From an uncultured virus (IMG/VR IMGVR_UViG_3300025786_000100) (lineage: Duplodnaviria; Heunggongvirae; Uroviricota; Caudoviricetes): DNA of 64,000 nucleotides. The notes under the pieces were generated by a model. The model had not been told where the DNA came from. It searched no databases and saw only the letters and a list, made by a program, of their open reading frames with translations. Where the stretch lies: the IMG/VR virus record IMGVR_UViG_3300025786_000100. The stretch is one strand, 5' to 3'. Positions 1 through 64,000 of the stretch are shown here, one piece after another (positions within the stretch are counted from its first letter, which is position 1; each line of letters begins with the position of its first letter). Made by a program: the position numbers and the translations under genes.

Positions 1-39
1 GCAAGCGGCCGTCGCCCACCTCTCGCGCGTCGCTTTTTT

Positions 40-48
40 TGCTAGAAT
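40..48 (+). promoter_or_regulatory. Extended -10 (TGcTAGAAT), likely the original host tRNA-Gly promoter
   Basis: TGnTAGAAT ~25 nt upstream of the tRNA 5' end fragment at 73. Confidence 0.5.
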
Positions 49-70
49 CGAAGCCTACCGTCGGTTGTCC

Positions 71-109
71 ACGCGGGCGTGGTTCAATGGTAGAACGCTA
101 CCTTGCCAA
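71..109 (+). repeat. attL core; 5' half of tRNA-Gly (truncated)
   Basis: ACGCGGGCGTGGTTCAATGGTAGAACGCTACCTTGCCAA is identical to 59622-59660; identity ends at the end of the anticodon loop. Confidence 0.95.
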
Positions 110-120
110 CGCGGCGTGGC

Positions 121-238
121 GAGTTTGCTGGAGTATGCCCGAGTCGGTTCCTCGTCGAGAAATGCAACTTTTGGACTTCGCCGACTTTGCTGGAGTTGGC
201 CTGATTCGGCTGCTCAGTGGATACAAATTGGATACACG
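121..238 (+). repeat. attP-arm elements: 10-bp phased GAnTnnGC repeats and two TGGATAC arm-type repeats
   Basis: Phased units at 121/131/141 and 183/193/203. TGGATACAAATTGGATACACG at 218-238 matches 59538-59570. Confidence 0.65.
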
Positions 239-404
239 CTCGTCGCGCGGTTATTCGGTTTAGGGGGATCGGCTGTCAGTCCGCAAGCTTTTCGAGCTGA
301 TGCTCCTTGACATCCAACATGTCGCCGCCTTCGGTTCGGATGAGCAGATCATCGTCATTCCGGCCGGTTCCCCCTGACGGGACCACTGTGGCGACGGCCC
401 CACC

Positions 405-485
405 TTCTAACGCAGAGGGTCTGTCGCCGCCGCTTCAACTGTCCAACCCAACGAGGCGGCGGTCGGCAGCATCCAATGGTTAGGC
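405..485 (-). other. attC site (integron cassette recombination site)
   Basis: Minus strand GCCTAAC...GTTAGAA, 81 bp, imperfect hairpin (CCGCCGC/GCGGCGG) with bulged bases, just downstream of the GIY-YIG stop. Confidence 0.75.
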
Positions 486-503
486 GTCTCCCACTCCCCG
501 AAG

Positions 504-1319
504 TTAGTTCTTGTTGAATCCGAATTCGCGCGAAAGCATAACCTTCTTCCAGTGCTTCTCTCTATCTAAAATTATCTGATCCGGGGTGTTGAATGCAAAT
601 ACTTCTAAAATGGAAAATTGGAAATTCTTGAGTGCGTATGGGAGCCCTTTTTTGCGAATCACTCTGATGAGATCGTCATTCCAACCGTGGCCGGTATTCA
701 CATAAGTGTCCAGACGAGACCAGATGCCCGCATTTCCATAAGCCGAGCCCACATAGACCCTTCCAGTCTTTGCGTCCACGATATGGTAGACGCCTTTTAC
801 TGCGCATAGAGATGCTTTCCAGTCCGGTCGCTGGCTGTCCACAATTGCCTTCAAGACATCAAAGCGATGATTGATATTCGCGTATCCGCAAAATGCTTCT
901 CCCGAGTAGCGCGCTGGCAGAAGAGTGAGGACCTCAAAAGAATCAATAAACGTCTCCAGTTTGAACGCCCTTCCGCGTAAGCCCTGATATCTGTGGAACT
1001 TGCAAATAAGGCGCCCTTCATATTTCGAAAACTCCTTTACATCTGCCAAGTCGTACCCGTCGCGATACCGCTTCTTAACACGGAAAATGCCTCCAAAAAG
1101 CCAGCCTCCTTTAACAGTAGAAAATTCCATGAAGGATAAGATGAAGTCTCTCGTCCAATCATTTCGCTCGCCGCGCCACGTATTCCATCCGCGCCAGTTT
1201 TCGCGGCTCTTGACGTATTCAACAAGCGGATGATGGCCCTGGGTACTGGTGCATGCAAGATGCAGTTTGTACTGGCTCGGGTCATCAATGTGCAGTATAT
1301 CCGTCAGTTTGATCGTCAT
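504..1319 (-). CDS. GIY-YIG nuclease family protein (gene cassette)
   Basis: GVYHIVDAKTGRVYVGSAYG..GIWSRL motif; AT-richer than the phage core; GGAGAGG RBS. Confidence 0.85.
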   Translation of the reverse strand: MTIKLTDILHIDDPSQYKLHLACTSTQGHHPLVEYVKSRENWRGWNTWRGERNDWTRDFILSFMEFSTVKGGWLFGGIFRVKKRYRDGYDLADVKEFSKYEGRLICKFHRYQGLRGRAFKLETFIDSFEVLTLLPARYSGEAFCGYANINHRFDVLKAIVDSQRPDWKASLCAVKGVYHIVDAKTGRVYVGSAYGNAGIWSRLDTYVNTGHGWNDDLIRVIRKKGLPYALKNFQFSILEVFAFNTPDQIILDREKHWKKVMLSREFGFNKN

Positions 1320-1433
1320 GCGATATTCCTCTCCGAATATTTGGGGCGCCTAACGCTCCGCATCAGCCGATTAAAGCGCGACGTCGATATCCCGTGCAGC
1401 GCTTTGAATCTCCCGCCAGACAACTCAATCTCC

Positions 1434-2012
1434 TTACTCCGAGGTTTCTCGAACATATCCGGCTTCATGAAGGCTCTTAATCGTCATGAGGACCGGATCA
1501 TTGGCATAGGTTTTGGATTCCGCGGCTTTCAGAACGCCGCGTACGATTTCATCCAATCCGACAACCTTCACGGGGCCAGCGCCTAGTCGAATTCTACGAA
1601 GATGTCGACGAATGGGTTCTTCGTCCTGGCTATAAAACTTCCCAACATAGAGAGCGAGTTGGATTCTTCTTTTGGGATATCCGTAACGCTTGCTTGCCTC
1701 ACGGAAGATTCCCTGACGAATGACGGCGTCATTAAATACGCGGTACTGGCCAAAGTGGTTTTTCTTGCTGGTATCCGCGATGCGTTGGAAACCTTGTCGA
1801 CTCACACCATGAGACCCTAGAAATGACTTGACGGAACCAAGGAGAAGCGAGTTGTGTCTGGCCGCAACGATATCCATTTCATATCCGTGCGTTTGATACT
1901 CGGCTCGGTCGGCCCTCCTCGTCCGCATCCGAACAGGAAACTTCACATTGTTCGTAACGACATAACCCTGGGCTTCGAGCATTACTTTGATGATATGTTC
2001 AAACGCCTCCAT
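1434..2012 (-). CDS. PD-(D/E)xK restriction-endonuclease-like protein
   Basis: FEHIIKVMLEAQGY...EMDIVAA...GSVKS; start placed at ATG 2012. Confidence 0.6.
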   Translation of the reverse strand: MEAFEHIIKVMLEAQGYVVTNNVKFPVRMRTRRADRAEYQTHGYEMDIVAARHNSLLLGSVKSFLGSHGVSRQGFQRIADTSKKNHFGQYRVFNDAVIRQGIFREASKRYGYPKRRIQLALYVGKFYSQDEEPIRRHLRRIRLGAGPVKVVGLDEIVRGVLKAAESKTYANDPVLMTIKSLHEAGYVRETSE

Positions 2013-2207
2013 TGAGCATGCTTCCAATCGCTGGGGCCCCGCGATAGGCCCGATTTGTGGTTGTCTCCTGCGTAAATTTGGGGCTTTGGCCTTCGGCCTC
2101 AAGGCTATGGTACAAAAGACCTCCTTTCCTGCGCATCGCCTGACGTCGACCTCCACTTGATTCCTGCCTGCGATGGAAGGTAGTCCTTCCTTCCCACGGA
2201 GGACGCC

Positions 2208-2375
2208 ATGTCAAAACGAAAGCTCGCCGCCGAGTTCGCGGTCCAGGTCTACAGCGACGGCACGATCGACTGGGACAAGCTGGACCGCTACCTCTGGCGC
2301 GCGATTCACGAGGGGCCCGAGAAGGCGCTGAAAGCCTCGCGGCGCGATGCTCGGCGCAGGCCGCGACGCCTCTGA
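2208..2375 (+). CDS. Small hypothetical protein (55 aa), not in ORF track
   Basis: GGAGG RBS, ATG 2208, MSKRKLAAEFAVQVYSDGTIDWDKLDRYLW..., TGA 2373-2375. Confidence 0.6.
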   Translation: MSKRKLAAEFAVQVYSDGTIDWDKLDRYLWRAIHEGPEKALKASRRDARRRPRRL

Positions 2376-2532
2376 GCCCGATAGCCGGAACTCGGGAATC
2401 TCGAAAATTCGACTTCGCCGATGTCGAATAACGGCGAGTTTCTCGACGGAAGAAGGCCTTGCAATCTTCGCGAAGTCCCTATACCTTCCTTCCTGACTCG
2501 ACGGTAGGGCGGTAAAAAGGAGGCCAAAAACG

Positions 2533-2778
2533 ATGAGCGAGAAAACGAGAATCCGCAAAGGCGACCGGGTACGCGACGCGAAGTGGGGCGGCAAGTTCAC
2601 CGGCACCGTAGTTCGCACCTCGACGCGCAGCCATCGGCGCTGGATATTTGTCCAGTGGGACAACATCGCGGTCGAGGACCAGTTGCTCGACTACGAGGTC
2701 GAGGCCCTGGGGACGCGGATCGAGGGCGAGATCCCGCCGGTGTTTCTGACGGTCACGAAGAACGAGGGGCTGGCATGA
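2533..2778 (+). CDS. Hypothetical protein (SH3/KOW-like start)
   Basis: AAGGAGG RBS; ATGA overlap with next gene. Confidence 0.7.
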   Translation: MSEKTRIRKGDRVRDAKWGGKFTGTVVRTSTRSHRRWIFVQWDNIAVEDQLLDYEVEALGTRIEGEIPPVFLTVTKNEGLA

Positions 2779-2987
2779 AGACCAAGCAAGCGCGCGAACA
2801 GAAACACCGCGAGCAGGCCGAGGCTCGGGCGTCGTTCATCGCCAAGGAGGTCCTCGGCATCGAGACGCTCGAAGAGCGCAGGAGCGACCGGCTCGACTTC
2901 CATGAAGTCAGCGTTAACGGGCTGCGCGAGGCGTTGGCCCTTGCCTACCAGATGGGACGCAGCGAGGCGCGAGGAGGGAAGCGATGA
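2775..2987 (+). CDS. DUF6900-like protein
   Basis: LGIETLEERRSDRLDFHEVSVNGLREALALAY resembles the DUF6900 pattern; ATGA coupling on both sides. Confidence 0.7.
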   Translation: MKTKQAREQKHREQAEARASFIAKEVLGIETLEERRSDRLDFHEVSVNGLREALALAYQMGRSEARGGKR

Positions 2988-3241
2988 ATCCAATACCCGT
3001 AAAGCCGACGAAAAGGAAGGACTGGGCGAACTACATTAGCCCCGAAGATCAGGAGCAGACCCGGGGGGAACTCTGCTACCGCATCAGCCACCGCTTGGAT
3101 GCGGTGGTCGACCGCAAGGGCGAGGTCGCCCTGCTTTTGCATGAAGGCGACGAGTACCAGGCCAATGTGGTCTTGAGCGACAAGGCCCGGGCGAAGCTGG
3201 CCTATGTGCTGCTCAAGGCCAGGGGCAAGGAGGGCAAATGA
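2984..3241 (+). CDS. Hypothetical phage protein
   Basis: RBS and ATGA coupling. Confidence 0.65.
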   Translation: MNPIPVKPTKRKDWANYISPEDQEQTRGELCYRISHRLDAVVDRKGEVALLLHEGDEYQANVVLSDKARAKLAYVLLKARGKEGK

Positions 3242-3429
3242 CCGAGAACACGAGACGCTACCTGAAGGTGGAGCAAGTCCTGGGCGAGTGGGCGGTGGTC
3301 GCCTACTCCAGCCCGACGCCCCATCCGACCGATGGGACGGTTTGGCTCCGGGGTTTCGACACCGAGGAGCAAGCGCAGGTCACTGCCCATAGGCTCCAGG
3401 ATGCCATGGTGCAAACGGAGGCGGCATGA
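3238..3429 (+). CDS. Hypothetical phage protein
   Basis: RBS and ATGA coupling. Confidence 0.65.
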   Translation: MTENTRRYLKVEQVLGEWAVVAYSSPTPHPTDGTVWLRGFDTEEQAQVTAHRLQDAMVQTEAA

Positions 3430-3647
3430 ACGCGAGGCGTAGTTTCTACCAGGGCCTCATCATCGAGGCCACGGGGGTCAGCGAGAAGGACGCGGGATTC
3501 GTCGAGGACATCATGCGCAACGACGTCTTCCACTCGACGCTGGACTGGCAGACGCGGGCGAAGTTCGTGCGAGGCGCGCGGGAGGTGGTCAAGCTTCTCA
3601 AGGCCTACCGCGCCGATCCCGAGTTGGCGAGGTACTTCCCCGCGTGA
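3426..3647 (+). CDS. Hypothetical phage protein
   Basis: GGAGG RBS and ATGA coupling. Confidence 0.65.
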   Translation: MNARRSFYQGLIIEATGVSEKDAGFVEDIMRNDVFHSTLDWQTRAKFVRGAREVVKLLKAYRADPELARYFPA

Positions 3648-3664
3648 GCGGGGAGGGAGGGACG

Positions 3665-3967
3665 ATGAAGCTACGGTGCGCATGCGGGAGCCAGGAGTTC
3701 AAGGCCCCCAGGGTAACGCTGGTCCTCAGGGGCGTCCCCTGTGAGATCACGGAGGACGGCCCGCAGTACGACGACGCGGAGGCGGATAGCTCAGAGGGCT
3801 GGGACTACAACCAGGAGAGCCGGGTGGTCTGCGCCACCTGCGGGAAGGAATACGACATCGGCCAGGACGAGGACGCGAACATCTGTCTGGAGCCGGTGCG
3901 GGAGGAGTGCGATGAAGATGCCCAAAGACGACGTGCTCAACGCCATCCTGACCGACTTGGTCGCTGA
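3665..3967 (+). CDS. Acidic zinc-ribbon protein
   Basis: CxCG...CxxCG; GGAGG RBS. Confidence 0.6.
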   Translation: MKLRCACGSQEFKAPRVTLVLRGVPCEITEDGPQYDDAEADSSEGWDYNQESRVVCATCGKEYDIGQDEDANICLEPVREECDEDAQRRRAQRHPDRLGR

Positions 3968-4130
3968 CCAGGTCATCAGGGCGTTGGAGCTGGGCTTCAG
4001 CCGCGAGGAAGCCGCGCGGGCCGTGGAGATCGGGGTGGACCACGGCACCTACGAGTTCAACGAGCGCCAGCGCCAGGACAAGGCGACGGCGAAGGCGCTC
4101 CGGCGTAAGGCTCGCCCCGAAGGGCGCTGA
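3912..4130 (+). CDS. Hypothetical phage protein
   Basis: GGAGG RBS, MKMPKDDVLNAIL..., TGATG coupling to next gene. Confidence 0.6.
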   Translation: MKMPKDDVLNAILTDLVADQVIRALELGFSREEAARAVEIGVDHGTYEFNERQRQDKATAKALRRKARPEGR

Positions 4131-4588
4131 TGGTCTGCGCGAAGTGCGGAGCCGACGTCGACACTGGCAGGCTCCTATTCAGGAAAGACCGGATCGCCGG
4201 GATCGCATGCCACGGCTGCGCCTGGTCGATCGAAACCAACAGGAGGAACGAGGGCATGGCGAAGAAAAACGGACAGAAGAAAGGCGCGAACAAGCCGGCG
4301 GCGGCCAAGAAAAAGGCTGCCAAGCCGCAGGGCGGCAAGAAGGCCGCCGCCAAGCCCCAGGGAGCCAAGAAGGAGGGCTCCCTGGCGGCCATCATCGACC
4401 CGATGCTCACGACCGGCGGCCATACCGTCGCCGAGATCGCGGCCGAGCTGGCGAAGAAGGCGGGCGACGCGGCCAAGGGCAGGGACCTCGCGGCCAACGT
4501 CCGCGCGCGCATGGTCGGTTACACGCGCAAGGGCTGGAAGGTCGAGAAGGACGACAAGAAGCGCGTGAAAGTCGTCCAGGGGGCCTGA
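4130..4588 (+). CDS. Lys/Ala-rich (histone H1-like) HTH-like DNA-binding protein; N-terminal Zn ribbon, internal start at 4256
   Basis: KKAAKPQG repeats followed by a helical HTH-like segment; AGGAGG before ATG 4256. Confidence 0.6.
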   Translation: MVCAKCGADVDTGRLLFRKDRIAGIACHGCAWSIETNRRNEGMAKKNGQKKGANKPAAAKKKAAKPQGGKKAAAKPQGAKKEGSLAAIIDPMLTTGGHTVAEIAAELAKKAGDAAKGRDLAANVRARMVGYTRKGWKVEKDDKKRVKVVQGA

Positions 4589-4591
4589 GCC

Positions 4592-4927
4592 ATGCGCTTC
4601 GGGCCGGAGGACAAGTTCTGGGTCGTGACCGACCCGACGCCCGAGAGCGAGCTGTCCGACTGCTGCTTCGATTGCTCGCTCGGCAGCCTTGAGCGCCAGT
4701 TCAAAGGAGGATTGAGCATGGCGCAGAACCCGACGCTGTTCACCGAGCGGCGCGAGGCCGAGGTTGAGGCTTACGGCCGACTGGTCGCAATGCGCGCGGC
4801 GCGGGCGATCATGCGATCGGGGCCGGGCTCCAAGGCCAGGGAGGTCACGCGAATCGAGCTGCTTGACGGCAAGGGCAAGTTGCTCTTCGAGGCCGACCTG
4901 GACCTGGGCGGGGGCCAGAAGCCGTGA
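4592..4927 (+). CDS. Hypothetical phage protein
   Basis: Operonic position; GTGA overlap with the recombinase. Confidence 0.65.
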   Translation: MRFGPEDKFWVVTDPTPESELSDCCFDCSLGSLERQFKGGLSMAQNPTLFTERREAEVEAYGRLVAMRAARAIMRSGPGSKAREVTRIELLDGKGKLLFEADLDLGGGQKP

Positions 4928-5802
4928 CCGCACTACTCGACGAGTTCGTGCGGCATCTCCGGGTAGAGCGGGGCCTGTCGCCCTGCACTTGGAAGAGCTA
5001 CGGCTACCAGATACGGGGCTACCTGCGCTTCTTGGAGGCGAGGCGCAGGTCCCCGGAAGGGGCGACGCGCGAGGACATCCTGGCCTACCTGGAGCGCAGA
5101 AAGGAGGACGGCCTCAAGTCGGCGTCGCTGTTCATCGCGGCTATGGCGCTCAGGCAGTTTCACCGCTACCTGGCCGCGTCAGGCCGCGCCCTGGCCGACC
5201 CAACCGCCGGGATGCGTCTGCCCCGGTTCAAGCAGCGAATCCCGGAACCGTTGGGCGCGGATGCCATGGACCGCCTGCTTCGCCCTCCCCCGAGCGGGAA
5301 GTTCGGGGCCCTGCGCGACCACGCGATGATCGAGCTCATGTACGCGGTGGGGCTACGGGTCTCGGAGTTGGTCGGCCTGCGTCTCGGGCAGGTCGACCTC
5401 CGGGAGGGCTGGGTGCGCGTGATCGGGAAGGGCTCCAAGGAACGTCTCGTCCCGTTCGGGCCGAGGGCTACGGCCGCCCTGAGGCGCTATATCGAGGCTC
5501 GCGACGTGCGCTTCCCGGCAGCCGGCGACATCTTGTTCCTCAACGGCCGCGGCGGACCGCTCACGCGAGGAGGCTTCGCTTCGCGGCTGGCGGCCGCGGC
5601 GCGGCGGGCGGGGATTTCGGGTCGCGTGACGCCGCACCAACTCCGTCATAGCTGCGCGACGTCGCTCTTGGAGGGCGGTGCCGACCTGCGGGTCCTATCC
5701 GAGTTGCTCGGCCATGCGTCCGTCCTCACGACGGCTCGCTACGCTCACGTCAGCGCGGAGCATCTGAAGGCGGCTTGTCGGCGGGCGCATCCGAGGTTTT
5801 AG
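4924..5802 (+). CDS. XerD-like tyrosine recombinase
   Basis: N-terminal SAM-like domain, GLRVSEL, GKGSKER, HQLRHS, LLGHAS, catalytic Y, C-terminal AHPR. Confidence 0.9.
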   Translation: MTALLDEFVRHLRVERGLSPCTWKSYGYQIRGYLRFLEARRRSPEGATREDILAYLERRKEDGLKSASLFIAAMALRQFHRYLAASGRALADPTAGMRLPRFKQRIPEPLGADAMDRLLRPPPSGKFGALRDHAMIELMYAVGLRVSELVGLRLGQVDLREGWVRVIGKGSKERLVPFGPRATAALRRYIEARDVRFPAAGDILFLNGRGGPLTRGGFASRLAAAARRAGISGRVTPHQLRHSCATSLLEGGADLRVLSELLGHASVLTTARYAHVSAEHLKAACRRAHPRF

Positions 5803-5871
5803 GATTTACGTGTTGCACCAAACTAGGATCTAGGCAAGCACTACGAGACCTTGTATAATAAGGCCCCTGTG

Positions 5872-7764
5872 ATGACCACTAATTCCTCAAGCGATGTATT
5901 TGTAGCCGCTAAACCTGTGGTCTCTCCTAAGCCGGGTGTGGATGGGAAAGGCTCTGCTATTCAACCCCCCACACCGATGACGATCGGGGACCTGTTCTGC
6001 GGAGCAGGCGGGTTTTCTGAGGGCTTCCGTCAGGCCGGTTACAAAGTCCTCTGGGGTATCGACAACTGGCAACCCGCCGTCGATACCCACAAGAAGAACC
6101 ATCCCGAAGTCGATGTCCGCTGTGAGGATATCCTGAATTTGGACCCCTACAGCCTTCCCAAGGTAGACGTCCTCGTAGGCTCCCCGCCCTGCACATTCTT
6201 CTCTCTCAGCAATCGGGGCGGCAATAGTGACCCAACCAAGGGTCTGGCCTTGGTCAAGCGCTTCCTGACATTCGTCTATGTTCTCCAGCCTCGGTACTGG
6301 ATCATGGAGAACGTTCCCCAATTGCTACGCCACCTGCCAGAACGCATCGCCCTCAGGAAGCTCGGCATCGGTCGGGATGGGCACCTGGAGATTCCGGTCC
6401 GACTTGAAGTCAACACCGCTGACTTTGGAGTTCCCCAACGACGTCGTCGAGTCTTCTGCGGCTCCTTCCCTACTCCACAAACTACTCACGCGAAGCATCC
6501 AGCGGGGGAGAAGAAGCCATGGAAGACCCTTGGCGAAGTCCTTAAGGCGCTACCGGCTCCAGGAATCCAGACTCGCTCTCCCGTGATCGACCCGAACTAC
6601 GGTTTCAGCATCCCGGCCAAAGATCTCACCGAGCAAGCCAACCCAGTGTCGATCTCGAAGGAAGACTATGAGATCATCAAGGCGAAGAAGCAACGGCACT
6701 CCTTCTACGGCTTCATGGCCATCCCGGAGCGCAACGAGTTGCCCGCTCGCACGATCTGCGCCTACCAGTCCGGAAGAGGCCGCGAGGCATTCCTCGTCTG
6801 GGGAGGAGGCTGGTATCGTCATCTGACCGTTCGGGAATGCGCTGCGCTCCAGAGCTATCCTATTAGCTACCAGTTCTGGGGAGACAGGCAGCAAGACAGA
6901 TACACCCTTGTAGGCAATGCGGTGCCTCCTGTCATGTCTAGGGCGCTGGCTCTCGCTCTTCTTAATGACATAGGGCAACGTCTTCCGGAGAACCTTTGTC
7001 TTGCCACAGATGTTCCTCACTCGCCGCCGCCGATCACCAAGGTACGCAAGAGGGTCAACAGTACGATGCGTCTCCCTCTGTCTAGACGCTTCCGTGACCA
7101 TGTGCCGGGCTGTCGCCAGAACAGCCTGAGGGTGGATTTGGATAACGAGGGCAACGCCCGTCCCAGACATCCTCTTGCGAACTCGATTCCCACCTTCAAG
7201 CCCAGGAAACACCTCAAACGTTGGCAGGCCCGCTTGCACCTGGGCATCGGGAAGGGCTTCCGCAAGCAGGCCGTCTCTTTACAGCGAGCCTACTGTGAGC
7301 TGACCTCGAAGGCGGACACCGACTTGCTGGCACGTGTGAGACATCTGATCAAGTTCCTGGAGGTTGATCTCCAGCCTAAGATTCCAGACGCTTCGACATC
7401 TCAAGCCCTCTGGGCTCGCCACCGGAATGGAGTCCACGAGACCCCACCGTGGCTACTGGAACAGATCGGAAGTGCCCTGGACCGGATATTCCCACAAGAG
7501 AAGTTTGCCAAGCAACGGCTCCCGCGCTCCGGGAATATCCGTGTCGTCCCACGAGCGGGACTGCCGGTCAGGCTAGCGGCCGGACTCCTGGCAACGGCCT
7601 ACGTGGCGGAGGTAATGAACGACGGGAGATTCTGGCTCAGAGCTAACCCGACCCACTTCTATTTCGATACCAGTCTTAAGGCCCGACCAGCTCTACCCTC
7701 CGCGATGGAAGCACCGCGGACCCGTCTCTCCAGCCTCAAGCCTATCGACTCGGCGACCTGCTGA
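5872..7764 (+). CDS. DNA cytosine-5 methyltransferase with C-terminal extension (DrmMII-like context)
   Basis: DLFCGAGG, GSPPC, MENV, PQRRRRVF, VGNAVPP. Start uncertain (5872 or 5977); TATAAT at 5854-5859. Confidence 0.9.
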   Translation: MTTNSSSDVFVAAKPVVSPKPGVDGKGSAIQPPTPMTIGDLFCGAGGFSEGFRQAGYKVLWGIDNWQPAVDTHKKNHPEVDVRCEDILNLDPYSLPKVDVLVGSPPCTFFSLSNRGGNSDPTKGLALVKRFLTFVYVLQPRYWIMENVPQLLRHLPERIALRKLGIGRDGHLEIPVRLEVNTADFGVPQRRRRVFCGSFPTPQTTHAKHPAGEKKPWKTLGEVLKALPAPGIQTRSPVIDPNYGFSIPAKDLTEQANPVSISKEDYEIIKAKKQRHSFYGFMAIPERNELPARTICAYQSGRGREAFLVWGGGWYRHLTVRECAALQSYPISYQFWGDRQQDRYTLVGNAVPPVMSRALALALLNDIGQRLPENLCLATDVPHSPPPITKVRKRVNSTMRLPLSRRFRDHVPGCRQNSLRVDLDNEGNARPRHPLANSIPTFKPRKHLKRWQARLHLGIGKGFRKQAVSLQRAYCELTSKADTDLLARVRHLIKFLEVDLQPKIPDASTSQALWARHRNGVHETPPWLLEQIGSALDRIFPQEKFAKQRLPRSGNIRVVPRAGLPVRLAAGLLATAYVAEVMNDGRFWLRANPTHFYFDTSLKARPALPSAMEAPRTRLSSLKPIDSATC

Positions 7765-7843
7765 GCACCACATCGGACCCTGCACTCCCATCCGGTCATC
7801 ACAGACCCCTGCAGGCATCCTGCCCATCGCTCGACGGCGATGC

Positions 7844-8566
7844 CTAAGCCGGTCCTATCTTGCCGGAGGCAAGCATGCGACTGCGGATGGCCCACCGAAA
7901 GAGCTCGCGCGCCTCGATGACGGGAGGGCCCTCAAGGCGGACGCCAAGCTCGAAGTTGTGTTCGAGGCCATGGCGCGAGAAGTTCGCCGAGGTCAGGAGC
8001 ATATCTCTAGAATCAATGATGAGCACCTTGGAATGGAAGAGGACATCAGTTGGGCCATCCTGGTTGGCTACCCCACTGTAGAGGTTCGGTCTCTTTACTC
8101 CAACGGGCCAAGCCGCCAGGATCTTATCGCTATCCCGACTATCCTTGTTCAAGATGATCGTGATGTCCTTGCCCGTCGCCGCGAGAGAGCCCAACGTTCG
8201 TATCAGGGCACCATCAGTGACCCTGTAACCTGCGATGAGGATCTCTTCAAGTGCCGACTGGATCATCTCCTTGACCACTTCTGATGTCCTTCGGACGACG
8301 TACTGCACCTCCTGCGGCAGTGTCGCAACCAGCTCGACCTTCGAGGCCTGTCCTCGGTCCTCACTATCCTGGATGGCGAGGGACTGGATCAACAAATGGA
8401 GGAGTGCGTACCCGTCTCCTCCGTCGCGAGCGCCGAGCTCTGACGCCAGTCTATCCGCCGTTGGATCAGATCTCAGCACTTCGATGAAGGCTGGATCGAA
8501 GGGCTCGACCGTCGATCGGGCGCGGAGTTTACGTGCCAACTCGACGACGTCGCGAGCTATCGGCAT
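7844..8566 (-). CDS. drmC: Phospholipase D-family nuclease, DISARM DrmC-like
   Basis: FHSKVLIID...TSANFS...NFELG (HKD motif); follows drmB. Confidence 0.8.
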   Translation of the reverse strand: MPIARDVVELARKLRARSTVEPFDPAFIEVLRSDPTADRLASELGARDGGDGYALLHLLIQSLAIQDSEDRGQASKVELVATLPQEVQYVVRRTSEVVKEMIQSALEEILIAGYRVTDGALIRTLGSLAATGKDITIILNKDSRDSDKILAAWPVGVKRPNLYSGVANQDGPTDVLFHSKVLIIDSRDMLLTSANFSRHGLEHNFELGVRLEGPPVIEARELFRWAIRSRMLASGKIGPA

Positions 8567-8568
8567 GT

Positions 8569-10389
8569 TCAGGTGAGCAAGTTAGAGAAGAAGCCCACTC
8601 CTCTATCCTGGGGCGTGCCGACGAGGGTCGCCCGATCGAGCAAAAGGTTGAAGAGTTCGCACGCTGTCTCGGGGACCAGCAGGCAGGAATGACACGCCGC
8701 CTGGTTCAACGGCTCCGAGAACGACTGCACAGCCTCGATGCAGAGCGGATCGGATGAGCACCACACAGCGGACCGCACGGATCGATGCACGGCCTCGGCG
8801 AACCTGGCGGGTCTCCCCTGACGGGACAGCCCGCCGAGCGTCCCCTCGGAGTCCGGGGTCGCAGTGTAGATCAAGATGCCAGCCATAGGACGTTCACCGG
8901 TGTCGATGTACAGCCGCTCCCTCAGCGCGGCGTGGGAGTAGCCACAGTCAAGCGAGAGCTGTCTCATCAGCACGTGAGCGAACGAATGCAGCAGGACATG
9001 TCGCGGCGTGACGGCACTTAGCGCGTAGCCGTCCGGCTGCAGGCTCCGTCCTCTCTCGATGAATGCCTGGTTGATCTGGTTCGTCCTCGTCCGGATCAAC
9101 TCTGACTGCTCCCAGCGAGCCAGCGAGGACTCGTTGAACTGGATGAAGATGCCTTCTCCACGGACTTCGATCGCGGGGAGCCAGTTCAGACCCGCCGGCT
9201 TTACTTCGCAGAGCGTCGCAGAGTCAGGTCCAGCGGACTCTGACGGGGGCTTGATGCGCGTGAAGCCAACGAGTGCCCGGACCTCTCTCAGGCGTGTCAC
9301 CCTGACAAGGCGCGAGAACCACGGCCTGAGGTCCGCAGGCACGACTTCATGCTTCGTGCGGAACTCTGAGTCCTCTGTGACGGCTTGGGGGCGCTCATTG
9401 GTCAACTGGAGGTACTCTTCCCACCTTACCGTTTCGTTCGGAGACTGGAGAATCGCTATACGGTCCTTGACGAGCTTCAAGATATTCTGGGCAGGCATCC
9501 CTAGCGTCGACTCCAGCTTCAGCAGCTCGATCAGCTTCAGCCGATCCGCATCGTTCGATTGGTCCCGGAAGTGCCTCCAGTAGGTCCCGAGACGCTGCTG
9601 GATATGCTCAGACCATGGCGGGATGTCCAAGGCCGATGCGTTGACAGCGAAGTAGAGGTTCGAACCTCCTCGCAGCACCGTGCGAGGGACCCTGGTGCAC
9701 GTTTCGTTCGGCCCAGCGATCCAAGGCCTCCGTCCGTGGCAGCCCACGCCCCGTATGGCATCCCTGCCGAAGCAACCATCCATAGGCTTGTTTGCCCCAC
9801 ATTCAAGGCAGCTGAGGATGAGGTTGGCGAAGCCGGCCTTGTCCCGCCCCTCCAGCTTGATGTCCTTCTCCCGCTTGCAGTCCTTGGCGTGCTGTATCCA
9901 CCAGTTCCAAGGGAACTCGTCGAGGTGGCCGTTCGTGCATGCAAGGATGAACCTAGACGGGACGACGTGGACTCGGTGCTCCTCACCTTCTGAACATGCG
10001 CTACAGTACCGAGCCGCACTATTAGTCCCGCGCTGCCAGTTGTGCTCCTGCCGTAGGATGTGGCACTTCGGGCACTGCAACCACCGGGGGAAGCGCACGG
10101 CTAGCAACACATCGGAGGGCTGCCTCCTCCTCATGTGATCATCGCTGGATACAGGCGGTAACCTGAAACCATCGACCCGCAGGCGTGCCTGTAGGCGCGG
10201 CTCGAAGATTGCATTCGGGTTCTCAAGCCCTTGGGTCCTCGCGCGAGCCTCCCACTCTTCCAGGCCGCACACTACGGCGGAGATCGGGGCTCCATCGCGT
10301 GCCCGGAAGTCAACGATCGCGCCAGGACCGCTTACGCAGATCACCTGGCTCCTTCGGACCGTCCCTAGATCAGTTGCTCTTGGTGCCAC
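8569..10389 (-). CDS. drmB: DUF1998 protein, DISARM DrmB
   Basis: VRRSQVI..GPGAIVD, CxxGHLDEFPW, LLHSFAHVLM, SEGTLGGL, CSSDPLC, AACHSC..PETAC. Confidence 0.9.
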   Translation of the reverse strand: MAPRATDLGTVRRSQVICVSGPGAIVDFRARDGAPISAVVCGLEEWEARARTQGLENPNAIFEPRLQARLRVDGFRLPPVSSDDHMRRRQPSDVLLAVRFPRWLQCPKCHILRQEHNWQRGTNSAARYCSACSEGEEHRVHVVPSRFILACTNGHLDEFPWNWWIQHAKDCKREKDIKLEGRDKAGFANLILSCLECGANKPMDGCFGRDAIRGVGCHGRRPWIAGPNETCTRVPRTVLRGGSNLYFAVNASALDIPPWSEHIQQRLGTYWRHFRDQSNDADRLKLIELLKLESTLGMPAQNILKLVKDRIAILQSPNETVRWEEYLQLTNERPQAVTEDSEFRTKHEVVPADLRPWFSRLVRVTRLREVRALVGFTRIKPPSESAGPDSATLCEVKPAGLNWLPAIEVRGEGIFIQFNESSLARWEQSELIRTRTNQINQAFIERGRSLQPDGYALSAVTPRHVLLHSFAHVLMRQLSLDCGYSHAALRERLYIDTGERPMAGILIYTATPDSEGTLGGLSRQGRPARFAEAVHRSVRSAVWCSSDPLCIEAVQSFSEPLNQAACHSCLLVPETACELFNLLLDRATLVGTPQDRGVGFFSNLLT

Positions 10390-13300
10390 TGATGTCCTCC
10401 CGCAGCCGCTCAGTGATCACGAACGGGGTCCCCGGCTCGACCTCGCGCATCGAGTTCGGGGTAGGCCATTCCAGCCGGTCGTAGTCCTTTCCCAAGGCGG
10501 CAGCTGCCTCCGCAGAGATCAGGAGACTGGGAGCCTTATTGGAATCGTCCCAGTAGTGCCTCAAATCCTTGCGAGCCGCCCATCCGTCCAACAACTGCAT
10601 GACCCTCTGGAGCACCGATGCGGACTCGTCCGGGTCCACGCGCCGGGCTCGTTCGATGATCACCCTTGCGATGACCTCGACCTCTTGTCGCCTCGCGGCG
10701 TTCATGACGGGAGAGTCGGTCATGGTCGGCTGCAGATGACGGACCAGCGCCACCAGGACGGCGTGGAGCGCCTTATCCCGGGCCCGCGGGGCGAACGGTG
10801 TCACGCTCGTGGACTCGACGTCCCGGTATAGGGTGGCGTGCCATGAACTGAAGGTCTCGAAGCGTGACCGATCTCGCGCCCGCGCATGGTTGAACACGGT
10901 GAGGATGATCCCAGGCACCAAGTTCCTGCCGACGCGGCTGGTCGCCTGGATGTACTCGGCGATCCCCTTCGGTTGGCCATTCACCACCATGAGTCCGAGG
11001 CGTGGGATGTCCACCCCGACACTGATCATGTTGCTAGCCAGGAGGATGTCGCACTGGCCGGGCTCCTGGAGTGTTTCCAGGATCGTCGGTATCTCGACGG
11101 AAGGCGTCCGACTCGTCAACTCCAATGGAGGGATGAGGCTTCGAGGCGCTTCGCCCCTCCTGGCCGAGTAGGACCTCAAGGAGACCCCGACGTCGTCCTG
11201 CATGAGGACCAGGGCTCCTCCCAGTTCGCGGAGCGTGTTGAAGTACGCCACAAGCGTCGAGTAGTAGTTCCTCAGCGCTTCCGGAAGGCGCGGATCGTTA
11301 GCCGCCTGGAGAGATGATGCGCAGACCGCCTGCAAGGAGAAGCGGGCAGATCGTCCTGCCGTGCTCAAACCGAGGTATAGACGGCCAGGTGCACCGTGAT
11401 CCACGACGGCGAAGCATGAGTTCTCGACGTCGATGCATGGCGGGGGAAACTGATGGGCATCCCGATCGAAGAGATCCTTGATCTGCTCAGCTGCACGACG
11501 GATGGTCGCGGTCGATCCGATCACCTTCGGGCGATATCCGTCCCTGGAGCAGATGGCATCGATGGCGACCTCGTAGAGCCCGGCCAAAGTCCCGAGCGGC
11601 CCTGAGATAAGATGGAGCTCGTCCTGGATGATCATGTCCGGCGGACGACCACCGCCCTTCTTTCCGAACAGCGTAGAAGTCTCCGGTTTGCGTACGATCT
11701 GCGCGAACTTGTCCAGGGTACCGATGACCAGGGAAGGGCGGACCTTGTAGATGTACTCATCCACCGTGTAGATTGGGAGCAGTCCAGTGATCACACATTG
11801 CGCGTTCTGACAGGCAGGGCGCAATACGCGCTGGACTCGATCGTCTTCGAGCTTCAATGCTGTGGAGCAGGCCGGGCACTTGTTCAATTGCATCACAGCC
11901 CTGCGATCTTTCCTAGCATCGGCATCGGTATTGGGTGTGGCACCTCCGCCGACCCAGAGCCCAATCGAGAACGGGGTATTCCCGAGGGATTTGTCCTGCT
12001 TGCGCAGGTGTTCGCAAGCCAGGATCAAGGCAGCCGCACGCTGGAACTGTTGGATGGTCAGGAGCCGGAGGGTATACCGCATCAGGACGGAGACGCCAGC
12101 AGCCCTGTCGTCATCTTTCTCGGTCAGCCGCCTGATGATCAAGGTGAAAGCCGTGAGGGCTAGATAGGCTTCGGTCTTGCCACCACCTGTGGGAAACCAG
12201 AGGAGGTCCATCATCCTTCTGTCGGCATGTTTCCCGTCTGCTAGCGAGGCTACGCAGAGAAGCTGGAAGCCGAGCTGGAACGGTCGCCAACGGAACTGTG
12301 AGTCCCCCTGCCAATGCCGCTGAAGATGGATCGCATGGTTGGCAAGCTGGAAGGCTTTCCTGACCGTCGCATTGCCAGCAATGAGCGCGACGCCTTCCTC
12401 GATCCGCTTTGCCGCCCTATCGCAAGACGCCAGGTTCCTGCGTGCAGCTTCCCTGAGAGATGCCGGTAATCCGTCAACCCTGCCCATCTGTCCCTGGAGC
12501 CAGCTCCGGTATGTCGCAGGCAATCTGCCGAGCGCCTCAGCTAACGCTTCCGGAGCGGCGGCGGCCAACCATTCGGGACTCGTGGCATCACCTAATGACC
12601 CGAATACCGGATCGCCTGCGGACGAGATGCTGTTGACGATGTGCCTCGGCAGCCATGTGCTCTGGATCAACGATGCCGTGTCACCAGAAGCCGTCCACGA
12701 CGCCGAGCATGTATGCCCGACAGCGAACTCCCGATGTTCCCTGTAGAGCAGAGCGTTGCTCTCATCTTCTTCATCTTGGACGGTTCTGAACCTTGGACGA
12801 GCGACGAGAGCGCACTCATGAGCAGCGATGATCGCAAGCTCGACCTGGAAGAAGAAGAGCCGCTCATTCTCGAACTTAGTCGCGTTTTGTTTGTTCTGGT
12901 TGACTAGAGCCACGGTCAACGTCGTATGGTCCGACGCCTTCGAAATCTGAGTCACCAGATGGAGGCCTGGCAACTGAGGCTCTGAGACAGGTCGGCTAGA
13001 ATAACCGACCTGGATAGGGATGACCAGGCCGACATCATGAGCCGTTCGACGCCAGGTTGGCTTCCCTCGCTTACTGCCTTCCTTCCTCTCGCCAATGTAC
13101 GTACCGCAACGGACTCGGACCTTGATCTCAGGCTTCGCCCCGTCCTCCCTGACTGCAAAGGAGAGCCCCATCGTCGAGGGCTTTCCCGCCAGTGCCATGC
13201 GGGCGGTCTCCTCCAGCGACGCTCCCTGTTCGTCGCACTCAGCCTTGTCCTCCAAGCCCTCATCATCCTCGGCCTCGTGCTCTGATGCTCGCGGGAACAG

Positions 13301-13423
13301 GATTCCCGACAGGTACCGCTCGGACGGGATGTCTTCGATGGATTCGTCGGGAGCCCCAGGGCCGACAAGGTCAGCGGCGATACGCCCGGTGAAGATGTCT
13401 CTCGGGTCTTGCTCAGTCGTCAT
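10370..13423 (-). CDS. drmA: SF2 helicase, DISARM DrmA
   Basis: WRPFQ, LLWFPTGGGKTEAY, MRYTLRLLTIQQFQR, QDELH, SNMISVGVD, YIQATSRVGR. Confidence 0.9.
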   Translation of the reverse strand: MTTEQDPRDIFTGRIAADLVGPGAPDESIEDIPSERYLSGILFPRASEHEAEDDEGLEDKAECDEQGASLEETARMALAGKPSTMGLSFAVREDGAKPEIKVRVRCGTYIGERKEGSKRGKPTWRRTAHDVGLVIPIQVGYSSRPVSEPQLPGLHLVTQISKASDHTTLTVALVNQNKQNATKFENERLFFFQVELAIIAAHECALVARPRFRTVQDEEDESNALLYREHREFAVGHTCSASWTASGDTASLIQSTWLPRHIVNSISSAGDPVFGSLGDATSPEWLAAAAPEALAEALGRLPATYRSWLQGQMGRVDGLPASLREAARRNLASCDRAAKRIEEGVALIAGNATVRKAFQLANHAIHLQRHWQGDSQFRWRPFQLGFQLLCVASLADGKHADRRMMDLLWFPTGGGKTEAYLALTAFTLIIRRLTEKDDDRAAGVSVLMRYTLRLLTIQQFQRAAALILACEHLRKQDKSLGNTPFSIGLWVGGGATPNTDADARKDRRAVMQLNKCPACSTALKLEDDRVQRVLRPACQNAQCVITGLLPIYTVDEYIYKVRPSLVIGTLDKFAQIVRKPETSTLFGKKGGGRPPDMIIQDELHLISGPLGTLAGLYEVAIDAICSRDGYRPKVIGSTATIRRAAEQIKDLFDRDAHQFPPPCIDVENSCFAVVDHGAPGRLYLGLSTAGRSARFSLQAVCASSLQAANDPRLPEALRNYYSTLVAYFNTLRELGGALVLMQDDVGVSLRSYSARRGEAPRSLIPPLELTSRTPSVEIPTILETLQEPGQCDILLASNMISVGVDIPRLGLMVVNGQPKGIAEYIQATSRVGRNLVPGIILTVFNHARARDRSRFETFSSWHATLYRDVESTSVTPFAPRARDKALHAVLVALVRHLQPTMTDSPVMNAARRQEVEVIARVIIERARRVDPDESASVLQRVMQLLDGWAARKDLRHYWDDSNKAPSLLISAEAAAALGKDYDRLEWPTPNSMREVEPGTPFVITERLREDISGTKSN

Positions 13424-15269
13424 TTCGCCTCCATGTCTTGAAGCGAACCGTCGAGAATCCTTTTATCACTGGCGCAAGGAAGAACCCACTTGTACTGTAT
13501 GGCTCATGGATGCCTGAATCCCCGATCTCCTCGTCTGAGAGGGCGATGGTCCGCGCGCCGAACAACGTCAGATGATCGATGCCGAGAGGACCGATACGGC
13601 GGATGATCTTCGCCGCGCTCATCAGGTCCTTGTTCACAACCTGGTTGAGGATGCCGATGTCTAGCGCCTTTCGGTCGAAGACGGCCTCGACCCTGAACGT
13701 GAACGAGCGGTCGCCCTGTTGGAGGTAGGCGCTGGCCTTCGTCGAGGTGAATAGGTTCTTACTGAGCAAGGTCTGCAACTCGCGTGCACGCTCAGGCTCA
13801 CTGTGCAGGCTCCGTCTGACGCAGGCGACCGCATCAAGGTCATCAGCGAAGCCGAAGGCCAACTGCATCTTCCCGCCTGTGGTCCGGTACTCACGCCCTG
13901 ACGGCAGGGTATCCCCACGAGCAGCTAGTCCTTCGCCGACCCGCAACGCTCTCTTCGGACGAGTAGCGCCGACGTAGATCACCCGGGTCTCTTCAGCGGC
14001 TGCACCGGCATCATCAGGTCCCTTGAACTTGGGTAGCATCAGGAGTACGTTCGTGGCTTCCCGGCCCTTTGAAGCGTGGATGGTACTCACGATCGGACCT
14101 GACGTCCCAATCTCCGACAAGCAAGCATCCAGAGGTGGTCGCATACGGCTCAAGCCAGCCCGAACCTTCGCTATGAGGACGGGACCCTGCTTACGCCGCC
14201 CCAGTCGTTCCAGGAGCCCCCACGCCGACTCCTCGGAGAGGCCGGAGAACTTCCCCAAGATGTCGATGTGGCTAGCCCAAAGGTCCGCGAACTGGGAGCG
14301 CTCGATCGTCTCGTCAGTGAAGGGACCGAGAGTGATCCCGATCCATGGGTGGAGGACCGGAGGAGTCCCGGACATCCGCATCCTATGCTCGCGTCCAGCG
14401 CTCGACAGGAAGGAAGATGCGATCCAGACCTCGATCCGCCGCCGGAACAGGAGCAGTGTCTCGTCGTCCAACTGGATCTTCGCAAGATCGGTCTCGGTCT
14501 CATGCCCATCAGCTAATGCACGGATGGCTGCTCCGAGTTCAGCGTACCCTCCGTCCTTGTATTCCAGCGCCAGCTTCCGCGTCGCCCCCAAGAACAACTT
14601 CTCCAGGGAAGGGGACGCCGATCGGTAGAGCTTCTTCAACTGGAGCTCTTCGATCTTCAACTCCTTCGCCTCTGCCAGGAGTTGGAGGAACGACTTCTCG
14701 GGTGGAGCGTCCTCAGGCTTGTCATCGCCGGTGAAGCCGTAGATGGCCTGCGCAGGGTCTGCAAGGATCGTGCAGCCGCATTCTGGACGGATCACCTTCA
14801 ACAATTCCATGCACAAGGCTGCACGGGCACCGGTAAGGTCCTGAGCCTCGTCGATGATCAGATGTTTCAGCCTCTGGACGTAACTGACAATCTCGGGCTC
14901 CCGCTCACGCAGTAGCTTCACGAGGCTTTCAATGTTCGCCTCGTAGTCAGCCATCAATGCCGCGTCTTCGACATCCTGGAACCCACGCAGGATGTGCCAG
15001 GTCTCCGAGTCTAGGGTGCTCAGGTTGACGGAGACGGCCCGAGATTTCTCCTTTGACAGACGCTTGATGCGGTCTTTGATCTCCCCTACGGCCGTACGGG
15101 TGAAGCTCAGGAGATGGATGAGGGAGGGCTCGACGTTCGAGTCCAAGAGGTAGGCGACCCGTGCGCAAGCAACGGCTGTCTTCCCGGTGCCGGGAGGCGC
15201 TTCAACGAGGACTCGGTCGGTGACTCGTGCCTCTATTATGATGGCTTGGTCAAAATCCCATGATTCCAC
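13413..15269 (-). CDS. UvrD/Rep-like SF1 helicase
   Basis: APPGTGKT, SFTRTA, IIDEAQD, DPAQAIYGF, STIHASKGRE, YVGATRPK; overlaps drmA start. Confidence 0.85.
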   Translation of the reverse strand: MESWDFDQAIIIEARVTDRVLVEAPPGTGKTAVACARVAYLLDSNVEPSLIHLLSFTRTAVGEIKDRIKRLSKEKSRAVSVNLSTLDSETWHILRGFQDVEDAALMADYEANIESLVKLLREREPEIVSYVQRLKHLIIDEAQDLTGARAALCMELLKVIRPECGCTILADPAQAIYGFTGDDKPEDAPPEKSFLQLLAEAKELKIEELQLKKLYRSASPSLEKLFLGATRKLALEYKDGGYAELGAAIRALADGHETETDLAKIQLDDETLLLFRRRIEVWIASSFLSSAGREHRMRMSGTPPVLHPWIGITLGPFTDETIERSQFADLWASHIDILGKFSGLSEESAWGLLERLGRRKQGPVLIAKVRAGLSRMRPPLDACLSEIGTSGPIVSTIHASKGREATNVLLMLPKFKGPDDAGAAAEETRVIYVGATRPKRALRVGEGLAARGDTLPSGREYRTTGGKMQLAFGFADDLDAVACVRRSLHSEPERARELQTLLSKNLFTSTKASAYLQQGDRSFTFRVEAVFDRKALDIGILNQVVNKDLMSAAKIIRRIGPLGIDHLTLFGARTIALSDEEIGDSGIHEPYSTSGFFLAPVIKGFSTVRFKTWRRNDD

Positions 15270-15485
15270 AACGATATGATAGTAACAATCGCAGGACTGG
15301 TTGACGCGCAGGCTCGATAAGGCTATCCAATGGCTATTCCTACGGATTTTCCCGCTCGCCGCCCAGCGCCGCAGATTGGATCACAGCCAGCTCAGGTATG
15401 GGCAAATCAAAAGATTTTGGTCGGCCGTCGTATTGCAATCATCGACGGGGTGGTAGCCTTTCAGCAATCGTGTGGGCCAACCGTC

Positions 15486-16376
15486 TTAAATACTCTGGCT
15501 GCAGGTCAGTGTGTAGGGAATCCTTTTCTGCTCCGAATTTCCGATCTCATAGACAAGCCGGTCGAACCGCTTCCACGCCTCCCCCTCGATCCCGCCATGA
15601 ATCACCTGGCACCCCGCCGACCACCCGTTGACCCAGTCCGTCGTCCCTGCCGCGTGGATGTTGATCCCGAACCAGTCCTCATCGATCGTTGGCCGAACAA
15701 GGTCGGGATCGTCGTCGAAATAGCGCTTCACGCGGACCGGCCTCGCTTGGCGCAGGGCGCGGTACTTACTCGCGTGGAGACCACGCTGGAACCAGTATTG
15801 CCCCTCCATGAGATGCGCCACACCCCTGGGGTTGGCCTTGCCCTTGCGCTGTAGGCCCGGATCGCAGCTCGCGTCGAAGGACTCGACGCAGGGCTCGCGG
15901 CGTTCGTCGAGCCAGATCGCGTAGATCGTGTCGTTGTAGAGGTTGAACTTATTCGGAACCGCCTCGCCGTGCCAGAAGCCGCGGATGCCGAGCAGGTTTA
16001 GGTAGAGCGGCTTGATCTCGAAGGTGTAGCCCAGCCCCTCGATGATCTCGCGGAAGTAGAGGTAGAGCCGGTCCGGGTCCGCCGGCGTCTTGGGCCCCTC
16101 CACGCGGGTGGCCAGAACGCGCTTGGTGTTGGGCCCGACGATCCCGTCCACGCCGAGCCGGCTGTCTTTCTGAAACGCACGCACCGCTCGCAGCGTATTC
16201 TCACCGAAGACCCCGTCGGGCTTGGGCAGGAGGAAGCGCAGGCTGTGCAGGTCCTCCTGCAAGTCCGCCACGAGCCGGCCGCGGACCGTGCCTGCCAGCC
16301 GCCGGAAGTTGGCGTGTCCGACGTCGTCGACCGCGCCGAGCTTGAGCGTAGGGCCCTTGAGGTAGCTTCTGGCCAT
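15486..16376 (-). CDS. Endolysin: PG-binding domain plus YkuD-like Cys/His domain
   Basis: DGVFGENT..AVRAFQ..DGIVGPNT; GINIHAAG...WSAGCQVI; follows holin. Confidence 0.75.
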   Translation of the reverse strand: MARSYLKGPTLKLGAVDDVGHANFRRLAGTVRGRLVADLQEDLHSLRFLLPKPDGVFGENTLRAVRAFQKDSRLGVDGIVGPNTKRVLATRVEGPKTPADPDRLYLYFREIIEGLGYTFEIKPLYLNLLGIRGFWHGEAVPNKFNLYNDTIYAIWLDERREPCVESFDASCDPGLQRKGKANPRGVAHLMEGQYWFQRGLHASKYRALRQARPVRVKRYFDDDPDLVRPTIDEDWFGINIHAAGTTDWVNGWSAGCQVIHGGIEGEAWKRFDRLVYEIGNSEQKRIPYTLTCSQSI

Positions 16377-16380
16377 CGCG

Positions 16381-16908
16381 CTACCGCTTGAAGAGCGAGC
16401 TCAGCATCCCGCCCCCGCTGGAGTTCCCGGTCTTCTTGTCCAAGGACCGGAAGCCGGTGTAGCCCACGAAGGCGGTGCCGAAGAGGTAGTAAAGCTCCTG
16501 CGGGAAGTTGATCGGCGGCTGGCTGATCGGCGCGCCGGTCTTAAAGAACTGCCAGGTCCCCAGGACGATGAAGTTCCAGAAGAGGACCAAGTACATAAGC
16601 CAGAGGAAGGTCGGCCGTGCGCGCCGGACCCAGGGATCTTCGGAGCGGCCCTCCTCGCGGATCAACTCGCGGGCGTTCTTGCGCTCCTCCACATCGAGCC
16701 GCTTCATTTCGGACTCGTGCTTCATCATGGCCTGTTCGAGTTCGGCCATCTGTTCGGGCGGGATGCGGTTGGCCTTAACATCGCCGGTGAACTCCGAGAG
16801 GGCGTCGGCGGCGTCCTTGAGCTTGTTGCCCTTGCCGGGGCCAACGATGCGGGCGATCGTGCTGATCGCCTTGGGCAGGACTCCGAGCATGGGAAGTAGT
16901 GGCAGCAT
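16381..16908 (-). CDS. Holin (3TM holin family)
   Basis: SEDPWVRRARP followed by hydrophobic helices and GYTGFRSLDK. Confidence 0.8.
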   Translation of the reverse strand: MLPLLPMLGVLPKAISTIARIVGPGKGNKLKDAADALSEFTGDVKANRIPPEQMAELEQAMMKHESEMKRLDVEERKNARELIREEGRSEDPWVRRARPTFLWLMYLVLFWNFIVLGTWQFFKTGAPISQPPINFPQELYYLFGTAFVGYTGFRSLDKKTGNSSGGGMLSSLFKR

Positions 16909-17048
16909 GGTATTCCTCCGTTTGGGACCGTCTCTAAATAAACGCCCGATTTCATAAGCGGCGTTACATGGACTGCCGGCGCTTTGCGGCCTCTACCCTC
17001 TAAAGGGGGGCGCGGGGGCCCGGACGGGGACAGATTTCCGCGCCGCGC

Positions 17049-17216
17049 TCAGAGCTTGAGGCGGCCGTTCTTCTTGACGCAGGCGGCCAGGGACTCGCAT
17101 TTACACCTGGCCGACTCGAGGTCCCGCTCTCTGCGGCGGTCCATACGGTCCTGCGCGAGCCGGACCAAGACGACGACCGCCGCTAATGTGCAGCTTCCCA
17201 GGACGCTACTCGTCAT
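17049..17216 (-). CDS. Small membrane-anchored protein (55 aa), not in ORF track
   Basis: GGAG RBS, MTSSVLGSCTLAAVVVLVRLAQDR...; lies in the lysis module. Confidence 0.45.
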   Translation of the reverse strand: MTSSVLGSCTLAAVVVLVRLAQDRMDRRRERDLESARCKCESLAACVKKNGRLKL

Positions 17217-17388
17217 CTCCATTGATCTTCTCCTTGATGACCGCCATGGTCTTGGCGATCTCCTGCAAGACCGTGGTCATCTGCTCGATGCGCTTGTCGG
17301 TCCGGGCCAGGAGCCAGAAGGCGACGGCGATCGGGAAGCCGACCTGCTGGATGAGCTGCGCCGTGAGGCTTGCGATCTCTTTTTCCAT
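17206..17388 (-). CDS. YvrJ/BhlA-like small membrane protein (putative holin)
   Basis: IQQVGFPIAVAFWLL + coiled coil. Confidence 0.7.
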   Translation of the reverse strand: MEKEIASLTAQLIQQVGFPIAVAFWLLARTDKRIEQMTTVLQEIAKTMAVIKEKINGDDE

Positions 17389-17390
17389 GT

Positions 17391-19850
17391 TCAACTCCTG
17401 CCTGTGAGCTCGACCATCTCGGCCTCGACGGTGTGGCCAGCCCCCTTCACGGTCTCCGAGTAGGGGAAGGGCAACTCCTCCAGCGTCCAGGCCACGTCGA
17501 AGATGTCCCGCGGCCGCGCCTTGGGCTCGGGCCAGAAGGTGATCTGCCGCTGCTCGGCGAAGACCGCTTCGAGCGCGTCCTTGGTCGGCGTGTTCAGCCT
17601 TGAAATAACCCAGCGGCTTGCGTACTTGTGAACGCCCGCAAAAGAGATCAGCTTGCCGCCGAGGCTCTCGTAACTCCCGCCCAGGCGGATACGCCGGCGC
17701 GGCTCGTACTCGTCGAACTCGAGCAGGGCGAGCTGAACGATGCCCGCGTAGACCTCGCCGATCTTCTTCTTCTCGTTGGGCGTCTTGGTCGTGACACCGA
17801 CGAGCCGAAAGCCGTTAAAGAGCGTCGTGGGGAAGGTCAGAAGCTCGTCGTCGGATGTGATCTCGCCGTCGAAGAGCACGACCGGCCCGAGTTCCAGGCG
17901 CAGGCGCTTGAGGTTGGTGTTTCTCAGGAGGACGGCGTTGAAGTTCTTGAAGGCCCCGCCGCCTTCGGGGTTCTGGAAGAACACCTCGACGGCGACCTCG
18001 TTGCCATCGGTGCTGTCGGCGCTCTCATACTGCGTTTTAGCGTCGCTGTCTTTGAGCTTGTCGGTGTTGGGGGTGTCGGCCTCGCCCTCGGAGGTCTGGA
18101 TGGTGACGCGGCCGGGGCCGACCTCGTCGAGCGATAGAATCAGCGGCCTGTCGCCTTCGACCGCCTCGTCGGCCGTCGTGATATCGAAAGAGTTGAGCAG
18201 CGGCCCCGGGCTGGCCGCGATGAACTCAAGCTGGTACTCGATCAGTTTCTTGGCGGGCAGGTTCACCGTGCCGGTCTCGATATCGCCGTCGACCTCGGTG
18301 GGGATGGGTTCGCTAAACGCCGCTGCCTGAAGCTCGGCCTCGTCATCGCCGCCGCGCAGGCGGACGTTGATGGCGTCGCCGGCGGCGGGAAGCACCCGTT
18401 CCATGGTGAAACCTGTGACCTTCGTGGGCGAGCCGAAGCTACGCTTAAAACTCACCGATCCCGAGGGCGCTTCGATGAGATCGCCGCTAAAGCGCATCTC
18501 GGTGAACTTGTAGCGCGACTCGTAGACGCGCCGGGCGTGGCCGATGATGATGTGGAACTTGGCTCCGGCCGGGGCGCGCACGGGCGGACTGACGCTGGTC
18601 TGGAGGATCTGTTGGGCCGGATCGTTGTTCTTGAAGACCGTCATCTGGAGACCGCCCCCGGCTTGCGGGTCGATCTTGATGGTGTAGGGCACGCCCGCCG
18701 AGTTGCCGAAGGGCGAGTCGAAGAAGCCGCCCTGGCCGCTAAAGCCCACCCAGTCCTGCGCGGGCGGCGTGTACATGAGCTTGTTGCCGGCCGCATCCAC
18801 CACGATCGGCCGAAACGAGAGGTTCCCGCCCTCGGGGTCCGGGAATAGGTGCATCTCCGCGACTAGATTGTCGTCGTAGAACTGCTGGGACAGCGGCAGA
18901 TTGGCGATGCTCTCAGCCGCGTTGCCCTTGAGGATGGCGACGCTAAATAGGCCGCCGTGGTCGAGGCCGACGTGCGAGCCGGGGTTGAGCGGCTCCCAGC
19001 GCACCTGGGTCTGAAGCTCGAAGCCGTCGGCGTCTAGGTCGCAGACGGTTTCAAGAAACTGATCCGGCGATGGGCTCCCTACCACCGAGTCGGGATAGTC
19101 GAACTGGAGGCTGCCTCCGGTCTCGACCGCGGTGCGCGGATTGGGCTCGCCGCCGAGAAGCTCGAAATAGAAATCGAAGAAGGCGTTGAAATCCTCGGGG
19201 TCGTTCCAGATGCCGTTGGCGAAGGTCCAGGCCTTGCCGTCCGGGTACTGCGCGCCCGCGTCCTTCTCGGCGTACCAAGAGATCGTCCCGGAGGATACGT
19301 CGAAGTTGACGTGCTTGAGGACCACGGCGTACTTGACCCCCGCGGTCAGTTCCGGCTTGTCAGGAAACTCGAAGCGCGTGAAGACCTGGGCGGGCGGAAA
19401 CCCGAGGCCGAAGATGCTGCTCGCGGGGACGCTGTTTGCAACGGCGATGACCGTGCCGCTCGGCTGTTCCTCGCCTACAGGCCCGGTCGTGGTCTGAAGC
19501 TCGCAGGTGATCTCGCCGGCCGCGCCGCCGGGGTTGGACGATATGAGCATCGCGCCGAACCCGAAGAGCTGTCGGGTTGCTGCCACCGTGAAGGTCTGCG
19601 CCTTGAACAGGGTCGCGCCGCTCATCCCCGAGGCGACCGGATCGACGATGGGGGCGAAGGTGAAGAAGGGCGCGGCGATCTCGGGGACCGTGACCCACTT
19701 GGGGTCCTTGATGCCGTCGTCGAAGTCGTCGATTAAGTTCAAGGGGATGGTCCCGGTCAGCCGGATCGGGAGGCTGGTGAGGTCCAGGTCCTGGCTGCCG
19801 GCGTTGGCCTGGAAGGCGGCCGGGGTGTCCAATATCTGCTTGAGCGCCAT
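17391..19850 (-). CDS. Tail tip / receptor-binding structural protein
   Basis: Beta-rich 819 aa; distal tail module position. Confidence 0.7.
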   Translation of the reverse strand: MALKQILDTPAAFQANAGSQDLDLTSLPIRLTGTIPLNLIDDFDDGIKDPKWVTVPEIAAPFFTFAPIVDPVASGMSGATLFKAQTFTVAATRQLFGFGAMLISSNPGGAAGEITCELQTTTGPVGEEQPSGTVIAVANSVPASSIFGLGFPPAQVFTRFEFPDKPELTAGVKYAVVLKHVNFDVSSGTISWYAEKDAGAQYPDGKAWTFANGIWNDPEDFNAFFDFYFELLGGEPNPRTAVETGGSLQFDYPDSVVGSPSPDQFLETVCDLDADGFELQTQVRWEPLNPGSHVGLDHGGLFSVAILKGNAAESIANLPLSQQFYDDNLVAEMHLFPDPEGGNLSFRPIVVDAAGNKLMYTPPAQDWVGFSGQGGFFDSPFGNSAGVPYTIKIDPQAGGGLQMTVFKNNDPAQQILQTSVSPPVRAPAGAKFHIIIGHARRVYESRYKFTEMRFSGDLIEAPSGSVSFKRSFGSPTKVTGFTMERVLPAAGDAINVRLRGGDDEAELQAAAFSEPIPTEVDGDIETGTVNLPAKKLIEYQLEFIAASPGPLLNSFDITTADEAVEGDRPLILSLDEVGPGRVTIQTSEGEADTPNTDKLKDSDAKTQYESADSTDGNEVAVEVFFQNPEGGGAFKNFNAVLLRNTNLKRLRLELGPVVLFDGEITSDDELLTFPTTLFNGFRLVGVTTKTPNEKKKIGEVYAGIVQLALLEFDEYEPRRRIRLGGSYESLGGKLISFAGVHKYASRWVISRLNTPTKDALEAVFAEQRQITFWPEPKARPRDIFDVAWTLEELPFPYSETVKGAGHTVEAEMVELTGRS

Positions 19851-22606
19851 CAGATCTCCTGTAGCTCCAACTCGGTCTCAAAGCCCATGGGGTCTAGGGC
19901 CACGCCGATGACCCGAGCATCCAGCGAGGAAGGCCCGATCCTCCGCGGCTTGGCCACATCGTAGAGGGCGCGGTCGCCGAGCTCCACCTCGGGCATCCAG
20001 CGGACCCGAAGGGTCAGGCGGCGCTTGGGCTCCTTGTGGCGCGGGAAGTAGCGCTTGGCCATGGCCGTGGCCAGGTCCACGTCGCGCTGAAACAGGAGAT
20101 TGCCGCCGCCTACGGGCAGGCTCCGCGTGCCGAAGCGCCGCTCGGAGGTGGGCGCGGGGTCGCCCTCGCTCGCCGAGTCGGCGATCTTTCGGAAGTCGCC
20201 GAACTCGGCCTTGATGCTGTTGAATACCCGGTCCCAGCCCTCGTTAAAGTCCAGTACCTCGAGGACGTTTTCATCATCCAGTGTGATCTCGGGCGTCGGC
20301 GAGACGCTTTTGTCGCGGTAGAAGAACGCCCCCGAGCCGTTGACGCCGATCTCAGAGTCCGAGATGCGGGCTACTTCCTCAACGACCGAGAGTGCCGAGC
20401 GACCGCGGCCGAGGTTGGCCAGCGTGATGAGGATCGTGGTCGTCGTCAGGCGGATGATGCCTTCCCGAAAGAGCGGGTAGTTCGCCCCTGCCGTGTTCAT
20501 GAGGATGATGAAGGACATGAAGCGCGGGATGCCAAAGCCCGAGGTCTGCTGGAAGTCGTCTGAGACGATAGTGTCGCCCATGCCGAGCGCCTGGTGGAAG
20601 CTGTTTAAGAAGGGGATGCCTGCGGGGTTGTGGCTCGCCGTGAAGACCTGCACGCCGCCGTCGTTGGCGTCGAATACCGTCTGCCAAGTGTCCCAAGAGC
20701 CCAGGCCGTCGCCGCCGTCTACGATCACATGCGACAGGCTCGGGAAGGCCAGGCGGATCAGGGCGCTCGGGAGGGTATCGCTGCCGCCGCGAAACTCGAC
20801 GCGCAGGCGCACCACATCGGGCTGGTCGGTGTTCGTCCAGTCGCCAACGTCGCCGCCGTTGGGGATCTCGACCTCGGGCGTGAACGTGAAGCCGCCGTCC
20901 TCGCTATGGCTCCAGAAGTAGCGGGCGTTTCGCGGCGCGCCCTGGAACTCGGCGAAGAAGGGTCCCAAGGTCGTGATGAGGCCGAAGGTGGTCAGTCCCG
21001 AGAGGTGCGGGCGCATGTCGCGCTGGAAGGTCAACGAGGCCAGCGGCGGCTGGGTGCCGTCGGCGTAGCGCATGAAGTCCAGCTCCAAGACCTCGTTGCC
21101 ACTGACCTGAAACTGGACCGTGTTGCCGCCTGTGAAAGGCGTAGGTTCCCCGAGGGTCCGGGTCGCCACTTGCACGCCGTCGATCAAGAGCCGGGCGAGG
21201 TTCGCGGCCGTGTCGATCACCACCTCGAAGACGTGGAAAGCGGTCAGGTTCACGGTGATGTTCCCGGTGCTGCCGCTGCTGTGCAGGCGCACCTGGTTTA
21301 TGTTCACGAACTCAAGGACGGCTCCCGCCCCGGCCGCGTTGGTGCCGCCGTAGAAGCAGGAGCCATTGATGCTTGCGAACTTGATCCGGATGGACATGTA
21401 GCGGTCCGGCGTCGCGCCCGCCTTCTGGCCGAAGATGAAGTAGTCCGCCCCGCCGTTATGCGTCAGCTTCAGCAGGCTGTCCTCTACGACGCGCACATCG
21501 CCGCCGGGAAGGAACTCTTGCCAGTCCTTGGGGAGGATCGGTCGTCCCTCGACCGTGTTGTGCTCAAGGTCCGGCACGTCGTCGCCTTCGTACTGGATGA
21601 TGTACTGCGGGTGAACGGCGTCCTTGACGCGCAGGAAGTTGACGCCCGACTGGTTCTGGGTGGCCTGGAAATCGGCGGTGGTCTCAAACGGCAGGAGCGT
21701 CAAGGACGCATCGTTTTGCGGCGGCGGGTCCTCGGGTACGACCGTCGCGTGCAGGCGGATGTACTCCAAGAAATCGCCCTCGGTCGTATGGACGATCTCG
21801 CGCTGGGGCGGCGGGTCGAAGACGACGGGGTCGATCTGCGCGACCGGAACGTCCGGGACGGTGGCCAGAAGGTCGGCGACCACCTGCTCGAGTCGCTGGT
21901 CGCGCTTCCATGTGCGGTAATCGGCGCGGACCTCTACGCCCAGATCGGGTTGAGACGACTCGAACGAGACCTTGGCCGGGGCGTTGGGATCGTCCAACTG
22001 ACCGACGGACCAGCGCAGACCCGGCCGCAGCGACTCACCGCCGAGGCGGAGGTCTATGACCTCGCCCACGCCCGTATCGGGGGTGAAGAACTCGGACTGG
22101 ACATTATCGCCTATGCCGAGCAGGGCGTTTGGGACCAGCACGCCCGCCTTGTCGGCGTCTGTGGTCTCGATGGCGGCCAGGGCGCTATAGACATCGAGCC
22201 GCCGCGAGCTGTCCTTAGAGGCTTCGCCGGTGTCCTCGATCTGGCCGGTGAAGCGGTCGAAGATCTCGGGTAGCCCGCCGATCTTGAGTCCCAGCCTCAC
22301 GACGATCCGGGAGCGGAAGAGCAGGAAGCCGCCGGGGCCGTTGGGAAACCGCGTCGACCCCTGCTCCCAAGACTTCTGGGAGTTGTCCACGGTGATGCTG
22401 ATGTTCGAGGTCTTGAACTCGCCCAGGTCCTCGGTATCGAGCTTGTCCGAGAGGCGGTCCAGGAACAGAACTTCGTCTGTGACATCGATCGGTGCTGCCT
22501 CAAAGCCCGAACCATCGCCGAGCCTTCTAAAGAGCAGCACCTGTCGCGCGGGCTTAAACTCATGCGAGCGCTGGACGGCCTGATAGGCGGGCGAGGTGCC
22601 GATCAT
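19850..22606 (-). CDS. Tail tip / hub protein
   Basis: Directly after TMP; hub-like termini (VELGDRALY) with beta-rich inserts. Confidence 0.7.
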   Translation of the reverse strand: MIGTSPAYQAVQRSHEFKPARQVLLFRRLGDGSGFEAAPIDVTDEVLFLDRLSDKLDTEDLGEFKTSNISITVDNSQKSWEQGSTRFPNGPGGFLLFRSRIVVRLGLKIGGLPEIFDRFTGQIEDTGEASKDSSRRLDVYSALAAIETTDADKAGVLVPNALLGIGDNVQSEFFTPDTGVGEVIDLRLGGESLRPGLRWSVGQLDDPNAPAKVSFESSQPDLGVEVRADYRTWKRDQRLEQVVADLLATVPDVPVAQIDPVVFDPPPQREIVHTTEGDFLEYIRLHATVVPEDPPPQNDASLTLLPFETTADFQATQNQSGVNFLRVKDAVHPQYIIQYEGDDVPDLEHNTVEGRPILPKDWQEFLPGGDVRVVEDSLLKLTHNGGADYFIFGQKAGATPDRYMSIRIKFASINGSCFYGGTNAAGAGAVLEFVNINQVRLHSSGSTGNITVNLTAFHVFEVVIDTAANLARLLIDGVQVATRTLGEPTPFTGGNTVQFQVSGNEVLELDFMRYADGTQPPLASLTFQRDMRPHLSGLTTFGLITTLGPFFAEFQGAPRNARYFWSHSEDGGFTFTPEVEIPNGGDVGDWTNTDQPDVVRLRVEFRGGSDTLPSALIRLAFPSLSHVIVDGGDGLGSWDTWQTVFDANDGGVQVFTASHNPAGIPFLNSFHQALGMGDTIVSDDFQQTSGFGIPRFMSFIILMNTAGANYPLFREGIIRLTTTTILITLANLGRGRSALSVVEEVARISDSEIGVNGSGAFFYRDKSVSPTPEITLDDENVLEVLDFNEGWDRVFNSIKAEFGDFRKIADSASEGDPAPTSERRFGTRSLPVGGGNLLFQRDVDLATAMAKRYFPRHKEPKRRLTLRVRWMPEVELGDRALYDVAKPRRIGPSSLDARVIGVALDPMGFETELELQEI

Positions 22607-24606
22607 ACCGATAGCCCCGACACCTTGCCCTGGCGGGCCAGGATGGACTTGACCAACTCAGCGCCCTCGGCCGCGCCGGCCCGAGTAAAAAGCGAGATGC
22701 GCCGCATGATCTGGCGTACCTCTTCGTCGCCCATGCCCGAGGCGGTGAAGTGATTGGTCTGCTGGACCGTAACGCTGACGCCGCCCGCGCCGCCGGCCGC
22801 GCCTCGCAGGATGGAGCCCAGGCGGCTTAAGGGGATCACGGCTTCAGGTTCCTTCTCGGCGATGCCCGCTATGACGGGCTTGGTGGCGATGCCCCCGTGC
22901 TGCAAGCCGCCGAAGATCGCGCCGATGATTCCACCGCCTCCGCCATCCGCCGCGCCTCCCGAAGCGGCCCCGACCGCGGCGCGGGTGATCGCAGCCTGGA
23001 TCGCGATCTTGATGAGTTGCTCGATGGCGGTACGGGCCACCTGCTTCATCACTTGCTCGAAGTCGATCTGGAGCTTCTTGTTCTCGACGATGCTGTCGGC
23101 CACCGACTTGGCGAAGGCGTCCGAGATCGTATTGGCCGCCCCGACCGCCACTTCCTCGATCTGCTTGCCGATCACGTTGAACTCTTCGAGCGCTTCCTGC
23201 TCGGCTAAGGCCGCGTTTTGAAGCACGAGCAGGCGGGCGGCGTTGATCTTATCTTCAAGCTCGGGGGCCTTCTCGGCGATCTCGTTTAAGGCGGCTAGCC
23301 GATCGTCGCGCTCCGTCTTAATCCTAAAGCGCGCGGCCTCCAGGGCCTGCCCCGAGAGCTCAAGCTCTTCTTGTTGCAGGGACTGGAGGCTATCGCGCAG
23401 GGACGTTGTGGCCTCCAGGCGTTCCTTGTTTCGATCCTTGATCTCCTTGGTGATGTCGCGCGTAATCTTGACCTGCTGGTCGCCCGCGAATCGGATGGCT
23501 TGGACCTGGTCCTTGCCGCCCTTGTCGAGAATCTTCGTGACGTCGTCTGAGAACTCGCTCCAGATGGTCTTGGACTTGTCGGTGAACTCGCGCGTGCGCT
23601 CGGCGATGCTGCCGGCGGCGCGGTTGGCGGCGTCCTTGGCCCCCTGCATGTTGCCGGTGACGATGCTCCTGATCGCCTCGAAGGTCCCCTTGAAGATGTC
23701 CTTAAGCGTCCCAAACCGAAGCTCGAACACGGCGACCATCTCGGCGGCGACGGCGGCGAGGCCGGTCCCCAGGAGCCGGAATTGCTGGAAGGTAAAGCGC
23801 GCGACCGAGACGAGCGGGCGCAGGGCGGGGATCAGGCCCTCGCCGATCTCCTGCTTGAAATCGTCGAGGTCGTTTAGGCCCCGGACCAACTCGCCTGAGA
23901 ACGTCCGCTGAAGCTCGGCGGCCGTTCCCTTGAACTTCTCGCCCAAGAGCCGGGTCGCCTCGCCGGCGGCGAGCTGCTCCTTGGTGAGCTTCTTGATCTC
24001 GGGGGCGAAGTTGCCCACATCGGCGGCCGAGCCCTGTATGGCGCGACCAAGCCGACGGATCGCTTCGGTCACGTTGATGTCGGCGGCCACGGCGAAGTCG
24101 ATGGCGGTCTCGGTCAACTCGACTGCCTGCTGGGAGGTGTTCGCGTAGCCGCGCGCCAAGGCGAACAGCGAGAGGACCTGGTCGTCGGCGGTACCGGTGG
24201 TCTCTTGCAGGGTCCGAGCCCAGGCCTGTACGTCCTGGGACGCCCGCGCCGAGAAATCCCCATGCTGCTGGAGGACCTTGTTGAGCCGGAAGACGGCCTT
24301 CTCTTCCTCCGCCGCCGCGGTGACGCTCGACTTAAAGAAGGCCGTAATCGCCGCCGCGCCTACCAAGGCGACCAACTGGGACTTGAGCTGTTGGGCCGCG
24401 CCCGATAGCCCGGTGAAGGAATCCTTGGCCTGCTTAGCCTTGGGTGGGAGCTTGGATAGCGCGGCATCGACCTTGGTGGTCGATTTTTCTATGACCCCCG
24501 CGAAGCGGTCGGATTTCTGGGCGGCGGCAAGCAGCTGCTTGGAAAGCCGCTGGATGACCGGCGATGCCTCATCGACCGCCCCGAAGAGTATCTCGATTCC
24601 CGCCAC
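22603..24606 (-). CDS. Tail tape measure protein
   Basis: Ala-rich helical; AVDEASPVI N-terminus; HGGI..AEKEPEAVIPL C-terminal motif. Confidence 0.9.
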   Translation of the reverse strand: MAGIEILFGAVDEASPVIQRLSKQLLAAAQKSDRFAGVIEKSTTKVDAALSKLPPKAKQAKDSFTGLSGAAQQLKSQLVALVGAAAITAFFKSSVTAAAEEEKAVFRLNKVLQQHGDFSARASQDVQAWARTLQETTGTADDQVLSLFALARGYANTSQQAVELTETAIDFAVAADINVTEAIRRLGRAIQGSAADVGNFAPEIKKLTKEQLAAGEATRLLGEKFKGTAAELQRTFSGELVRGLNDLDDFKQEIGEGLIPALRPLVSVARFTFQQFRLLGTGLAAVAAEMVAVFELRFGTLKDIFKGTFEAIRSIVTGNMQGAKDAANRAAGSIAERTREFTDKSKTIWSEFSDDVTKILDKGGKDQVQAIRFAGDQQVKITRDITKEIKDRNKERLEATTSLRDSLQSLQQEELELSGQALEAARFRIKTERDDRLAALNEIAEKAPELEDKINAARLLVLQNAALAEQEALEEFNVIGKQIEEVAVGAANTISDAFAKSVADSIVENKKLQIDFEQVMKQVARTAIEQLIKIAIQAAITRAAVGAASGGAADGGGGGIIGAIFGGLQHGGIATKPVIAGIAEKEPEAVIPLSRLGSILRGAAGGAGGVSVTVQQTNHFTASGMGDEEVRQIMRRISLFTRAGAAEGAELVKSILARQGKVSGLSV

Positions 24607-24615
24607 ATCACTCTC

Positions 24616-24987
24616 CTACGCCATAGAGTGCTTGGCGATCGCCAGGTAGAGTTCGATCGCCAGCTCATAGTCGACGAGCAGGGTGTCGGCGCAGATGCTG
24701 CCGTCGTTCTCCATGCCCTCCGAGGGCACCACCTTGGGGTGGACCATCCCGGTGATGAGGACCCGGCGCAGGCGGGCGTAGGAGGGGCTGCCCATGATGT
24801 CGCGCAGGCGGTCTTTCAATCGCTCGCCGTCCTCGCGGGCGAGCCGCCACATCTCGTCGGGATCATCCACGAAGAGCATCAGCGAGACCGGCTGGACCCG
24901 GTACTGCTTGCCCCGCACCTCGACCGGGACGGACTTGCGCAGTTCCTCGCGCAGCTGCTTGGCGTCTACGAGTTCGCTTTGCATCAC
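24616..24987 (-). CDS. Tail assembly chaperone
   Basis: Position between tube and TMP. Confidence 0.65.
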   Translation of the reverse strand: MMQSELVDAKQLREELRKSVPVEVRGKQYRVQPVSLMLFVDDPDEMWRLAREDGERLKDRLRDIMGSPSYARLRRVLITGMVHPKVVPSEGMENDGSICADTLLVDYELAIELYLAIAKHSMA

Positions 24988-25946
24988 AGACTCCCCACCG
25001 CGTTGATGAGCGTCGCCTCGATGTCCTTGCCCAGGCCGAGGTCCTGCTCGACCGCGTAGGTCACGGCCGCGCCCAGGAGGTCGTCGAGGTTGCCCAAGGG
25101 GAAGGCCGTGTAGCGCACGCCCGGCAGCGCGAGCTTGAGCTGGTTGTCGAAGCCCGCCTCGATGTTCTCACCCGTGAGGATGATCTCCAGCGCGGCGGCC
25201 TGGTTGGCCAGGAACTTCTGGCGCTGGGCGTCCGTCTCGAAGTAAATCTCAAAGCCCCCTTCGATGATGAACTTGCCCTTGGCGATGATGTCCCGCGGGT
25301 CCTGGGAGAGGCTCAAGGTCCTTAAGCCCTCGACGTTGTTGTCGATGTCGAGGCTCCAGGAGCGGACGTTTAAGTCGCTGATCCCATCGATCCGGAAGTC
25401 CGTCTTGAAGAACATGAGCGGCTTGGGCGCGCCGAAGCTCGGCGTGAAACCGGCCGCGTCCTCCTCCTTCTTGGCGACGACGTCGGCCGAGACCGTCGCC
25501 TTGCCGTCCACGGCCCCGGCGAAGGAGAGCTTCTTGAAGGTCCCGAGCGGGTACTTCTTGGTGTGAAGCCCTCGCGCGAGGAACATCGTGTAGGACGGAA
25601 GCTGCACCGAATCCGAGCGCGTGAAGACATGCTGGAACACGCTGGGCGCGCCGCCGGCATCCGGCTGGGTCGTGGCCACGCCGCCCAGGCAGCCGAGCAA
25701 GAGATCCCCGATCGTTCCCGCTTCCACGTCGATGTCGGGGATAGTCCCCGCCGCGGCCTTGGGACCGGGGGCTGAGGGGAAGCGCGCCTTGCTGCCCCGG
25801 ACCTTCTCATCAGGGATCGGCGTCTGGGTGTAGTCGATATTGGCGTCGGCCCCGACCGCCAGGAACTTATCCGGCGCGGCTTCGGCCACGCCGCGGCTGC
25901 CCTCTTTTTTGAAGCCGAACGACTTCTGCTCGGTTGCAAATACCAT
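24984..25946 (-). CDS. Major tail tube protein
   Basis: FGFKKE..GV, LPSYT, SLDIDNN, position. Confidence 0.85.
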   Translation of the reverse strand: MVFATEQKSFGFKKEGSRGVAEAAPDKFLAVGADANIDYTQTPIPDEKVRGSKARFPSAPGPKAAAGTIPDIDVEAGTIGDLLLGCLGGVATTQPDAGGAPSVFQHVFTRSDSVQLPSYTMFLARGLHTKKYPLGTFKKLSFAGAVDGKATVSADVVAKKEEDAAGFTPSFGAPKPLMFFKTDFRIDGISDLNVRSWSLDIDNNVEGLRTLSLSQDPRDIIAKGKFIIEGGFEIYFETDAQRQKFLANQAAALEIILTGENIEAGFDNQLKLALPGVRYTAFPLGNLDDLLGAAVTYAVEQDLGLGKDIEATLINAVGSL

Positions 25947-25956
25947 GTGCTGCCTC

Positions 25957-26448
25957 CTATTTTCTGCTCGTAGTCGAGACCGTGAATACCATGGCCGTAG
26001 CCGTCGCGTCCGCGTTGACCGTCGCGACCAGGTTGTCCTCGGGCGGCTCCCACTCGATGGACTGAAGCGTCGAGAACAAAATCTGCCCGTTGGGGATCGT
26101 CAGGCCGCCTAAGTCCACGTTGTCGATGAGGACCTCTGCGATCTTCTGCGTGTCGGCCACCTTCGCCTTGACGATCTCCTCGTCGGCGGCGAAGGGTTTG
26201 ACGAAAACGATGCGGAAGCTGTAGGTGACGCGGTACGTCTGTCCCGTCGTGATCCGCTCAAGCGCGGTCGAGGGGGCGGGCTTGACGAACACGGCGGGGA
26301 TCGCGTCGCCCAACTGATCGAGGGCCGGGTAGAGCTCCAGCGCGCCGAGCGTGACGACCTTAAGCCCGAGCGTCCCCTCCAGATTGCTCCGGATGATGTC
26401 GATGATCCGATCCGCGATGACGTTCTCGTGGAGCCTCGGCGCGGGCAT
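25957..26448 (-). CDS. Tail terminator protein
   Basis: Position before tube; PAVFV. Confidence 0.65.
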   Translation of the reverse strand: MPAPRLHENVIADRIIDIIRSNLEGTLGLKVVTLGALELYPALDQLGDAIPAVFVKPAPSTALERITTGQTYRVTYSFRIVFVKPFAADEEIVKAKVADTQKIAEVLIDNVDLGGLTIPNGQILFSTLQSIEWEPPEDNLVATVNADATATAMVFTVSTTSRK

Positions 26449-26954
26449 CAGGCTTTGCCTCCCTCAGCTTGGATGGCCTGGGTCACGCGCTGCTCGATGA
26501 TCTGCTTGATGCGCGGCGCGATCTCCCGCGAGGCGAGCGTCAGGTAGGGCTGCTTCCTAAAACCTCGTCGCTGGATCGCCCGGCCGATGATGAAGGGAAG
26601 GTTCCAGCGCTTGCCGCCCACATCGACGGTCTCTGCGCCGATCTTGCGCCGCGCCCAGGTCCTGAGTTCCGAGACATTCGGGAACCAGCCTTTCTCCCGG
26701 CCGAACTCGACGACCGGCGCGTAGACGAGCGCCGAGCCCACACGGCCGACGATGCGCCCTTCCTCGACCTGGACGTTCCAGAGGATGGACTCCCGCAAGA
26801 GTCCGCGAAACACCGGCGCGTTGACCTTGGCCTTGCTCCACAACTGGATGGCCACATCCTGCAGGCCCTTAAATAACGCGGTGCGCAGGCGGGCGTTTAC
26901 GCGCGTGAGGAACTTCTGCGTGTCCTCCTGGCCCCTGATCGTCACCCGGATCAT
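26448..26954 (-). CDS. HK97 gp10-like tail completion protein
   Basis: APV.RG.LRESI, YAPVVEFG, QPYL. Confidence 0.85.
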   Translation of the reverse strand: MIRVTIRGQEDTQKFLTRVNARLRTALFKGLQDVAIQLWSKAKVNAPVFRGLLRESILWNVQVEEGRIVGRVGSALVYAPVVEFGREKGWFPNVSELRTWARRKIGAETVDVGGKRWNLPFIIGRAIQRRGFRKQPYLTLASREIAPRIKQIIEQRVTQAIQAEGGKA

Positions 26955-27292
26955 GGCTTTTCCTCCACGACCGCCTCGAGGTGATGGCCGAACATATCCA
27001 GGACCTCGGTGACGATGAAGAGCTTGCCGTTCGTTTCGCGCAGGACGTGGTAGTTCTCCTGGAGGTCGAAGGTCCCCGGACCCGGCAGGTTCAAGAAGAG
27101 GCGGAAAGCCTTCTTGGGGGTCTGGCCCGTGACCAGGCGGTTGAGAGCCACGCTGATCGGGTCAAAGCGCGCGGGAACGCCCGCGGCGACCTGGTCATGC
27201 CGGAAGGTGGGCCGCTTGGTGCCCGAGCCCACATTGCTGTGGACGGGCTTGCGCAGCGTGATGCGGTCGGGCAGAAGGCGCTCGGGAATCAT
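26951..27292 (-). CDS. Head closure protein
   Basis: Position; C-terminal HHLE motif. Confidence 0.7.
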   Translation of the reverse strand: MIPERLLPDRITLRKPVHSNVGSGTKRPTFRHDQVAAGVPARFDPISVALNRLVTGQTPKKAFRLFLNLPGPGTFDLQENYHVLRETNGKLFIVTEVLDMFGHHLEAVVEEKP

Positions 27293-27900
27293 ACGAAGCC
27301 GATGTCCCTCCTAAAGCCCAGGGCGCTCCACGCCCGGTCGAGTTCGTCGTCGATGCGCTTAAAGGACCGGCTCACCGAGAAATTCCCGATCCGCTCGTTA
27401 TCGACCGTGGGGCCATGCTTGGCCTGGAGCGCGGTCTTGGCCACGAGCAAGGTCGCCAGCTTCTGGACGACCGGCGGCGTCGCGCGGAAGCCGAAAAGGT
27501 AGCGGACCTCGATGTTCTCAAAGCCCTCGGGCCAGGGGCGGCCGTCTTTTCGCAGCAGGCTGCCGGTGCGCAGGTTGGCCTTGACCTTCTTGAGCCTACC
27601 CGCCACGGGAGCGTCGAAGAGAACGCCGTCGATCTCGATGGCGAGGATCTCCAGTACCGGGAAGCAGGTGAGGAAGAGGATGTCGAGGCCGGTTCCGTCG
27701 AGCCGGTCGGTGCGCTCGGCCGCACGAAAACACATTCCCGTGTGCCGGTCGATCTCATCGCGCGCCTGTTGAATCCACTCGGGCAGAACATCGGAGCTTT
27801 CGACCAGGCCGCCGGTATAGCTGCTGACCAAGAACGCATTCGTGTAGACCGTCGGCAGCGTGGCGATGACGCCGCTAAAGCGCGAGAGGAGCGTCGCCAT
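27289..27900 (-). CDS. Head-tail adaptor
   Basis: IDRHTG, WPEG..NIEVRY..G, ERIGNFSVS. Confidence 0.75.
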   Translation of the reverse strand: MATLLSRFSGVIATLPTVYTNAFLVSSYTGGLVESSDVLPEWIQQARDEIDRHTGMCFRAAERTDRLDGTGLDILFLTCFPVLEILAIEIDGVLFDAPVAGRLKKVKANLRTGSLLRKDGRPWPEGFENIEVRYLFGFRATPPVVQKLATLLVAKTALQAKHGPTVDNERIGNFSVSRSFKRIDDELDRAWSALGFRRDIGFV

Positions 27901-28250
27901 CAGCCGCCTCCCGTGATCCGGCGGTCGTACTCGTTGAGCTTGGCCTGGAAGCGCCGGGAGAGGTCATCCAGCGCCTCGGCGTGCGCCTTGCGGATGGCCG
28001 CGAGGTGCGCCTCGCCCACGGAGGCGATCACGAAGAAGCGCTCGGCCGCGGCAAGCGCCTCCTTGAGCTGGCGGTACTGGCCCCGCAGGTTGTGGACGAA
28101 GCGGTCCCGCTTTACCTGCGCCTTCGACCTCGGCCGGTTGGGCCAGGCGAATACCTTGGCGTGGGGGTACCCGCCGCTCTCGACCTGTACGACCACGGGC
28201 ACCCCCGCCTCGGGGGTTTCGGGCCGCTCATCGTTTTCGTCGGAACCCAT
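27900..28250 (-). CDS. Hypothetical protein
   Basis: Operonic ORF with TGATG coupling. Confidence 0.6.
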   Translation of the reverse strand: MGSDENDERPETPEAGVPVVVQVESGGYPHAKVFAWPNRPRSKAQVKRDRFVHNLRGQYRQLKEALAAAERFFVIASVGEAHLAAIRKAHAEALDDLSRRFQAKLNEYDRRITGGG

Positions 28251-28263
28251 GGGCGCTCACCTA

Positions 28264-29598
28264 TCAACGGCCTCCCGTGCCGTCGCCGACGCCGGCGGTC
28301 TTGGCGGCGCTCACGTCCACGGGCGGCGGCTGGTTGGAGGTCCCGTCGCTCCAGGCCGTGACGGTATCCTCCGTCTCGACCTTGTAGGAGAAGGTCTGTC
28401 CGTCAGCCGGAAAGGGCAGGGTTCCCGCCCCGACGCGGTTGGAGACGTTGTCTGCCGAGTCGTCAAAGCTCACAGTCCCAGACCCCTTGGCGATGAGCGT
28501 CGAGTTGGCCTTGACCGCGGTGTTGGGATCGAAGCTGGAGCCGTCCGAGCGGTAGATGTTGTAGCCGTTCGCGTTCGGATCGATCGCCGCGGCCCAGGAC
28601 ACCACGACCTTGTCGGTCGACACCTGCGTGCTCAGCGCCTGCGGGACCGTGGTGACGGTCTCCACAAACACCAGGTGCAGGTTGGCGGTCATGACCTCGC
28701 TGGTGAGGTTCGAGACGTTGCCGCTCGAATCCACCGCGAAGAGGTAATAGGTGAAGTCCTTGCCGTTGTCGGCGTCGGCGAGCGCCTGGTCCTGCTTGGA
28801 GGTCGCCGTTCCCAGGATCGCCGCATCGACGGTCTGGACCCCGGCGAAGGCCAGGACATCGGCCTTAGTCGGGTTGGCGACCGGCGCGTTGCCCGGCACG
28901 CGGTAGAGCTCGTAATGGTCGAGGTCCTGGAGCGTGGTCTGGTACTTGATGACGATCTTGCTGCCCGCGGTGAACTGCGTGCCGATCTCGGTCAGGACGC
29001 CGGTGGGCAGGTCGAGGTTGTAGTCGGTTCCCGAGACCTTCGTGGTCACGACCGCCTGTTTGACCGAGGCGCCCGCCGCGTGGTCGAAGAACAATCCGTT
29101 CTCGAGGATGGTCTCGCCGGTCCCAGTATTGATGGACTTGATCTGCGCGTACTCTTCCTTACCGGCGACGGTATCATCGATGACGAGCCAGGCCCCGGCG
29201 ACGATCTCAGCTGGGATCGGCGTCGCGAGGTTGATCTTTCGCTGGCCATGGCCGGTACTAGCCCCCAGCGTGGTGGAACCCGGGCCGGTGCCGGTTCGCT
29301 CCAGGACCGTGAAGCTGCCCGCCTCGATGGGATCAAACTGCGCCTCATGGGAGGCCCCGTCCACGCCCTCGGCCACATCGGCGGTATCGTCGGGGTTCTT
29401 GAACAGCTCGCCACCGATCACCTCGTTCTTGGTCGGCGCGGCCCAGTTGAGGGTGATGCGCGTCTTGCCCTTGGGGGTCGGCCCATCGACGATGGAGGTC
29501 GCCTGGATGAGGCCGAGGATCGGCGGCAGGGGTGCGAGGATGTCCGCCGCGAGGGAGCCTACGACCTGCTCTGAAAGTTGTGATTCGATTGTGGCCAT
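28264..29598 (-). CDS. Structural protein with FN3-like domains
   Basis: LNWAAP, YELYR, YYLFAVDSSGNVS, VSWAA..GYNIYRS. Confidence 0.7.
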   Translation of the reverse strand: MATIESQLSEQVVGSLAADILAPLPPILGLIQATSIVDGPTPKGKTRITLNWAAPTKNEVIGGELFKNPDDTADVAEGVDGASHEAQFDPIEAGSFTVLERTGTGPGSTTLGASTGHGQRKINLATPIPAEIVAGAWLVIDDTVAGKEEYAQIKSINTGTGETILENGLFFDHAAGASVKQAVVTTKVSGTDYNLDLPTGVLTEIGTQFTAGSKIVIKYQTTLQDLDHYELYRVPGNAPVANPTKADVLAFAGVQTVDAAILGTATSKQDQALADADNGKDFTYYLFAVDSSGNVSNLTSEVMTANLHLVFVETVTTVPQALSTQVSTDKVVVSWAAAIDPNANGYNIYRSDGSSFDPNTAVKANSTLIAKGSGTVSFDDSADNVSNRVGAGTLPFPADGQTFSYKVETEDTVTAWSDGTSNQPPPVDVSAAKTAGVGDGTGGR

Positions 29599-29615
29599 GG
29601 TTTACGTCCTCCTTT

Positions 29616-30749
29616 CTATGCCAATCTCAACAACTGCAACCGACTGTTCGCTCCCAACGTGCCGGCCGTGACGGCGGCAATCTGGATGCTGGTGATGTCT
29701 GCGATCAACTCAAACAGCAGGCTGTGTTGGTACATGATGGGTGGCTGCGGAAATCCACGCGTTGCGGTTTGCCCCCGGCTGTGCGCCATGCAGCCGCCGT
29801 ACACATCGGAACCCGCGACGCCGGCGGGCTGGAGGATGATGTCGAAATTTCCGGAGCCGCCCCCGCCCTTGCAGAAGCCGATGACGCCCACGCCGGAGCC
29901 GATGGCGCGCTGGGCGGTGATGGCGGTGCCGTCGACCTTAAGTTCCTGCCAACCGTATTCGTTTGATCCCGCTCCATTGAGGATGAGCTTGATCTGGGTA
30001 TCGTTCAGAGTGGGATTAATCCACTGGAGGGTGATGCGCCACACCCTGTCGGTGGTGAGGTTGAGCCCGGAAAGGAGCGGAAAGCTGTTGCTGTCTGAGG
30101 GGACAATGTCTGCCACCTTGACCCACGCACCTCCTCCTCCCGCGGCCGCGATCTCAAGCTCATTGGTACCGGGAAGCTGGGTCAAGGTGACATTCGCGCC
30201 GGGCTTGAACTTCACATCGCCCCGAAGGGGCGCGGCCTCTCCGGTCGCGCGCAGACCTGTCACCGAGGTGCGGGCCGTATTGGCGGCGGGGACATTCTGC
30301 CCGATCGCGACCGCGGTGTTGCCGTCATCGGTGTGGGTGATCGTCGCGCCGCCGGTCTTTTCGAGCAAGAACTCTTCGGCCCCGCTCGCGGTTCCTTTAT
30401 AGACGCGGTAGCCGCTCGCGCCCTCGACCGCCTCCCACTCGATGATGACGGGAACAGGCGTCGCCCCCTGGGTAGCGGCGGCCTCGACAACGGTGGGGAT
30501 CTTCCCCTCGGTGCTCTCGCCCACCGCGTTGATAGCGGTGACCTTGTAAAAATAGGTGGTGCTGCCGGCCAGCTCGGCCCCGACCGCGCCGGAGCCCAGG
30601 ACGGCGATGAGCGTCCGGGGCGGGCGCAGCGTCTCGCGCTGGGCGTGCTCATCGAGGACATCCAGGCCCTCGTTGTAGTCCCCGCCCCAGTTGAGATCGC
30701 CGGTGTCGTGCTTTGGCAGCTTGTTCTTGCTTGTGTTCGTTCTGGCCAT
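29616..30749 (-). CDS. Fibre-like structural protein
   Basis: YFYKVTAINAVGES, WEAVEGASGYRVYKG; Gly linker then variable C-terminal domain. Confidence 0.65.
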   Translation of the reverse strand: MARTNTSKNKLPKHDTGDLNWGGDYNEGLDVLDEHAQRETLRPPRTLIAVLGSGAVGAELAGSTTYFYKVTAINAVGESTEGKIPTVVEAAATQGATPVPVIIEWEAVEGASGYRVYKGTASGAEEFLLEKTGGATITHTDDGNTAVAIGQNVPAANTARTSVTGLRATGEAAPLRGDVKFKPGANVTLTQLPGTNELEIAAAGGGGAWVKVADIVPSDSNSFPLLSGLNLTTDRVWRITLQWINPTLNDTQIKLILNGAGSNEYGWQELKVDGTAITAQRAIGSGVGVIGFCKGGGGSGNFDIILQPAGVAGSDVYGGCMAHSRGQTATRGFPQPPIMYQHSLLFELIADITSIQIAAVTAGTLGANSRLQLLRLA

Positions 30750-30758
30750 CAAAATCTC

Positions 30759-31181
30759 CTATCTGCCGAAGGCGTCGAGGCCTATCGCCGCCTCGCCCCA
30801 GCCGCGCCGCGGCGAGCCATGCGGCCGGCGACTGAACGGCGTCGCATCAAATCCCGTCGCGTCCCGCTCGCCGAACGGGGTCTTGCCGAACGGCGCGGTC
30901 CCAAAACCCCATTCCTCGACCGCGACGAGGGTGTAGTGCTGCGAGGCCCCGGCCCCCGGCGTGGTGTCGATGTACTGGAACACCGTCGGCCCCAAGACTT
31001 TCTCATCGGCAAGGCGCACGCCGATCTCATCCTTCGCCCCCGAACGGTACAGCCGAAAGCCCGTCAACCGGTGTCCGTCTTTCACCTCGGCCGGGTAATC
31101 CGCCCAGTCGAGCTTGACTTGACCGAGACTCGATTCCGAGACCCGGAAGTTGGGCGGGTTCGGCAGAGGAAACCTGGCCAT
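30759..31181 (-). CDS. FN3-like structural protein with G-F/W-G-x-x-P-F-G repeats
   Basis: PPNFRV..LDW..GFRLYRS; GFGTAPFGKTPFG. Confidence 0.6.
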   Translation of the reverse strand: MARFPLPNPPNFRVSESSLGQVKLDWADYPAEVKDGHRLTGFRLYRSGAKDEIGVRLADEKVLGPTVFQYIDTTPGAGASQHYTLVAVEEWGFGTAPFGKTPFGERDATGFDATPFSRRPHGSPRRGWGEAAIGLDAFGR

Positions 31182-31195
31182 CGCCGCCTACCTCC

Positions 31196-31534
31196 CTATG
31201 CGCCTCCCGACGGACTTCCCGGAGGCTGCTCCTCCGGCGCGGCGGCGGGGTCGGAGGACCCATCCACTGGGTTAGGGTTTGCGGGCGCGGGCGAAACCTC
31301 ATCGGTCGCCGGACTCGCGTCGTTTTCCTCCGCCTCGCCGCCCGCTGGAGGAGCCTCATCCTCTGTCGCGAGCTCGTAGCCCATCTTCACGAGCCGGTCA
31401 CGCATGGCGGGGGACTTCACAATGCAAAGCCCCCCGACCACGCGGACCTGTTCGTCGTAGCCGAACTCCCAGATGGGAGACTCGGGCGTGCCGAACGGCG
31501 GGCACAGCTTTCTGAGCTTTAATCCCTCAGCCAT
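31196..31534 (-). CDS. Hypothetical head-associated protein
   Basis: TAATG coupling to MCP; acidic Pro-rich tail. Confidence 0.6.
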   Translation of the reverse strand: MAEGLKLRKLCPPFGTPESPIWEFGYDEQVRVVGGLCIVKSPAMRDRLVKMGYELATEDEAPPAGGEAEENDASPATDEVSPAPANPNPVDGSSDPAAAPEEQPPGSPSGGA

Positions 31535-32439
31535 TAGACGAGGTTCAGTCCCTTGAGCCGGGCCGCCTTGAGCTCGTTTTTGATGACGAGAGTCTCGTCC
31601 TCGAACACGTCGAACTCGTTGCCCTGCGAGGACTTCTTCGCCAGGCGCTCCATCGTTAGCTCGGTGAGCACGCTGATGAACACCTCGGGGCCGCTCTCGA
31701 AGATGTAGAGCGACTGCGTGTCGTTCGCCGTGCCCTGCACCTCGTTGGCGGGCTGCCAGATCGTCCGGAAGATCGGGATGCCCTGGTAGGCCTGCAGGCG
31801 GAAGCCGCCCTTGACCTCGACGGTCTCGGTGAAGCGCTGCTGCGCCTGCAAGAGCGAGTTGAGCTTGCGGTGCATCGCCTTGGTCATGAGCAGCATGTTT
31901 GGATTGCCGATCACCTTGTCGATGGCCTCATCGAGGAGCTTGAGCGTCAGCGGCCCGCCGTTGGCCCCGGCCGAGATCTGCTGCCCGGCGGGGATGAGCT
32001 TGCGCAGGCCGCTGAACTCCTTGGGGTTGGTCGAGCCGTCGCCCACGATCAGGGCCTGCTCTTCCTTGTCGCGCACCGACTGGAGAGCCGACTCGATCTC
32101 CTCGGCCTCGATGTCGAGCAGGGTCTTGCCCTGCTTCTGAAGCCGCCGCGTGACCTTCCCGCGCTGGAGGATGGTCTTGTAGGTGAAGGACTTCTGGACG
32201 TAGGTCCCTTCCTGCTCGGTCGGCTCGTCGGTGTCGTCGACGAAGGCCGCCGATCCTCGCGCGGTGCGGGCGTTGTGGATGTAGGCCGAGCCCGACCCGG
32301 GCCGGCGGGGCAGGTTCTGCCGCAGCGGGTTGTTGCGCTCGATGATCTCCGCCAGCACCCGGTCGATCTGCGGTTGCTGGAGGATCGCTCCTACTCCCGC
32401 GACGTTGAGGGCCTTTTTGAGTTCTTCCAGATCGTTCAT
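31534..32439 (-). CDS. Major capsid protein (HK97 fold)
   Basis: Follows protease/scaffold; EQALIVGD..EFSGL, YQGIPI. Confidence 0.85.
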   Translation of the reverse strand: MNDLEELKKALNVAGVGAILQQPQIDRVLAEIIERNNPLRQNLPRRPGSGSAYIHNARTARGSAAFVDDTDEPTEQEGTYVQKSFTYKTILQRGKVTRRLQKQGKTLLDIEAEEIESALQSVRDKEEQALIVGDGSTNPKEFSGLRKLIPAGQQISAGANGGPLTLKLLDEAIDKVIGNPNMLLMTKAMHRKLNSLLQAQQRFTETVEVKGGFRLQAYQGIPIFRTIWQPANEVQGTANDTQSLYIFESGPEVFISVLTELTMERLAKKSSQGNEFDVFEDETLVIKNELKAARLKGLNLV

Positions 32440-32460
32440 GTTTTCATTCCTCCTTGCGTC

Positions 32461-33642
32461 CTAGGCGTCGCGGCGGCCGTGCTCGATGGTGAGCAGGGTC
32501 CGCAGCTTCGCGCTGGGTTCCAGCTTCTCGAACGCCTTGATGACTTCATCATCGCCGCCTCCGTCCGCGGGGCGGCCGATCGGGGCGAGCCCCTTTCGCA
32601 GCGTCGGGACCGCGTCCATGGCCTTCTTGAGCTGCTTCTCGACTTCTTGCTGGACCAGGGCTCCCACATCCTCCTTGGAAGCCATGGTGCCGTTGCCCGC
32701 GCCCGACGCGAGAGGTCCGTCCTCGCCAAGGAGGCGCATGAGCATTGCCTTGATCTCCCGGGCCTTGAGCTTCACTTCCTCGTTTGGCATGGCGATCAGC
32801 CGGTCCAAGAGTCCGAATGCCGGCGCGAGTTGCTGCGCCAGCACCTGGTGCAGAGCCTTCTCGATGCCGTCCGGGGATTCTTCGGGAGCCGCCGCGGGCG
32901 GGGCCTCGGCGGGGGGTGCGGGTTGCGGGGTAGCCGCCGGCGCGGGCTCTGCCGCCGGAGCTTGCGCTGCTTCCGGGGCGGCGGCCGGTTGGCCGGTGCT
33001 GGGCGTGGTGTCCTTGCCCTTGTCGGGCTCTGCCGCGGCCGCCGGAGCGTCCGCGCTTTGGGGAGGTGCCGCCCCGTCTGCGGGTTTGTCTTTGTCGTCC
33101 ATATCTGTGCCTCCTTCGGGATCTGGGTTGTCGGCCATGAGCGCCTTGGAGATGTACCAGCCTACGGCCTTGGCCTCGGGGTTCGCCGGAACGGAAACGA
33201 TCGACACCTCGGAGAGCGTCACGCGCTTAATGACATTGACCACGCGTTCTTCTTCCTTGAGCCACTTGCGCTCGCGCTCCAAGACCTGGCCGCGGATCGA
33301 AAACTTATTGAGCACGCCTTCTTTGATCTTCTGGATCACCTCGGGCTCGGTGGACGAGATCAGCGCGTCGATCAAGATTCCGCGTTTGTCGAACTTGACG
33401 CTCGTGACGCGGCCGATCGGGTGCTTGAGATCGTGGTTGAGAAGAACCGTGGAGTTCTTGAGGAGGTCGGCGGCCGCGGCCTTGAGCGCCTCACCGGTGA
33501 GGATGTCGCCCTGGCGGTCGAAGTCGACCGTGGCCGCATAGCCGACGATGTGGAACTCGCCCGCCTCGTCGCCCTGCTTGTAGATTTCAAGCGGGAAGGT
33601 GAAGGGGACTTCTCGTTTTAAGACGGCTGTTTGCGTTTCCAT
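32461..33642 (-). CDS. HK97-type prohead protease fused to scaffold
   Basis: GYAATVDFDRQGD, LLNHD..PIG, FSIRG, EVSIVSVPANP; Pro/Ala linker and helical tail. Confidence 0.9.
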   Translation of the reverse strand: METQTAVLKREVPFTFPLEIYKQGDEAGEFHIVGYAATVDFDRQGDILTGEALKAAAADLLKNSTVLLNHDLKHPIGRVTSVKFDKRGILIDALISSTEPEVIQKIKEGVLNKFSIRGQVLERERKWLKEEERVVNVIKRVTLSEVSIVSVPANPEAKAVGWYISKALMADNPDPEGGTDMDDKDKPADGAAPPQSADAPAAAAEPDKGKDTTPSTGQPAAAPEAAQAPAAEPAPAATPQPAPPAEAPPAAAPEESPDGIEKALHQVLAQQLAPAFGLLDRLIAMPNEEVKLKAREIKAMLMRLLGEDGPLASGAGNGTMASKEDVGALVQQEVEKQLKKAMDAVPTLRKGLAPIGRPADGGGDDEVIKAFEKLEPSAKLRTLLTIEHGRRDA

Positions 33643-33649
33643 GTTCTCC

Positions 33650-33700
33650 AAAACAAAAAGCGCTGTCGGCCGGGAGTTATCCCGTGCTCTGACAGCGCTT
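33650..33700 (-). terminator. Terminator/attenuator-like hairpin directly before the protease RBS
   Basis: AAGCGCTGTC...GACAGCGCTT stem followed by TTTGTTTT on the minus strand. Confidence 0.6.
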
Positions 33701-33724
33701 CGATTCCGCTCGACGGCGCTTAGA

Positions 33725-33904
33725 CTATCGGTCCGTTATTCGCAGAAGGTCCTGTGGCGTAAGCGTCTCCTGTTTCTTGATGCGCACGATCTGGCCGCCC
33801 TGGTAGTGCAGTTCGGCGGTGCCGAAGAAGCGGTCATGCTTGTTCCGCTGGTGAAATTTCCAGAGGGCTTCGTCCAGGGCTTTGTCGCGCGCTTCGTTCG
33901 TCAT
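33725..33904 (-). CDS. DUF2292/YezD-like small protein
   Basis: FFGTAELHYQGGQIVRIKKQET pattern. Confidence 0.6.
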   Translation of the reverse strand: MTNEARDKALDEALWKFHQRNKHDRFFGTAELHYQGGQIVRIKKQETLTPQDLLRITDR

Positions 33905-34142
33905 CCATTCAAGTTTAGTGGATGGCGGCGCGGGAGTCCATGCACAGGTTAACTTGTTGACAATCGAGATTTCAGGCAGGGCCTCACGCCACACGCGCTC
34001 GCCAGGTCTGCACAGGAGGGTGGCGGTAACAGCGGGGGTTGGCAACGATTTGTATAATCGCACAAAGGGCTGAGATGAAACGATTTATTGAACAAAAGCG
34101 TATGGGCTGCAATCTGAAGACATCCCAGGCGGAAAGAATCTC

Positions 34143-35531
34143 ATGAAAGTCCTGCTTGCTGTCATTTTGTTTGGTGTGCAATTGTCTCGGGCTGCAGATT
34201 TGGACAAAGCCTCGGCAGCGTATAGTGCGAAGGATTATGTGAGAGCGCGGGAATTATTCCTGGTCGCGGCGGAGAACGGGAATGCCGAGGCGCAAAAAAG
34301 ACTTGGGAATATGTATTTTGATGGGGAAGGAGTTTCTAAGGATTATGGTAAAGCAATGTGGTGGTTCCGCAAGTCGGCCAAGCAAGGAAATGTCAAGGCA
34401 CAATTTAACCTCGGACTAATGTACGAGACGGCTCGGGGCGTCCCGCAGAACTACGGCGAAGCCGCCGACTGGTATCGAAAGGCGGCTGACCAAGGCGACA
34501 GCTATTCCCAGGTAAATCTTGGAAGGATGTATGCAAGGGGCAATGGGGTGCCACGAGATTTCGAGAAGGCAATACAGCTATGGCGCAAGCCAGCCGAACA
34601 AGGAGTTGCCCTGGCGCAATTTAATATGGGTGTCCAATTTGAGAAAGGGCAAGGGGTACCGCAGAGTTACTCTGACGCATTCAATTGGTATTTAAAGGCG
34701 GCAACGCAGGGCTTGCCTGAAGCGCAGTTCAATCTAGCGGCGTGCTATTACGATGGGAAGGGCGTAAAAACGGATTTGAATGAAGCATTGAAGTGGTTCC
34801 GCAAAGCGGCTGAACAGGGAGATGCTGACGCCCAACGCCATGTTGATTTGGTATCCCGGAAGATCGGGCAGACACGAAAGAACACAACAAAGGCAGGGGA
34901 GGTCTCACTATCTCAAGTAGGGGACTACATACTCGACTATCGCAAAGCAAAGGGTGTTGATAAGCTCGATAAGCTAACGTGGTTGTTGCACATCTATAAT
35001 GTCAAAAAGCTTGGGAGTGATGGAGTGGGGATATCTCCCGCATTAGGCCCACTTGAATTATATCGATACTTTAGTAAGCCCAAAAGGTATCGGGGACTTT
35101 TTGCAAGGACAAATATCAAGCAGACCCCCATAGGATACGGGGTACGTGTGCTTCACCCGCATTGGGAGGCTGGAAAATACAGATTCACTGCGAAGTTTTT
35201 TACAGACGATGCTACCGGGCTGAGCGCTGCGCTCCAAGGGAGGCATCCCGGTGGTCATGTGACGATGGCATACTTCATATCAAGCAAGGAGTTGCCGTCA
35301 AGACGCTTTTTTGAAATTTTTGGAGAATTTGTGGACAATCAGACTTTGACCACTCAGTACAATGAGAAAATTGAGTTGCCGGGTTTCACCATGCTGGCAG
35401 CAAGTGGATTTAACGGGTTTGATTTCGAGCCAGAAATCGCGAGAAAGCAACAAGAAATAGTGTTCGATGATGTTCAAATTGAGCGAGTGATTAAAAATCT
35501 AATCGCGATCTTTTCCACCGATCAGAAGTAA
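34143..35531 (+). CDS. Secreted Sel1-like repeat protein (moron)
   Basis: Signal peptide; ~5 AQFNLG.MY..G.GV..D...A..W.RKAA repeats; AT-rich; antisense to head operon. Confidence 0.9.
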   Translation: MKVLLAVILFGVQLSRAADLDKASAAYSAKDYVRARELFLVAAENGNAEAQKRLGNMYFDGEGVSKDYGKAMWWFRKSAKQGNVKAQFNLGLMYETARGVPQNYGEAADWYRKAADQGDSYSQVNLGRMYARGNGVPRDFEKAIQLWRKPAEQGVALAQFNMGVQFEKGQGVPQSYSDAFNWYLKAATQGLPEAQFNLAACYYDGKGVKTDLNEALKWFRKAAEQGDADAQRHVDLVSRKIGQTRKNTTKAGEVSLSQVGDYILDYRKAKGVDKLDKLTWLLHIYNVKKLGSDGVGISPALGPLELYRYFSKPKRYRGLFARTNIKQTPIGYGVRVLHPHWEAGKYRFTAKFFTDDATGLSAALQGRHPGGHVTMAYFISSKELPSRRFFEIFGEFVDNQTLTTQYNEKIELPGFTMLAASGFNGFDFEPEIARKQQEIVFDDVQIERVIKNLIAIFSTDQK

Positions 35532-35551
35532 TTTCTGGCAACGAAAATATG

Positions 35552-35714
35552 ATGTCAATCACCCGCGAAGCTATGTGACTCGTGCGGTTTCGGAAACAAA
35601 GCCTCCGAATGCGTGAAGTGTGGCCGTCCATTCGCGTCAGTGGCGGCGCAGCTCTGCTCGTCTTGTGGCTCTGGGAGTTCGAAATGCTCGCAATGTGATA
35701 AGCCAGTCTGGTGA
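35552..35714 (+). pseudogene. PHF5/Rds3-like Cys-rich microprotein with 1-bp frameshift after the start
   Basis: Frame 35553-35714 reads AKLCDSCGFGNKASECVKCG...LCSSCGSGSSKCSQCD; ATG 35552 is out of frame by 1. Confidence 0.55.
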
Positions 35715-36148
35715 CAGAGATGAGTAAGACTCATCAAAGGAATCTCATATCAATGGCTGCCACATATGGCACGGCTTCGGAGCTGTCTCGACGGGGCTTT
35801 AACGTTTGCCTCACAATGTCGAACACTTCGAAAGTCGATTTATTGTGTTCAGTCCCGGATGGGATGGCCTTCAAGGTCGAGGTCAAAGGCATCACCTACG
35901 CGGCCGGACTCCGAGTCCAGGACATATTCTTCGCAGGCGAGGCTCAAAACGACCTTTTTCTTGTGGTAGTCCACGTGCCGCCACCCGATAGTGAAGGTCA
36001 TTTGAGGTTTTTTATCCTGACACATAAGGAGGCGCAAGACGCATATCGTTCGCGTCCCGGATCCACGGGTCTGAACTGGGGCGATCTAAAGAATCATGAG
36101 CATCAATGGGCCAAGTTTCCAGCAATCCCAAGATCAAAGTCGGAATAA
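35711..36148 (+). CDS. PD-(D/E)xK nuclease-like protein
   Basis: SELSRRGF..NTSKVDLL..KVEVKG. Confidence 0.65.
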   Translation: MTEMSKTHQRNLISMAATYGTASELSRRGFNVCLTMSNTSKVDLLCSVPDGMAFKVEVKGITYAAGLRVQDIFFAGEAQNDLFLVVVHVPPPDSEGHLRFFILTHKEAQDAYRSRPGSTGLNWGDLKNHEHQWAKFPAIPRSKSE

Positions 36149-36253
36149 ACATCAACGGCTCGGTCTAACAACGGGTAGAACCGACGGACACCAGAGGAGG
36201 AAAGAGGCGTTGTCTCGATTGTATGCCGATACTTTGTCCAAGGAAGCGCCGCT

Positions 36254-38182
36254 TCATTTTAAAGAAAAATTCGAGACCAGCAACTCATACTTCCTCCGAT
36301 TCCCAAGCTGGTGCGTCCCCGTATGGACCGTCTTGATGCGGGTCCTCCGGAAGTCCTTGAAGGCCGCGGCCTTCTCCAACTCGTAGCTCAGGATGAACCG
36401 CCCCTTGAGCCCCTTCAGCACCCGGACGAGTTCCGCGTCGTCGAACCACTTGCCAGCCAGAGGTCCCTTCTCTTTCGGCCAGTGGCTCGGGTAGGGCGGG
36501 TCGATGAAAAATAGCGTGTCGGGCGCGTCGTAGCGCGCGACGACCTGCTTCCAGTCCTCGTTGTGCATGCGTACCTTTGCGAGCCGCTCGCGGACCTTCG
36601 GCAGCGCGTCGAGCCCGCCGATCGTCGCGCCCACGCGATGCGGCGAGGTCGGCGAGCGGCGCAGCCCCTCCCGGACATAGGTTCGGCCCCAGTAGTGGGC
36701 CTTGTTGAGAAAGGCGAAGCGGTAGAAGCGCTCGCGCGGCGTTCGGGGCTTGAGCTCGAAGAGATCTCGCGCCCGCTTCTCCGAGATCACCCAGCTCTGG
36801 CTTTTAAGCCACGCCAGGTCCGCGTCCGTCATGCGCTTGACGAAGCGGTAGGCGAAGATGAGGTCCGCGTTCACGTCGTTTAGCGCCTCGACCTCCGAGG
36901 GCGCCTTGTGGAAGAGGACATGCCCGGCCCCGGCGAAGGGCTCGACGTAGGCCTTATGCTCTGGCAGAAGCTCGATGATCTTGCGGGCCATCATGCGCTT
37001 GCCGCCCGGGCTCACAAACGGCGAGTTGATTTTCTCTAGGTCGTCGATATCATCGAGGAAGGGCAGGTCGGAGGCCGTCGCCTCGTCTCCCTCGGGCGTG
37101 GCCGTCAACTGCTTCTCGATGTAGAGATGAAGCGACTCAAGCGGGAAGTTCGAGACCATGAGCTCGGTAATCCACTCCTGGTTGCCGCCAGGACCCCGCA
37201 TCTGGTTGCGGCGCTTGACCCGGTAGACGTGATAGCCTTTGAAGACCTTGGCGCGCTCCGCGGTGTAGGAGACGATCCACTTCGCCTTAAGGCCCTTGAT
37301 CGCCCTGAGAAACTGCTCTTCCTTGAAGCCGAAGTCGTGGAGGTTGTAGGTGCCCGGATAGGGCGGGTCCATGTAGAAGAACGTCTCGGGCCCGTCGTAC
37401 TTCTTGAGGATCGCCAGGTAGTCTTTGTTATGGACGGCGACGTTCTTGAGCCGGGCCTGTGCGCCCGTGATGTTGCGCTCGAAGTCGATGCGCACGCCCT
37501 CGTTGGCCGGGTTAAACGAGCCGCCGCGCTGCTTGCCATAAGACGAGCGGGTGAGATAGAAGGACTTGTAGAAGCGGTCCCTGTCCGTCGTCGGCTCCAG
37601 TTTCTTGAGCCGCTCGTGCGTAGACTTGCGGATGATCCAGTCGCGCTGGGCCAGAGCGCGGCGGTCCTCGGCCGTGTGGTCGCGGATGAAGCGGTACATG
37701 AACGGGATCTCCGCGTCCCGGTCGTTGAGGACTTCCCTGGGCGAGGGGTCTTTACGCCAGAACACGGCCCCGCCGCCGGCGAAGGGCTCGACGTAGGTCC
37801 GGTGATAGGGGATGTGCGAGCAGATGCGGCCCGCGAGGCCCTTCTTTCCCGCATAGGAGCCGAAGGCCTGCCGGACACCCTTTTCTGTCTCGTCCTCTCC
37901 CCGGCTCAGCAGCGGCGCGGTCTTCGCGTCCAGCTCATCGCTGACGGGATGGCGGAACGCTCGTTCGGACATCTCCTTCTTGGCCAGGGCGTGGCGCGCG
38001 ATCAACTCCTCGAAGCTGTAGGACTTGTCGCCCAGGTTAACGAGCCCGCCTTCGCGCTTGACCTGCCAGGCGCGGTGCAGGATGAAGTCCAGGGCGAGCA
38101 GTTCCTGGTCGTCGAGGTCAGCCGGGGACCTGCGGAAGATGTTGCCGAAGTCGGCGAGGTCGAGTTTTATCAGAGTTTCCAT
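36254..38182 (-). CDS. Tandem Dam/D12-class N6-adenine methyltransferase with N-terminal helical domain
   Basis: Two copies of YVEPFAG.G and two DPPY motifs. Confidence 0.9.
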   Translation of the reverse strand: METLIKLDLADFGNIFRRSPADLDDQELLALDFILHRAWQVKREGGLVNLGDKSYSFEELIARHALAKKEMSERAFRHPVSDELDAKTAPLLSRGEDETEKGVRQAFGSYAGKKGLAGRICSHIPYHRTYVEPFAGGGAVFWRKDPSPREVLNDRDAEIPFMYRFIRDHTAEDRRALAQRDWIIRKSTHERLKKLEPTTDRDRFYKSFYLTRSSYGKQRGGSFNPANEGVRIDFERNITGAQARLKNVAVHNKDYLAILKKYDGPETFFYMDPPYPGTYNLHDFGFKEEQFLRAIKGLKAKWIVSYTAERAKVFKGYHVYRVKRRNQMRGPGGNQEWITELMVSNFPLESLHLYIEKQLTATPEGDEATASDLPFLDDIDDLEKINSPFVSPGGKRMMARKIIELLPEHKAYVEPFAGAGHVLFHKAPSEVEALNDVNADLIFAYRFVKRMTDADLAWLKSQSWVISEKRARDLFELKPRTPRERFYRFAFLNKAHYWGRTYVREGLRRSPTSPHRVGATIGGLDALPKVRERLAKVRMHNEDWKQVVARYDAPDTLFFIDPPYPSHWPKEKGPLAGKWFDDAELVRVLKGLKGRFILSYELEKAAAFKDFRRTRIKTVHTGTHQLGNRRKYELLVSNFSLK

Positions 38183-38226
38183 GTTTTTACCTGTCGAAGA
38201 TGCTTTTGCTATACTGCCTTTCGACT

Positions 38227-38736
38227 ATGAAATCCTTAGTTCTTCCGGATGGAGTTGAGCAGCGTATCTATCTCCTGCGTGGTCATAGGGTCATGCTGGA
38301 CCGGGATTTAGCGGTCTTGTACGGCGTTAAAGCCATTGCCTTAAGGCAACAGATCAAGCGAAATCGTGAACGTTTTCCATCCGATTTTATGTTCCAGCTT
38401 TCCAAGAAAGAAGCCGATCTCTTGGTATCACAGAATGTGATACCTTCCAAACGCAGCCTCGGCGGGTTTCTACCGTATGCGTTTACCCAGGAGGGTGTCT
38501 CGATGCTCTCCAGCGTGCTTCGCAGCACGCGAGCGGTACAGGCCAACATCGCCATCATGAGGGCCTTCGTCAAGCTCCGAGAAATGCTGGCCTCCCACAA
38601 AGACCTGGCGCGTCGACTGGACGCGCTGGAAAGTAAGTACGATGCGAAATTCCGAGTGGTATTCGATGCCATCCGAGAGCTGATGGAACCGCCCGACCCG
38701 CCGCGCAAGTCGATCGGCTTCCAGCCGAAATCATAA
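38227..38736 (+). CDS. ORF6N domain DNA-binding protein
   Basis: IYLLRGHRVMLDRDLA.LYGV..KRN..RFP.DFMFQL..PYAFT. Confidence 0.9.
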   Translation: MKSLVLPDGVEQRIYLLRGHRVMLDRDLAVLYGVKAIALRQQIKRNRERFPSDFMFQLSKKEADLLVSQNVIPSKRSLGGFLPYAFTQEGVSMLSSVLRSTRAVQANIAIMRAFVKLREMLASHKDLARRLDALESKYDAKFRVVFDAIRELMEPPDPPRKSIGFQPKS

Positions 38737-38761
38737 GCGCCGCCTCGCCATCCCGCGCTGC

Positions 38762-41700
38762 TCACGATTCCCCTACGATCCACGTGCAGCGGCAGTTATG
38801 GGCCACGAACCCCCGGGCGATGTAGCTCTCGTCCTCCTCGACCTCCAGGTTGTAGACGCGTAGGGCTCTCTTCGGCTGGAAGCTTTCCACCTCCACAAGA
38901 CGGACCTCCATCGTCCGGTACTCGTGCAGATCGTTATAGAGCAGACGATCGGTCACCCGCTCCATCTGCGCGTGGCAGCGAGGGCACAGCGTCGTCAGCC
39001 ATTGGGCCTCGTTGACCGGTTTGACGCGGAAGGGAATGAGGTGGTGGACCTGGAGGGGCGCGCCCAAAGACCGCGCCGACTCGTCCTCCGCTATGCCGCA
39101 CGTCGTGCAGCGGAAACCGTCGCGCTCCTTGACCGCCCGGCAGGTCTTGGCCCAATCCTTGCCTCGATACTTTACCTTGCCTCCTCGCCACAGATGATGA
39201 AGCGGCCCCTTGCGGCCGTACATCCAGTTCTTGGCTCCCAGCTTCGCCTGCCGCACCTTCTCCCTCGCTTCGGGCGTCATCGCCTCCGAGCGGTCATGGG
39301 TCTCCCAATAGCGGCGCAGATGCTCCGGGAATATCCCCAAGGCGACCATTCTGCGGACGGCGGCGTGTGCCTTCTGGAGGATGGCCCGGCCATCGCGTGT
39401 TCCTTCGGCGTATTCGCGCAGCATCTGCGCCCGTGCCTTCTCAGACACCAGCCGCTTATGCTTGGGATCGCGCCATTCGGCGGTCGCCACGCAGCGTTTT
39501 GAACAGAAACTCCGCCAGTAGGGGATGGGTTTCTCGCATGCGCCGCAACGGTTGGCCAGCAGGAGCACCGCGTCGCCGGCTCGAAGCTCCCGCGCCTCTT
39601 TCCATTCGTCCTGCGACGTGAGGAACCTGTGATTGGGCGTGCAGGCCACATCGCCGCGCCAGTCCGAGCGGTGGTAGGCGAGGCGGATCATGGGGCCGTC
39701 GTACTCGTGGGTGAAGGTTCGCGCGACCTTGCGAAATCGAAGCCTATGGGTCAGCACCTTATCCCCGGCCAGGAGTTGGGATATCTTCTTCCAGCCTTCC
39801 GGCGTGAAGACGGGCACGTGAGCGGGGAAGCAGTTTGGATGCACGGGGATGACCGCCCGTGCCTCATCGAGCGTGAACTTCTTGCCGATCTTGGTCCCCG
39901 GCAAAGAGTCCGAGACCGCGCGGCAGGCCGGGCACGCGTCGCCCGCCAGGAGGAAGGTCACCTCCTCGACGTCGTTTTGCTCCAAGGCGTCGAGCGTGCC
40001 CAGGTTGTAGGCGCGGTTGGCCTCGGTGCGGGCGATGATCTCGGCCGAGTCCGCGCGCGACAGGGACCGGGTGTAGGGCCCCTGGAAAACCCGGCCACGG
40101 TCGTCGGTCGCGCCCTTGACCTGCACCGTGACGAAGTCCGAGAGCTTGGCCGCGATGCGGTCGCGGATCTGCGGGATGGTCTCATTTCGCGTCAGGCCCT
40201 CGACCAGCTCGCGCCGCAAGGAATCCTTGATGGACGTCGCGACGTTCGCGGCCACGACGATCGAGTTCTTGCGGATCAGCTCCTCGAGTTCGACGCTGAT
40301 CTCGTCCGGGGTCTCCACGCGAGAGCGCGCCGAAGAAACCTTGAGCCCCCTGCGGGCGAGTCTCAGGTTGAAGCGCTCCAGCAGTTCAGCCACCCGATCC
40401 TGGTCGATGGCCTCGAGCAGGACCTCCAGTTCGGGAAGAGCCTTCACCGCCTCGGGCGCGCGGTAGCCCACAAAGCGCATGATGCTGTGCGCCGCGACGT
40501 ATTCCTCGAACTTGGGGGCGATGGCCCGGAGCTTGTCGCCCAGATCCTGCATCTTGAGCTTGGGAAGCCGTTCCTCGATTCGGTTGGCGAAGCTCCCGAG
40601 CAACTGCTTAAGCGAGGTCAGGAAGCTGTTCTCCAGCTTGATGACCGCCTGCGTGGCGTTGGTGATCGTGTCCGAGCGGCCGCGCAGGGCCTTGAAGATT
40701 TCGTCGTCTTCGACGCCCATGGCTTTCCTGATCTGCGGCAGTCCGGCCAATACGATCGGGCGCACCTCCTCGGGGCGCAGGACGCCGTTGCTCAAGTAGA
40801 TGTTGAGGATATCCGCCTGCTGCTTCTCGTCGATGGTGCGCCGGTTGAACTCGAAGGCCCAGTCCGTGATGCCGAAGCCGTTGTTGATGATCTGCTGGGT
40901 GATCTTCTCGGCTACGCGGCGCTGGAAAGGGGCGACGGTCTCTTCATAGAAGTTCTGTCTCTGCGTGTCGCCAGTGCCAGCCCCGATGTTGCCCGTCTCG
41001 ATGATCGAGACCATGGCGGGCGGCACGCCATAGACGGCCAAAATCTCGTTTCTGGTGAATTCGCGTAGGCTCAGGAACTCCATGTCCTTCTGCGTCGTGC
41101 CGATTTGTTTGAACTCGACCGGGCCCTCCAGCACGAGGTCGGCCTGGGCCAGGTTCATGTCCTTGGCGCGGGCCTTGAGGAACTCGCGGTTGCGCTCCAC
41201 CTGCTCGGGCGTCGCGTCCTTCATCACGTAGGCCCCGCGTATCTTCGCGCCGTTCAAGAAAAAGGCCCTGTTGTATATCTGCGCGAACTTATCCACGGTC
41301 ACCGGCAAGATGAGAGAGGCCAAAGGCGAGAGCCCGTAGAGCGCCGAGCCCTTGGTCCCGAGCTTGTTGTGCATGACCTCGCGCGGCTCGAAGGCGACAT
41401 CGCTCTTGCCGCCAAGCGCTACCGCCGGCACCTGGACATAGCCCAGGATCAGGCCATGCGGGTCGATGCGCACCCGCATCGAGGGGGCGTCCAGCGTCCA
41501 CATCTCACGCGGCTTGCCGCCCAGTCCGCGGACCACCTCGGTGAAGGCGTTGCCGAACACGAACGAGTCGCGCGTGATGTCGTCTAGGATCTCCACGAAG
41601 GTGTCCTGCGGGTTCGGGTTGGCGAAGAACTCCCGCAGGGTCTCGGCGTTTTTGGGATCGGCGTCCGGGGAGAGCGGCCGCAGGCCCCAGCCCTTGGCCG

Positions 41701-42004
41701 TCACCGCCTTGGTGATGACGCCGACCACCGCGCGGACCCAGCTCGTCTGCTCGAACATCTGATCGAAGACGGTGAAGTCGATGGGCGGCAATATCCCATG
41801 CCGGTCAGACAACCCGAAGGTCGTATGGGGCTGCACGCCCTTGCCCTGCTTCTCGACCTCGCCGCGCAGCGCGCCCAAGAGGTCCTTGGCCGCTGCGGCC
41901 TCTTCGGCGCTTAAGCCCTGGACATGGTGGATGCCGCCGCCGCTCCCGGCCGTGATATCGGGCTCGCCGAAGAGGGCTTTGGCGATGCGCTCGCGGAGGC
42001 TCAT
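38762..42004 (-). CDS. Portal protein fused to MuF minor head domain, intein-containing
   Basis: Portal motifs FGNAF, YGLSPL, KDMEF, YGVPP; MuF motifs IARTE and HPN|CRC split by an intein. Confidence 0.9.
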   Translation of the reverse strand: MSLRERIAKALFGEPDITAGSGGGIHHVQGLSAEEAAAAKDLLGALRGEVEKQGKGVQPHTTFGLSDRHGILPPIDFTVFDQMFEQTSWVRAVVGVITKAVTAKGWGLRPLSPDADPKNAETLREFFANPNPQDTFVEILDDITRDSFVFGNAFTEVVRGLGGKPREMWTLDAPSMRVRIDPHGLILGYVQVPAVALGGKSDVAFEPREVMHNKLGTKGSALYGLSPLASLILPVTVDKFAQIYNRAFFLNGAKIRGAYVMKDATPEQVERNREFLKARAKDMNLAQADLVLEGPVEFKQIGTTQKDMEFLSLREFTRNEILAVYGVPPAMVSIIETGNIGAGTGDTQRQNFYEETVAPFQRRVAEKITQQIINNGFGITDWAFEFNRRTIDEKQQADILNIYLSNGVLRPEEVRPIVLAGLPQIRKAMGVEDDEIFKALRGRSDTITNATQAVIKLENSFLTSLKQLLGSFANRIEERLPKLKMQDLGDKLRAIAPKFEEYVAAHSIMRFVGYRAPEAVKALPELEVLLEAIDQDRVAELLERFNLRLARRGLKVSSARSRVETPDEISVELEELIRKNSIVVAANVATSIKDSLRRELVEGLTRNETIPQIRDRIAAKLSDFVTVQVKGATDDRGRVFQGPYTRSLSRADSAEIIARTEANRAYNLGTLDALEQNDVEEVTFLLAGDACPACRAVSDSLPGTKIGKKFTLDEARAVIPVHPNCFPAHVPVFTPEGWKKISQLLAGDKVLTHRLRFRKVARTFTHEYDGPMIRLAYHRSDWRGDVACTPNHRFLTSQDEWKEARELRAGDAVLLLANRCGACEKPIPYWRSFCSKRCVATAEWRDPKHKRLVSEKARAQMLREYAEGTRDGRAILQKAHAAVRRMVALGIFPEHLRRYWETHDRSEAMTPEAREKVRQAKLGAKNWMYGRKGPLHHLWRGGKVKYRGKDWAKTCRAVKERDGFRCTTCGIAEDESARSLGAPLQVHHLIPFRVKPVNEAQWLTTLCPRCHAQMERVTDRLLYNDLHEYRTMEVRLVEVESFQPKRALRVYNLEVEEDESYIARGFVAHNCRCTWIVGES
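38795..39832 (-). mobile_element. Intein (346 aa) with in-frame HNH endonuclease
   Basis: CFPAHV start; CTPNHRF block B; VYNLEVEEDESY..VAHN/C end; RDGFRCTTC..QVHH..N..LCPRCH. Confidence 0.92.
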
Positions 42005-42075
42005 GAGCCGGACACCACCGTTGGGCAAGTAGCAAGAATGGGAAATGATAAAATAGACATTCTCGGAGGGAAAAA

Positions 42076-42294
42076 ATGAGTTTCAACCGACTCTGTGCGT
42101 ACGACTTTTGCGAGGACAAGGAGATCGAGGGTAAGGGCGGCAATATCTTTGCGTGCAGCAAGTGCGGTGCCAAGAAGCCCATGCACAAAAATTGCGTTGA
42201 CATGCACATCCAGGAGAAGCATAACGGCAAGGCGTATCCAAAAGCTCTGCCCGATCTCGATCTTCCAGGGCCGATCGGTTTCAGCACTCGTTAG
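42076..42294 (+). CDS. Small Cys/His zinc-binding protein (antisense moron)
   Basis: GGAGG RBS; TGaTAAAAT extended -10 at 42046-42054. Confidence 0.6.
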   Translation: MSFNRLCAYDFCEDKEIEGKGGNIFACSKCGAKKPMHKNCVDMHIQEKHNGKAYPKALPDLDLPGPIGFSTR

Positions 42295-42308
42295 CGTAGC
42301 GTCTCCTT

Positions 42309-43670
42309 TCACAGGTCCTCCGCGAAGCTGATCCGAGGCTCCACGCGCTGCATCTCCACGCCCTGAAGCGCCAGCCACAGAGCATCCATGAGGTCCAAGG
42401 TGCCGTCCGGGAAGCCGAGGAGCTCTTCTTCCAACTGCTCGACCCAGGCCGCGTCGCTTCGGGGAAGCCGTATCGCCCCGACCTCGAAAAGCGGAGCCAG
42501 GCCGCGCAGCCGCGCGTGCTTATCGCCCTGCGTGTTGTGGGGCCGAAGCGGCAGGCGGCGGGTATCGGGGTCGGTGCGCAGGGACTCGGTGAAGGCGGCC
42601 TGGTAGGCATTGGCCTCCGGGACGATCAGCCGTGGGTGGTGATGGCGATGGATGCGCTTGGCCGCCTTCAGTTGCTCGTTAAACGGGATGCGGCCCTTGT
42701 AGCCGTCGATCACGCAGACATCGCCGGTCTTGAGGTCGACGCCGATCACCGCATAGGCGAAGTAGGCGTTGCGCGAGCGCTTGCCGATGGCGAGGTCGAT
42801 GCCCGCGAAGATGGTCAGGTCGTCGGGCTGCTTGTCGAAGCGCCCGGAATCCAGCCAGGCGGCCTTGAAATCCTGGCCCTCGACCGATTCGGGCGAACTG
42901 CGATAGATGCACTGGTAGTTGGCCGTGCCGAGCTGGGCGCGGATCGTGCGGAGCTTCTCGGGGGTGAACTTTTCGGGCAGGAGCGCGTGGGTCTCGCCCT
43001 GCGCGTCCTTCCAGTCGGCGGCCAGCTCGATGACCTTCCAGTCCGCATAGCCGGGGTCCTTCTTGATCTGGCCTGGCAGGTCGTCGCGGTTCCAGCGGGT
43101 CGAGACCACGATGATCTGGCCGTTATCCCCCAGGCGGGGCACCAGGTCGCGGCGGAACCAGTCCCAAATCTTGCGACGCTGCGTGGATGTCTGCGTGTTT
43201 CGGTTCGAGCAAGGGTCGTCTACGATGATGAGATTCGGGTGCTGCGAGACGAGCGTCCCCATGACCCCGACCGCCAGGATCGTGGGCTCCTTGCGGATGA
43301 CGGTGCGGGCGAGCTGGATTTTCTCCTCCGACCACTTGTCCGCGTCGATGTTCCAGTCGCCGTAGCGCTCGCGGAAGGCCTCGTTGTCGCGGATATGCCC
43401 CTTGATCTCGGCCAGGAAGCCCTTCGAGTTGTCGAGGATTTCGTTAACGATCATGATCCGCATGTCGCGGTCCTCGGTCAGCCGGAACAGCGGATAGGTG
43501 ATCGTGCAGCAGGTGGACTTAAGATGCCCCGGTGGCGCGATCAGCAGAAGCTTCTTGTGCTTGAGCAGATCGTCGAACCAGCCGAGGTGAAGGTCGGTGA
43601 ACTCATCGTATCCGAGGACGTACTTGCCCAGGTAGAAGCACTCGGTCAGCCGCCGGTCGTGCGTCTTCAT
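42309..43670 (-). CDS. terL: Terminase large subunit
   Basis: APPGHLKST, IIVDDP, STRW..DD, GIDLA, EANAYQ, FPDG..DLMDA. Confidence 0.92.
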   Translation of the reverse strand: MKTHDRRLTECFYLGKYVLGYDEFTDLHLGWFDDLLKHKKLLLIAPPGHLKSTCCTITYPLFRLTEDRDMRIMIVNEILDNSKGFLAEIKGHIRDNEAFRERYGDWNIDADKWSEEKIQLARTVIRKEPTILAVGVMGTLVSQHPNLIIVDDPCSNRNTQTSTQRRKIWDWFRRDLVPRLGDNGQIIVVSTRWNRDDLPGQIKKDPGYADWKVIELAADWKDAQGETHALLPEKFTPEKLRTIRAQLGTANYQCIYRSSPESVEGQDFKAAWLDSGRFDKQPDDLTIFAGIDLAIGKRSRNAYFAYAVIGVDLKTGDVCVIDGYKGRIPFNEQLKAAKRIHRHHHPRLIVPEANAYQAAFTESLRTDPDTRRLPLRPHNTQGDKHARLRGLAPLFEVGAIRLPRSDAAWVEQLEEELLGFPDGTLDLMDALWLALQGVEMQRVEPRISFAEDL

Positions 43671-43877
43671 GGGGCGGGCCGCCGGGTCCGGGCATTCAAA
43701 AAGAATTTTGAAGTGAAAATAAGGATAAAGCGGCAAAACGTTTTGAATAAAAAATATAGATACGAAACAGGTTTCACGTTCAAAACGCGACGCTGACAGG
43801 AGTGTGCGCGATCGGCGTCCTGATTTTTACGCAAAGCCCGCGCGAGCTGGTAGGAGTCGATTCCTCGTCGGGAGAAC

Positions 43878-43906
43878 ACTGCGCATAATGGACGATTATG
43901 TCTACT
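43878..43906. other. dif-like Xer recombination site
   Basis: ACTGCGCATAA-TGGACGA-TTATGTCTACT vs E. coli dif GGTGCGCATAA-TGTATA-TTATGTTAAAT. Confidence 0.6.
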
Positions 43907-44507
43907 CGGAAGTTGCTTCATTTGCTCCTTCCGCCGTCGGTTTCTCCGTCGGCACGTCGATCACCTCGCCGCTCGTCTGATCGCCTCGTTCACCTTCAGG
44001 GCGCGACCCGCGCTGGCTTGCGGACGCCTCCTTCTCTTCGCGATTGCGCGTGAAGCGCGCGACGATGACCTCCATCTCCTGAATGGCCTTATCCTGGTCG
44101 GCCTTGGGGATGAGTTCCTTTTGCTCGTTTGCGAGGCTTCCGCCGGAAGCCTTTTCGAGCCGCAACAGATGCGGGATCACCTTGTCGATGAAGTTCGTGC
44201 GCTGCTGCAAGAGCGCCGCGTCGGTTTCCTTCTTCGACTGTTTGAACTGAAAAATAACCGAGCTCCAACCTTCCCCGCAGACCGTATCGCGCGTCTTATC
44301 GTCTAAGCCGTCGACGGCGATCAGCGCCTTCTTGTCCTCAGGCCCGAGGTAGTTGTCGGCGTGGTCCATCCAATACTTGACCGAGTTGGCCCGCGTGCCG
44401 ATCTCTTCTGCGACCGAGCACATCGAAGCCCCGCCGCGGACCTTCTTGATCGCGTTGATGATTGTCTCGCGGGGATAGCGGCGTGAGCCGCCCTTGGGCT
44501 TATCCAT
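43902..44507 (-). CDS. HTH protein, probable terminase small subunit
   Basis: N-terminal HTH; directly upstream of terL. Confidence 0.6.
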   Translation of the reverse strand: MDKPKGGSRRYPRETIINAIKKVRGGASMCSVAEEIGTRANSVKYWMDHADNYLGPEDKKALIAVDGLDDKTRDTVCGEGWSSVIFQFKQSKKETDAALLQQRTNFIDKVIPHLLRLEKASGGSLANEQKELIPKADQDKAIQEMEVIVARFTRNREEKEASASQRGSRPEGERGDQTSGEVIDVPTEKPTAEGANEATSE

Positions 44508-44688
44508 TCGTCTGTTCCAACTCCTGCCAGGTCTTTTTCAACTCTCGCCGCTCCTTGCGCCGGTAGTCCCGCATGTACCTGCGACGCCGCTTCGGCCGGC
44601 AGTCTCGGCATATCTGCTGATTGGGCGAGAGCGCCTGAAAGCGTTTGTCGCAGTGGCGACAGCTTCTCATCGGATATAGAGTTCTCAT
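44500..44688 (-). CDS. Small zinc-finger protein
   Basis: CRHC...CRDC + basic helix; GGAGG RBS. Confidence 0.6.
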   Translation of the reverse strand: MRTLYPMRSCRHCDKRFQALSPNQQICRDCRPKRRRRYMRDYRRKERRELKKTWQELEQTNG

Positions 44689-44745
44689 GTTATAGTCGCG
44701 GCCTCCCTCCTAAGTCCATGCACAAGTCAAAATGTGAACAGCGTT

Positions 44746-45153
44746 TCATGCGCTTGCTCTCGTCGGAAAACGCGGGAACTTCACGATGATTTGCGTCCGC
44801 GCGTCATGCCACACTCCCATCACGCGCGGCAGAATGTATTTGTCGTTGGTGACGATGCCGCCGGCTTCCATCGCGTCGAAGAGGACCTTGCCGTAGTTGT
44901 GCGCGTCGCAGTTGGTCCGGGGCAGGATGAACCACAGGTCCAGCCGGCAGTAGGAGTCGATAGGCCGGAACTTCTTGAAGCGCGCCCAGAGCTTGAGCGC
45001 GAGGCCGACGGACCGGATGTAGTCCCTGGCCTCGGCGGTCAGGATGTCCCGGCACAGGCGGCCCATCCGGACGGGGCGCATCCTGGCGTTGGTCGAGGGG
45101 CAAAGCGGCAGGAAGAGCAGCACCCCGTCGGAAAGCCGCTGCGAGGCGATCAT
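44746..45153 (-). CDS. rusA: RusA-like Holliday junction resolvase
   Basis: PSTN...DAHNYGKVLFDAM..G...ND. Confidence 0.75.
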   Translation of the reverse strand: MIASQRLSDGVLLFLPLCPSTNARMRPVRMGRLCRDILTAEARDYIRSVGLALKLWARFKKFRPIDSYCRLDLWFILPRTNCDAHNYGKVLFDAMEAGGIVTNDKYILPRVMGVWHDARTQIIVKFPRFPTRASA

Positions 45154-48100
45154 CGTGCTCGGTCCCCATCATCGTTGTGCTGGTCCGAGTTGCCATGCGC
45201 TCCTCCATTTCCGAACAGCGACTCAAACCAATCGGGTGATTCGCCGCGAGAGGGGTCGAAACTCTCGCAGGTCGCGGGCGATTCCCAAGCGATCTCGCAT
45301 CCCATCAGGTCGCGGACCCTTGCCCGGAAGTACGGGGTATCGGCCGCAAGGATGGCGGTGGACCAGGGCGACGCGCCGCCCTGCTTTCTGGATCGCTTTT
45401 GGCGGAATCTGAAAAGGCCCAAACTCCAAGACAAGGTAGTCTTGACTTGTGGGCCTTTTCGGATCAGATGTATTTTCCTGTCGATTTCGTGTTTTGCGGC
45501 CTTGGTGGAGGCGAATAGATCGGGCCATCGATCGGCCAAAATCCGGGGGACCAAGGGCAGCGTGCCCGCGCCGCGCATGTACGCCTGGCCGAGCCTGCTG
45601 ACCGCGCGGCCGACCAGGATATCTCTAAAGCTCGCGAGCCTGTCCACATCCAGTCCAGCGGCAGCTTGCTCAAGATGTAGACCTCCTTTGCCGTGTTCGT
45701 GTAGACCAGCCGGATGCGGTCTACGGCCTGGACCGATTCGCGCTCTCGCTTAAGCTCGAGGACGCGTTGAACCCGGGGATCGGGGTGCGTATGTACCCGA
45801 GCACCGGCCTTGTTTCCGTTCTTGATCCGATAGCCGCGCAGAGTCTCTACATACTCGCCTGGAAGGCTCAGCGGCTCGGGATCGTCGTCCCAGATCGCTC
45901 GGGCGAGCCCTTCGATATCGCGAGCACGCGGCTGCTCGCGGCCGATCATCAAGACCGCCTCATGGTGCTTCCAGTCGTCCACGCCTCGGACGCGGCCGAA
46001 GTGCGCTATCGTCGCGCCCTTCCATTCGCAACACAGGGGCAGCTTCTCGTCCCTCTCCCCCGTGATGGCGCGGCGAACGGGCTTGGCGCAGATGACGAAC
46101 AGCCGGGCGCTTCGCGCAAGTTTTTCGATGAGACTCTTGATCTGCGCGATCCGTTTGGCCGCCTGAGCAGCCAGTTTCGGCGGCGCGCCGGGAAATCCGA
46201 TCAGCGACCTGCGGGAAAACGAGGAGCTGTGGCATTGCGTCACTACCGCGTTCCGTGATACGGAGATCGCCACGTGCTCAAGCGGTTCGCCGAAAAGCCT
46301 TCGGTTGATCTCGTCGTCGGCGTCCGCATCGATCAGGAGTAGCGGCTTGTACTTGCCCGCCAGGACCTTCTGCCGCCATCGGACGAAGATCCGATTCTGG
46401 CGCTCTGTCTTGCCGTTGACCGTCACCGCATCGTTGCGCCGGAGCTCGACGGCGTGCGAGCCCGGACGCTTGAGCGCGACCTCATTGGCGAGCTGCCGCA
46501 GAAGGAGCGCGATCTTCTTGCGCTCGGACTCCTCGAGCGCGGCCAGACGCTCCACCGCCTCGCCCTCGGGCATATCGGGGGTCACGCCCGTGTCCCCGTC
46601 CTCCCGCCCTTCGGCCGCTTCCGCGGCCCGCGCGAGGATTTCCCCGTCTAGGCCCTGCGCCCTCGCCGCCTCGAGGAGCGGCTTGTCCTCAGAGAGCGCC
46701 TTGCGAACGCGGTCGAGGCAATCCGCCGACTCGCCCTCGGCCCAGGAGGGCGTCTCGGCCAGGCGGTCCGGGGCGAAGGCAAGCTCCCCTGCCAGCGTTT
46801 CCACGACCGACTCGTCGACGATCACCATGTTCGCCGCCGGGAAGCCCGACGGCATGGGCAGGTGAAGGTACTGGTGTGACCATATCCTTACCGCCGGTCC
46901 GCGGTCGTTCCACTGTTTGATCCAGGGGCAGTGGTCGTAGTGCTCGCATGTCCCCGCGCCGGACCTGCACAGCGTCTTGAAGACGTTTAGCCCTAGCCGA
47001 CTGGCCAGGTCCGCCGCGTCGGGTTTGCGGCACATCGTCTTGGGCTCGCGAGGCCCGCGCTCTTCGGTCGCCTCGGCCAGCCTGCCACGCATGACGCGCA
47101 CCTCGGGACCCGGCGCAAATCGGGGGTCGAAGGAAAGCTCGACGATCCGTTGGGCCAAACGCTCGCCTAGGTCCAAGGTCGGGACGAAGATCGATATGTG
47201 CAAGTCCCTGAGCTTCGGGCGGGACACGATTTCCTGGACGACGGCCTCGGTCTTTCCAATCCCCGCCACGGCCTGCACCGCGAGCCGCGGGGCCGCGCGT
47301 AGATCGGCGATGCCGTACTTCTCCTTGACCTCGGCGCGCCAAGCGTCGGCGATCTCCCGCGGCGTCCGGCGCGCGAACCGAGACTTGTAGCGTCGAGCGA
47401 GCTCTCGTCGGGCCAGCGCCAGGGCCTGCGTCTGGTCGAACCACTGCGAGATGCAAGAGCGCAACTGAGCGGACGCCTCGTCCCTCGCGAGGGGCTTGGA
47501 GAGATATGCGGGCGGCACGCCATCGACGAGTTTCCACGGCGAGAGACGTTGACGGGCGAAGCCCTTGCGCCGGGCTCCCGCGATCATGGCCGACACCTCG
47601 CCGCGAGTCTGCTCTGTCGTCCAGCCGGATAGGGTATAGGGCTCGGCCTTGGCCAGGATGTCCTCGTCGGACCATCCCGCGGCCACGAAACGGGCCACGG
47701 CGCGCAGCATCGGCGCGTGCCAGTTGCCCGGGCCCACCTGGCCAAGAAGGGTCTCGGCGTCCGGTGACGGACGAGAAGGGTCAATCGAATGTCGCCGTCG
47801 GGGAGCCGTTGGATGATTGCTTGGGGGCGCTGGCTTCTCGGCAGGGGAAAAGAAGCGCGCGACCCTGCCCTCCGGATAGGGGCTGCCGTCGGGACGGACG
47901 CTGAAATCTGTGCGCTCCACGACCCGGCCGGGCTTCTTGGGCCAGGCGATGGAGCCCGCGAGACGCATGACGCGGCTGGGATTCGTGACCGTGGTGTCGC
48001 CGCCCATAGCGTCGGCGAGGGCTCGGTTCTGCCGGCGGCACAGGTCGGGATCTGCGACGGGAGTCTCCTGCCGCCACCAGAGTTGCGCGCGAGTGTGGGG

Positions 48101-48487
48101 ATGCTTCCCCGTCACGCCCACGGCGGTAGGTCTAACATCCCGGGTCAGTGTGAGAGCCCGGTTGTAGGCTCCCGCCTCGTCGAGGTCGACATAGAAGGCG
48201 GTCAGAGCGTAGAAGCTCGCGTCGGCCGCGCGCCTGTTGCGCGGCGTGCCGTGCTTGCGCAGCGCCGCGCCGATGTAGACGTTCTGCCCGGCGACGGCGT
48301 TTACGCGCGCGGCGGTTTCTGCCAGGTCGTCTAAGCAGTCGGTCTCGAAGAGCCGGGAGTGGCGCAGCTTGCCGTCTTTCGCGTCGGCCCAGGCCAGCTC
48401 CACGAGGCCGTCCTGGTATTCATCGAGCCAGCCGCCGAAGAGGTGCTCCAAGTGGGCGCGCATGGCCTCAGCGTCGGGCTTCATCAT
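45150..48487 (-). pseudogene. RepB-type primase / helicase-like replication protein with 1-bp frameshift near 45653
   Basis: NVYIG, FYVDLD, SRVMRLAGS; AGIGKT, IVDES; frame moves into ORF 45150-45647 at LPLD|LDVDRL. Confidence 0.7.
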
Positions 48488-51000
48488 CCCATGCGCCTCG
48501 CGGCACAGCGCGCGATTGCCGCGCTCAGAAGGTCTCCCGCCTCGCCCGCGGTAAGTCCCGGAGGCGGGTTGATGCGGAACTTGGTCAGCGCGTTTAGGAC
48601 CTTGCTCGACGCGGGCCTTCTTCGCCAGGAGGCGTTTTCGGACACCAGCGTTTCCGCCCGTGCCCGGCGGATGTAGTCCTCGCCGATGCCCTGTGCTAAC
48701 TCGAGGTCGACCGGCGCGGATTGGAGTTTCTCGTGCGACGCCCAGCGGTCACGAGGCGCGACCTCGACGATCCAGCCGTCCGAGCGCTTCGCCATGAGAA
48801 CCATGCCGTGATTGCCGGCCGAGAGCGCGTAGAGATCGGGCGATGCTTCGACCCAGTGGATGCTCTTGCGCGCGCGGCGCTCCTTGTTGGCCTCTAGGTA
48901 CGACTGGACCAAGTCGTCCTCTCGCGATTTCCGCTCGTCCTGTTCTTCGAGCGCCTCGGTCACCGTTTCGTCGCCCACCTCATCGGGGTTGAGGCCGAAA
49001 AGAGCCGGAGCTTGCACGAGCTTGTGGTCGCTCGACGCCCCGGCCAAGTCGATGATGAGGCAGTCCTCCTTGCCTGGGAAAATCCGCGTCCCGCGGCCGA
49101 TCATCTGGAGGTAGAGCGTCTTGGACCGCGTAGGCCGCGCGATCATGACGGCCGATATGGACGGCTCGTCGAAGCCTTCAGTGAGGACCGCGCAGTTGCA
49201 GACGACCATGGTATCGCCGGTCTTAAGCCGCCGAAGGATGGCCCTGCGCTCGTCGATCGGCGTGTCGCCGGATAGGAACTCGGCTGCGACGCCGCGAGCC
49301 TGGAGGGCATCGGCGGTACGCCGCGCTTGGTCGACGGTGACGGTGAAGATCAGCGCCTTGCGGCCGGGGGCGTGTTCGACATACGCCTCGGCGGTCGCTT
49401 CGGCCGCGCCCGCCCGAAACATGGCCTCGCCGAGTTGGCCCTGGTTGTAGTCAGAACTCACGAGGCCAATGTCGTCGAGGCTGAAGTTTAGTTCGACCTG
49501 CTTGGTGCGCAGATCCACCAGCCAGCCGTCCTTGATGGCCTGAAGGAGCTGAAGTTGGTAGACGATCTCCTGAAACGCGGTATCTAAGCCCAGCCTGTCG
49601 CCGCGTTCGACCGTGGCGGTCAGGCCGAGGGTGGGCGGTCCGCCGTTAAAGCAGCCGAGATGTTCCAGCGTTCGGCGATAGGTGGCCGCGGCCGCGTGAT
49701 GGCAGTTGTGGACGAGGATGCCGCTTACGAAGTAGTTGTGGTTGCGCTCGACTTCGAGATTGTAGACGTGACCACCCGGACACAGCCCGCCAAATTCTTC
49801 GTCACCTCTCGGTTCGAGAACCTCAACACTTTCCACCCGAGCGAATCCAAGAGCTCTTCCTTCTTCCGATCTTGCAGTCTGCGCTCGATGGCGTTGTGGC
49901 TGCCGCCGTCCACTTCTATCGCGATCTTGAGCCCCGGGTGCGCGATATCCAGCTTGTAATGGTTGGGATAGCCGCTCCCCCGGCCGGTCCTCGTCGGAAG
50001 AACAAATTCCGTCTCCCATCCTAATGCGTCGGCAAGGGCGGCTTGCGGTTTCGTAAGTCCACGTCCGTTCCCGCCGCGAGGCAACGGCCCGTGGCCGATC
50101 CTTCTGAGCGTCGCAGACATCTTCTCGCGGACGGACCGGCGGCGCATGGGATTGTTCGCCCGCATTCTCCCGGACGCAAAAATCCTGTTCGTTCTGGACA
50201 TTGTTCGCGAGGATACCGATCTGACATAGGCAGCTTTGCAGGATTCGGAGCAATAGGCCCTTCCCGATCTGCGCAGGAGATCCCGGCGGCGCTTGCCGGT
50301 CACGGCGGTATTCGCCTCGCACCAAGCGCAGTGAGCGATCTTCATCGGATGCCTCCTGTTTCCACAAAACCAGTCCCGAGCCAGGACGTAGACGATAGGC
50401 GGGAACCCAACGTCCGTCCGAGAAGAAGGGATGCCCGGGCGTACAGATCACATCCCCGATACCGGCCACCGTGACTCGGAGCAGACCCGACGGCTTCCGC
50501 TTGAAAACCCGCCTGACGGCTCTTCGCTCAAGCAGGCCGGTCGGACTGACTGACCAGACGAGGTCACCCGGCACGAGTTTCTCTATAGGCTTTCCATCGA
50601 CAAGCGTTCCGGCGGGGAAGCACTCGTCCACCACGACAAGGTCGAAGCCGGAGAGTCCCTCGAGGCGGCCGGGCCTGGAGACAGTCTGTATCGAGCCGAA
50701 CACAACCTGCGCGTCCGTCTCGTCGCGGTCCGCCTTGACCACCCCGGTCTCGGCCGCGGGCCAGACCGCGCGCATCGCGCGCTGCGGCTGCTCGATGAGT
50801 TCGTCGCGGTGAGCGAGCCAGAGCGTTCGCGCGCCGAGCCGCTTGGCGATGGCGAGCCCCGTCACGGTCTTGCCGCATCCCGTGGGCAGGTTGATGATGC
50901 CGCGCCTGAGTCCCGCCTCCCTCTTTCCGTCCCAGGCGACCATCGCGGCCTCTTGGTAGGGTCGAAGGACAATGCCGGTCTCTTTGTGGTTGTTCTGCAT
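48484..51000 (-). CDS. SF2 DEAD/DEAH helicase, intein-containing
   Basis: LRPYQ, LPTGCGKT, VVDE|CHH, GLTAT, TEGFD, QMIGRG. Confidence 0.92.
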   Translation of the reverse strand: MQNNHKETGIVLRPYQEAAMVAWDGKREAGLRRGIINLPTGCGKTVTGLAIAKRLGARTLWLAHRDELIEQPQRAMRAVWPAAETGVVKADRDETDAQVVFGSIQTVSRPGRLEGLSGFDLVVVDECFPAGTLVDGKPIEKLVPGDLVWSVSPTGLLERRAVRRVFKRKPSGLLRVTVAGIGDVICTPGHPFFSDGRWVPAYRLRPGSGLVLWKQEASDEDRSLRLVRGEYRRDRQAPPGSPAQIGKGLLLRILQSCLCQIGILANNVQNEQDFCVRENAGEQSHAPPVRPREDVCDAQKDRPRAVASRRERTWTYETASRPCRRIRMGDGICSSDEDRPGERLSQPLQAGYRAPGAQDRDRSGRRQPQRHRAQTARSEEGRALGFARVESVEVLEPRGDEEFGGLCPGGHVYNLEVERNHNYFVSGILVHNCHHAAAATYRRTLEHLGCFNGGPPTLGLTATVERGDRLGLDTAFQEIVYQLQLLQAIKDGWLVDLRTKQVELNFSLDDIGLVSSDYNQGQLGEAMFRAGAAEATAEAYVEHAPGRKALIFTVTVDQARRTADALQARGVAAEFLSGDTPIDERRAILRRLKTGDTMVVCNCAVLTEGFDEPSISAVMIARPTRSKTLYLQMIGRGTRIFPGKEDCLIIDLAGASSDHKLVQAPALFGLNPDEVGDETVTEALEEQDERKSREDDLVQSYLEANKERRARKSIHWVEASPDLYALSAGNHGMVLMAKRSDGWIVEVAPRDRWASHEKLQSAPVDLELAQGIGEDYIRRARAETLVSENASWRRRPASSKVLNALTKFRINPPPGLTAGEAGDLLSAAIARCAARRMG
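49705..50622 (-). mobile_element. Intein (306 aa) inserted in Walker B (DE/CHH)
   Basis: CFPAGTLV start; CTPGHPF block B; VYNLEVERNHNYFVSGILVHN/C end. Confidence 0.92.
49725..50345 (-). CDS. DUF559/Vsr-like endonuclease nested in another frame of the intein
   Basis: AGGAGG 6 nt before ATG; Zn finger, NUMOD3-like segment, YKLDIA..IAIEVDG.SH..QD..K...L...GWKVLRF. Confidence 0.85.
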   Translation of the reverse strand: MKIAHCAWCEANTAVTGKRRRDLLRRSGRAYCSESCKAAYVRSVSSRTMSRTNRIFASGRMRANNPMRRRSVREKMSATLRRIGHGPLPRGGNGRGLTKPQAALADALGWETEFVLPTRTGRGSGYPNHYKLDIAHPGLKIAIEVDGGSHNAIERRLQDRKKEELLDSLGWKVLRFSNREVTKNLAGCVRVVTSTISKSSATTTTS

Positions 51001-51052
51001 GGGCTTCCCGCCGAAGCCCCGGCCCGGGCAATCCCGGACCGGGGGCCTCTGC

Positions 51053-51633
51053 TCAGAAGGGCACGGGCTCCTCGTCGACCGCGCCGGGGCGCTCCACCTG
51101 CTTGTCCGTGGGCGTCTGCCGCGCGCCCTTGCGCGGCGTGCGCGGGGCCGGCAGTTCATCGGGCTCTGGATGGGACTCGGTGTAGAGTTCCTCGATGAAG
51201 TTCTTCTCGTTGGTGTAGGTCCGCCCGTCTACCACCTTGTCGTAGGTGGTTACGCCCAGAAGGACGCGAAACGATCGGCCCTTAAGGTCCGACTCGGCGA
51301 GCCGGAACTTTCCATCGAAAGGCAGGCCCACGGCGCGCAGGAAGTGAACCGCCATGCCGTGGCCGGGGTTGGCCTTCTCGCCCGAACCGCGCGGTATCCA
51401 GACCACGTTGTGCCAGACGCGCTTACCGAAGTGATCGCCCTCGTCGGCGATCTCGCAGACCATCTTCGTGATCGGCGTGCCCGGGTTCTTGCCGCCGCGT
51501 GTCCGTTCGCCGTCAGAGTGCTCGGCGATTTGGAGGGTGTAGAAGCCGCGCGGGGCGGGGCTGAAGTCCCCTCCGCCAGCTCCCGGGCTGCTCTCCGCGC
51601 CTCTGCGTCCGCGTCGAAGTCGATTTCTGCCAT
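51053..51633 (-). pseudogene. DUF669-like ssDNA-binding protein with 1-bp frameshift near 51599
   Basis: RBS+ATG MAEIDFD is out of frame with DFSPAPRGFY...EEPVPF. Confidence 0.7.
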
Positions 51634-51635
51634 AG

Positions 51636-52463
51636 TTACTTTCCTCCCTTGGTCTGAGCTTTCGGTTTCTTGCCCGCCGCTTTCTCCGGCTCGGTCGCCG
51701 GCGCTTTTGCATCCGCCGCCGCGCAGACCGCGGCCCACTGTCCCGCGCGCGGGAGCATGATGGTCTTGTCCTCGAGTTCGGGGATGCGGCTTCCCCAGGT
51801 ACCGAGGGGGCCGCCTTGGAAGCTCACGAAGTACTGGGTGACGCTTCCGACTTGCTTTTTGTAGCAGTGGCCGATGGCGTCGGCTTCGGCGGCGATGTAG
51901 CCGCCGAGTTTGCCGGGGATGCTGATGCCAGCGGGCACGATGACCCGGCCGTCGGCATCGATCTTGGGCTCGCGGCTATGGGCCACGAGGACGGCCAGCT
52001 TGCCCGAGGCTTTGAGCAGGCTGATGAGCTTCTCGAAGCGCGAGCGGAGCTCCTTCCAGACCTCGAAGCCGTTGACGCCCTCCTTGCGCTCGCTGACGCT
52101 GTCGAGGCCGAACTGCTCGGCCACGTCAACCTCGAGCCAGTCGCTTACGACGTCGAGGCTGTCTATGACGATCGCCTTGACGTTCGCGTCCTCGACTGCG
52201 GCCATGACGGCTTGGCGGAAGACCTCGAGGTCGGGGATCTCCTGAATCCAGCCTTCGACGCGGTCGGCCCCGCCGCGCTCAAGCTCCAGGAGCACGCCTC
52301 CCGGGATGCCGGCCGAGAGCGTGGTCTTGCCCGCCTTGGGCAAGCCCGCCAGAATCCACAGCCCGTCGGTCGGCATGCCCGTCTTGAGCTTGCCGCGGGG
52401 CGGGGCGAACTTGAACTTCGGCGGCGCGTCCTGCGCCGGTGCTGCGGGTGTTTCGGTCGTCAT
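51636..52463 (-). CDS. AAA_24 / Sak4-like recombination ATPase
   Basis: GLPKAGKTT, IVIDSLD, LVAHS. Confidence 0.8.
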   Translation of the reverse strand: MTTETPAAPAQDAPPKFKFAPPRGKLKTGMPTDGLWILAGLPKAGKTTLSAGIPGGVLLELERGGADRVEGWIQEIPDLEVFRQAVMAAVEDANVKAIVIDSLDVVSDWLEVDVAEQFGLDSVSERKEGVNGFEVWKELRSRFEKLISLLKASGKLAVLVAHSREPKIDADGRVIVPAGISIPGKLGGYIAAEADAIGHCYKKQVGSVTQYFVSFQGGPLGTWGSRIPELEDKTIMLPRAGQWAAVCAAADAKAPATEPEKAAGKKPKAQTKGGK

Positions 52464-52488
52464 ATTTCCTCCTAGAGTTCCTTCCGCC

Positions 52489-53337
52489 CTAAAACGGGCA
52501 GTTCGATTTGCGCTTCTTCTTGGCCGGGACCTTGGCCACGGCCTCGGCCGCGCGGGTGGCGGCTGTCGAGAACGTCGGCTTGCTGATGATGGGGACGCCG
52601 TTTAGGCGCGTCATCTCCGCGGCGGTGAGAAAGCCCCGGACGGCCGCGGTCATGTCGGAGACCGGCCGCCCTTCGGAGTCATACGGCGGCTTCTTGCCGA
52701 AGCGCACGATCTCGGCCCACGCGACCTCGACGCCGTACTGCTCGGCCAGGGCGCAGGCGTAGCCGCCGACCTGGTAGGCATACTCGTTGCCGTAGAAGCC
52801 CGAGGACGTCTTGTAGTCGACGATGCCGAAGCCCCCGCGCGTGGGCGAGTAGCCCACGGCGTCGAGGCGACCGCCGAAGCGATGCTCAAGCGAGGCCACG
52901 GGAAGCTCGAGGCCGACGAGTTCGATGTCGCTTTGCATGCGCCAGCGCTTGAAATCGCGGGCAGGCTCGGCGAGTTCTTCGGGGACGGCCTCGGGCTCCT
53001 TGCCCTGGATGATCGCCTCAAAGATGTCGTGGCACTTGGTGCCGAGGTCGGCGGCGTCTTTGGCCTTCCTGCGGTGTGCGCCGGCCGCGTCCTTGGCGAT
53101 CTGGCCGAGAGTCTCAGGGGTGAGGGCGCGCGAGCCGAGGCGCAGGAGTTCCGTCTTGAAGTAGGAAGCCGACTCGCGCGCCGCCCAGCCGATGAGCGCC
53201 TCTTTATTGAGGACGCTCAGGACCTTGGTCACCGAGACGAGCGGTCCCACGACGTCGCCGTTCGGCAGGGCGATGCTGTATCGGTGCTTGACGTCGGTCA
53301 CCGTGTATTTCGGTTGAGGCAGTTTCATGTGGGTCAC
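52489..53337 (-). CDS. PD-(D/E)xK (Cas4-like) phage exonuclease
   Basis: SVTKVL..K..L..WAA, GTKCH, GRLD, IVDYKTS. Confidence 0.85.
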   Translation of the reverse strand: MTHMKLPQPKYTVTDVKHRYSIALPNGDVVGPLVSVTKVLSVLNKEALIGWAARESASYFKTELLRLGSRALTPETLGQIAKDAAGAHRRKAKDAADLGTKCHDIFEAIIQGKEPEAVPEELAEPARDFKRWRMQSDIELVGLELPVASLEHRFGGRLDAVGYSPTRGGFGIVDYKTSSGFYGNEYAYQVGGYACALAEQYGVEVAWAEIVRFGKKPPYDSEGRPVSDMTAAVRGFLTAAEMTRLNGVPIISKPTFSTAATRAAEAVAKVPAKKKRKSNCPF

Positions 53338-53601
53338 CTAGTCGTCCCGCTTCACGCGAAGCTTCCTCAGGAGAGCCTCGACGGCGGGGTGGGTCTTGGA
53401 GGCTTCGCGGTCCTCGAAGCTCTCGGGGCCATCGCTTTCCTGGAGCCGGGCGAGCGCCGTGCTGTGGCTCAGGTCGAGGTGCTTCATCGCCTTCCACACC
53501 ACGGCGTCCTCGACGTCGTGCAGGGCGAAGATGCCACCCAGGACCTGGGCGATGTCGCCGATCGTCGCGTCGAGAACCTGTCTTGCTTTAAGCGCGTTCA
53601 T
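53338..53601 (-). CDS. Hypothetical protein
   Basis: AGGAGG RBS, ATG 53601. Confidence 0.6.
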   Translation of the reverse strand: MNALKARQVLDATIGDIAQVLGGIFALHDVEDAVVWKAMKHLDLSHSTALARLQESDGPESFEDREASKTHPAVEALLRKLRVKRDD

Positions 53602-53641
53602 CCCGGCCTCCTGATCTAAACGGGCGATTTCCTCCACCGCG

Positions 53642-54502
53642 TTACAACCGTCCCGAGGATTCGAGGAAGGGCCGGACCTTGGCCTTAGCGCGGTGGTAGC
53701 GCACCCGCATGGCACCGGCGGTCGCGCCCGCACTCTCGCCGATCTCGGCGAACTGTTTTCCTTTAAGGCCGTGCTCGATCAGGAGTTCGGCCTCCGCGGC
53801 GGTCAGGAGTCCACGCTTCGACAGCTCCCGCAGCTTGCGGGCCAGCAGCTCCGCCTCGGGAGCGCTCAGTTCGTTGCGGCGGGAGGACTCGAATGCGCGC
53901 TTGGCGCAGCGGCGCAAGTCGCGCGGGGGGATCGCGTCGGTTATTCGTCGAATCTCGAACCCTCGGTGGTGCGGCTTCTGGGGCATGATCCGATCGAGGT
54001 CGGACTCGATGAATCCGACCGCGCGGTCAAGCTCTGAGCGCCGCGCTTCGCAGCGCACGACCTTGCGCACGCGCCCTTCGGTGTTCCAGCGGAGGTTCGC
54101 CGCGATCTTGTCACGCTTGGCGAGCCGGAAGGAGGCGATCTCTTCGAGGAAGGACCAGTAGATTTCGGCGAACAGGTCGGGGAGGTGGTTTTCGAGGCGG
54201 GCGAGCTTGTAGAAGAGGTGGTCCAGGCCGGGCCACATGCCCAAGAGCAGCAGGTTCGTCGCGCAGAAGCGTCCCGGCTCGAGGCCCTGCGCCGCCGCGA
54301 TCAGCGCGTGAAGCGCGGCGTCCTTCTTCTCGTAGAGCCGCGCCTCGTCCGAGCGCAGCATGCCCAGCAGGACTTCGATGTTGGGGTAGGGGTTCAGGGC
54401 CGGGGTGCGGCTCCCGAGCTTGAGGTACTTCTCGGCGAACTTCTCGGTGTTGCAGGTGCGGCAAAGGTCCTGGCGGACCTTGTTCTTCCATTCCAGGTGC
54501 AC
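53642..54502 (-). CDS. Sigma-factor-like regulator (region 4 HTH)
   Basis: LT..EAELL....KGKQFAEIG...GATAGAMRVRYHRAKAK. Confidence 0.65.
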   Translation of the reverse strand: MHLEWKNKVRQDLCRTCNTEKFAEKYLKLGSRTPALNPYPNIEVLLGMLRSDEARLYEKKDAALHALIAAAQGLEPGRFCATNLLLLGMWPGLDHLFYKLARLENHLPDLFAEIYWSFLEEIASFRLAKRDKIAANLRWNTEGRVRKVVRCEARRSELDRAVGFIESDLDRIMPQKPHHRGFEIRRITDAIPPRDLRRCAKRAFESSRRNELSAPEAELLARKLRELSKRGLLTAAEAELLIEHGLKGKQFAEIGESAGATAGAMRVRYHRAKAKVRPFLESSGRL

Positions 54503-54596
54503 GGACGCCCTCGCGGCCGGGCGTCAAGCACCTCGTTTGGCCTATTTATTGGGCGTCTAGCACCACTGGATTGGGGCCGGCATATGCGCCGGTCAC

Positions 54597-54809
54597 TTAT
54601 TGCTGCTGACTTCTTCCTTTATTCGTTTGCTGTGTATTGATCTCCTTGCATCTTGAGCAAAATCCGGATACGGTGCCGTCAATGATGTAGCGATCTCGCT
54701 GCGAAGTCTGGATGTGGATGCGGTCGCCTTGTCGCGTACCTAAGAGTCGGCGACATGCGCGGCAACGCCATTCTTCCGAAGGCTGTGACTGTCTGTTTAG
54801 ATTCCTCAC
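54597..54809 (-). CDS. Mu Com-like zinc-finger protein
   Basis: EWRCRACRRLLG...CSRCKEIN; GTG start with GAGG RBS. Confidence 0.65.
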   Translation of the reverse strand: MRNLNRQSQPSEEWRCRACRRLLGTRQGDRIHIQTSQRDRYIIDGTVSGFCSRCKEINTQQTNKGRSQQQ

Positions 54810-54816
54810 TGCATCC

Positions 54817-55059
54817 TCATTGCCCTCGGATCGTGAACAAGTCGTCGAATCCAAACTCGGGGAGCTCCCTCAACTTCTGGACATCGTTGAGCTTCTTGAT
54901 GATCCGTTCCCGCAGTTCCGGCGAGGGGTTCCGTTCCCCGCAGAGAAGCTGGGACATGTACCCGCTCGTCACCCCGATGCGCCGAGCGAAGGAGTTCTGC
55001 GACAGGTTACGCTTCGCGAGGTGCCGCTTCAGCGTCGAGGCCTTGAGTTTGACGATCAC
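54817..55059 (-). CDS. Cro-like XRE HTH regulator
   Basis: LSQNSFARRIGVTSGYMSQLLCGERNPS; GGAGG RBS + GTG. Confidence 0.85.
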   Translation of the reverse strand: MIVKLKASTLKRHLAKRNLSQNSFARRIGVTSGYMSQLLCGERNPSPELRERIIKKLNDVQKLRELPEFGFDDLFTIRGQ

Positions 55060-55094
55060 GGTTGGAATCCTCCATTTTCTTTTCCTACAAGGCA

Positions 55095-55173
55095 ACTATA
55101 GCAGAAGATAATAATTGCTGTCTAGCGTTTGCTAATGAAAGTGCTTGCTAAAGATAGCAGGAGATGCTATACT
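55095..55173. promoter_or_regulatory. Divergent cro/cI promoters with TAGCA/TGCTA operators
   Basis: Plus strand TTGCTA-17-TATACT (55145-55173); minus strand TAGACA-18-TATAGT; ATAGCA-N5-TGCTAT at 55154-55170. Confidence 0.7.
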
Positions 55174-55221
55174 AGGGACGTCAACAAGCGGTTTTACGAC
55201 GAGAAAAGAGGGCACAACGAC

Positions 55222-55566
55222 ATGGGCGAAGGACTCGCAGAGTTCCTGAAAAAGAAGAGAACGGAGCTGGGGTACTCCCTCAAGGACGCCGCCAAATCGA
55301 CCGGCATCCAGGAGGCGTACATCTGGCAGCTTGAGAACGGCAAGCGCAAGCAGCCCCGCCCCGATACGTTGAAGCAGCTCGCAAAGGGCTACGGTGTCCC
55401 TCTTGAGACGCTGTTCAACTGCGCCGGGTATACCGAAGCGCCGGCCGACCCGAAGAAGGAAGCAGAGGCCGAGACCAAGCTGATGTTCCGGGATTACGAA
55501 AAGCTCCCGGAGGACAAAAAAAAGTTGTTCCAAATCCTCCTGAAGGGGCTTAAATCCGACAAGTAG
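55222..55566 (+). CDS. CI/ImmR-like XRE repressor
   Basis: SLKDAAKSTGIQEAYIWQLENG. Confidence 0.88.
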   Translation: MGEGLAEFLKKKRTELGYSLKDAAKSTGIQEAYIWQLENGKRKQPRPDTLKQLAKGYGVPLETLFNCAGYTEAPADPKKEAEAETKLMFRDYEKLPEDKKKLFQILLKGLKSDK

Positions 55567-55574
55567 ACCCCCGC

Positions 55575-56555
55575 ATGGCCATCAAATTCGAGAACTGCAT
55601 GGGCAGCCAACCGCTGACCTACGTCCGGGAAGTCCTTTCCCACTTCGATTTCAAGAAGCCTCCCATCCCCGTGGAGGAAATCTCGGATTTCATTGGTCTC
55701 AAGATCAAGACGGTCCCGAACCCGAAACCAAACTCAGCGGAGGCGCACGAACTCTTGACGAGGGTTCCCTGCTGGCTAGACCGCGAGAAGCACGAGATTC
55801 AGCTTTATGAGCGCTGTCCTCGAAAGCGCAAGAGGCTCGGAATCGCCCACGAAAATAACCACTACATCATCCCGTACCACGAGGGGCTCAACCCGTTCTG
55901 CCCCGAGGCAGACGACCCGACGTGCCGCAAGCACACCGAGCAGGAGGCGTTTCTCGGCGGCGCGGCCATGATGTTCTACCCCAAGCTGTTCTTCCCGGAC
56001 GCTCTCAGCTTCGATCGCATTGGAATCGGTGCCGTCGAGAAGCTGTCCGACCGCTACGACGGCTCGATCGAGGCGACGGCGAACTGGTATATCCGGACGC
56101 ATCCAAAGATCTGCGCGGTCGTCATCGCCCAGCCGTTCCAAAGAAAGGCCGTCCAGAACGGGGACCCCGGGACCATGAAGCTCGGCCTGGACCTGAGGCA
56201 CTCAAAGCGGGTGAAGAACCCAACGCCGCTCGCCCGTCTGCCGCGCAAGTTCGCCGACTACGGGATGAATTACCCGCTCGAGGTGAAGTATGCCATCCGT
56301 TCACATCGCTTCCCGAAGTGGATTAGGTCGGGCGTCGGCATTCCGGAGACCAGTCTCATCAACCAGTGCTATCAGGCTGACGTGCGCATGAGCGGTGAGG
56401 TACCCGCAGGGGACCTCGGCTCACGGTCCCCTTTCTCCTACACCGCCGAGTGCCTGCCGTTCGGGGTCAACGGGTCCCGGTCCGTGATGGTCATCCTCAC
56501 GCTGCCCGACAAGCAGCAGAACTTCGGCTTTCTCACGCCGACGCTGGGCTGGTGA
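55575..56555 (+). CDS. ImmA/IrrE-family metallopeptidase
   Basis: PPIPVE, IAHENNH (HExxH), EQEA..GA..MFYP. Confidence 0.85.
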   Translation: MAIKFENCMGSQPLTYVREVLSHFDFKKPPIPVEEISDFIGLKIKTVPNPKPNSAEAHELLTRVPCWLDREKHEIQLYERCPRKRKRLGIAHENNHYIIPYHEGLNPFCPEADDPTCRKHTEQEAFLGGAAMMFYPKLFFPDALSFDRIGIGAVEKLSDRYDGSIEATANWYIRTHPKICAVVIAQPFQRKAVQNGDPGTMKLGLDLRHSKRVKNPTPLARLPRKFADYGMNYPLEVKYAIRSHRFPKWIRSGVGIPETSLINQCYQADVRMSGEVPAGDLGSRSPFSYTAECLPFGVNGSRSVMVILTLPDKQQNFGFLTPTLGW

Positions 56556-56562
56556 TGCGGCC

Positions 56563-56976
56563 ATGGTGGTTACCGTCCAATGGAGCGACGTCGGCCGCGA
56601 TCTCGACCTCTGGGACCTTTCCCGCGGGCTCTACTCCTATCTGACGACCGACGCCGCGGAAATCCTTTACATAGGTGAGGTCGACGGGACGACCGTCCGC
56701 GGGCGCTGGAACCGTTCCGGGAAGGAAGGGTTTTGGGGCGATCTTGAGGAGCGGGGTATCGGCGAGCACGTCGTGTTGGTCGGGGAAGTCCTGCTCGATG
56801 CGGGTTCGCGCCTGACGCGGGAGTTTCTGGCCGACGTCGAGAGCCTGCTCATCAAACGCATCGTTCCGTGGGGCAACATCCAAAGCACGCGCACACGGAT
56901 CTCACGGCCCGGACTGCGCGTCCGCTGTGAGGGCGACTGGCCATTGCAGAAGCGGGAATTTCTGGACATCGGATAG
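56563..56976 (+). CDS. GIY-YIG-like protein
   Basis: GLYSY...ILYIG...VRGRW...VESLLI...GN. Confidence 0.55.
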   Translation: MVVTVQWSDVGRDLDLWDLSRGLYSYLTTDAAEILYIGEVDGTTVRGRWNRSGKEGFWGDLEERGIGEHVVLVGEVLLDAGSRLTREFLADVESLLIKRIVPWGNIQSTRTRISRPGLRVRCEGDWPLQKREFLDIG

Positions 56977-56988
56977 CACGAGGAGCGT

Positions 56989-57585
56989 ATGCCCGAGGAT
57001 AAGCCGAAGCGCGCGATCGTTTCCCAACCAGCTGCCGTATCCCTCGTATTCTCAGCCATAGAACTCTTCCAAATTCCAGGACTTGGGGATTCGTATGAGT
57101 CTTATGGTTATATTTTCGGGCATCGCGATTTTAATGCAGAGGTCGATACGCTGTATATTGACCACGCCCTCCCTCTCGTCTATGTTGCAGATCGGACGCG
57201 AAGAAGCGTTGCCCCATACCATGACTTCGAACAGTTGCGTGGGCGTCTTTGGACCCTTCAACATCCCATTCTTCATTCGACTTTATATGGGAGCAGAATG
57301 ATCGGATCCTATCATTCACATCCTGTCAGCGGCCAGGCGGCACTGTCCGATGCCGATCGCGATGCGATTCGCCCGAACAATATCGGCGCGGTCGTCGGCG
57401 TCTCGCGCCCGACCGAGGGAGGGGAAGAGCCGCACTGGAGGCTCGAGAACAACGTCCTGAAGGGGCGACTAGATGTCGTCGATATTCAGATCGGCATATG
57501 GTACCGCGAGGGTCAAGAGATCGTGCAATATCAGCCGATCTGCCAGAGCCTGCTCGGTGCCGACGCCTACTGGGACATCGAGTGA
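56989..57585 (+). CDS. JAB/MPN (JAMM) metalloprotease domain protein
   Basis: ESYGYIFG ... IGSYHSHP...LSDAD. Confidence 0.8.
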   Translation: MPEDKPKRAIVSQPAAVSLVFSAIELFQIPGLGDSYESYGYIFGHRDFNAEVDTLYIDHALPLVYVADRTRRSVAPYHDFEQLRGRLWTLQHPILHSTLYGSRMIGSYHSHPVSGQAALSDADRDAIRPNNIGAVVGVSRPTEGGEEPHWRLENNVLKGRLDVVDIQIGIWYREGQEIVQYQPICQSLLGADAYWDIE

Positions 57586-58091
57586 GCCGTCGCGCGCCGA
57601 CGCCCGGTCGCTCGATTACCGATCCCGAAAGACTCGAACACTTGCCCGACCTCCGGACTGGAAAGGTCCACGTTCGCCAGAATCCAACGAAGGGCAACTG
57701 CCTGGCGGGTCTGAACTGTCAGATTGTCCCAACCGACGGCGTCAGTCGCCGTCGTATCCCGCAGCGCATTGCGCGCTTGAGCCTGGTGGCCTGGCGAGAG
57801 CCAGATCCTTCGCGCCGAGAACATGAAGCGCACGTCCGAATTGCCGGTCTTGCGACCCGCTGACTCGACCGCCTCCTTCAGCCATGCGGGAATGACGAGC
57901 TCCCGACCGGAGGAGACCGCGAGCGCCACGCGCATCGCGACCCTCCCCACCTGAACGACGACGGGCACATCGTAGCCGTCCTCGAACTCCTCGGACATCG
58001 CGGCCGGTACCGAAACGGTCGTCGTCAAGGTGCTGATCGGAATTGTGCGAATCTCATCGCCAAGAATTTCTCTGCTCACAGCGTCCTCCAT
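57567..58091 (-). CDS. Hypothetical protein
   Basis: ORF divergent from xis; start uncertain. Confidence 0.45.
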   Translation of the reverse strand: MEDAVSREILGDEIRTIPISTLTTTVSVPAAMSEEFEDGYDVPVVVQVGRVAMRVALAVSSGRELVIPAWLKEAVESAGRKTGNSDVRFMFSARRIWLSPGHQAQARNALRDTTATDAVGWDNLTVQTRQAVALRWILANVDLSSPEVGQVFESFGIGNRATGRRRATAHSMSQ

Positions 58092-58094
58092 AAC

Positions 58095-58121
58095 ATATCT
58101 TATGGATATTCTATAAGATAT
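58095..58121. promoter_or_regulatory. AT-rich palindrome (operator-like) upstream of xis
   Basis: ATATCTTAT-N9-ATAAGATAT. Confidence 0.5.
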
Positions 58122-58252
58122 ACTGTGGAATGGCAAGCTCCCGACGCCTCCCTGGGAATTGTAACGCCCTACCCGAAACCACCCGTTTATTGAGGAAGGA
58201 TGCCGGCCGCGCCAGTTCGGGCGCTTCCGACTTCCTTCGCGGGGGACAATGC

Positions 58253-58435
58253 ATGGAGGAAAAGCGCCTGTTGAGCGTCGACGAACTATCGGCCTACCTG
58301 AGCCTGCCCAAGTCTACGATCTATAGCTGGGTCAGCATGCGGCGAATACCCGGCGTGGTGCGGCTGGGTCGGGCGCTGCGCTTCGAGAAGCAGGCCATCG
58401 ACCGCTGGATCGACGCGGAAAAGACGCGGGCATGA
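58253..58435 (+). CDS. xis: Excisionase (HTH_17)
   Basis: LLSVDELSAYL.LPKSTIYSWV..RRIP..RLGRALRF. Confidence 0.85.
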   Translation: MEEKRLLSVDELSAYLSLPKSTIYSWVSMRRIPGVVRLGRALRFEKQAIDRWIDAEKTRA

Positions 58436-58552
58436 CCCGCGGCGGGGCCGCTCCCGAAGGCCGCGATTCGGGGCCGCTTCGCCGTCGAGAATCGCCTTGC
58501 TTTCCGGCGGGAGTCCTTGTACCTTCGTCACTGACCGACGAGAAGGTCGACG

Positions 58553-59644
58553 ATGCGAATCTATAGAAGGCACAAGGATCGCCCCGAGTGGCACATCGAT
58601 TTCCGCTACAAGGACGAGAACGGCCAGTGGAAGCGGCGCATCGAGGTCGTCGGGCCGAATAAGAAGCTGGCCGAGCAGGTGCTGCGCAAGCGCATGGGCG
58701 AGGTCGCCGAGGGGAAGTTTTTCCCGGAGCGCAAGAAGCGGCGCATCTCCTTCTCGGAGATGGCGGACCTCTACATGGAGCTTCACGGCAAGCACCAGCC
58801 GAGCGGCCATATCACGAACCACCACGTCCGGCGGCTCAAGAAGCATTTCGGCGCGAAGATGCTCGACAAGATCACGATTCCGGACGTCCTGCGCTACGTC
58901 AACGGCGTCAAGGAGCGCACCTCGGCCTCGACCGCCAACCGCCACCACGCGATCCTGCGGGCGATCTTCAACCGGGGCATCGAGTGGGAGAAGTTCGACG
59001 GCCCGAACCCCGCCGCCAAGGTCAAGCCCTTTCGCGTGGAGAACAGCCGCCTGCGCTTCTTGTCCAAAGAGGAGATCGGCAGCCTGCTGGAGTCCTGCTC
59101 GCCGCGCATCTATCCCTTGGTGGTCTGCGCGCTTCTGACGGGCATGCGGCGCGGCGAAATCCTGGGGCTCGCCTGGGAGAACGTGAACTTGGCGCAAGAC
59201 GTTCTCTATGTGCTAAAATCCAAGTCAGGGAAACCTAGGGAGATTCCGATCGCCCGCAAGTTGCGAGAGGTATTGGTGGCTCTAGGCCCGAAGAAGTCCG
59301 GGCGGCTCTTTGAAATTTCGGACATGACCCTCAGGCGGGATTTTCCCGTCGCGCTGAGGGCCGCAGGTATCGAGAATTTCAGGTTTCATGACCTGAGGCA
59401 TACGTTCGCGTCCCATTACGTGATGCGAACCAACGATTTGCCCGCCACGCAGAAGCTGCTCGGGCACCACAGCCCGGTCATGACCCAACGGTACGCCCAC
59501 CTATCCACGGGGCACTTGAAGGTCGGAATCGAGCTCCTGGATACGGGATTGGATACGAATTGGATACACGGGCCTAAATCGGCCCAGGGCGAAACCGAGA
59601 AACCTAAAGATTTACAACCAAACGCGGGCGTGGTTCAATGGTAG
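58553..59644 (+). CDS. int: Phage tyrosine integrase
   Basis: TGMRRGEI, KSGK, FHDLRHTFAS, LLGH, TQRYAH; stop codon inside tRNA. Confidence 0.95.
   Translation: MRIYRRHKDRPEWHIDFRYKDENGQWKRRIEVVGPNKKLAEQVLRKRMGEVAEGKFFPERKKRRISFSEMADLYMELHGKHQPSGHITNHHVRRLKKHFGAKMLDKITIPDVLRYVNGVKERTSASTANRHHAILRAIFNRGIEWEKFDGPNPAAKVKPFRVENSRLRFLSKEEIGSLLESCSPRIYPLVVCALLTGMRRGEILGLAWENVNLAQDVLYVLKSKSGKPREIPIARKLREVLVALGPKKSGRLFEISDMTLRRDFPVALRAAGIENFRFHDLRHTFASHYVMRTNDLPATQKLLGHHSPVMTQRYAHLSTGHLKVGIELLDTGLDTNWIHGPKSAQGETEKPKDLQPNAGVVQW
59538..59570 (+). repeat. Three TGGATAC arm-type repeats
   Basis: TGGATAC-GGGAT-TGGATAC-GAAT-TGGATAC. Confidence 0.7.
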
Positions 59645-59697
59645 AACGCTACCTTGCCAAGGTAGAGACGGCGGTTCGATTCCGCTCGCCCGCTCCA
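59624..59697 (+). tRNA. tRNA-Gly (GCC), with encoded CCA; overlaps attR core 59622-59660
   Basis: Cloverleaf: GCGGGCG/CGCCCGC acceptor stem, CTACC-TTGCCAA-GGTAG anticodon arm, TTCGATT T-loop. Confidence 0.97.
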
Positions 59698-59718
59698 ATT
59701 TCCAAGTAGTTCGAATCG

Positions 59719-59759
59719 CGCCGGAGCCCGCAATCGTAGCGGCTTTGGCGTTTTCTTTT
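59719..59759 (+). terminator. Intrinsic terminator after tRNA
   Basis: CGCCGGAGCC...GGCTTTGGCG + TTTTCTTTT. Confidence 0.65.
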
Positions 59760-59952
59760 CTCCGTCGAGGATTGGGAAAAGTGGCGAGGAAGTCGGGGCT
59801 TCTTGGGTGGCGCGAAAGGTGCGCACTCGGCTAAATCGGGCCCCGAATTAGCTCCGCAACGCTTGGATCGTGTCCAAGAGCCATGTCCCTCCGTGGCCCT
59901 CCATGACCCCCGATATCCCGGGGCTTGTTAGCAAAAGTGTTAGCAGGAATTC

Positions 59953-61092
59953 TTAGGGATGCTCGATAATTTCCTGGACGGTCGGTGCCCAAACCATCGC
60001 CATTCCATCACTCAATACAGAGCGAATGTACGGGCCTTGGGTAGAGCACTCGTCCTCAAAGGCCAATTCGGAGATTTTGTCCAGTGAGCCGCTAATGATT
60101 GAATCATGGATCTGCGAGTCCAAACCCCAGAAGAACACACCGGCCTTCGGAATCTCCGTCTTTCCAAACAGATGTGCGGGCCAATGGGCACCATCAAAAA
60201 TGGTCCCATTGAAACGCCGTTGACCAATCCGAAAAGAAACACGTTTCGACAAACCACCCCGGCGAACATTGACCCCGCCTTTTAGGTAGGCATCCCAAGT
60301 CTGATCCCCACCCCTGATGAGGCCCATCAGGCTATTGGCGACTTCTCGAAATCCTTGGATTGAAAAGACACGAAGATAGTGCTGCAACAAAAAGCGGTAG
60401 CCAAAGTATTTGTCAGGATTTGATCCCGGGCCTTCCGGATCGCAGACAAGAATATCCGTTGCCCTGCTGTTTGGCGTACTTCTGGGAGCGAAAAGCACGC
60501 CCATTGCGTGGCGATAGTCTCGCCAACTCCTGAGTTTGTCGCGGATGCCCTGATGGGCTGCAGGCCAGCCCACCCGGTCAAAGCGCCCTCGGACCTCGAG
60601 CTTTAGCGCTCCCGGGGACAGATTCGGTGCCATGAAATCAACTTGGCCCATCCCTGTCGACTTCCACAAAGAAAGCCGAATGCCATAGACGCGCTTCGCC
60701 ACCAGTAGCCCCACGCCGGTCCCGAGCAATTCTGTAACCAGCCCCTTGAGCCTTGCCAACTTGGGATTGTCGAGCACCAACCTATATGGGGGGCCGCCTC
60801 TGGGGATCTCTGCGCGCGGATTCCAGGCAGAGAGAATCAACCAGCACAAACTGGCACGGACGCGCATCTCGCCCACGCCAAAGGGATCGATCGTGGAATT
60901 GATGAAGTGATGCGCGGCGTGCGTGACAATGGAGGAAATCTTCAGCGTTATCCCATTGGCCTGGAGATCTGACAATGCCGCCCGAATCGCCGCGTTCGTA
61001 GGCGTGCAATCGCGCTGGTCTACCTCAACTCGGAAATGAACTTCATCGTTGGGTAAGGGGGTGGCAGCCAGAGGGACTATCGGAGTGGGCAT
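59953..61092 (-). CDS. Hypothetical protein, possible PD-(D/E)xK-fold nuclease
   Basis: TELLG...VDF...KLEVRG; 379 aa ORF. Confidence 0.5.
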   Translation of the reverse strand: MPTPIVPLAATPLPNDEVHFRVEVDQRDCTPTNAAIRAALSDLQANGITLKISSIVTHAAHHFINSTIDPFGVGEMRVRASLCWLILSAWNPRAEIPRGGPPYRLVLDNPKLARLKGLVTELLGTGVGLLVAKRVYGIRLSLWKSTGMGQVDFMAPNLSPGALKLEVRGRFDRVGWPAAHQGIRDKLRSWRDYRHAMGVLFAPRSTPNSRATDILVCDPEGPGSNPDKYFGYRFLLQHYLRVFSIQGFREVANSLMGLIRGGDQTWDAYLKGGVNVRRGGLSKRVSFRIGQRRFNGTIFDGAHWPAHLFGKTEIPKAGVFFWGLDSQIHDSIISGSLDKISELAFEDECSTQGPYIRSVLSDGMAMVWAPTVQEIIEHP

Positions 61093-61128
61093 TGTGCTAT
61101 TTTCGACAGAACCCAGCAGACATCCGGC

Positions 61129-62997
61129 TTAGATTGCCTGACTGGCGGCCGCGGCCGACGAGTCGCTCGCAATCTGGCTGATGTCCCAAACCTCTTTGGT
61201 CAGATTGATGAGCAGCCCTTGACGCCTGTCAATGTTCGCAGCCGTCCATTCGGTGAAGGACTCCAACTTGCTGTTGATTCTCGTGATCGAGCTGTTGTTC
61301 CCAACGGAAGCCAGCCCGGCGATACTACTGGTAAGGTAATTCTTGCACTTGGCGTACTCGGCCTTTTTGAGTGCAAAGAAGTTGTTGCTGGCCACGATGT
61401 TAATCGGCTTTTCGAGTAGGGTCAAATTTCCCAGCTTGATCTTATACTCTTCGTACTCCGCTTTTGGGTTCTTCTCGGCGAAGTCAGCGCGCAGGTCCGG
61501 CTTGGGATTATTTGGCAGGATGTGTTCGATTTCGAGCACGGTATAGTCTCGAAGCGCGCCCGGTTCCCGAAGCCCCTTATAGGCCATATCGACATGCTGT
61601 GCCAACTTCGCAAGAAGATAGCGCGTCCGGTACTGCTGCATCGAATATAGCGTGTAGCGCTTCAGCGCATCGGACAACTCTCCATCCTTCGCTGACATAT
61701 TCTTTTTGAAGCGTTCCGCGATGAATGCATTAAGCTTGTCTGCTTGGGTCTGTGGATCAGGAATCCCCACGATTGCCCGAAGCTCATCTGCCCAAGTCGA
61801 AAAATTCCTCTCCAGGTCTTTCGTCGGTGTCTTCGTGAAGATGTAGTAGAACAGGAAACTCTCGAGCTGCCGGACGAGATGGTCGAATAGATGCTTGGGA
61901 AGGCTGCTGGCGGCCAGCAGGAGCACATAGTGCAGGCTGAAAGCTCCGCCGCAAAGCAATTTCAGACTACTCATCGCGATGCTAGACTTCTTATCATTGC
62001 CCAGGCCATCAGAAAACGCGATGTAGTTTTCGACGTTCTGGATGACTTTGCGTACAAACTCGAATGGTTTCTCCGAGTAGTTGCAGAGTTTGGCATTTGC
62101 CTTGTTTACGAACCAGTTGTAAATCTCATCCTCGCGAACGACCGCGTCTCCCCGGGAGCTCTGGATCTTGTAATTAGCCATCAAGAAATAGCGGAGGAAG
62201 CGGAGCGGCTTCTCTTTGTTGACCTCGAGGGGCTTGGTTATCTTCTTCCATTCATTCTTCAGGCGCGTAAACTCGTCCATCCGTACATGCGTGAAGAGCA
62301 GGTTCTTCAGAAGATCCATCGGGTTCAGCCCAACGCCTCGTTCATTTATGGTTTCAAAGATCTTCAGGGCGCTGCTGACATCCGTTGATATTTGGATGAA
62401 AACCACATTGTTGGCGAGATAACCCCAAAACTTCTTTAGCTTGGTCTTGTTGTCGTAGTTGTCGGAAAGATATCTGCAAAGAGTGCCATAGGCGTTAACC
62501 AGATTTTCAAGGGAGCCAAAGCTCGTTATCCCCGCTCCCTGGATGCCGTTTCGAGTCGACAGGGGATCTGCGTTCAATTCGACAATCTTCGCCATAACGT
62601 CGCCGGCATTCTCATATCTGGGTTCTAGCTTGAGGGTTGTCTGCGTTTCACCGGTGCCAGAGGTGTAGCTAGTCGAGATCAGCCCGCTGATCGTCTGAAC
62701 TTGGGGTTCTCCTTCAAAGAGATGCTTTAGCGCGCAGAGCAGGAGATAGAACGTGGTCAGACGTTGCTGGCCGTCAATGACGTCATAGTGGTTCTTCTGA
62801 TCCCTGGGCGAAACGAGAACCGTGCCGACGAAATATTCGCGGCTTGTCCCCTCATCGATCTGCTCGTTAATGTCGTCGAGGAGCTGCTGAATTTCTGTAT
62901 CCGTCCATACGTACTCGCGCTGGTAATCTGGAACAACATAGAAGCACTCACGGAATGCTTCTTCTACGCTGTATTTGTGGTTTTCAATTTTTGCCAT
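61129..62997 (-). CDS. DUF262-DUF1524 (GmrSD/SspE-like) nuclease
   Basis: PDYQREYVW, IDGQQRLTT, FETINERG, IEHILP, LGNLTLL. Confidence 0.9.
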   Translation of the reverse strand: MAKIENHKYSVEEAFRECFYVVPDYQREYVWTDTEIQQLLDDINEQIDEGTSREYFVGTVLVSPRDQKNHYDVIDGQQRLTTFYLLLCALKHLFEGEPQVQTISGLISTSYTSGTGETQTTLKLEPRYENAGDVMAKIVELNADPLSTRNGIQGAGITSFGSLENLVNAYGTLCRYLSDNYDNKTKLKKFWGYLANNVVFIQISTDVSSALKIFETINERGVGLNPMDLLKNLLFTHVRMDEFTRLKNEWKKITKPLEVNKEKPLRFLRYFLMANYKIQSSRGDAVVREDEIYNWFVNKANAKLCNYSEKPFEFVRKVIQNVENYIAFSDGLGNDKKSSIAMSSLKLLCGGAFSLHYVLLLAASSLPKHLFDHLVRQLESFLFYYIFTKTPTKDLERNFSTWADELRAIVGIPDPQTQADKLNAFIAERFKKNMSAKDGELSDALKRYTLYSMQQYRTRYLLAKLAQHVDMAYKGLREPGALRDYTVLEIEHILPNNPKPDLRADFAEKNPKAEYEEYKIKLGNLTLLEKPINIVASNNFFALKKAEYAKCKNYLTSSIAGLASVGNNSSITRINSKLESFTEWTAANIDRRQGLLINLTKEVWDISQIASDSSAAAASQAI

Positions 62998-63044
62998 GGA
63001 TGCCCTCTCCGCAGATCGTCCTCAGCGCCGACGGAATGCCGCGG

Positions 63045-63239
63045 TTACTTTGGTTGACAGAATGAGCACTCTTGAACAGGCAGGCCCGTCGTCGATGCAT
63101 ATGCCTTCGCGTCTGCCATAGAGTCGTGGTCCTTATATTCTCCCCGGCCCTCTCCGCCACGCTTGCGAAGCTGGTTGCAGTCTTGTCGATGAATGGCTAC
63201 GTGCGGGTTATGACGATTTTCGTAAGTGGTGAATGCCAC
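63045..63239 (-). CDS. Small Cys/His protein
   Basis: GGAGG RBS + GTG; IH..DC...CSFC. Confidence 0.55.
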   Translation of the reverse strand: MAFTTYENRHNPHVAIHRQDCNQLRKRGGEGRGEYKDHDSMADAKAYASTTGLPVQECSFCQPK

Positions 63240-63259
63240 TATTCCTCCAGTCGGTCGTG

Positions 63260-63502
63260 CTATTCGGGTGAAATGTCGGAGTCGAACATTTCCTTCGCCG
63301 CCTTGAAAATCGACTCCCCCACATAACGCATTTTATTCTTGGTCGCGCGAACAACGGGCTCGGTATCAATAAATCGCTGATCTTTCGTTACGACCCCGTT
63401 TTTCCATCCGCGTATTGAAATCCACGGAATTCGTCTTCCATCTTCACCCCGCTTCACGTCTACCATTACGTTCACTAAAATTGAGTACCGCTTCTTTGTC
63501 AT
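63260..63502 (-). CDS. Hypothetical protein
   Basis: 80 aa ORF co-oriented with neighbours. Confidence 0.45.
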   Translation of the reverse strand: MTKKRYSILVNVMVDVKRGEDGRRIPWISIRGWKNGVVTKDQRFIDTEPVVRATKNKMRYVGESIFKAAKEMFDSDISPE

Positions 63503-63702
63503 GATTGCGCTCTCTGGGCGTGATTCTCCCTTATCGGGACCACGGATTTCACTATTCTAGAAATTTGAGCGATGGCATCTTGAAGTGCTAAAATTAAGTG
63601 TCACCGTTAGTCGGTGGCTTCTGTATTTTGCCCCGGCCTGATCTAGGGCTAACAAAGTGCTAGAATAAATTTTTTTCGGGCAGGCGCTATTAGGATAGGG
63701 AT

Positions 63703-63993
63703 TTACGGAAGCACGTTCCGAGAAAGAAGAACGCGTTCATACTCGGCTTGATCCATTGGACACGCCAACAGATCGCAAGCTTCTCTGAATGTCAGGTTCC
63801 CTAGCTGGCGAGTCATTTTCCGAATTAGATCAGCGCCGTAATCTCTATAGCCCGTGCCGGTTGAAATCTTTGTTCGCACTCGAGTGCGGCGTCCCTGATA
63901 AATGAAATAGTAAAAGCGATGATCCCGGGCGTCTTGCTCAAACCCCTTCGAAGCTAGAGACCTTTCGATAGTATTACGCGGTATAGACCGCAT
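63703..63993 (-). CDS. HicA-like toxin
   Basis: SLASKGF...DHRFYY...TKIS.G...LIRKM..QL. Confidence 0.6.
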   Translation of the reverse strand: MRSIPRNTIERSLASKGFEQDARDHRFYYFIYQGRRTRVRTKISTGTGYRDYGADLIRKMTRQLGNLTFREACDLLACPMDQAEYERVLLSRNVLP

Positions 63994-64000
63994 CTTCGAC

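What the first reader, a model, noticed from the sequence alone, without database searches (positions are those of the whole stretch)
49705..50622. Intein carrying a separately translated endonuclease gene in a different reading frame
Seen: a 306-aa intein splits the helicase Walker B (VVDE|CFPAG...VHN|CHH). Its splicing blocks look normal, but its ~200-residue middle looks like non-protein sequence. The shifted frame on the same strand (49725-50345) has a perfect AGGAGG 6 nt before an ATG. It encodes a Zn finger, a NUMOD3-like segment and a DUF559/Vsr-like nuclease (LDIA..IAIEVDG.SH..QD..GWKVLRF), and it stops inside intein block F. Both frames stay open for ~200 codons. Established: homing endonucleases in inteins are normally in frame and mostly LAGLIDADG. 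Inference: this is a dual-coding selfish element in which a free-standing homing nuclease hides inside a mini-intein and is expressed independently of splicing. Similar nested architectures may have been noted in a few phage inteins; the literature should be checked.
Basis: partly seen in the sequence, partly recalled or inferred. Interest (0 to 1): 0.9.

Follow-up and report, generated by a model that had tools for sequence, protein, structure and literature searches.

The report
Helicase intein with out-of-frame homing endonuclease
A prophage helicase gene carries a self-splicing intein whose middle is only a stop-free spacer, while the same DNA read one base over encodes a complete DNA-cutting homing enzyme; the layout is real and widespread, but the general design has been described before.

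Summary
On the minus strand, a helicase gene (48484-51000/51159) is split at motif II (VVDE|C...VHN|CHH) by a 306-aa class-1 intein (49705-50622). A 206-codon ORF (49725-50345) lies in the intein's +1 frame. It has AGGAGG 6 nt before its ATG and encodes a Zn-ribbon plus EDxHD/Vsr-like (DUF559) nuclease. AlphaFold gives pLDDT 93.6 for the nuclease. In the intein frame, only residues 1-90 and 258-306 fold (Hint domain); residues 91-255 score below 50.

The layout is not chance or an assembly error. The same frame relation occurs in 30 of 31 viral-contig loci (GC 30-66%), 7 of 12 genome loci and 5 of 5 inspected phage GenBank records, where the nuclease is unannotated. T-ending codons that would create intein-frame stops are absent. 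Selection switches frame along the element, and both frames are conserved over the C-terminal Hint segment. Of 30 junctions mapped, 28 lie at Walker-B DE|C/S of helicases, SNF2 ATPases and clamp loaders. The closest helicase homologues lack the intein.

Inteins with out-of-frame endonucleases and EDxHD nucleases in split inteins are both published. I file this as a new member of a known kind. This scan has already found the same family on other DNA.

The parts
48484..51159 (-). SF2 (ResIII/Helicase_C) phage helicase precursor ORF. The probable true start is the ATG at 51000, giving 838 aa.
   Evidence: ORF list. Pfam ResIII E 1.9e-22 and Helicase_C E 2.7e-14; PHROG 16 'DNA helicase' E 5.5e-87. 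The public cluster P0121 is 838 aa.
50623..51000 (-). N-extein, ending in Walker B/motif II ...FDLVVVDE.
   Evidence: Junction mapped by alignment of 13 helicase hosts.
49705..50622 (-). Class-1 intein of 306 aa: Cys1, block B TPGHP, C-terminal VHN, followed by +1 Cys.
   Evidence: Pfam Intein_splicing E 2.5e-9 and PT-HINT E 5.7e-7. C1, H64, P65, V304, H305 and N306 are invariant in 13 inteins. Foldseek matches mini-intein structures such as Mtu RecA 3ifj (E 1e-5, TM to target 0.81).
50353..50622 (-). N-terminal Hint subdomain (intein residues 1-90). Not overlapped by the nuclease ORF.
   Evidence: AlphaFold pLDDT 81-96. Amino-acid identity is 0.33 in the intein frame against 0.15 in the +1 frame, with the intein frame higher in 78 of 78 pairs.
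49852..50352 (-). Intein 'linker' (residues 91-257). It is the stop-free read-through of the nuclease gene in the host frame and is predicted to be disordered.
   Evidence: pLDDT is below 50 for residues 91-227 and 241-255. Identity is 0.19 in the intein frame against 0.40 in the nuclease frame; the intein frame is higher in 0 of 78 pairs. No T-ending codon occurs at any of the 51 positions where one would create a host-frame stop.
50352..50357 (-). Shine-Dalgarno-like AGGAGG, 6 nt upstream of the nuclease ATG.
   Evidence: Sequence read directly.
49725..50345 (-). Nested homing-endonuclease gene of 206 aa, in the +1 frame of the intein. It has an N-terminal Zn ribbon, a helical region and a C-terminal EDxHD/Vsr-like nuclease.
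   Evidence: DUF559 E 6.4e-11. 237 homologues at E <= 1e-3. AlphaFold pLDDT 93.6. The Foldseek top hit is the I-Bth0305I catalytic domain 3r3p (prob 0.99), followed further down by 3hrl and Vsr 1vsr.
50238..50330 (-). Zn-ribbon region of the nuclease (Cys6, Cys9, Cys32, Cys36).
   Evidence: All four Cys are conserved in at least 90% of 80 homologues.
49869..49916 (-). Catalytic motif E144-x-D146-x3-H150-x8-D159 (EDxHD).
   Evidence: E144, D146, H150 and D159 are invariant in 80 homologues. The motif is defined in Taylor et al. 2011, PMC3239194 (passages read).
49729..49851 (-). Doubly constrained overlap. C-terminal Hint strands and block F (ARVESVEVLE...VYNLEVERNHNYF) are co-encoded with the nuclease C-terminus (LGWKVLRFSNREV...).
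   Evidence: Both frames are conserved (identity 0.39 and 0.44). All three codon positions are conserved (0.53, 0.64, 0.59). pLDDT is 73-93 in the intein model.
48484..49704 (-). C-extein, beginning CHHAAA (motif II continues as DE|CHH).
   Evidence: Intein-less homologues read VVDE|AHHAAA or VVDE|CHHAAA.

Best explanation
This is a mobile intein of a prophage SF2 helicase, inserted at the Walker-B/motif II codons (DE|CHH).

Shown: the splicing (Hint) domain is encoded normally at both ends of the intein. The roughly 165 codons between the two Hint halves are not a protein domain in the host frame. They are the host-frame read-through of a complete EDxHD/Vsr-like homing-endonuclease gene that lies one base over, in the +1 frame, with its own AGGAGG-ATG start.

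Inferred: two products come from the same DNA.
1. Ribosomes translating the helicase read straight through the nuclease gene. Selection keeps that frame free of stops. The result is a precursor with a disordered loop, which is removed when the intein splices itself out and the helicase halves are joined.
2. Ribosomes starting at the internal ATG make the free 206-aa nuclease. It cuts intein-less DE(A/C)HH alleles, and recombinational repair then copies the whole intein-plus-nuclease unit into them (homing).

Shown: the last ~40 codons of the nuclease are co-encoded with the C-terminal Hint strands. Inferred from this: the two parts are physically locked together.

Not tested here: separate translation of the nuclease, protein splicing and homing.
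For: Anatomy:
- The ORFs, the junctions and the SD-ATG were read directly.
- Pfam finds the intein and DUF559 in different frames of the same DNA.

Structure:
- The nuclease frame folds with pLDDT 93.6. Its best structural match is the homing endonuclease I-Bth0305I, 3r3p (prob 0.99, E 5.4e-3), with 3hrl and Vsr further down the list. By sequence profile, 3hrl scores E 3.5e-10 and 3r3p E 0.019.
- In the intein frame only residues 1-90 and 258-306 fold. These match mini-inteins. The middle scores below 50.

Conservation of the layout:
- The frame one base upstream of the nuclease frame is a long host ORF in 30 of 31 viral-contig loci. These are 23 distinct sequences including the window's own element, with GC 30-66%.
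- The same holds in 7 of 12 genome-contig loci.
- It also holds in 5 of 5 inspected phage records out of 40 tblastn hits: Vibrio phages CP-T1, 159E43-1b and 1.194.O, Pseudomonas phage MR14 and Corynebacterium phage phi673. No nuclease CDS is annotated in any of the five.
- The host ORFs carry intein domains.

Stop avoidance:
- In 19 distinct loci, no T-ending codon occurs at any of the 36-74 'dangerous' positions per locus. Elsewhere T3 is 17-38%.
- Synonymous shuffles keep the host frame open in 0-62 of 2000 trials. The control frame carries 3-31 stops.

Frame-specific selection:
- In the nuclease body, identity is 0.39 in the nuclease frame against 0.21 in the host frame, in 171 of 171 pairs. 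Nucleotide identity follows position 2 > 1 > 3 of the nuclease frame.
- Along 13 helicase inteins the constraint switches: N-Hint favours the intein frame, the linker favours the nuclease frame, C-Hint is constrained in both, and block G favours the intein frame.

Mobility:
- Of the 120 best helicase homologues listed (of 908 at E <= 1e-3), only the window's own cluster and one protein with LAGLIDADG-intein domains (880 aa) carry intein Pfam families. The other 118, up to 77% identical, carry none and are 495-649 aa long.
- L049-L053 read VVDE|AHH and L054 reads VVDE|CHH.
- The element sits at DE|C/S in 28 of 30 mapped junctions and at DEGH|C in 2, across helicases, SNF2 ATPases and clamp loaders.
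- The intein-nested nucleases plus L029 form one clade (98/99 support). Host type changes at least 8 times on the tree (minimum possible 5; shuffled mean 18.6).

No indels: contigs of 4 runs show none.
Against: - There is no direct evidence of expression, splicing or cleavage. No RNA run was listed.
- The strong SD is not universal. At the inferred starts of L005, L006 and L008 no purine-rich SD is seen, so how the nuclease is translated in those hosts is open.
- No sigma-70-like promoter was found in the region, and no significant RNA structure at the start (z 0.14).
- The window itself is 66% GC, where long open alternative frames are commoner. From reference codon usage alone its P(open) is only about 0.02. 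The case therefore rests on the family, not on this locus.
- Whether a 165-residue disordered insert is compatible with efficient splicing has not been tested for this intein.
- The four laid runs are groundwater or aquifer metagenomes and may belong to one campaign. One is flagged as a possible source, so they are not fully independent.
- The structural match to 3r3p is above Foldseek's 0.001 E-value line.
Confidence: 0.84

Rival explanations
1. Split ('fractured') intein. The N-extein/N-intein and the C-intein/C-extein are made as two polypeptides flanking a free-standing nuclease gene and are joined by trans-splicing, as in Dassa et al. 2009.
For: The nuclease family is the same, the nuclease sits in the same place between the intein halves, and its 3' end overlaps the C-intein coding region. 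Dassa 2009 reports 6-69 bp overlaps in 15 loci (passages read).
Against: No stop ends the N-intein and there is no non-coding spacer. The host frame is open through the whole nuclease gene here and in 30 of 31, 7 of 12 and 5 of 5 related loci. It is kept open against codon usage. A split arrangement would not select for that.
Confidence: 0.03
2. Sequencing or assembly artefact. Two compensating indels hide an ordinary in-frame nuclease domain.
For: An in-frame DUF559 intein does exist elsewhere (L043, an archaeal radical-SAM protein).
Against: The +1 relation is identical in every related intein locus from independent assemblies and from isolated phages. Contigs of 4 runs show 0 substitutions and 0 gaps. 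The nuclease has its own conserved Met and Zn-ribbon N-terminus and its own stop.
Confidence: 0.01
3. The nested ORF is real but is no longer a homing enzyme. It is either inactive and on its way to loss, or kept for another phage function such as competition between phages. The intein would then persist by vertical descent.
For: Homing cycles predict decay. L031 is a 187-aa mini-intein that keeps only a 69-codon nuclease remnant. L037 has an aberrant nuclease frame. There are no cleavage data.
Against: The catalytic E, D, H and D and the Zn-binding Cys residues are intact here (the catalytic four invariant, the Cys at least 90% conserved). Purifying selection acts on the nuclease frame. The intein is absent from the closest helicase relatives but present at the same site in distant hosts.
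Confidence: 0.08
4. The nuclease is not translated independently. It is reached from the helicase frame by programmed +1 frameshifting, giving an N-extein/N-Hint/nuclease fusion.
For: The nuclease frame is open for 34 codons upstream of its ATG (240-codon open span). Some relatives lack an SD.
Against: The Met start is nearly invariant (at least 90% of 80 homologues), is followed at once by the Zn ribbon, and gene callers predict ~200-aa proteins. A strong SD lies at the ideal spacing here. I did not search for a conserved slippery motif.
Confidence: 0.04

Closest known systems
Non-canonical inteins with the homing endonuclease in another frame or on the other strand. Sources: Gorbalenya 1998, known to me only as cited in the 2026 preprint; actinobacteriophage survey, bioRxiv 10.1101/2025.01.02.630785 (passages read); cyanobacterial dnaX intein, bioRxiv 10.64898/2026.09.14.751524 (sections 10 and 17 read).
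   Same: A contiguous intein whose in-frame middle is unstructured. A complete endonuclease ORF overlaps it in another frame, with an SD-like start. Purifying selection acts on the endonuclease frame. The origin is interpreted as invasion of a mini-intein by a free-standing endonuclease gene.
   Different: The published cases are an antisense LAGLIDADG, an antisense Vsr-like, a frame-3 endonuclease-VII-like and a +2-ORF LAGLIDADG. Here the nuclease is an EDxHD/Vsr-like enzyme on the same strand in the +1 frame. It occurs in many phage lineages and several host gene families, and its 3' end is co-encoded with the C-terminal Hint strands.
'Fractured genes': split inteins with a free-standing Vsr-like or GIY-YIG endonuclease gene between the halves (Dassa et al. 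2009, PMC2677866; passages read).
   Same: The same nuclease family, sitting between the N and C splicing parts on the same strand, in phage DNA-metabolism genes. The 3' end of the nuclease gene overlaps the C-intein coding region.
   Different: In fractured genes the N-intein ends with a stop, a 27-51 nt spacer follows, and the C-intein has its own start. Here the host frame runs uninterrupted through the nuclease gene.
[quoted passage not shown] 2011, PMC3239194, passages read; PDB 3r3p).
   Same: The E-D-H-D catalytic residues, a Vsr-like fold, and an N-terminal DNA-binding region followed by a C-terminal nuclease domain.
   Different: I-Bth0305I lies in a group I intron of phage recA and has NUMOD2/HTH motifs. 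The protein here has a Zn ribbon and conserved NPM and GGNG motifs, gives no NUMOD hit in Pfam, and lies inside an intein. Sequence similarity is weak (profile E 0.019).
[quoted passage not shown] 2025, PMC11855218; abstract read).
   Same: A hidden endonuclease ORF in another frame of a stop-free in-frame insertion within a phage gene.
   Different: ShiLan has no splicing domain and an HNH nuclease. The element here is a bona fide intein.

Membership tests
Class-1 intein (Hint splicing domain) | N-terminal Cys/Ser nucleophile directly after the N-extein. | tested here: met
   VVDE|CFPAGT. Cys1 is invariant in 13 related inteins.
Class-1 intein (Hint splicing domain) | Block B TxxH, C-terminal His-Asn, and a +1 Cys/Ser/Thr. 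| tested here: met
   CTPGHP, with H64 and P65 invariant. The intein ends VHN|C, with V304, H305 and N306 invariant. The +1 residue is C or S in all 30 mapped junctions.
Class-1 intein (Hint splicing domain) | Hint fold formed by the N- and C-terminal parts. | tested here: met
   Pfam PF14890 scores 37.6 bits against a cut-off of 35.8. In the AlphaFold model residues 1-90 and 258-306 are confident. Foldseek matches 34 PDB chains at E <= 0.001; those listed are inteins and other Hint-fold domains.
Class-1 intein (Hint splicing domain) | Protein splicing activity. | not testable with these tools
   Needs expression of the precursor.
EDxHD / Vsr-like homing endonuclease family | Conserved E, D, H, D catalytic residues. 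| tested here: met
   E144, D146, H150 and D159 are invariant in 80 homologues. The motif definition comes from PMC3239194.
EDxHD / Vsr-like homing endonuclease family | Vsr-like nuclease fold. | tested here: met
   Foldseek: 3r3p prob 0.99 (E 5.4e-3), 3hrl prob 0.99, 1vsr prob 0.96. All E-values are above 0.001. Sequence profile against 3hrl gives E 3.5e-10. DUF559 E 6.4e-11.
EDxHD / Vsr-like homing endonuclease family | N-terminal NUMOD-type DNA-binding motifs. | tested here: not met
   No NUMOD family appears in Pfam at E up to 10. A Zn ribbon and a helical region occupy the N-terminus instead.
EDxHD / Vsr-like homing endonuclease family | Site-specific cleavage of the element-free allele. 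| not testable with these tools
   Only the sporadic distribution is seen.
Non-canonical intein with out-of-frame endonuclease gene | A complete endonuclease ORF between the splicing blocks in a frame other than the host's, with the host frame stop-free. | tested here: met
Non-canonical intein with out-of-frame endonuclease gene | Purifying selection on the endonuclease frame, not the host frame, in the overlap. | tested here: met
   Higher in the nuclease frame in 171 of 171 pairs and in 78 of 78 pairs in the linker. No formal dN/dS model was run.
Fractured gene / naturally split intein | A stop after the N-intein, an intergenic spacer, and a separate start for the C-intein. | tested here: not met
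   The host frame is continuous over the whole 306-aa intein.
Canonical intein with in-frame endonuclease domain | The endonuclease domain is in the same frame as the splicing domain. | tested here: not met
   The nuclease is in the +1 frame. An in-frame relative exists only in L043.

The most novel reading that the evidence does not exclude
All these elements descend from one old composite in which an EDxHD endonuclease gene and a mini-intein became interlocked. The nuclease's last strand and helix and the intein's C-terminal Hint strands are written in the same ~120 nt, so neither can be lost cleanly. L031 fits this: it keeps exactly that piece.

On this reading the composite has hopped between unrelated P-loop NTPase genes (SF2 helicases, SNF2 ATPases, clamp loaders) because its target is the DNA that encodes the Walker-B 'hhhhDE|xH' motif. 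It would then be the contiguous intermediate that Dassa's model lacks, lying between free-standing endonuclease invasion and split 'fractured' inteins. It would also be a natural system for studying how selection maintains a 200-codon overlap.
Probability: 0.35. Interest if true: 0.7.

Novelty: new member of a known kind. Interest (0 to 1): 0.55.

Why it matters
- It is a clear, large and testable natural case of long same-strand overlapping genes. About 200 codons are kept open purely by avoiding one class of codon pairs, in genomes from 30 to 66% GC.
- It links the three known ways an endonuclease can live with an intein: free-standing between split halves, out of frame, and in frame. This bears on how inteins acquire their homing enzymes.
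- In practice, the nuclease gene is unannotated in the published phage genomes inspected (5 of 5 records). The 'intein middle' in such proteins should not be modelled as a domain.
- The recurrent DE|C Walker-B site suggests a nuclease aimed at a near-universal NTPase motif. That may explain jumps between host genes.

Tried and rejected
- Profile search of genome contigs with the 80-sequence alignment failed because no stretch was conserved enough. I used the single protein instead.
- The window's own assembly is not held. The nearest genome, G001, holds one identical copy.
- NUMOD3 label: no Pfam support.
- RNA structure around the nuclease start: z-score 0.14, so nothing.
- Promoter scan of 49600-51300: 0 sites. 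One terminator-like hairpin at 50373-50387 (-), at the chance level of 1.2 expected.
- Sequencing runs: no RNA holder was listed, so nothing can be said about expression.
- Laid contigs leave small holes between pieces (X12 50447-50453, X14 49716-49718, X16 50400-50428 and 50666-50670). Nothing is concluded from these holes.
- The in-frame L043 nuclease as a direct derivative of this clade: not supported. It sits on a very long branch outside the clade, so its placement is unsure.
- A systematic SD count across loci was not attempted, because start codons of the long-N-terminus subfamily are ambiguous.
- No complex prediction was run.
- Literature searches for this specific layout found only the related designs listed under Closest known systems. 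Supplements of the two bioRxiv preprints could not be seen and might list Vsr-like same-strand cases.
Full report
**What is in the window**

All features are on the minus strand.
- An ORF (48484-51159; the public gene call is 838 aa, so the start is at 51000) carries ResIII and Helicase_C domains and matches PHROG 16 'DNA helicase'.
- Its neighbours are a Sak4-like annealing protein and an exonuclease.
- The nearest virus record held is classed as a provirus. The setting is therefore a prophage replication/recombination module.
- Between VVDE and CHH the helicase is interrupted by 306 codons (49705-50622) that begin CFPAGT and end ILVHN. This stretch matches Pfam Intein_splicing above its cut-off.
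- A 206-codon ORF (49725-50345) lies in the +1 frame of the intein. It has AGGAGG and a 6-nt spacer before its ATG and matches DUF559 at E 6.4e-11.

The 'NUMOD3-like' label has no Pfam support. The nuclease stop lies at the block F/G boundary, 6.7 codons before the intein end.

**The two frames encode two different things**

The nuclease frame:
- It has 237 homologues at E <= 1e-3, mostly called as ~200-aa proteins.
- In an alignment of 80 of them, four Cys of an N-terminal Zn ribbon are at least 90% conserved, and E144, D146, H150 and D159 are invariant. This is the EDxHD motif of the I-Bth0305I family (PMC3239194, passages read).
- AlphaFold gives pLDDT 93.6.
- The best structural match is the I-Bth0305I catalytic domain (3r3p, prob 0.99, E 5.4e-3). 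3hrl and Vsr appear further down the list.
- A sequence profile finds 3hrl at E 3.5e-10 and 3r3p at E 0.019.

The intein frame:
- Read in this frame, the same DNA gives a model in which only residues 1-90 and 258-306 are confident. Residues 91-227 and 241-255 score below 50.
- The confident parts match mini-intein structures such as the Mtu RecA splicing domain.

**Not chance and not an artefact**

I fetched relatives of the nuclease and asked which frames are open around them.
- In 30 of 31 viral-contig loci, the frame one base upstream of the nuclease frame is a long ORF of 424-1736 codons, while the third frame is short.
- After collapsing identical copies, these are 23 distinct sequences including the window's own element. 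They include genomes of 30-36% GC, where a 200-codon open alternative frame is not expected.
- The one exception (L029) is a free-standing 410-aa DUF559 protein.
- The same holds in 7 of 12 genome-contig loci. Of the other five, four are distant free-standing DUF559 genes, and one (L043) is an archaeal radical-SAM intein with the nuclease in frame.
- It also holds in 5 of 5 phage GenBank records that I inspected out of 40 tblastn hits: Vibrio phages CP-T1, 159E43-1b and 1.194.O, Pseudomonas phage MR14 and Corynebacterium phage phi673. In each, the match lies in the +1 frame of the annotated helicase CDS and no nuclease CDS is annotated.

A host-frame stop can arise only where a T-ending nuclease codon precedes a codon starting AA, AG or GA.
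- I tested 19 distinct loci. L007, L011, L030 and L031 were left out as a near-copy of L005 (L007), cut by a contig end (L011, L030) or partial (L031).
- None of the 36-74 such positions per locus has a T, against 17-38% T3 elsewhere.
- Synonymous shuffles keep the host frame open in 0-62 of 2000 trials (2 of 2000 for the window).
- The control frame carries 3-31 stops.
- Contigs of four public runs, three of them not flagged as a possible source, cover 49600-50700 with no substitution or gap. The three leave small holes between pieces, and the runs may belong to one sampling campaign.

**Selection changes frame along the element**
- Over the nuclease body, amino-acid identity is 0.39 in the nuclease frame and 0.21 in the host frame, in 171 of 171 pairs. 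Nucleotide identity follows position 2 > 1 > 3 of the nuclease frame.

Identity along 13 helicase inteins:

| Segment | Intein frame | Nuclease frame | Pairs with intein frame higher |
|---|---|---|---|
| N-Hint | 0.33 | 0.15 | 78 of 78 |
| Linker | 0.19 | 0.40 | 0 of 78 |
| C-Hint, residues 258-298 | 0.39 | 0.44 | 21 of 78 |
| Block G | 0.67 | 0.25 | 78 of 78 |

- In the C-Hint segment all three codon positions are conserved.
- There, ARVESVEVLE in the intein frame and LGWKVLRFSN in the nuclease frame are written in the same bases.
- L031 is a 187-aa mini-intein. It has lost the nuclease except for a 69-codon remnant covering just this doubly used part.

**Where it sits and how it is distributed**
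- Of 30 mapped junctions, 28 lie at hhhhDE|C (or S) and 2 lie two residues later at DEGH|C.
- This is the Walker-B/motif II site of ResIII-type helicases, SNF2 ATPases and clamp-loader AAA+ proteins.
- In one row (L018) the automatic N-junction was wrong. The alignment gives DE|CFAYDT.
- In a tree, the intein-nested nucleases plus L029 form one well-supported clade (98/99), apart from three of the four other free-standing genes and from L043.
- Host type is clustered but needs at least 8 changes (minimum 5; shuffled mean 18.6). For example, an SNF2 element pairs with a helicase element at 99/94.
- Within the window's own helicase lineage the intein is rare. Of the 120 best C-extein homologues listed (of 908 at E <= 1e-3), only the window's own cluster and one protein with LAGLIDADG-intein domains carry intein Pfam families. 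The other 118 carry none and are 495-649 aa long.
- The nearest viral relatives read VVDE|AHHAAA (L049-L053, 65-71% identity) or VVDE|CHHAAA (L054).
- This is the pattern expected of a homing element. Homing itself is inferred, not shown.

**Mechanism proposed**
- Shown: the anatomy, the conservation of the layout, the frame-specific constraint and the fold predictions.
- Inferred: ribosomes on the helicase message read through the nuclease gene and produce a disordered ~165-residue loop, which leaves with the intein on splicing.
- Inferred: a separate initiation at the internal SD-ATG yields the free nuclease.
- Inferred: the nuclease cuts intein-less Walker-B alleles, and repair copies the composite in.
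- Weak points:
  - there are no expression data;
  - an SD is missing at the inferred starts of some relatives;
  - no promoter or regulatory RNA structure was detected.

**Comparison with what is known**

The design is not new.
- The actinobacteriophage survey (bioRxiv 10.1101/2025.01.02.630785, passages read) reports contiguous inteins with antisense LAGLIDADG, antisense Vsr-like and frame-3 endonuclease-VII-like genes. It states that Vsr-like enzymes were otherwise known only with split inteins.
- The cyanobacterial dnaX study (bioRxiv 10.64898/2026.09.14.751524, sections 10 and 17 read) describes a +2-ORF LAGLIDADG with the same selection pattern. It credits Gorbalenya 1998 with the first proposal.
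- Dassa et al. 2009 (PMC2677866, passages read) found this nuclease family as a free-standing gene between split-intein halves. In that arrangement there is a stop, a spacer and a 6-69 bp 3' overlap.
- My searches found no description of a same-strand, out-of-frame EDxHD gene inside a contiguous intein. I could not see the preprints' supplements.
- Two earlier notes of this scan reached the same reading for the same family on another genome, so the scan has found this before.

**Verdict**

[quoted passage not shown] Its distinctive points are the EDxHD nuclease on the same strand, the interlocked 3' overlap with the Hint domain, and the recurrent Walker-B target across host families. Interest is moderate at 0.55. 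It is a strong, testable example and an annotation gap in published phages, but not a new principle.

Noticed in passing
L043:2266-4410 (+): An archaeal (Methanomassiliicoccales MAG) radical-SAM protein carries an intein whose DUF559/EDxHD-type nuclease is in frame (Intein_splicing 105-449, DUF559 335-402). It is 32% identical to the window's nuclease over residues 54-181. It sits on a very long branch outside the out-of-frame clade.
   Followed up: partly
L031:2610-3170 (+), remnant 2911-3117: A 187-aa mini-intein at DE|C of an SNF2/methylase protein. In the +1 frame it keeps only a 69-codon nuclease remnant (...LLGWKVLRFSNKEV...), which is exactly the part co-encoded with the C-terminal Hint strands.
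   Followed up: partly
L057-L061 (GenBank phage records NC_019457.1, NC_042354.1, MT104474.1, OZ196825.1, MG592563.1): In 5 of 5 inspected records the nested nuclease ORF is not annotated. The host CDS is called helicase, 'putative helicase' or 'coil containing protein'. A further 35 tblastn hits were not inspected.
   Followed up: partly
L015:567-4481 and L017:1920-5813 (+): These host ORFs appear to carry a second intein besides the one studied. L015 has an HNH_3 domain at residues 388-430. L017 has LAGLIDADG_3 at 1005-1055 inside a second Intein_splicing stretch.
   Followed up: no
L029:2080-3309 (+): A free-standing 410-aa DUF559 protein without intein domains falls inside the clade of intein-nested nucleases. 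Its branch is long, so the placement is unsure. It may be an escape from an intein.
   Followed up: no
L037:936-1820 (+): The nuclease frame is open from before the intein start to 28 codons beyond the mapped intein end, and only query residues 65-178 match. This is possibly a decaying copy, or the junction is mis-mapped.
   Followed up: no
window 45464-48487 (-): A 1007-aa ORF directly downstream of the helicase overlaps the helicase stop by 4 nt. It has no PHROG match at E <= 0.001.
   Followed up: no
window 50373-50387 (-): A GC-rich hairpin followed by TGGTTTTGTG lies about 30 nt upstream of the nuclease start, inside the intein coding region. The count is at chance level (1 found, 1.2 expected).
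   Followed up: yes
P0138: One helicase homologue (880 aa, 54% identical in the C-extein) carries a different intein, of the LAGLIDADG type (PF05203, PF14528).
   Followed up: no
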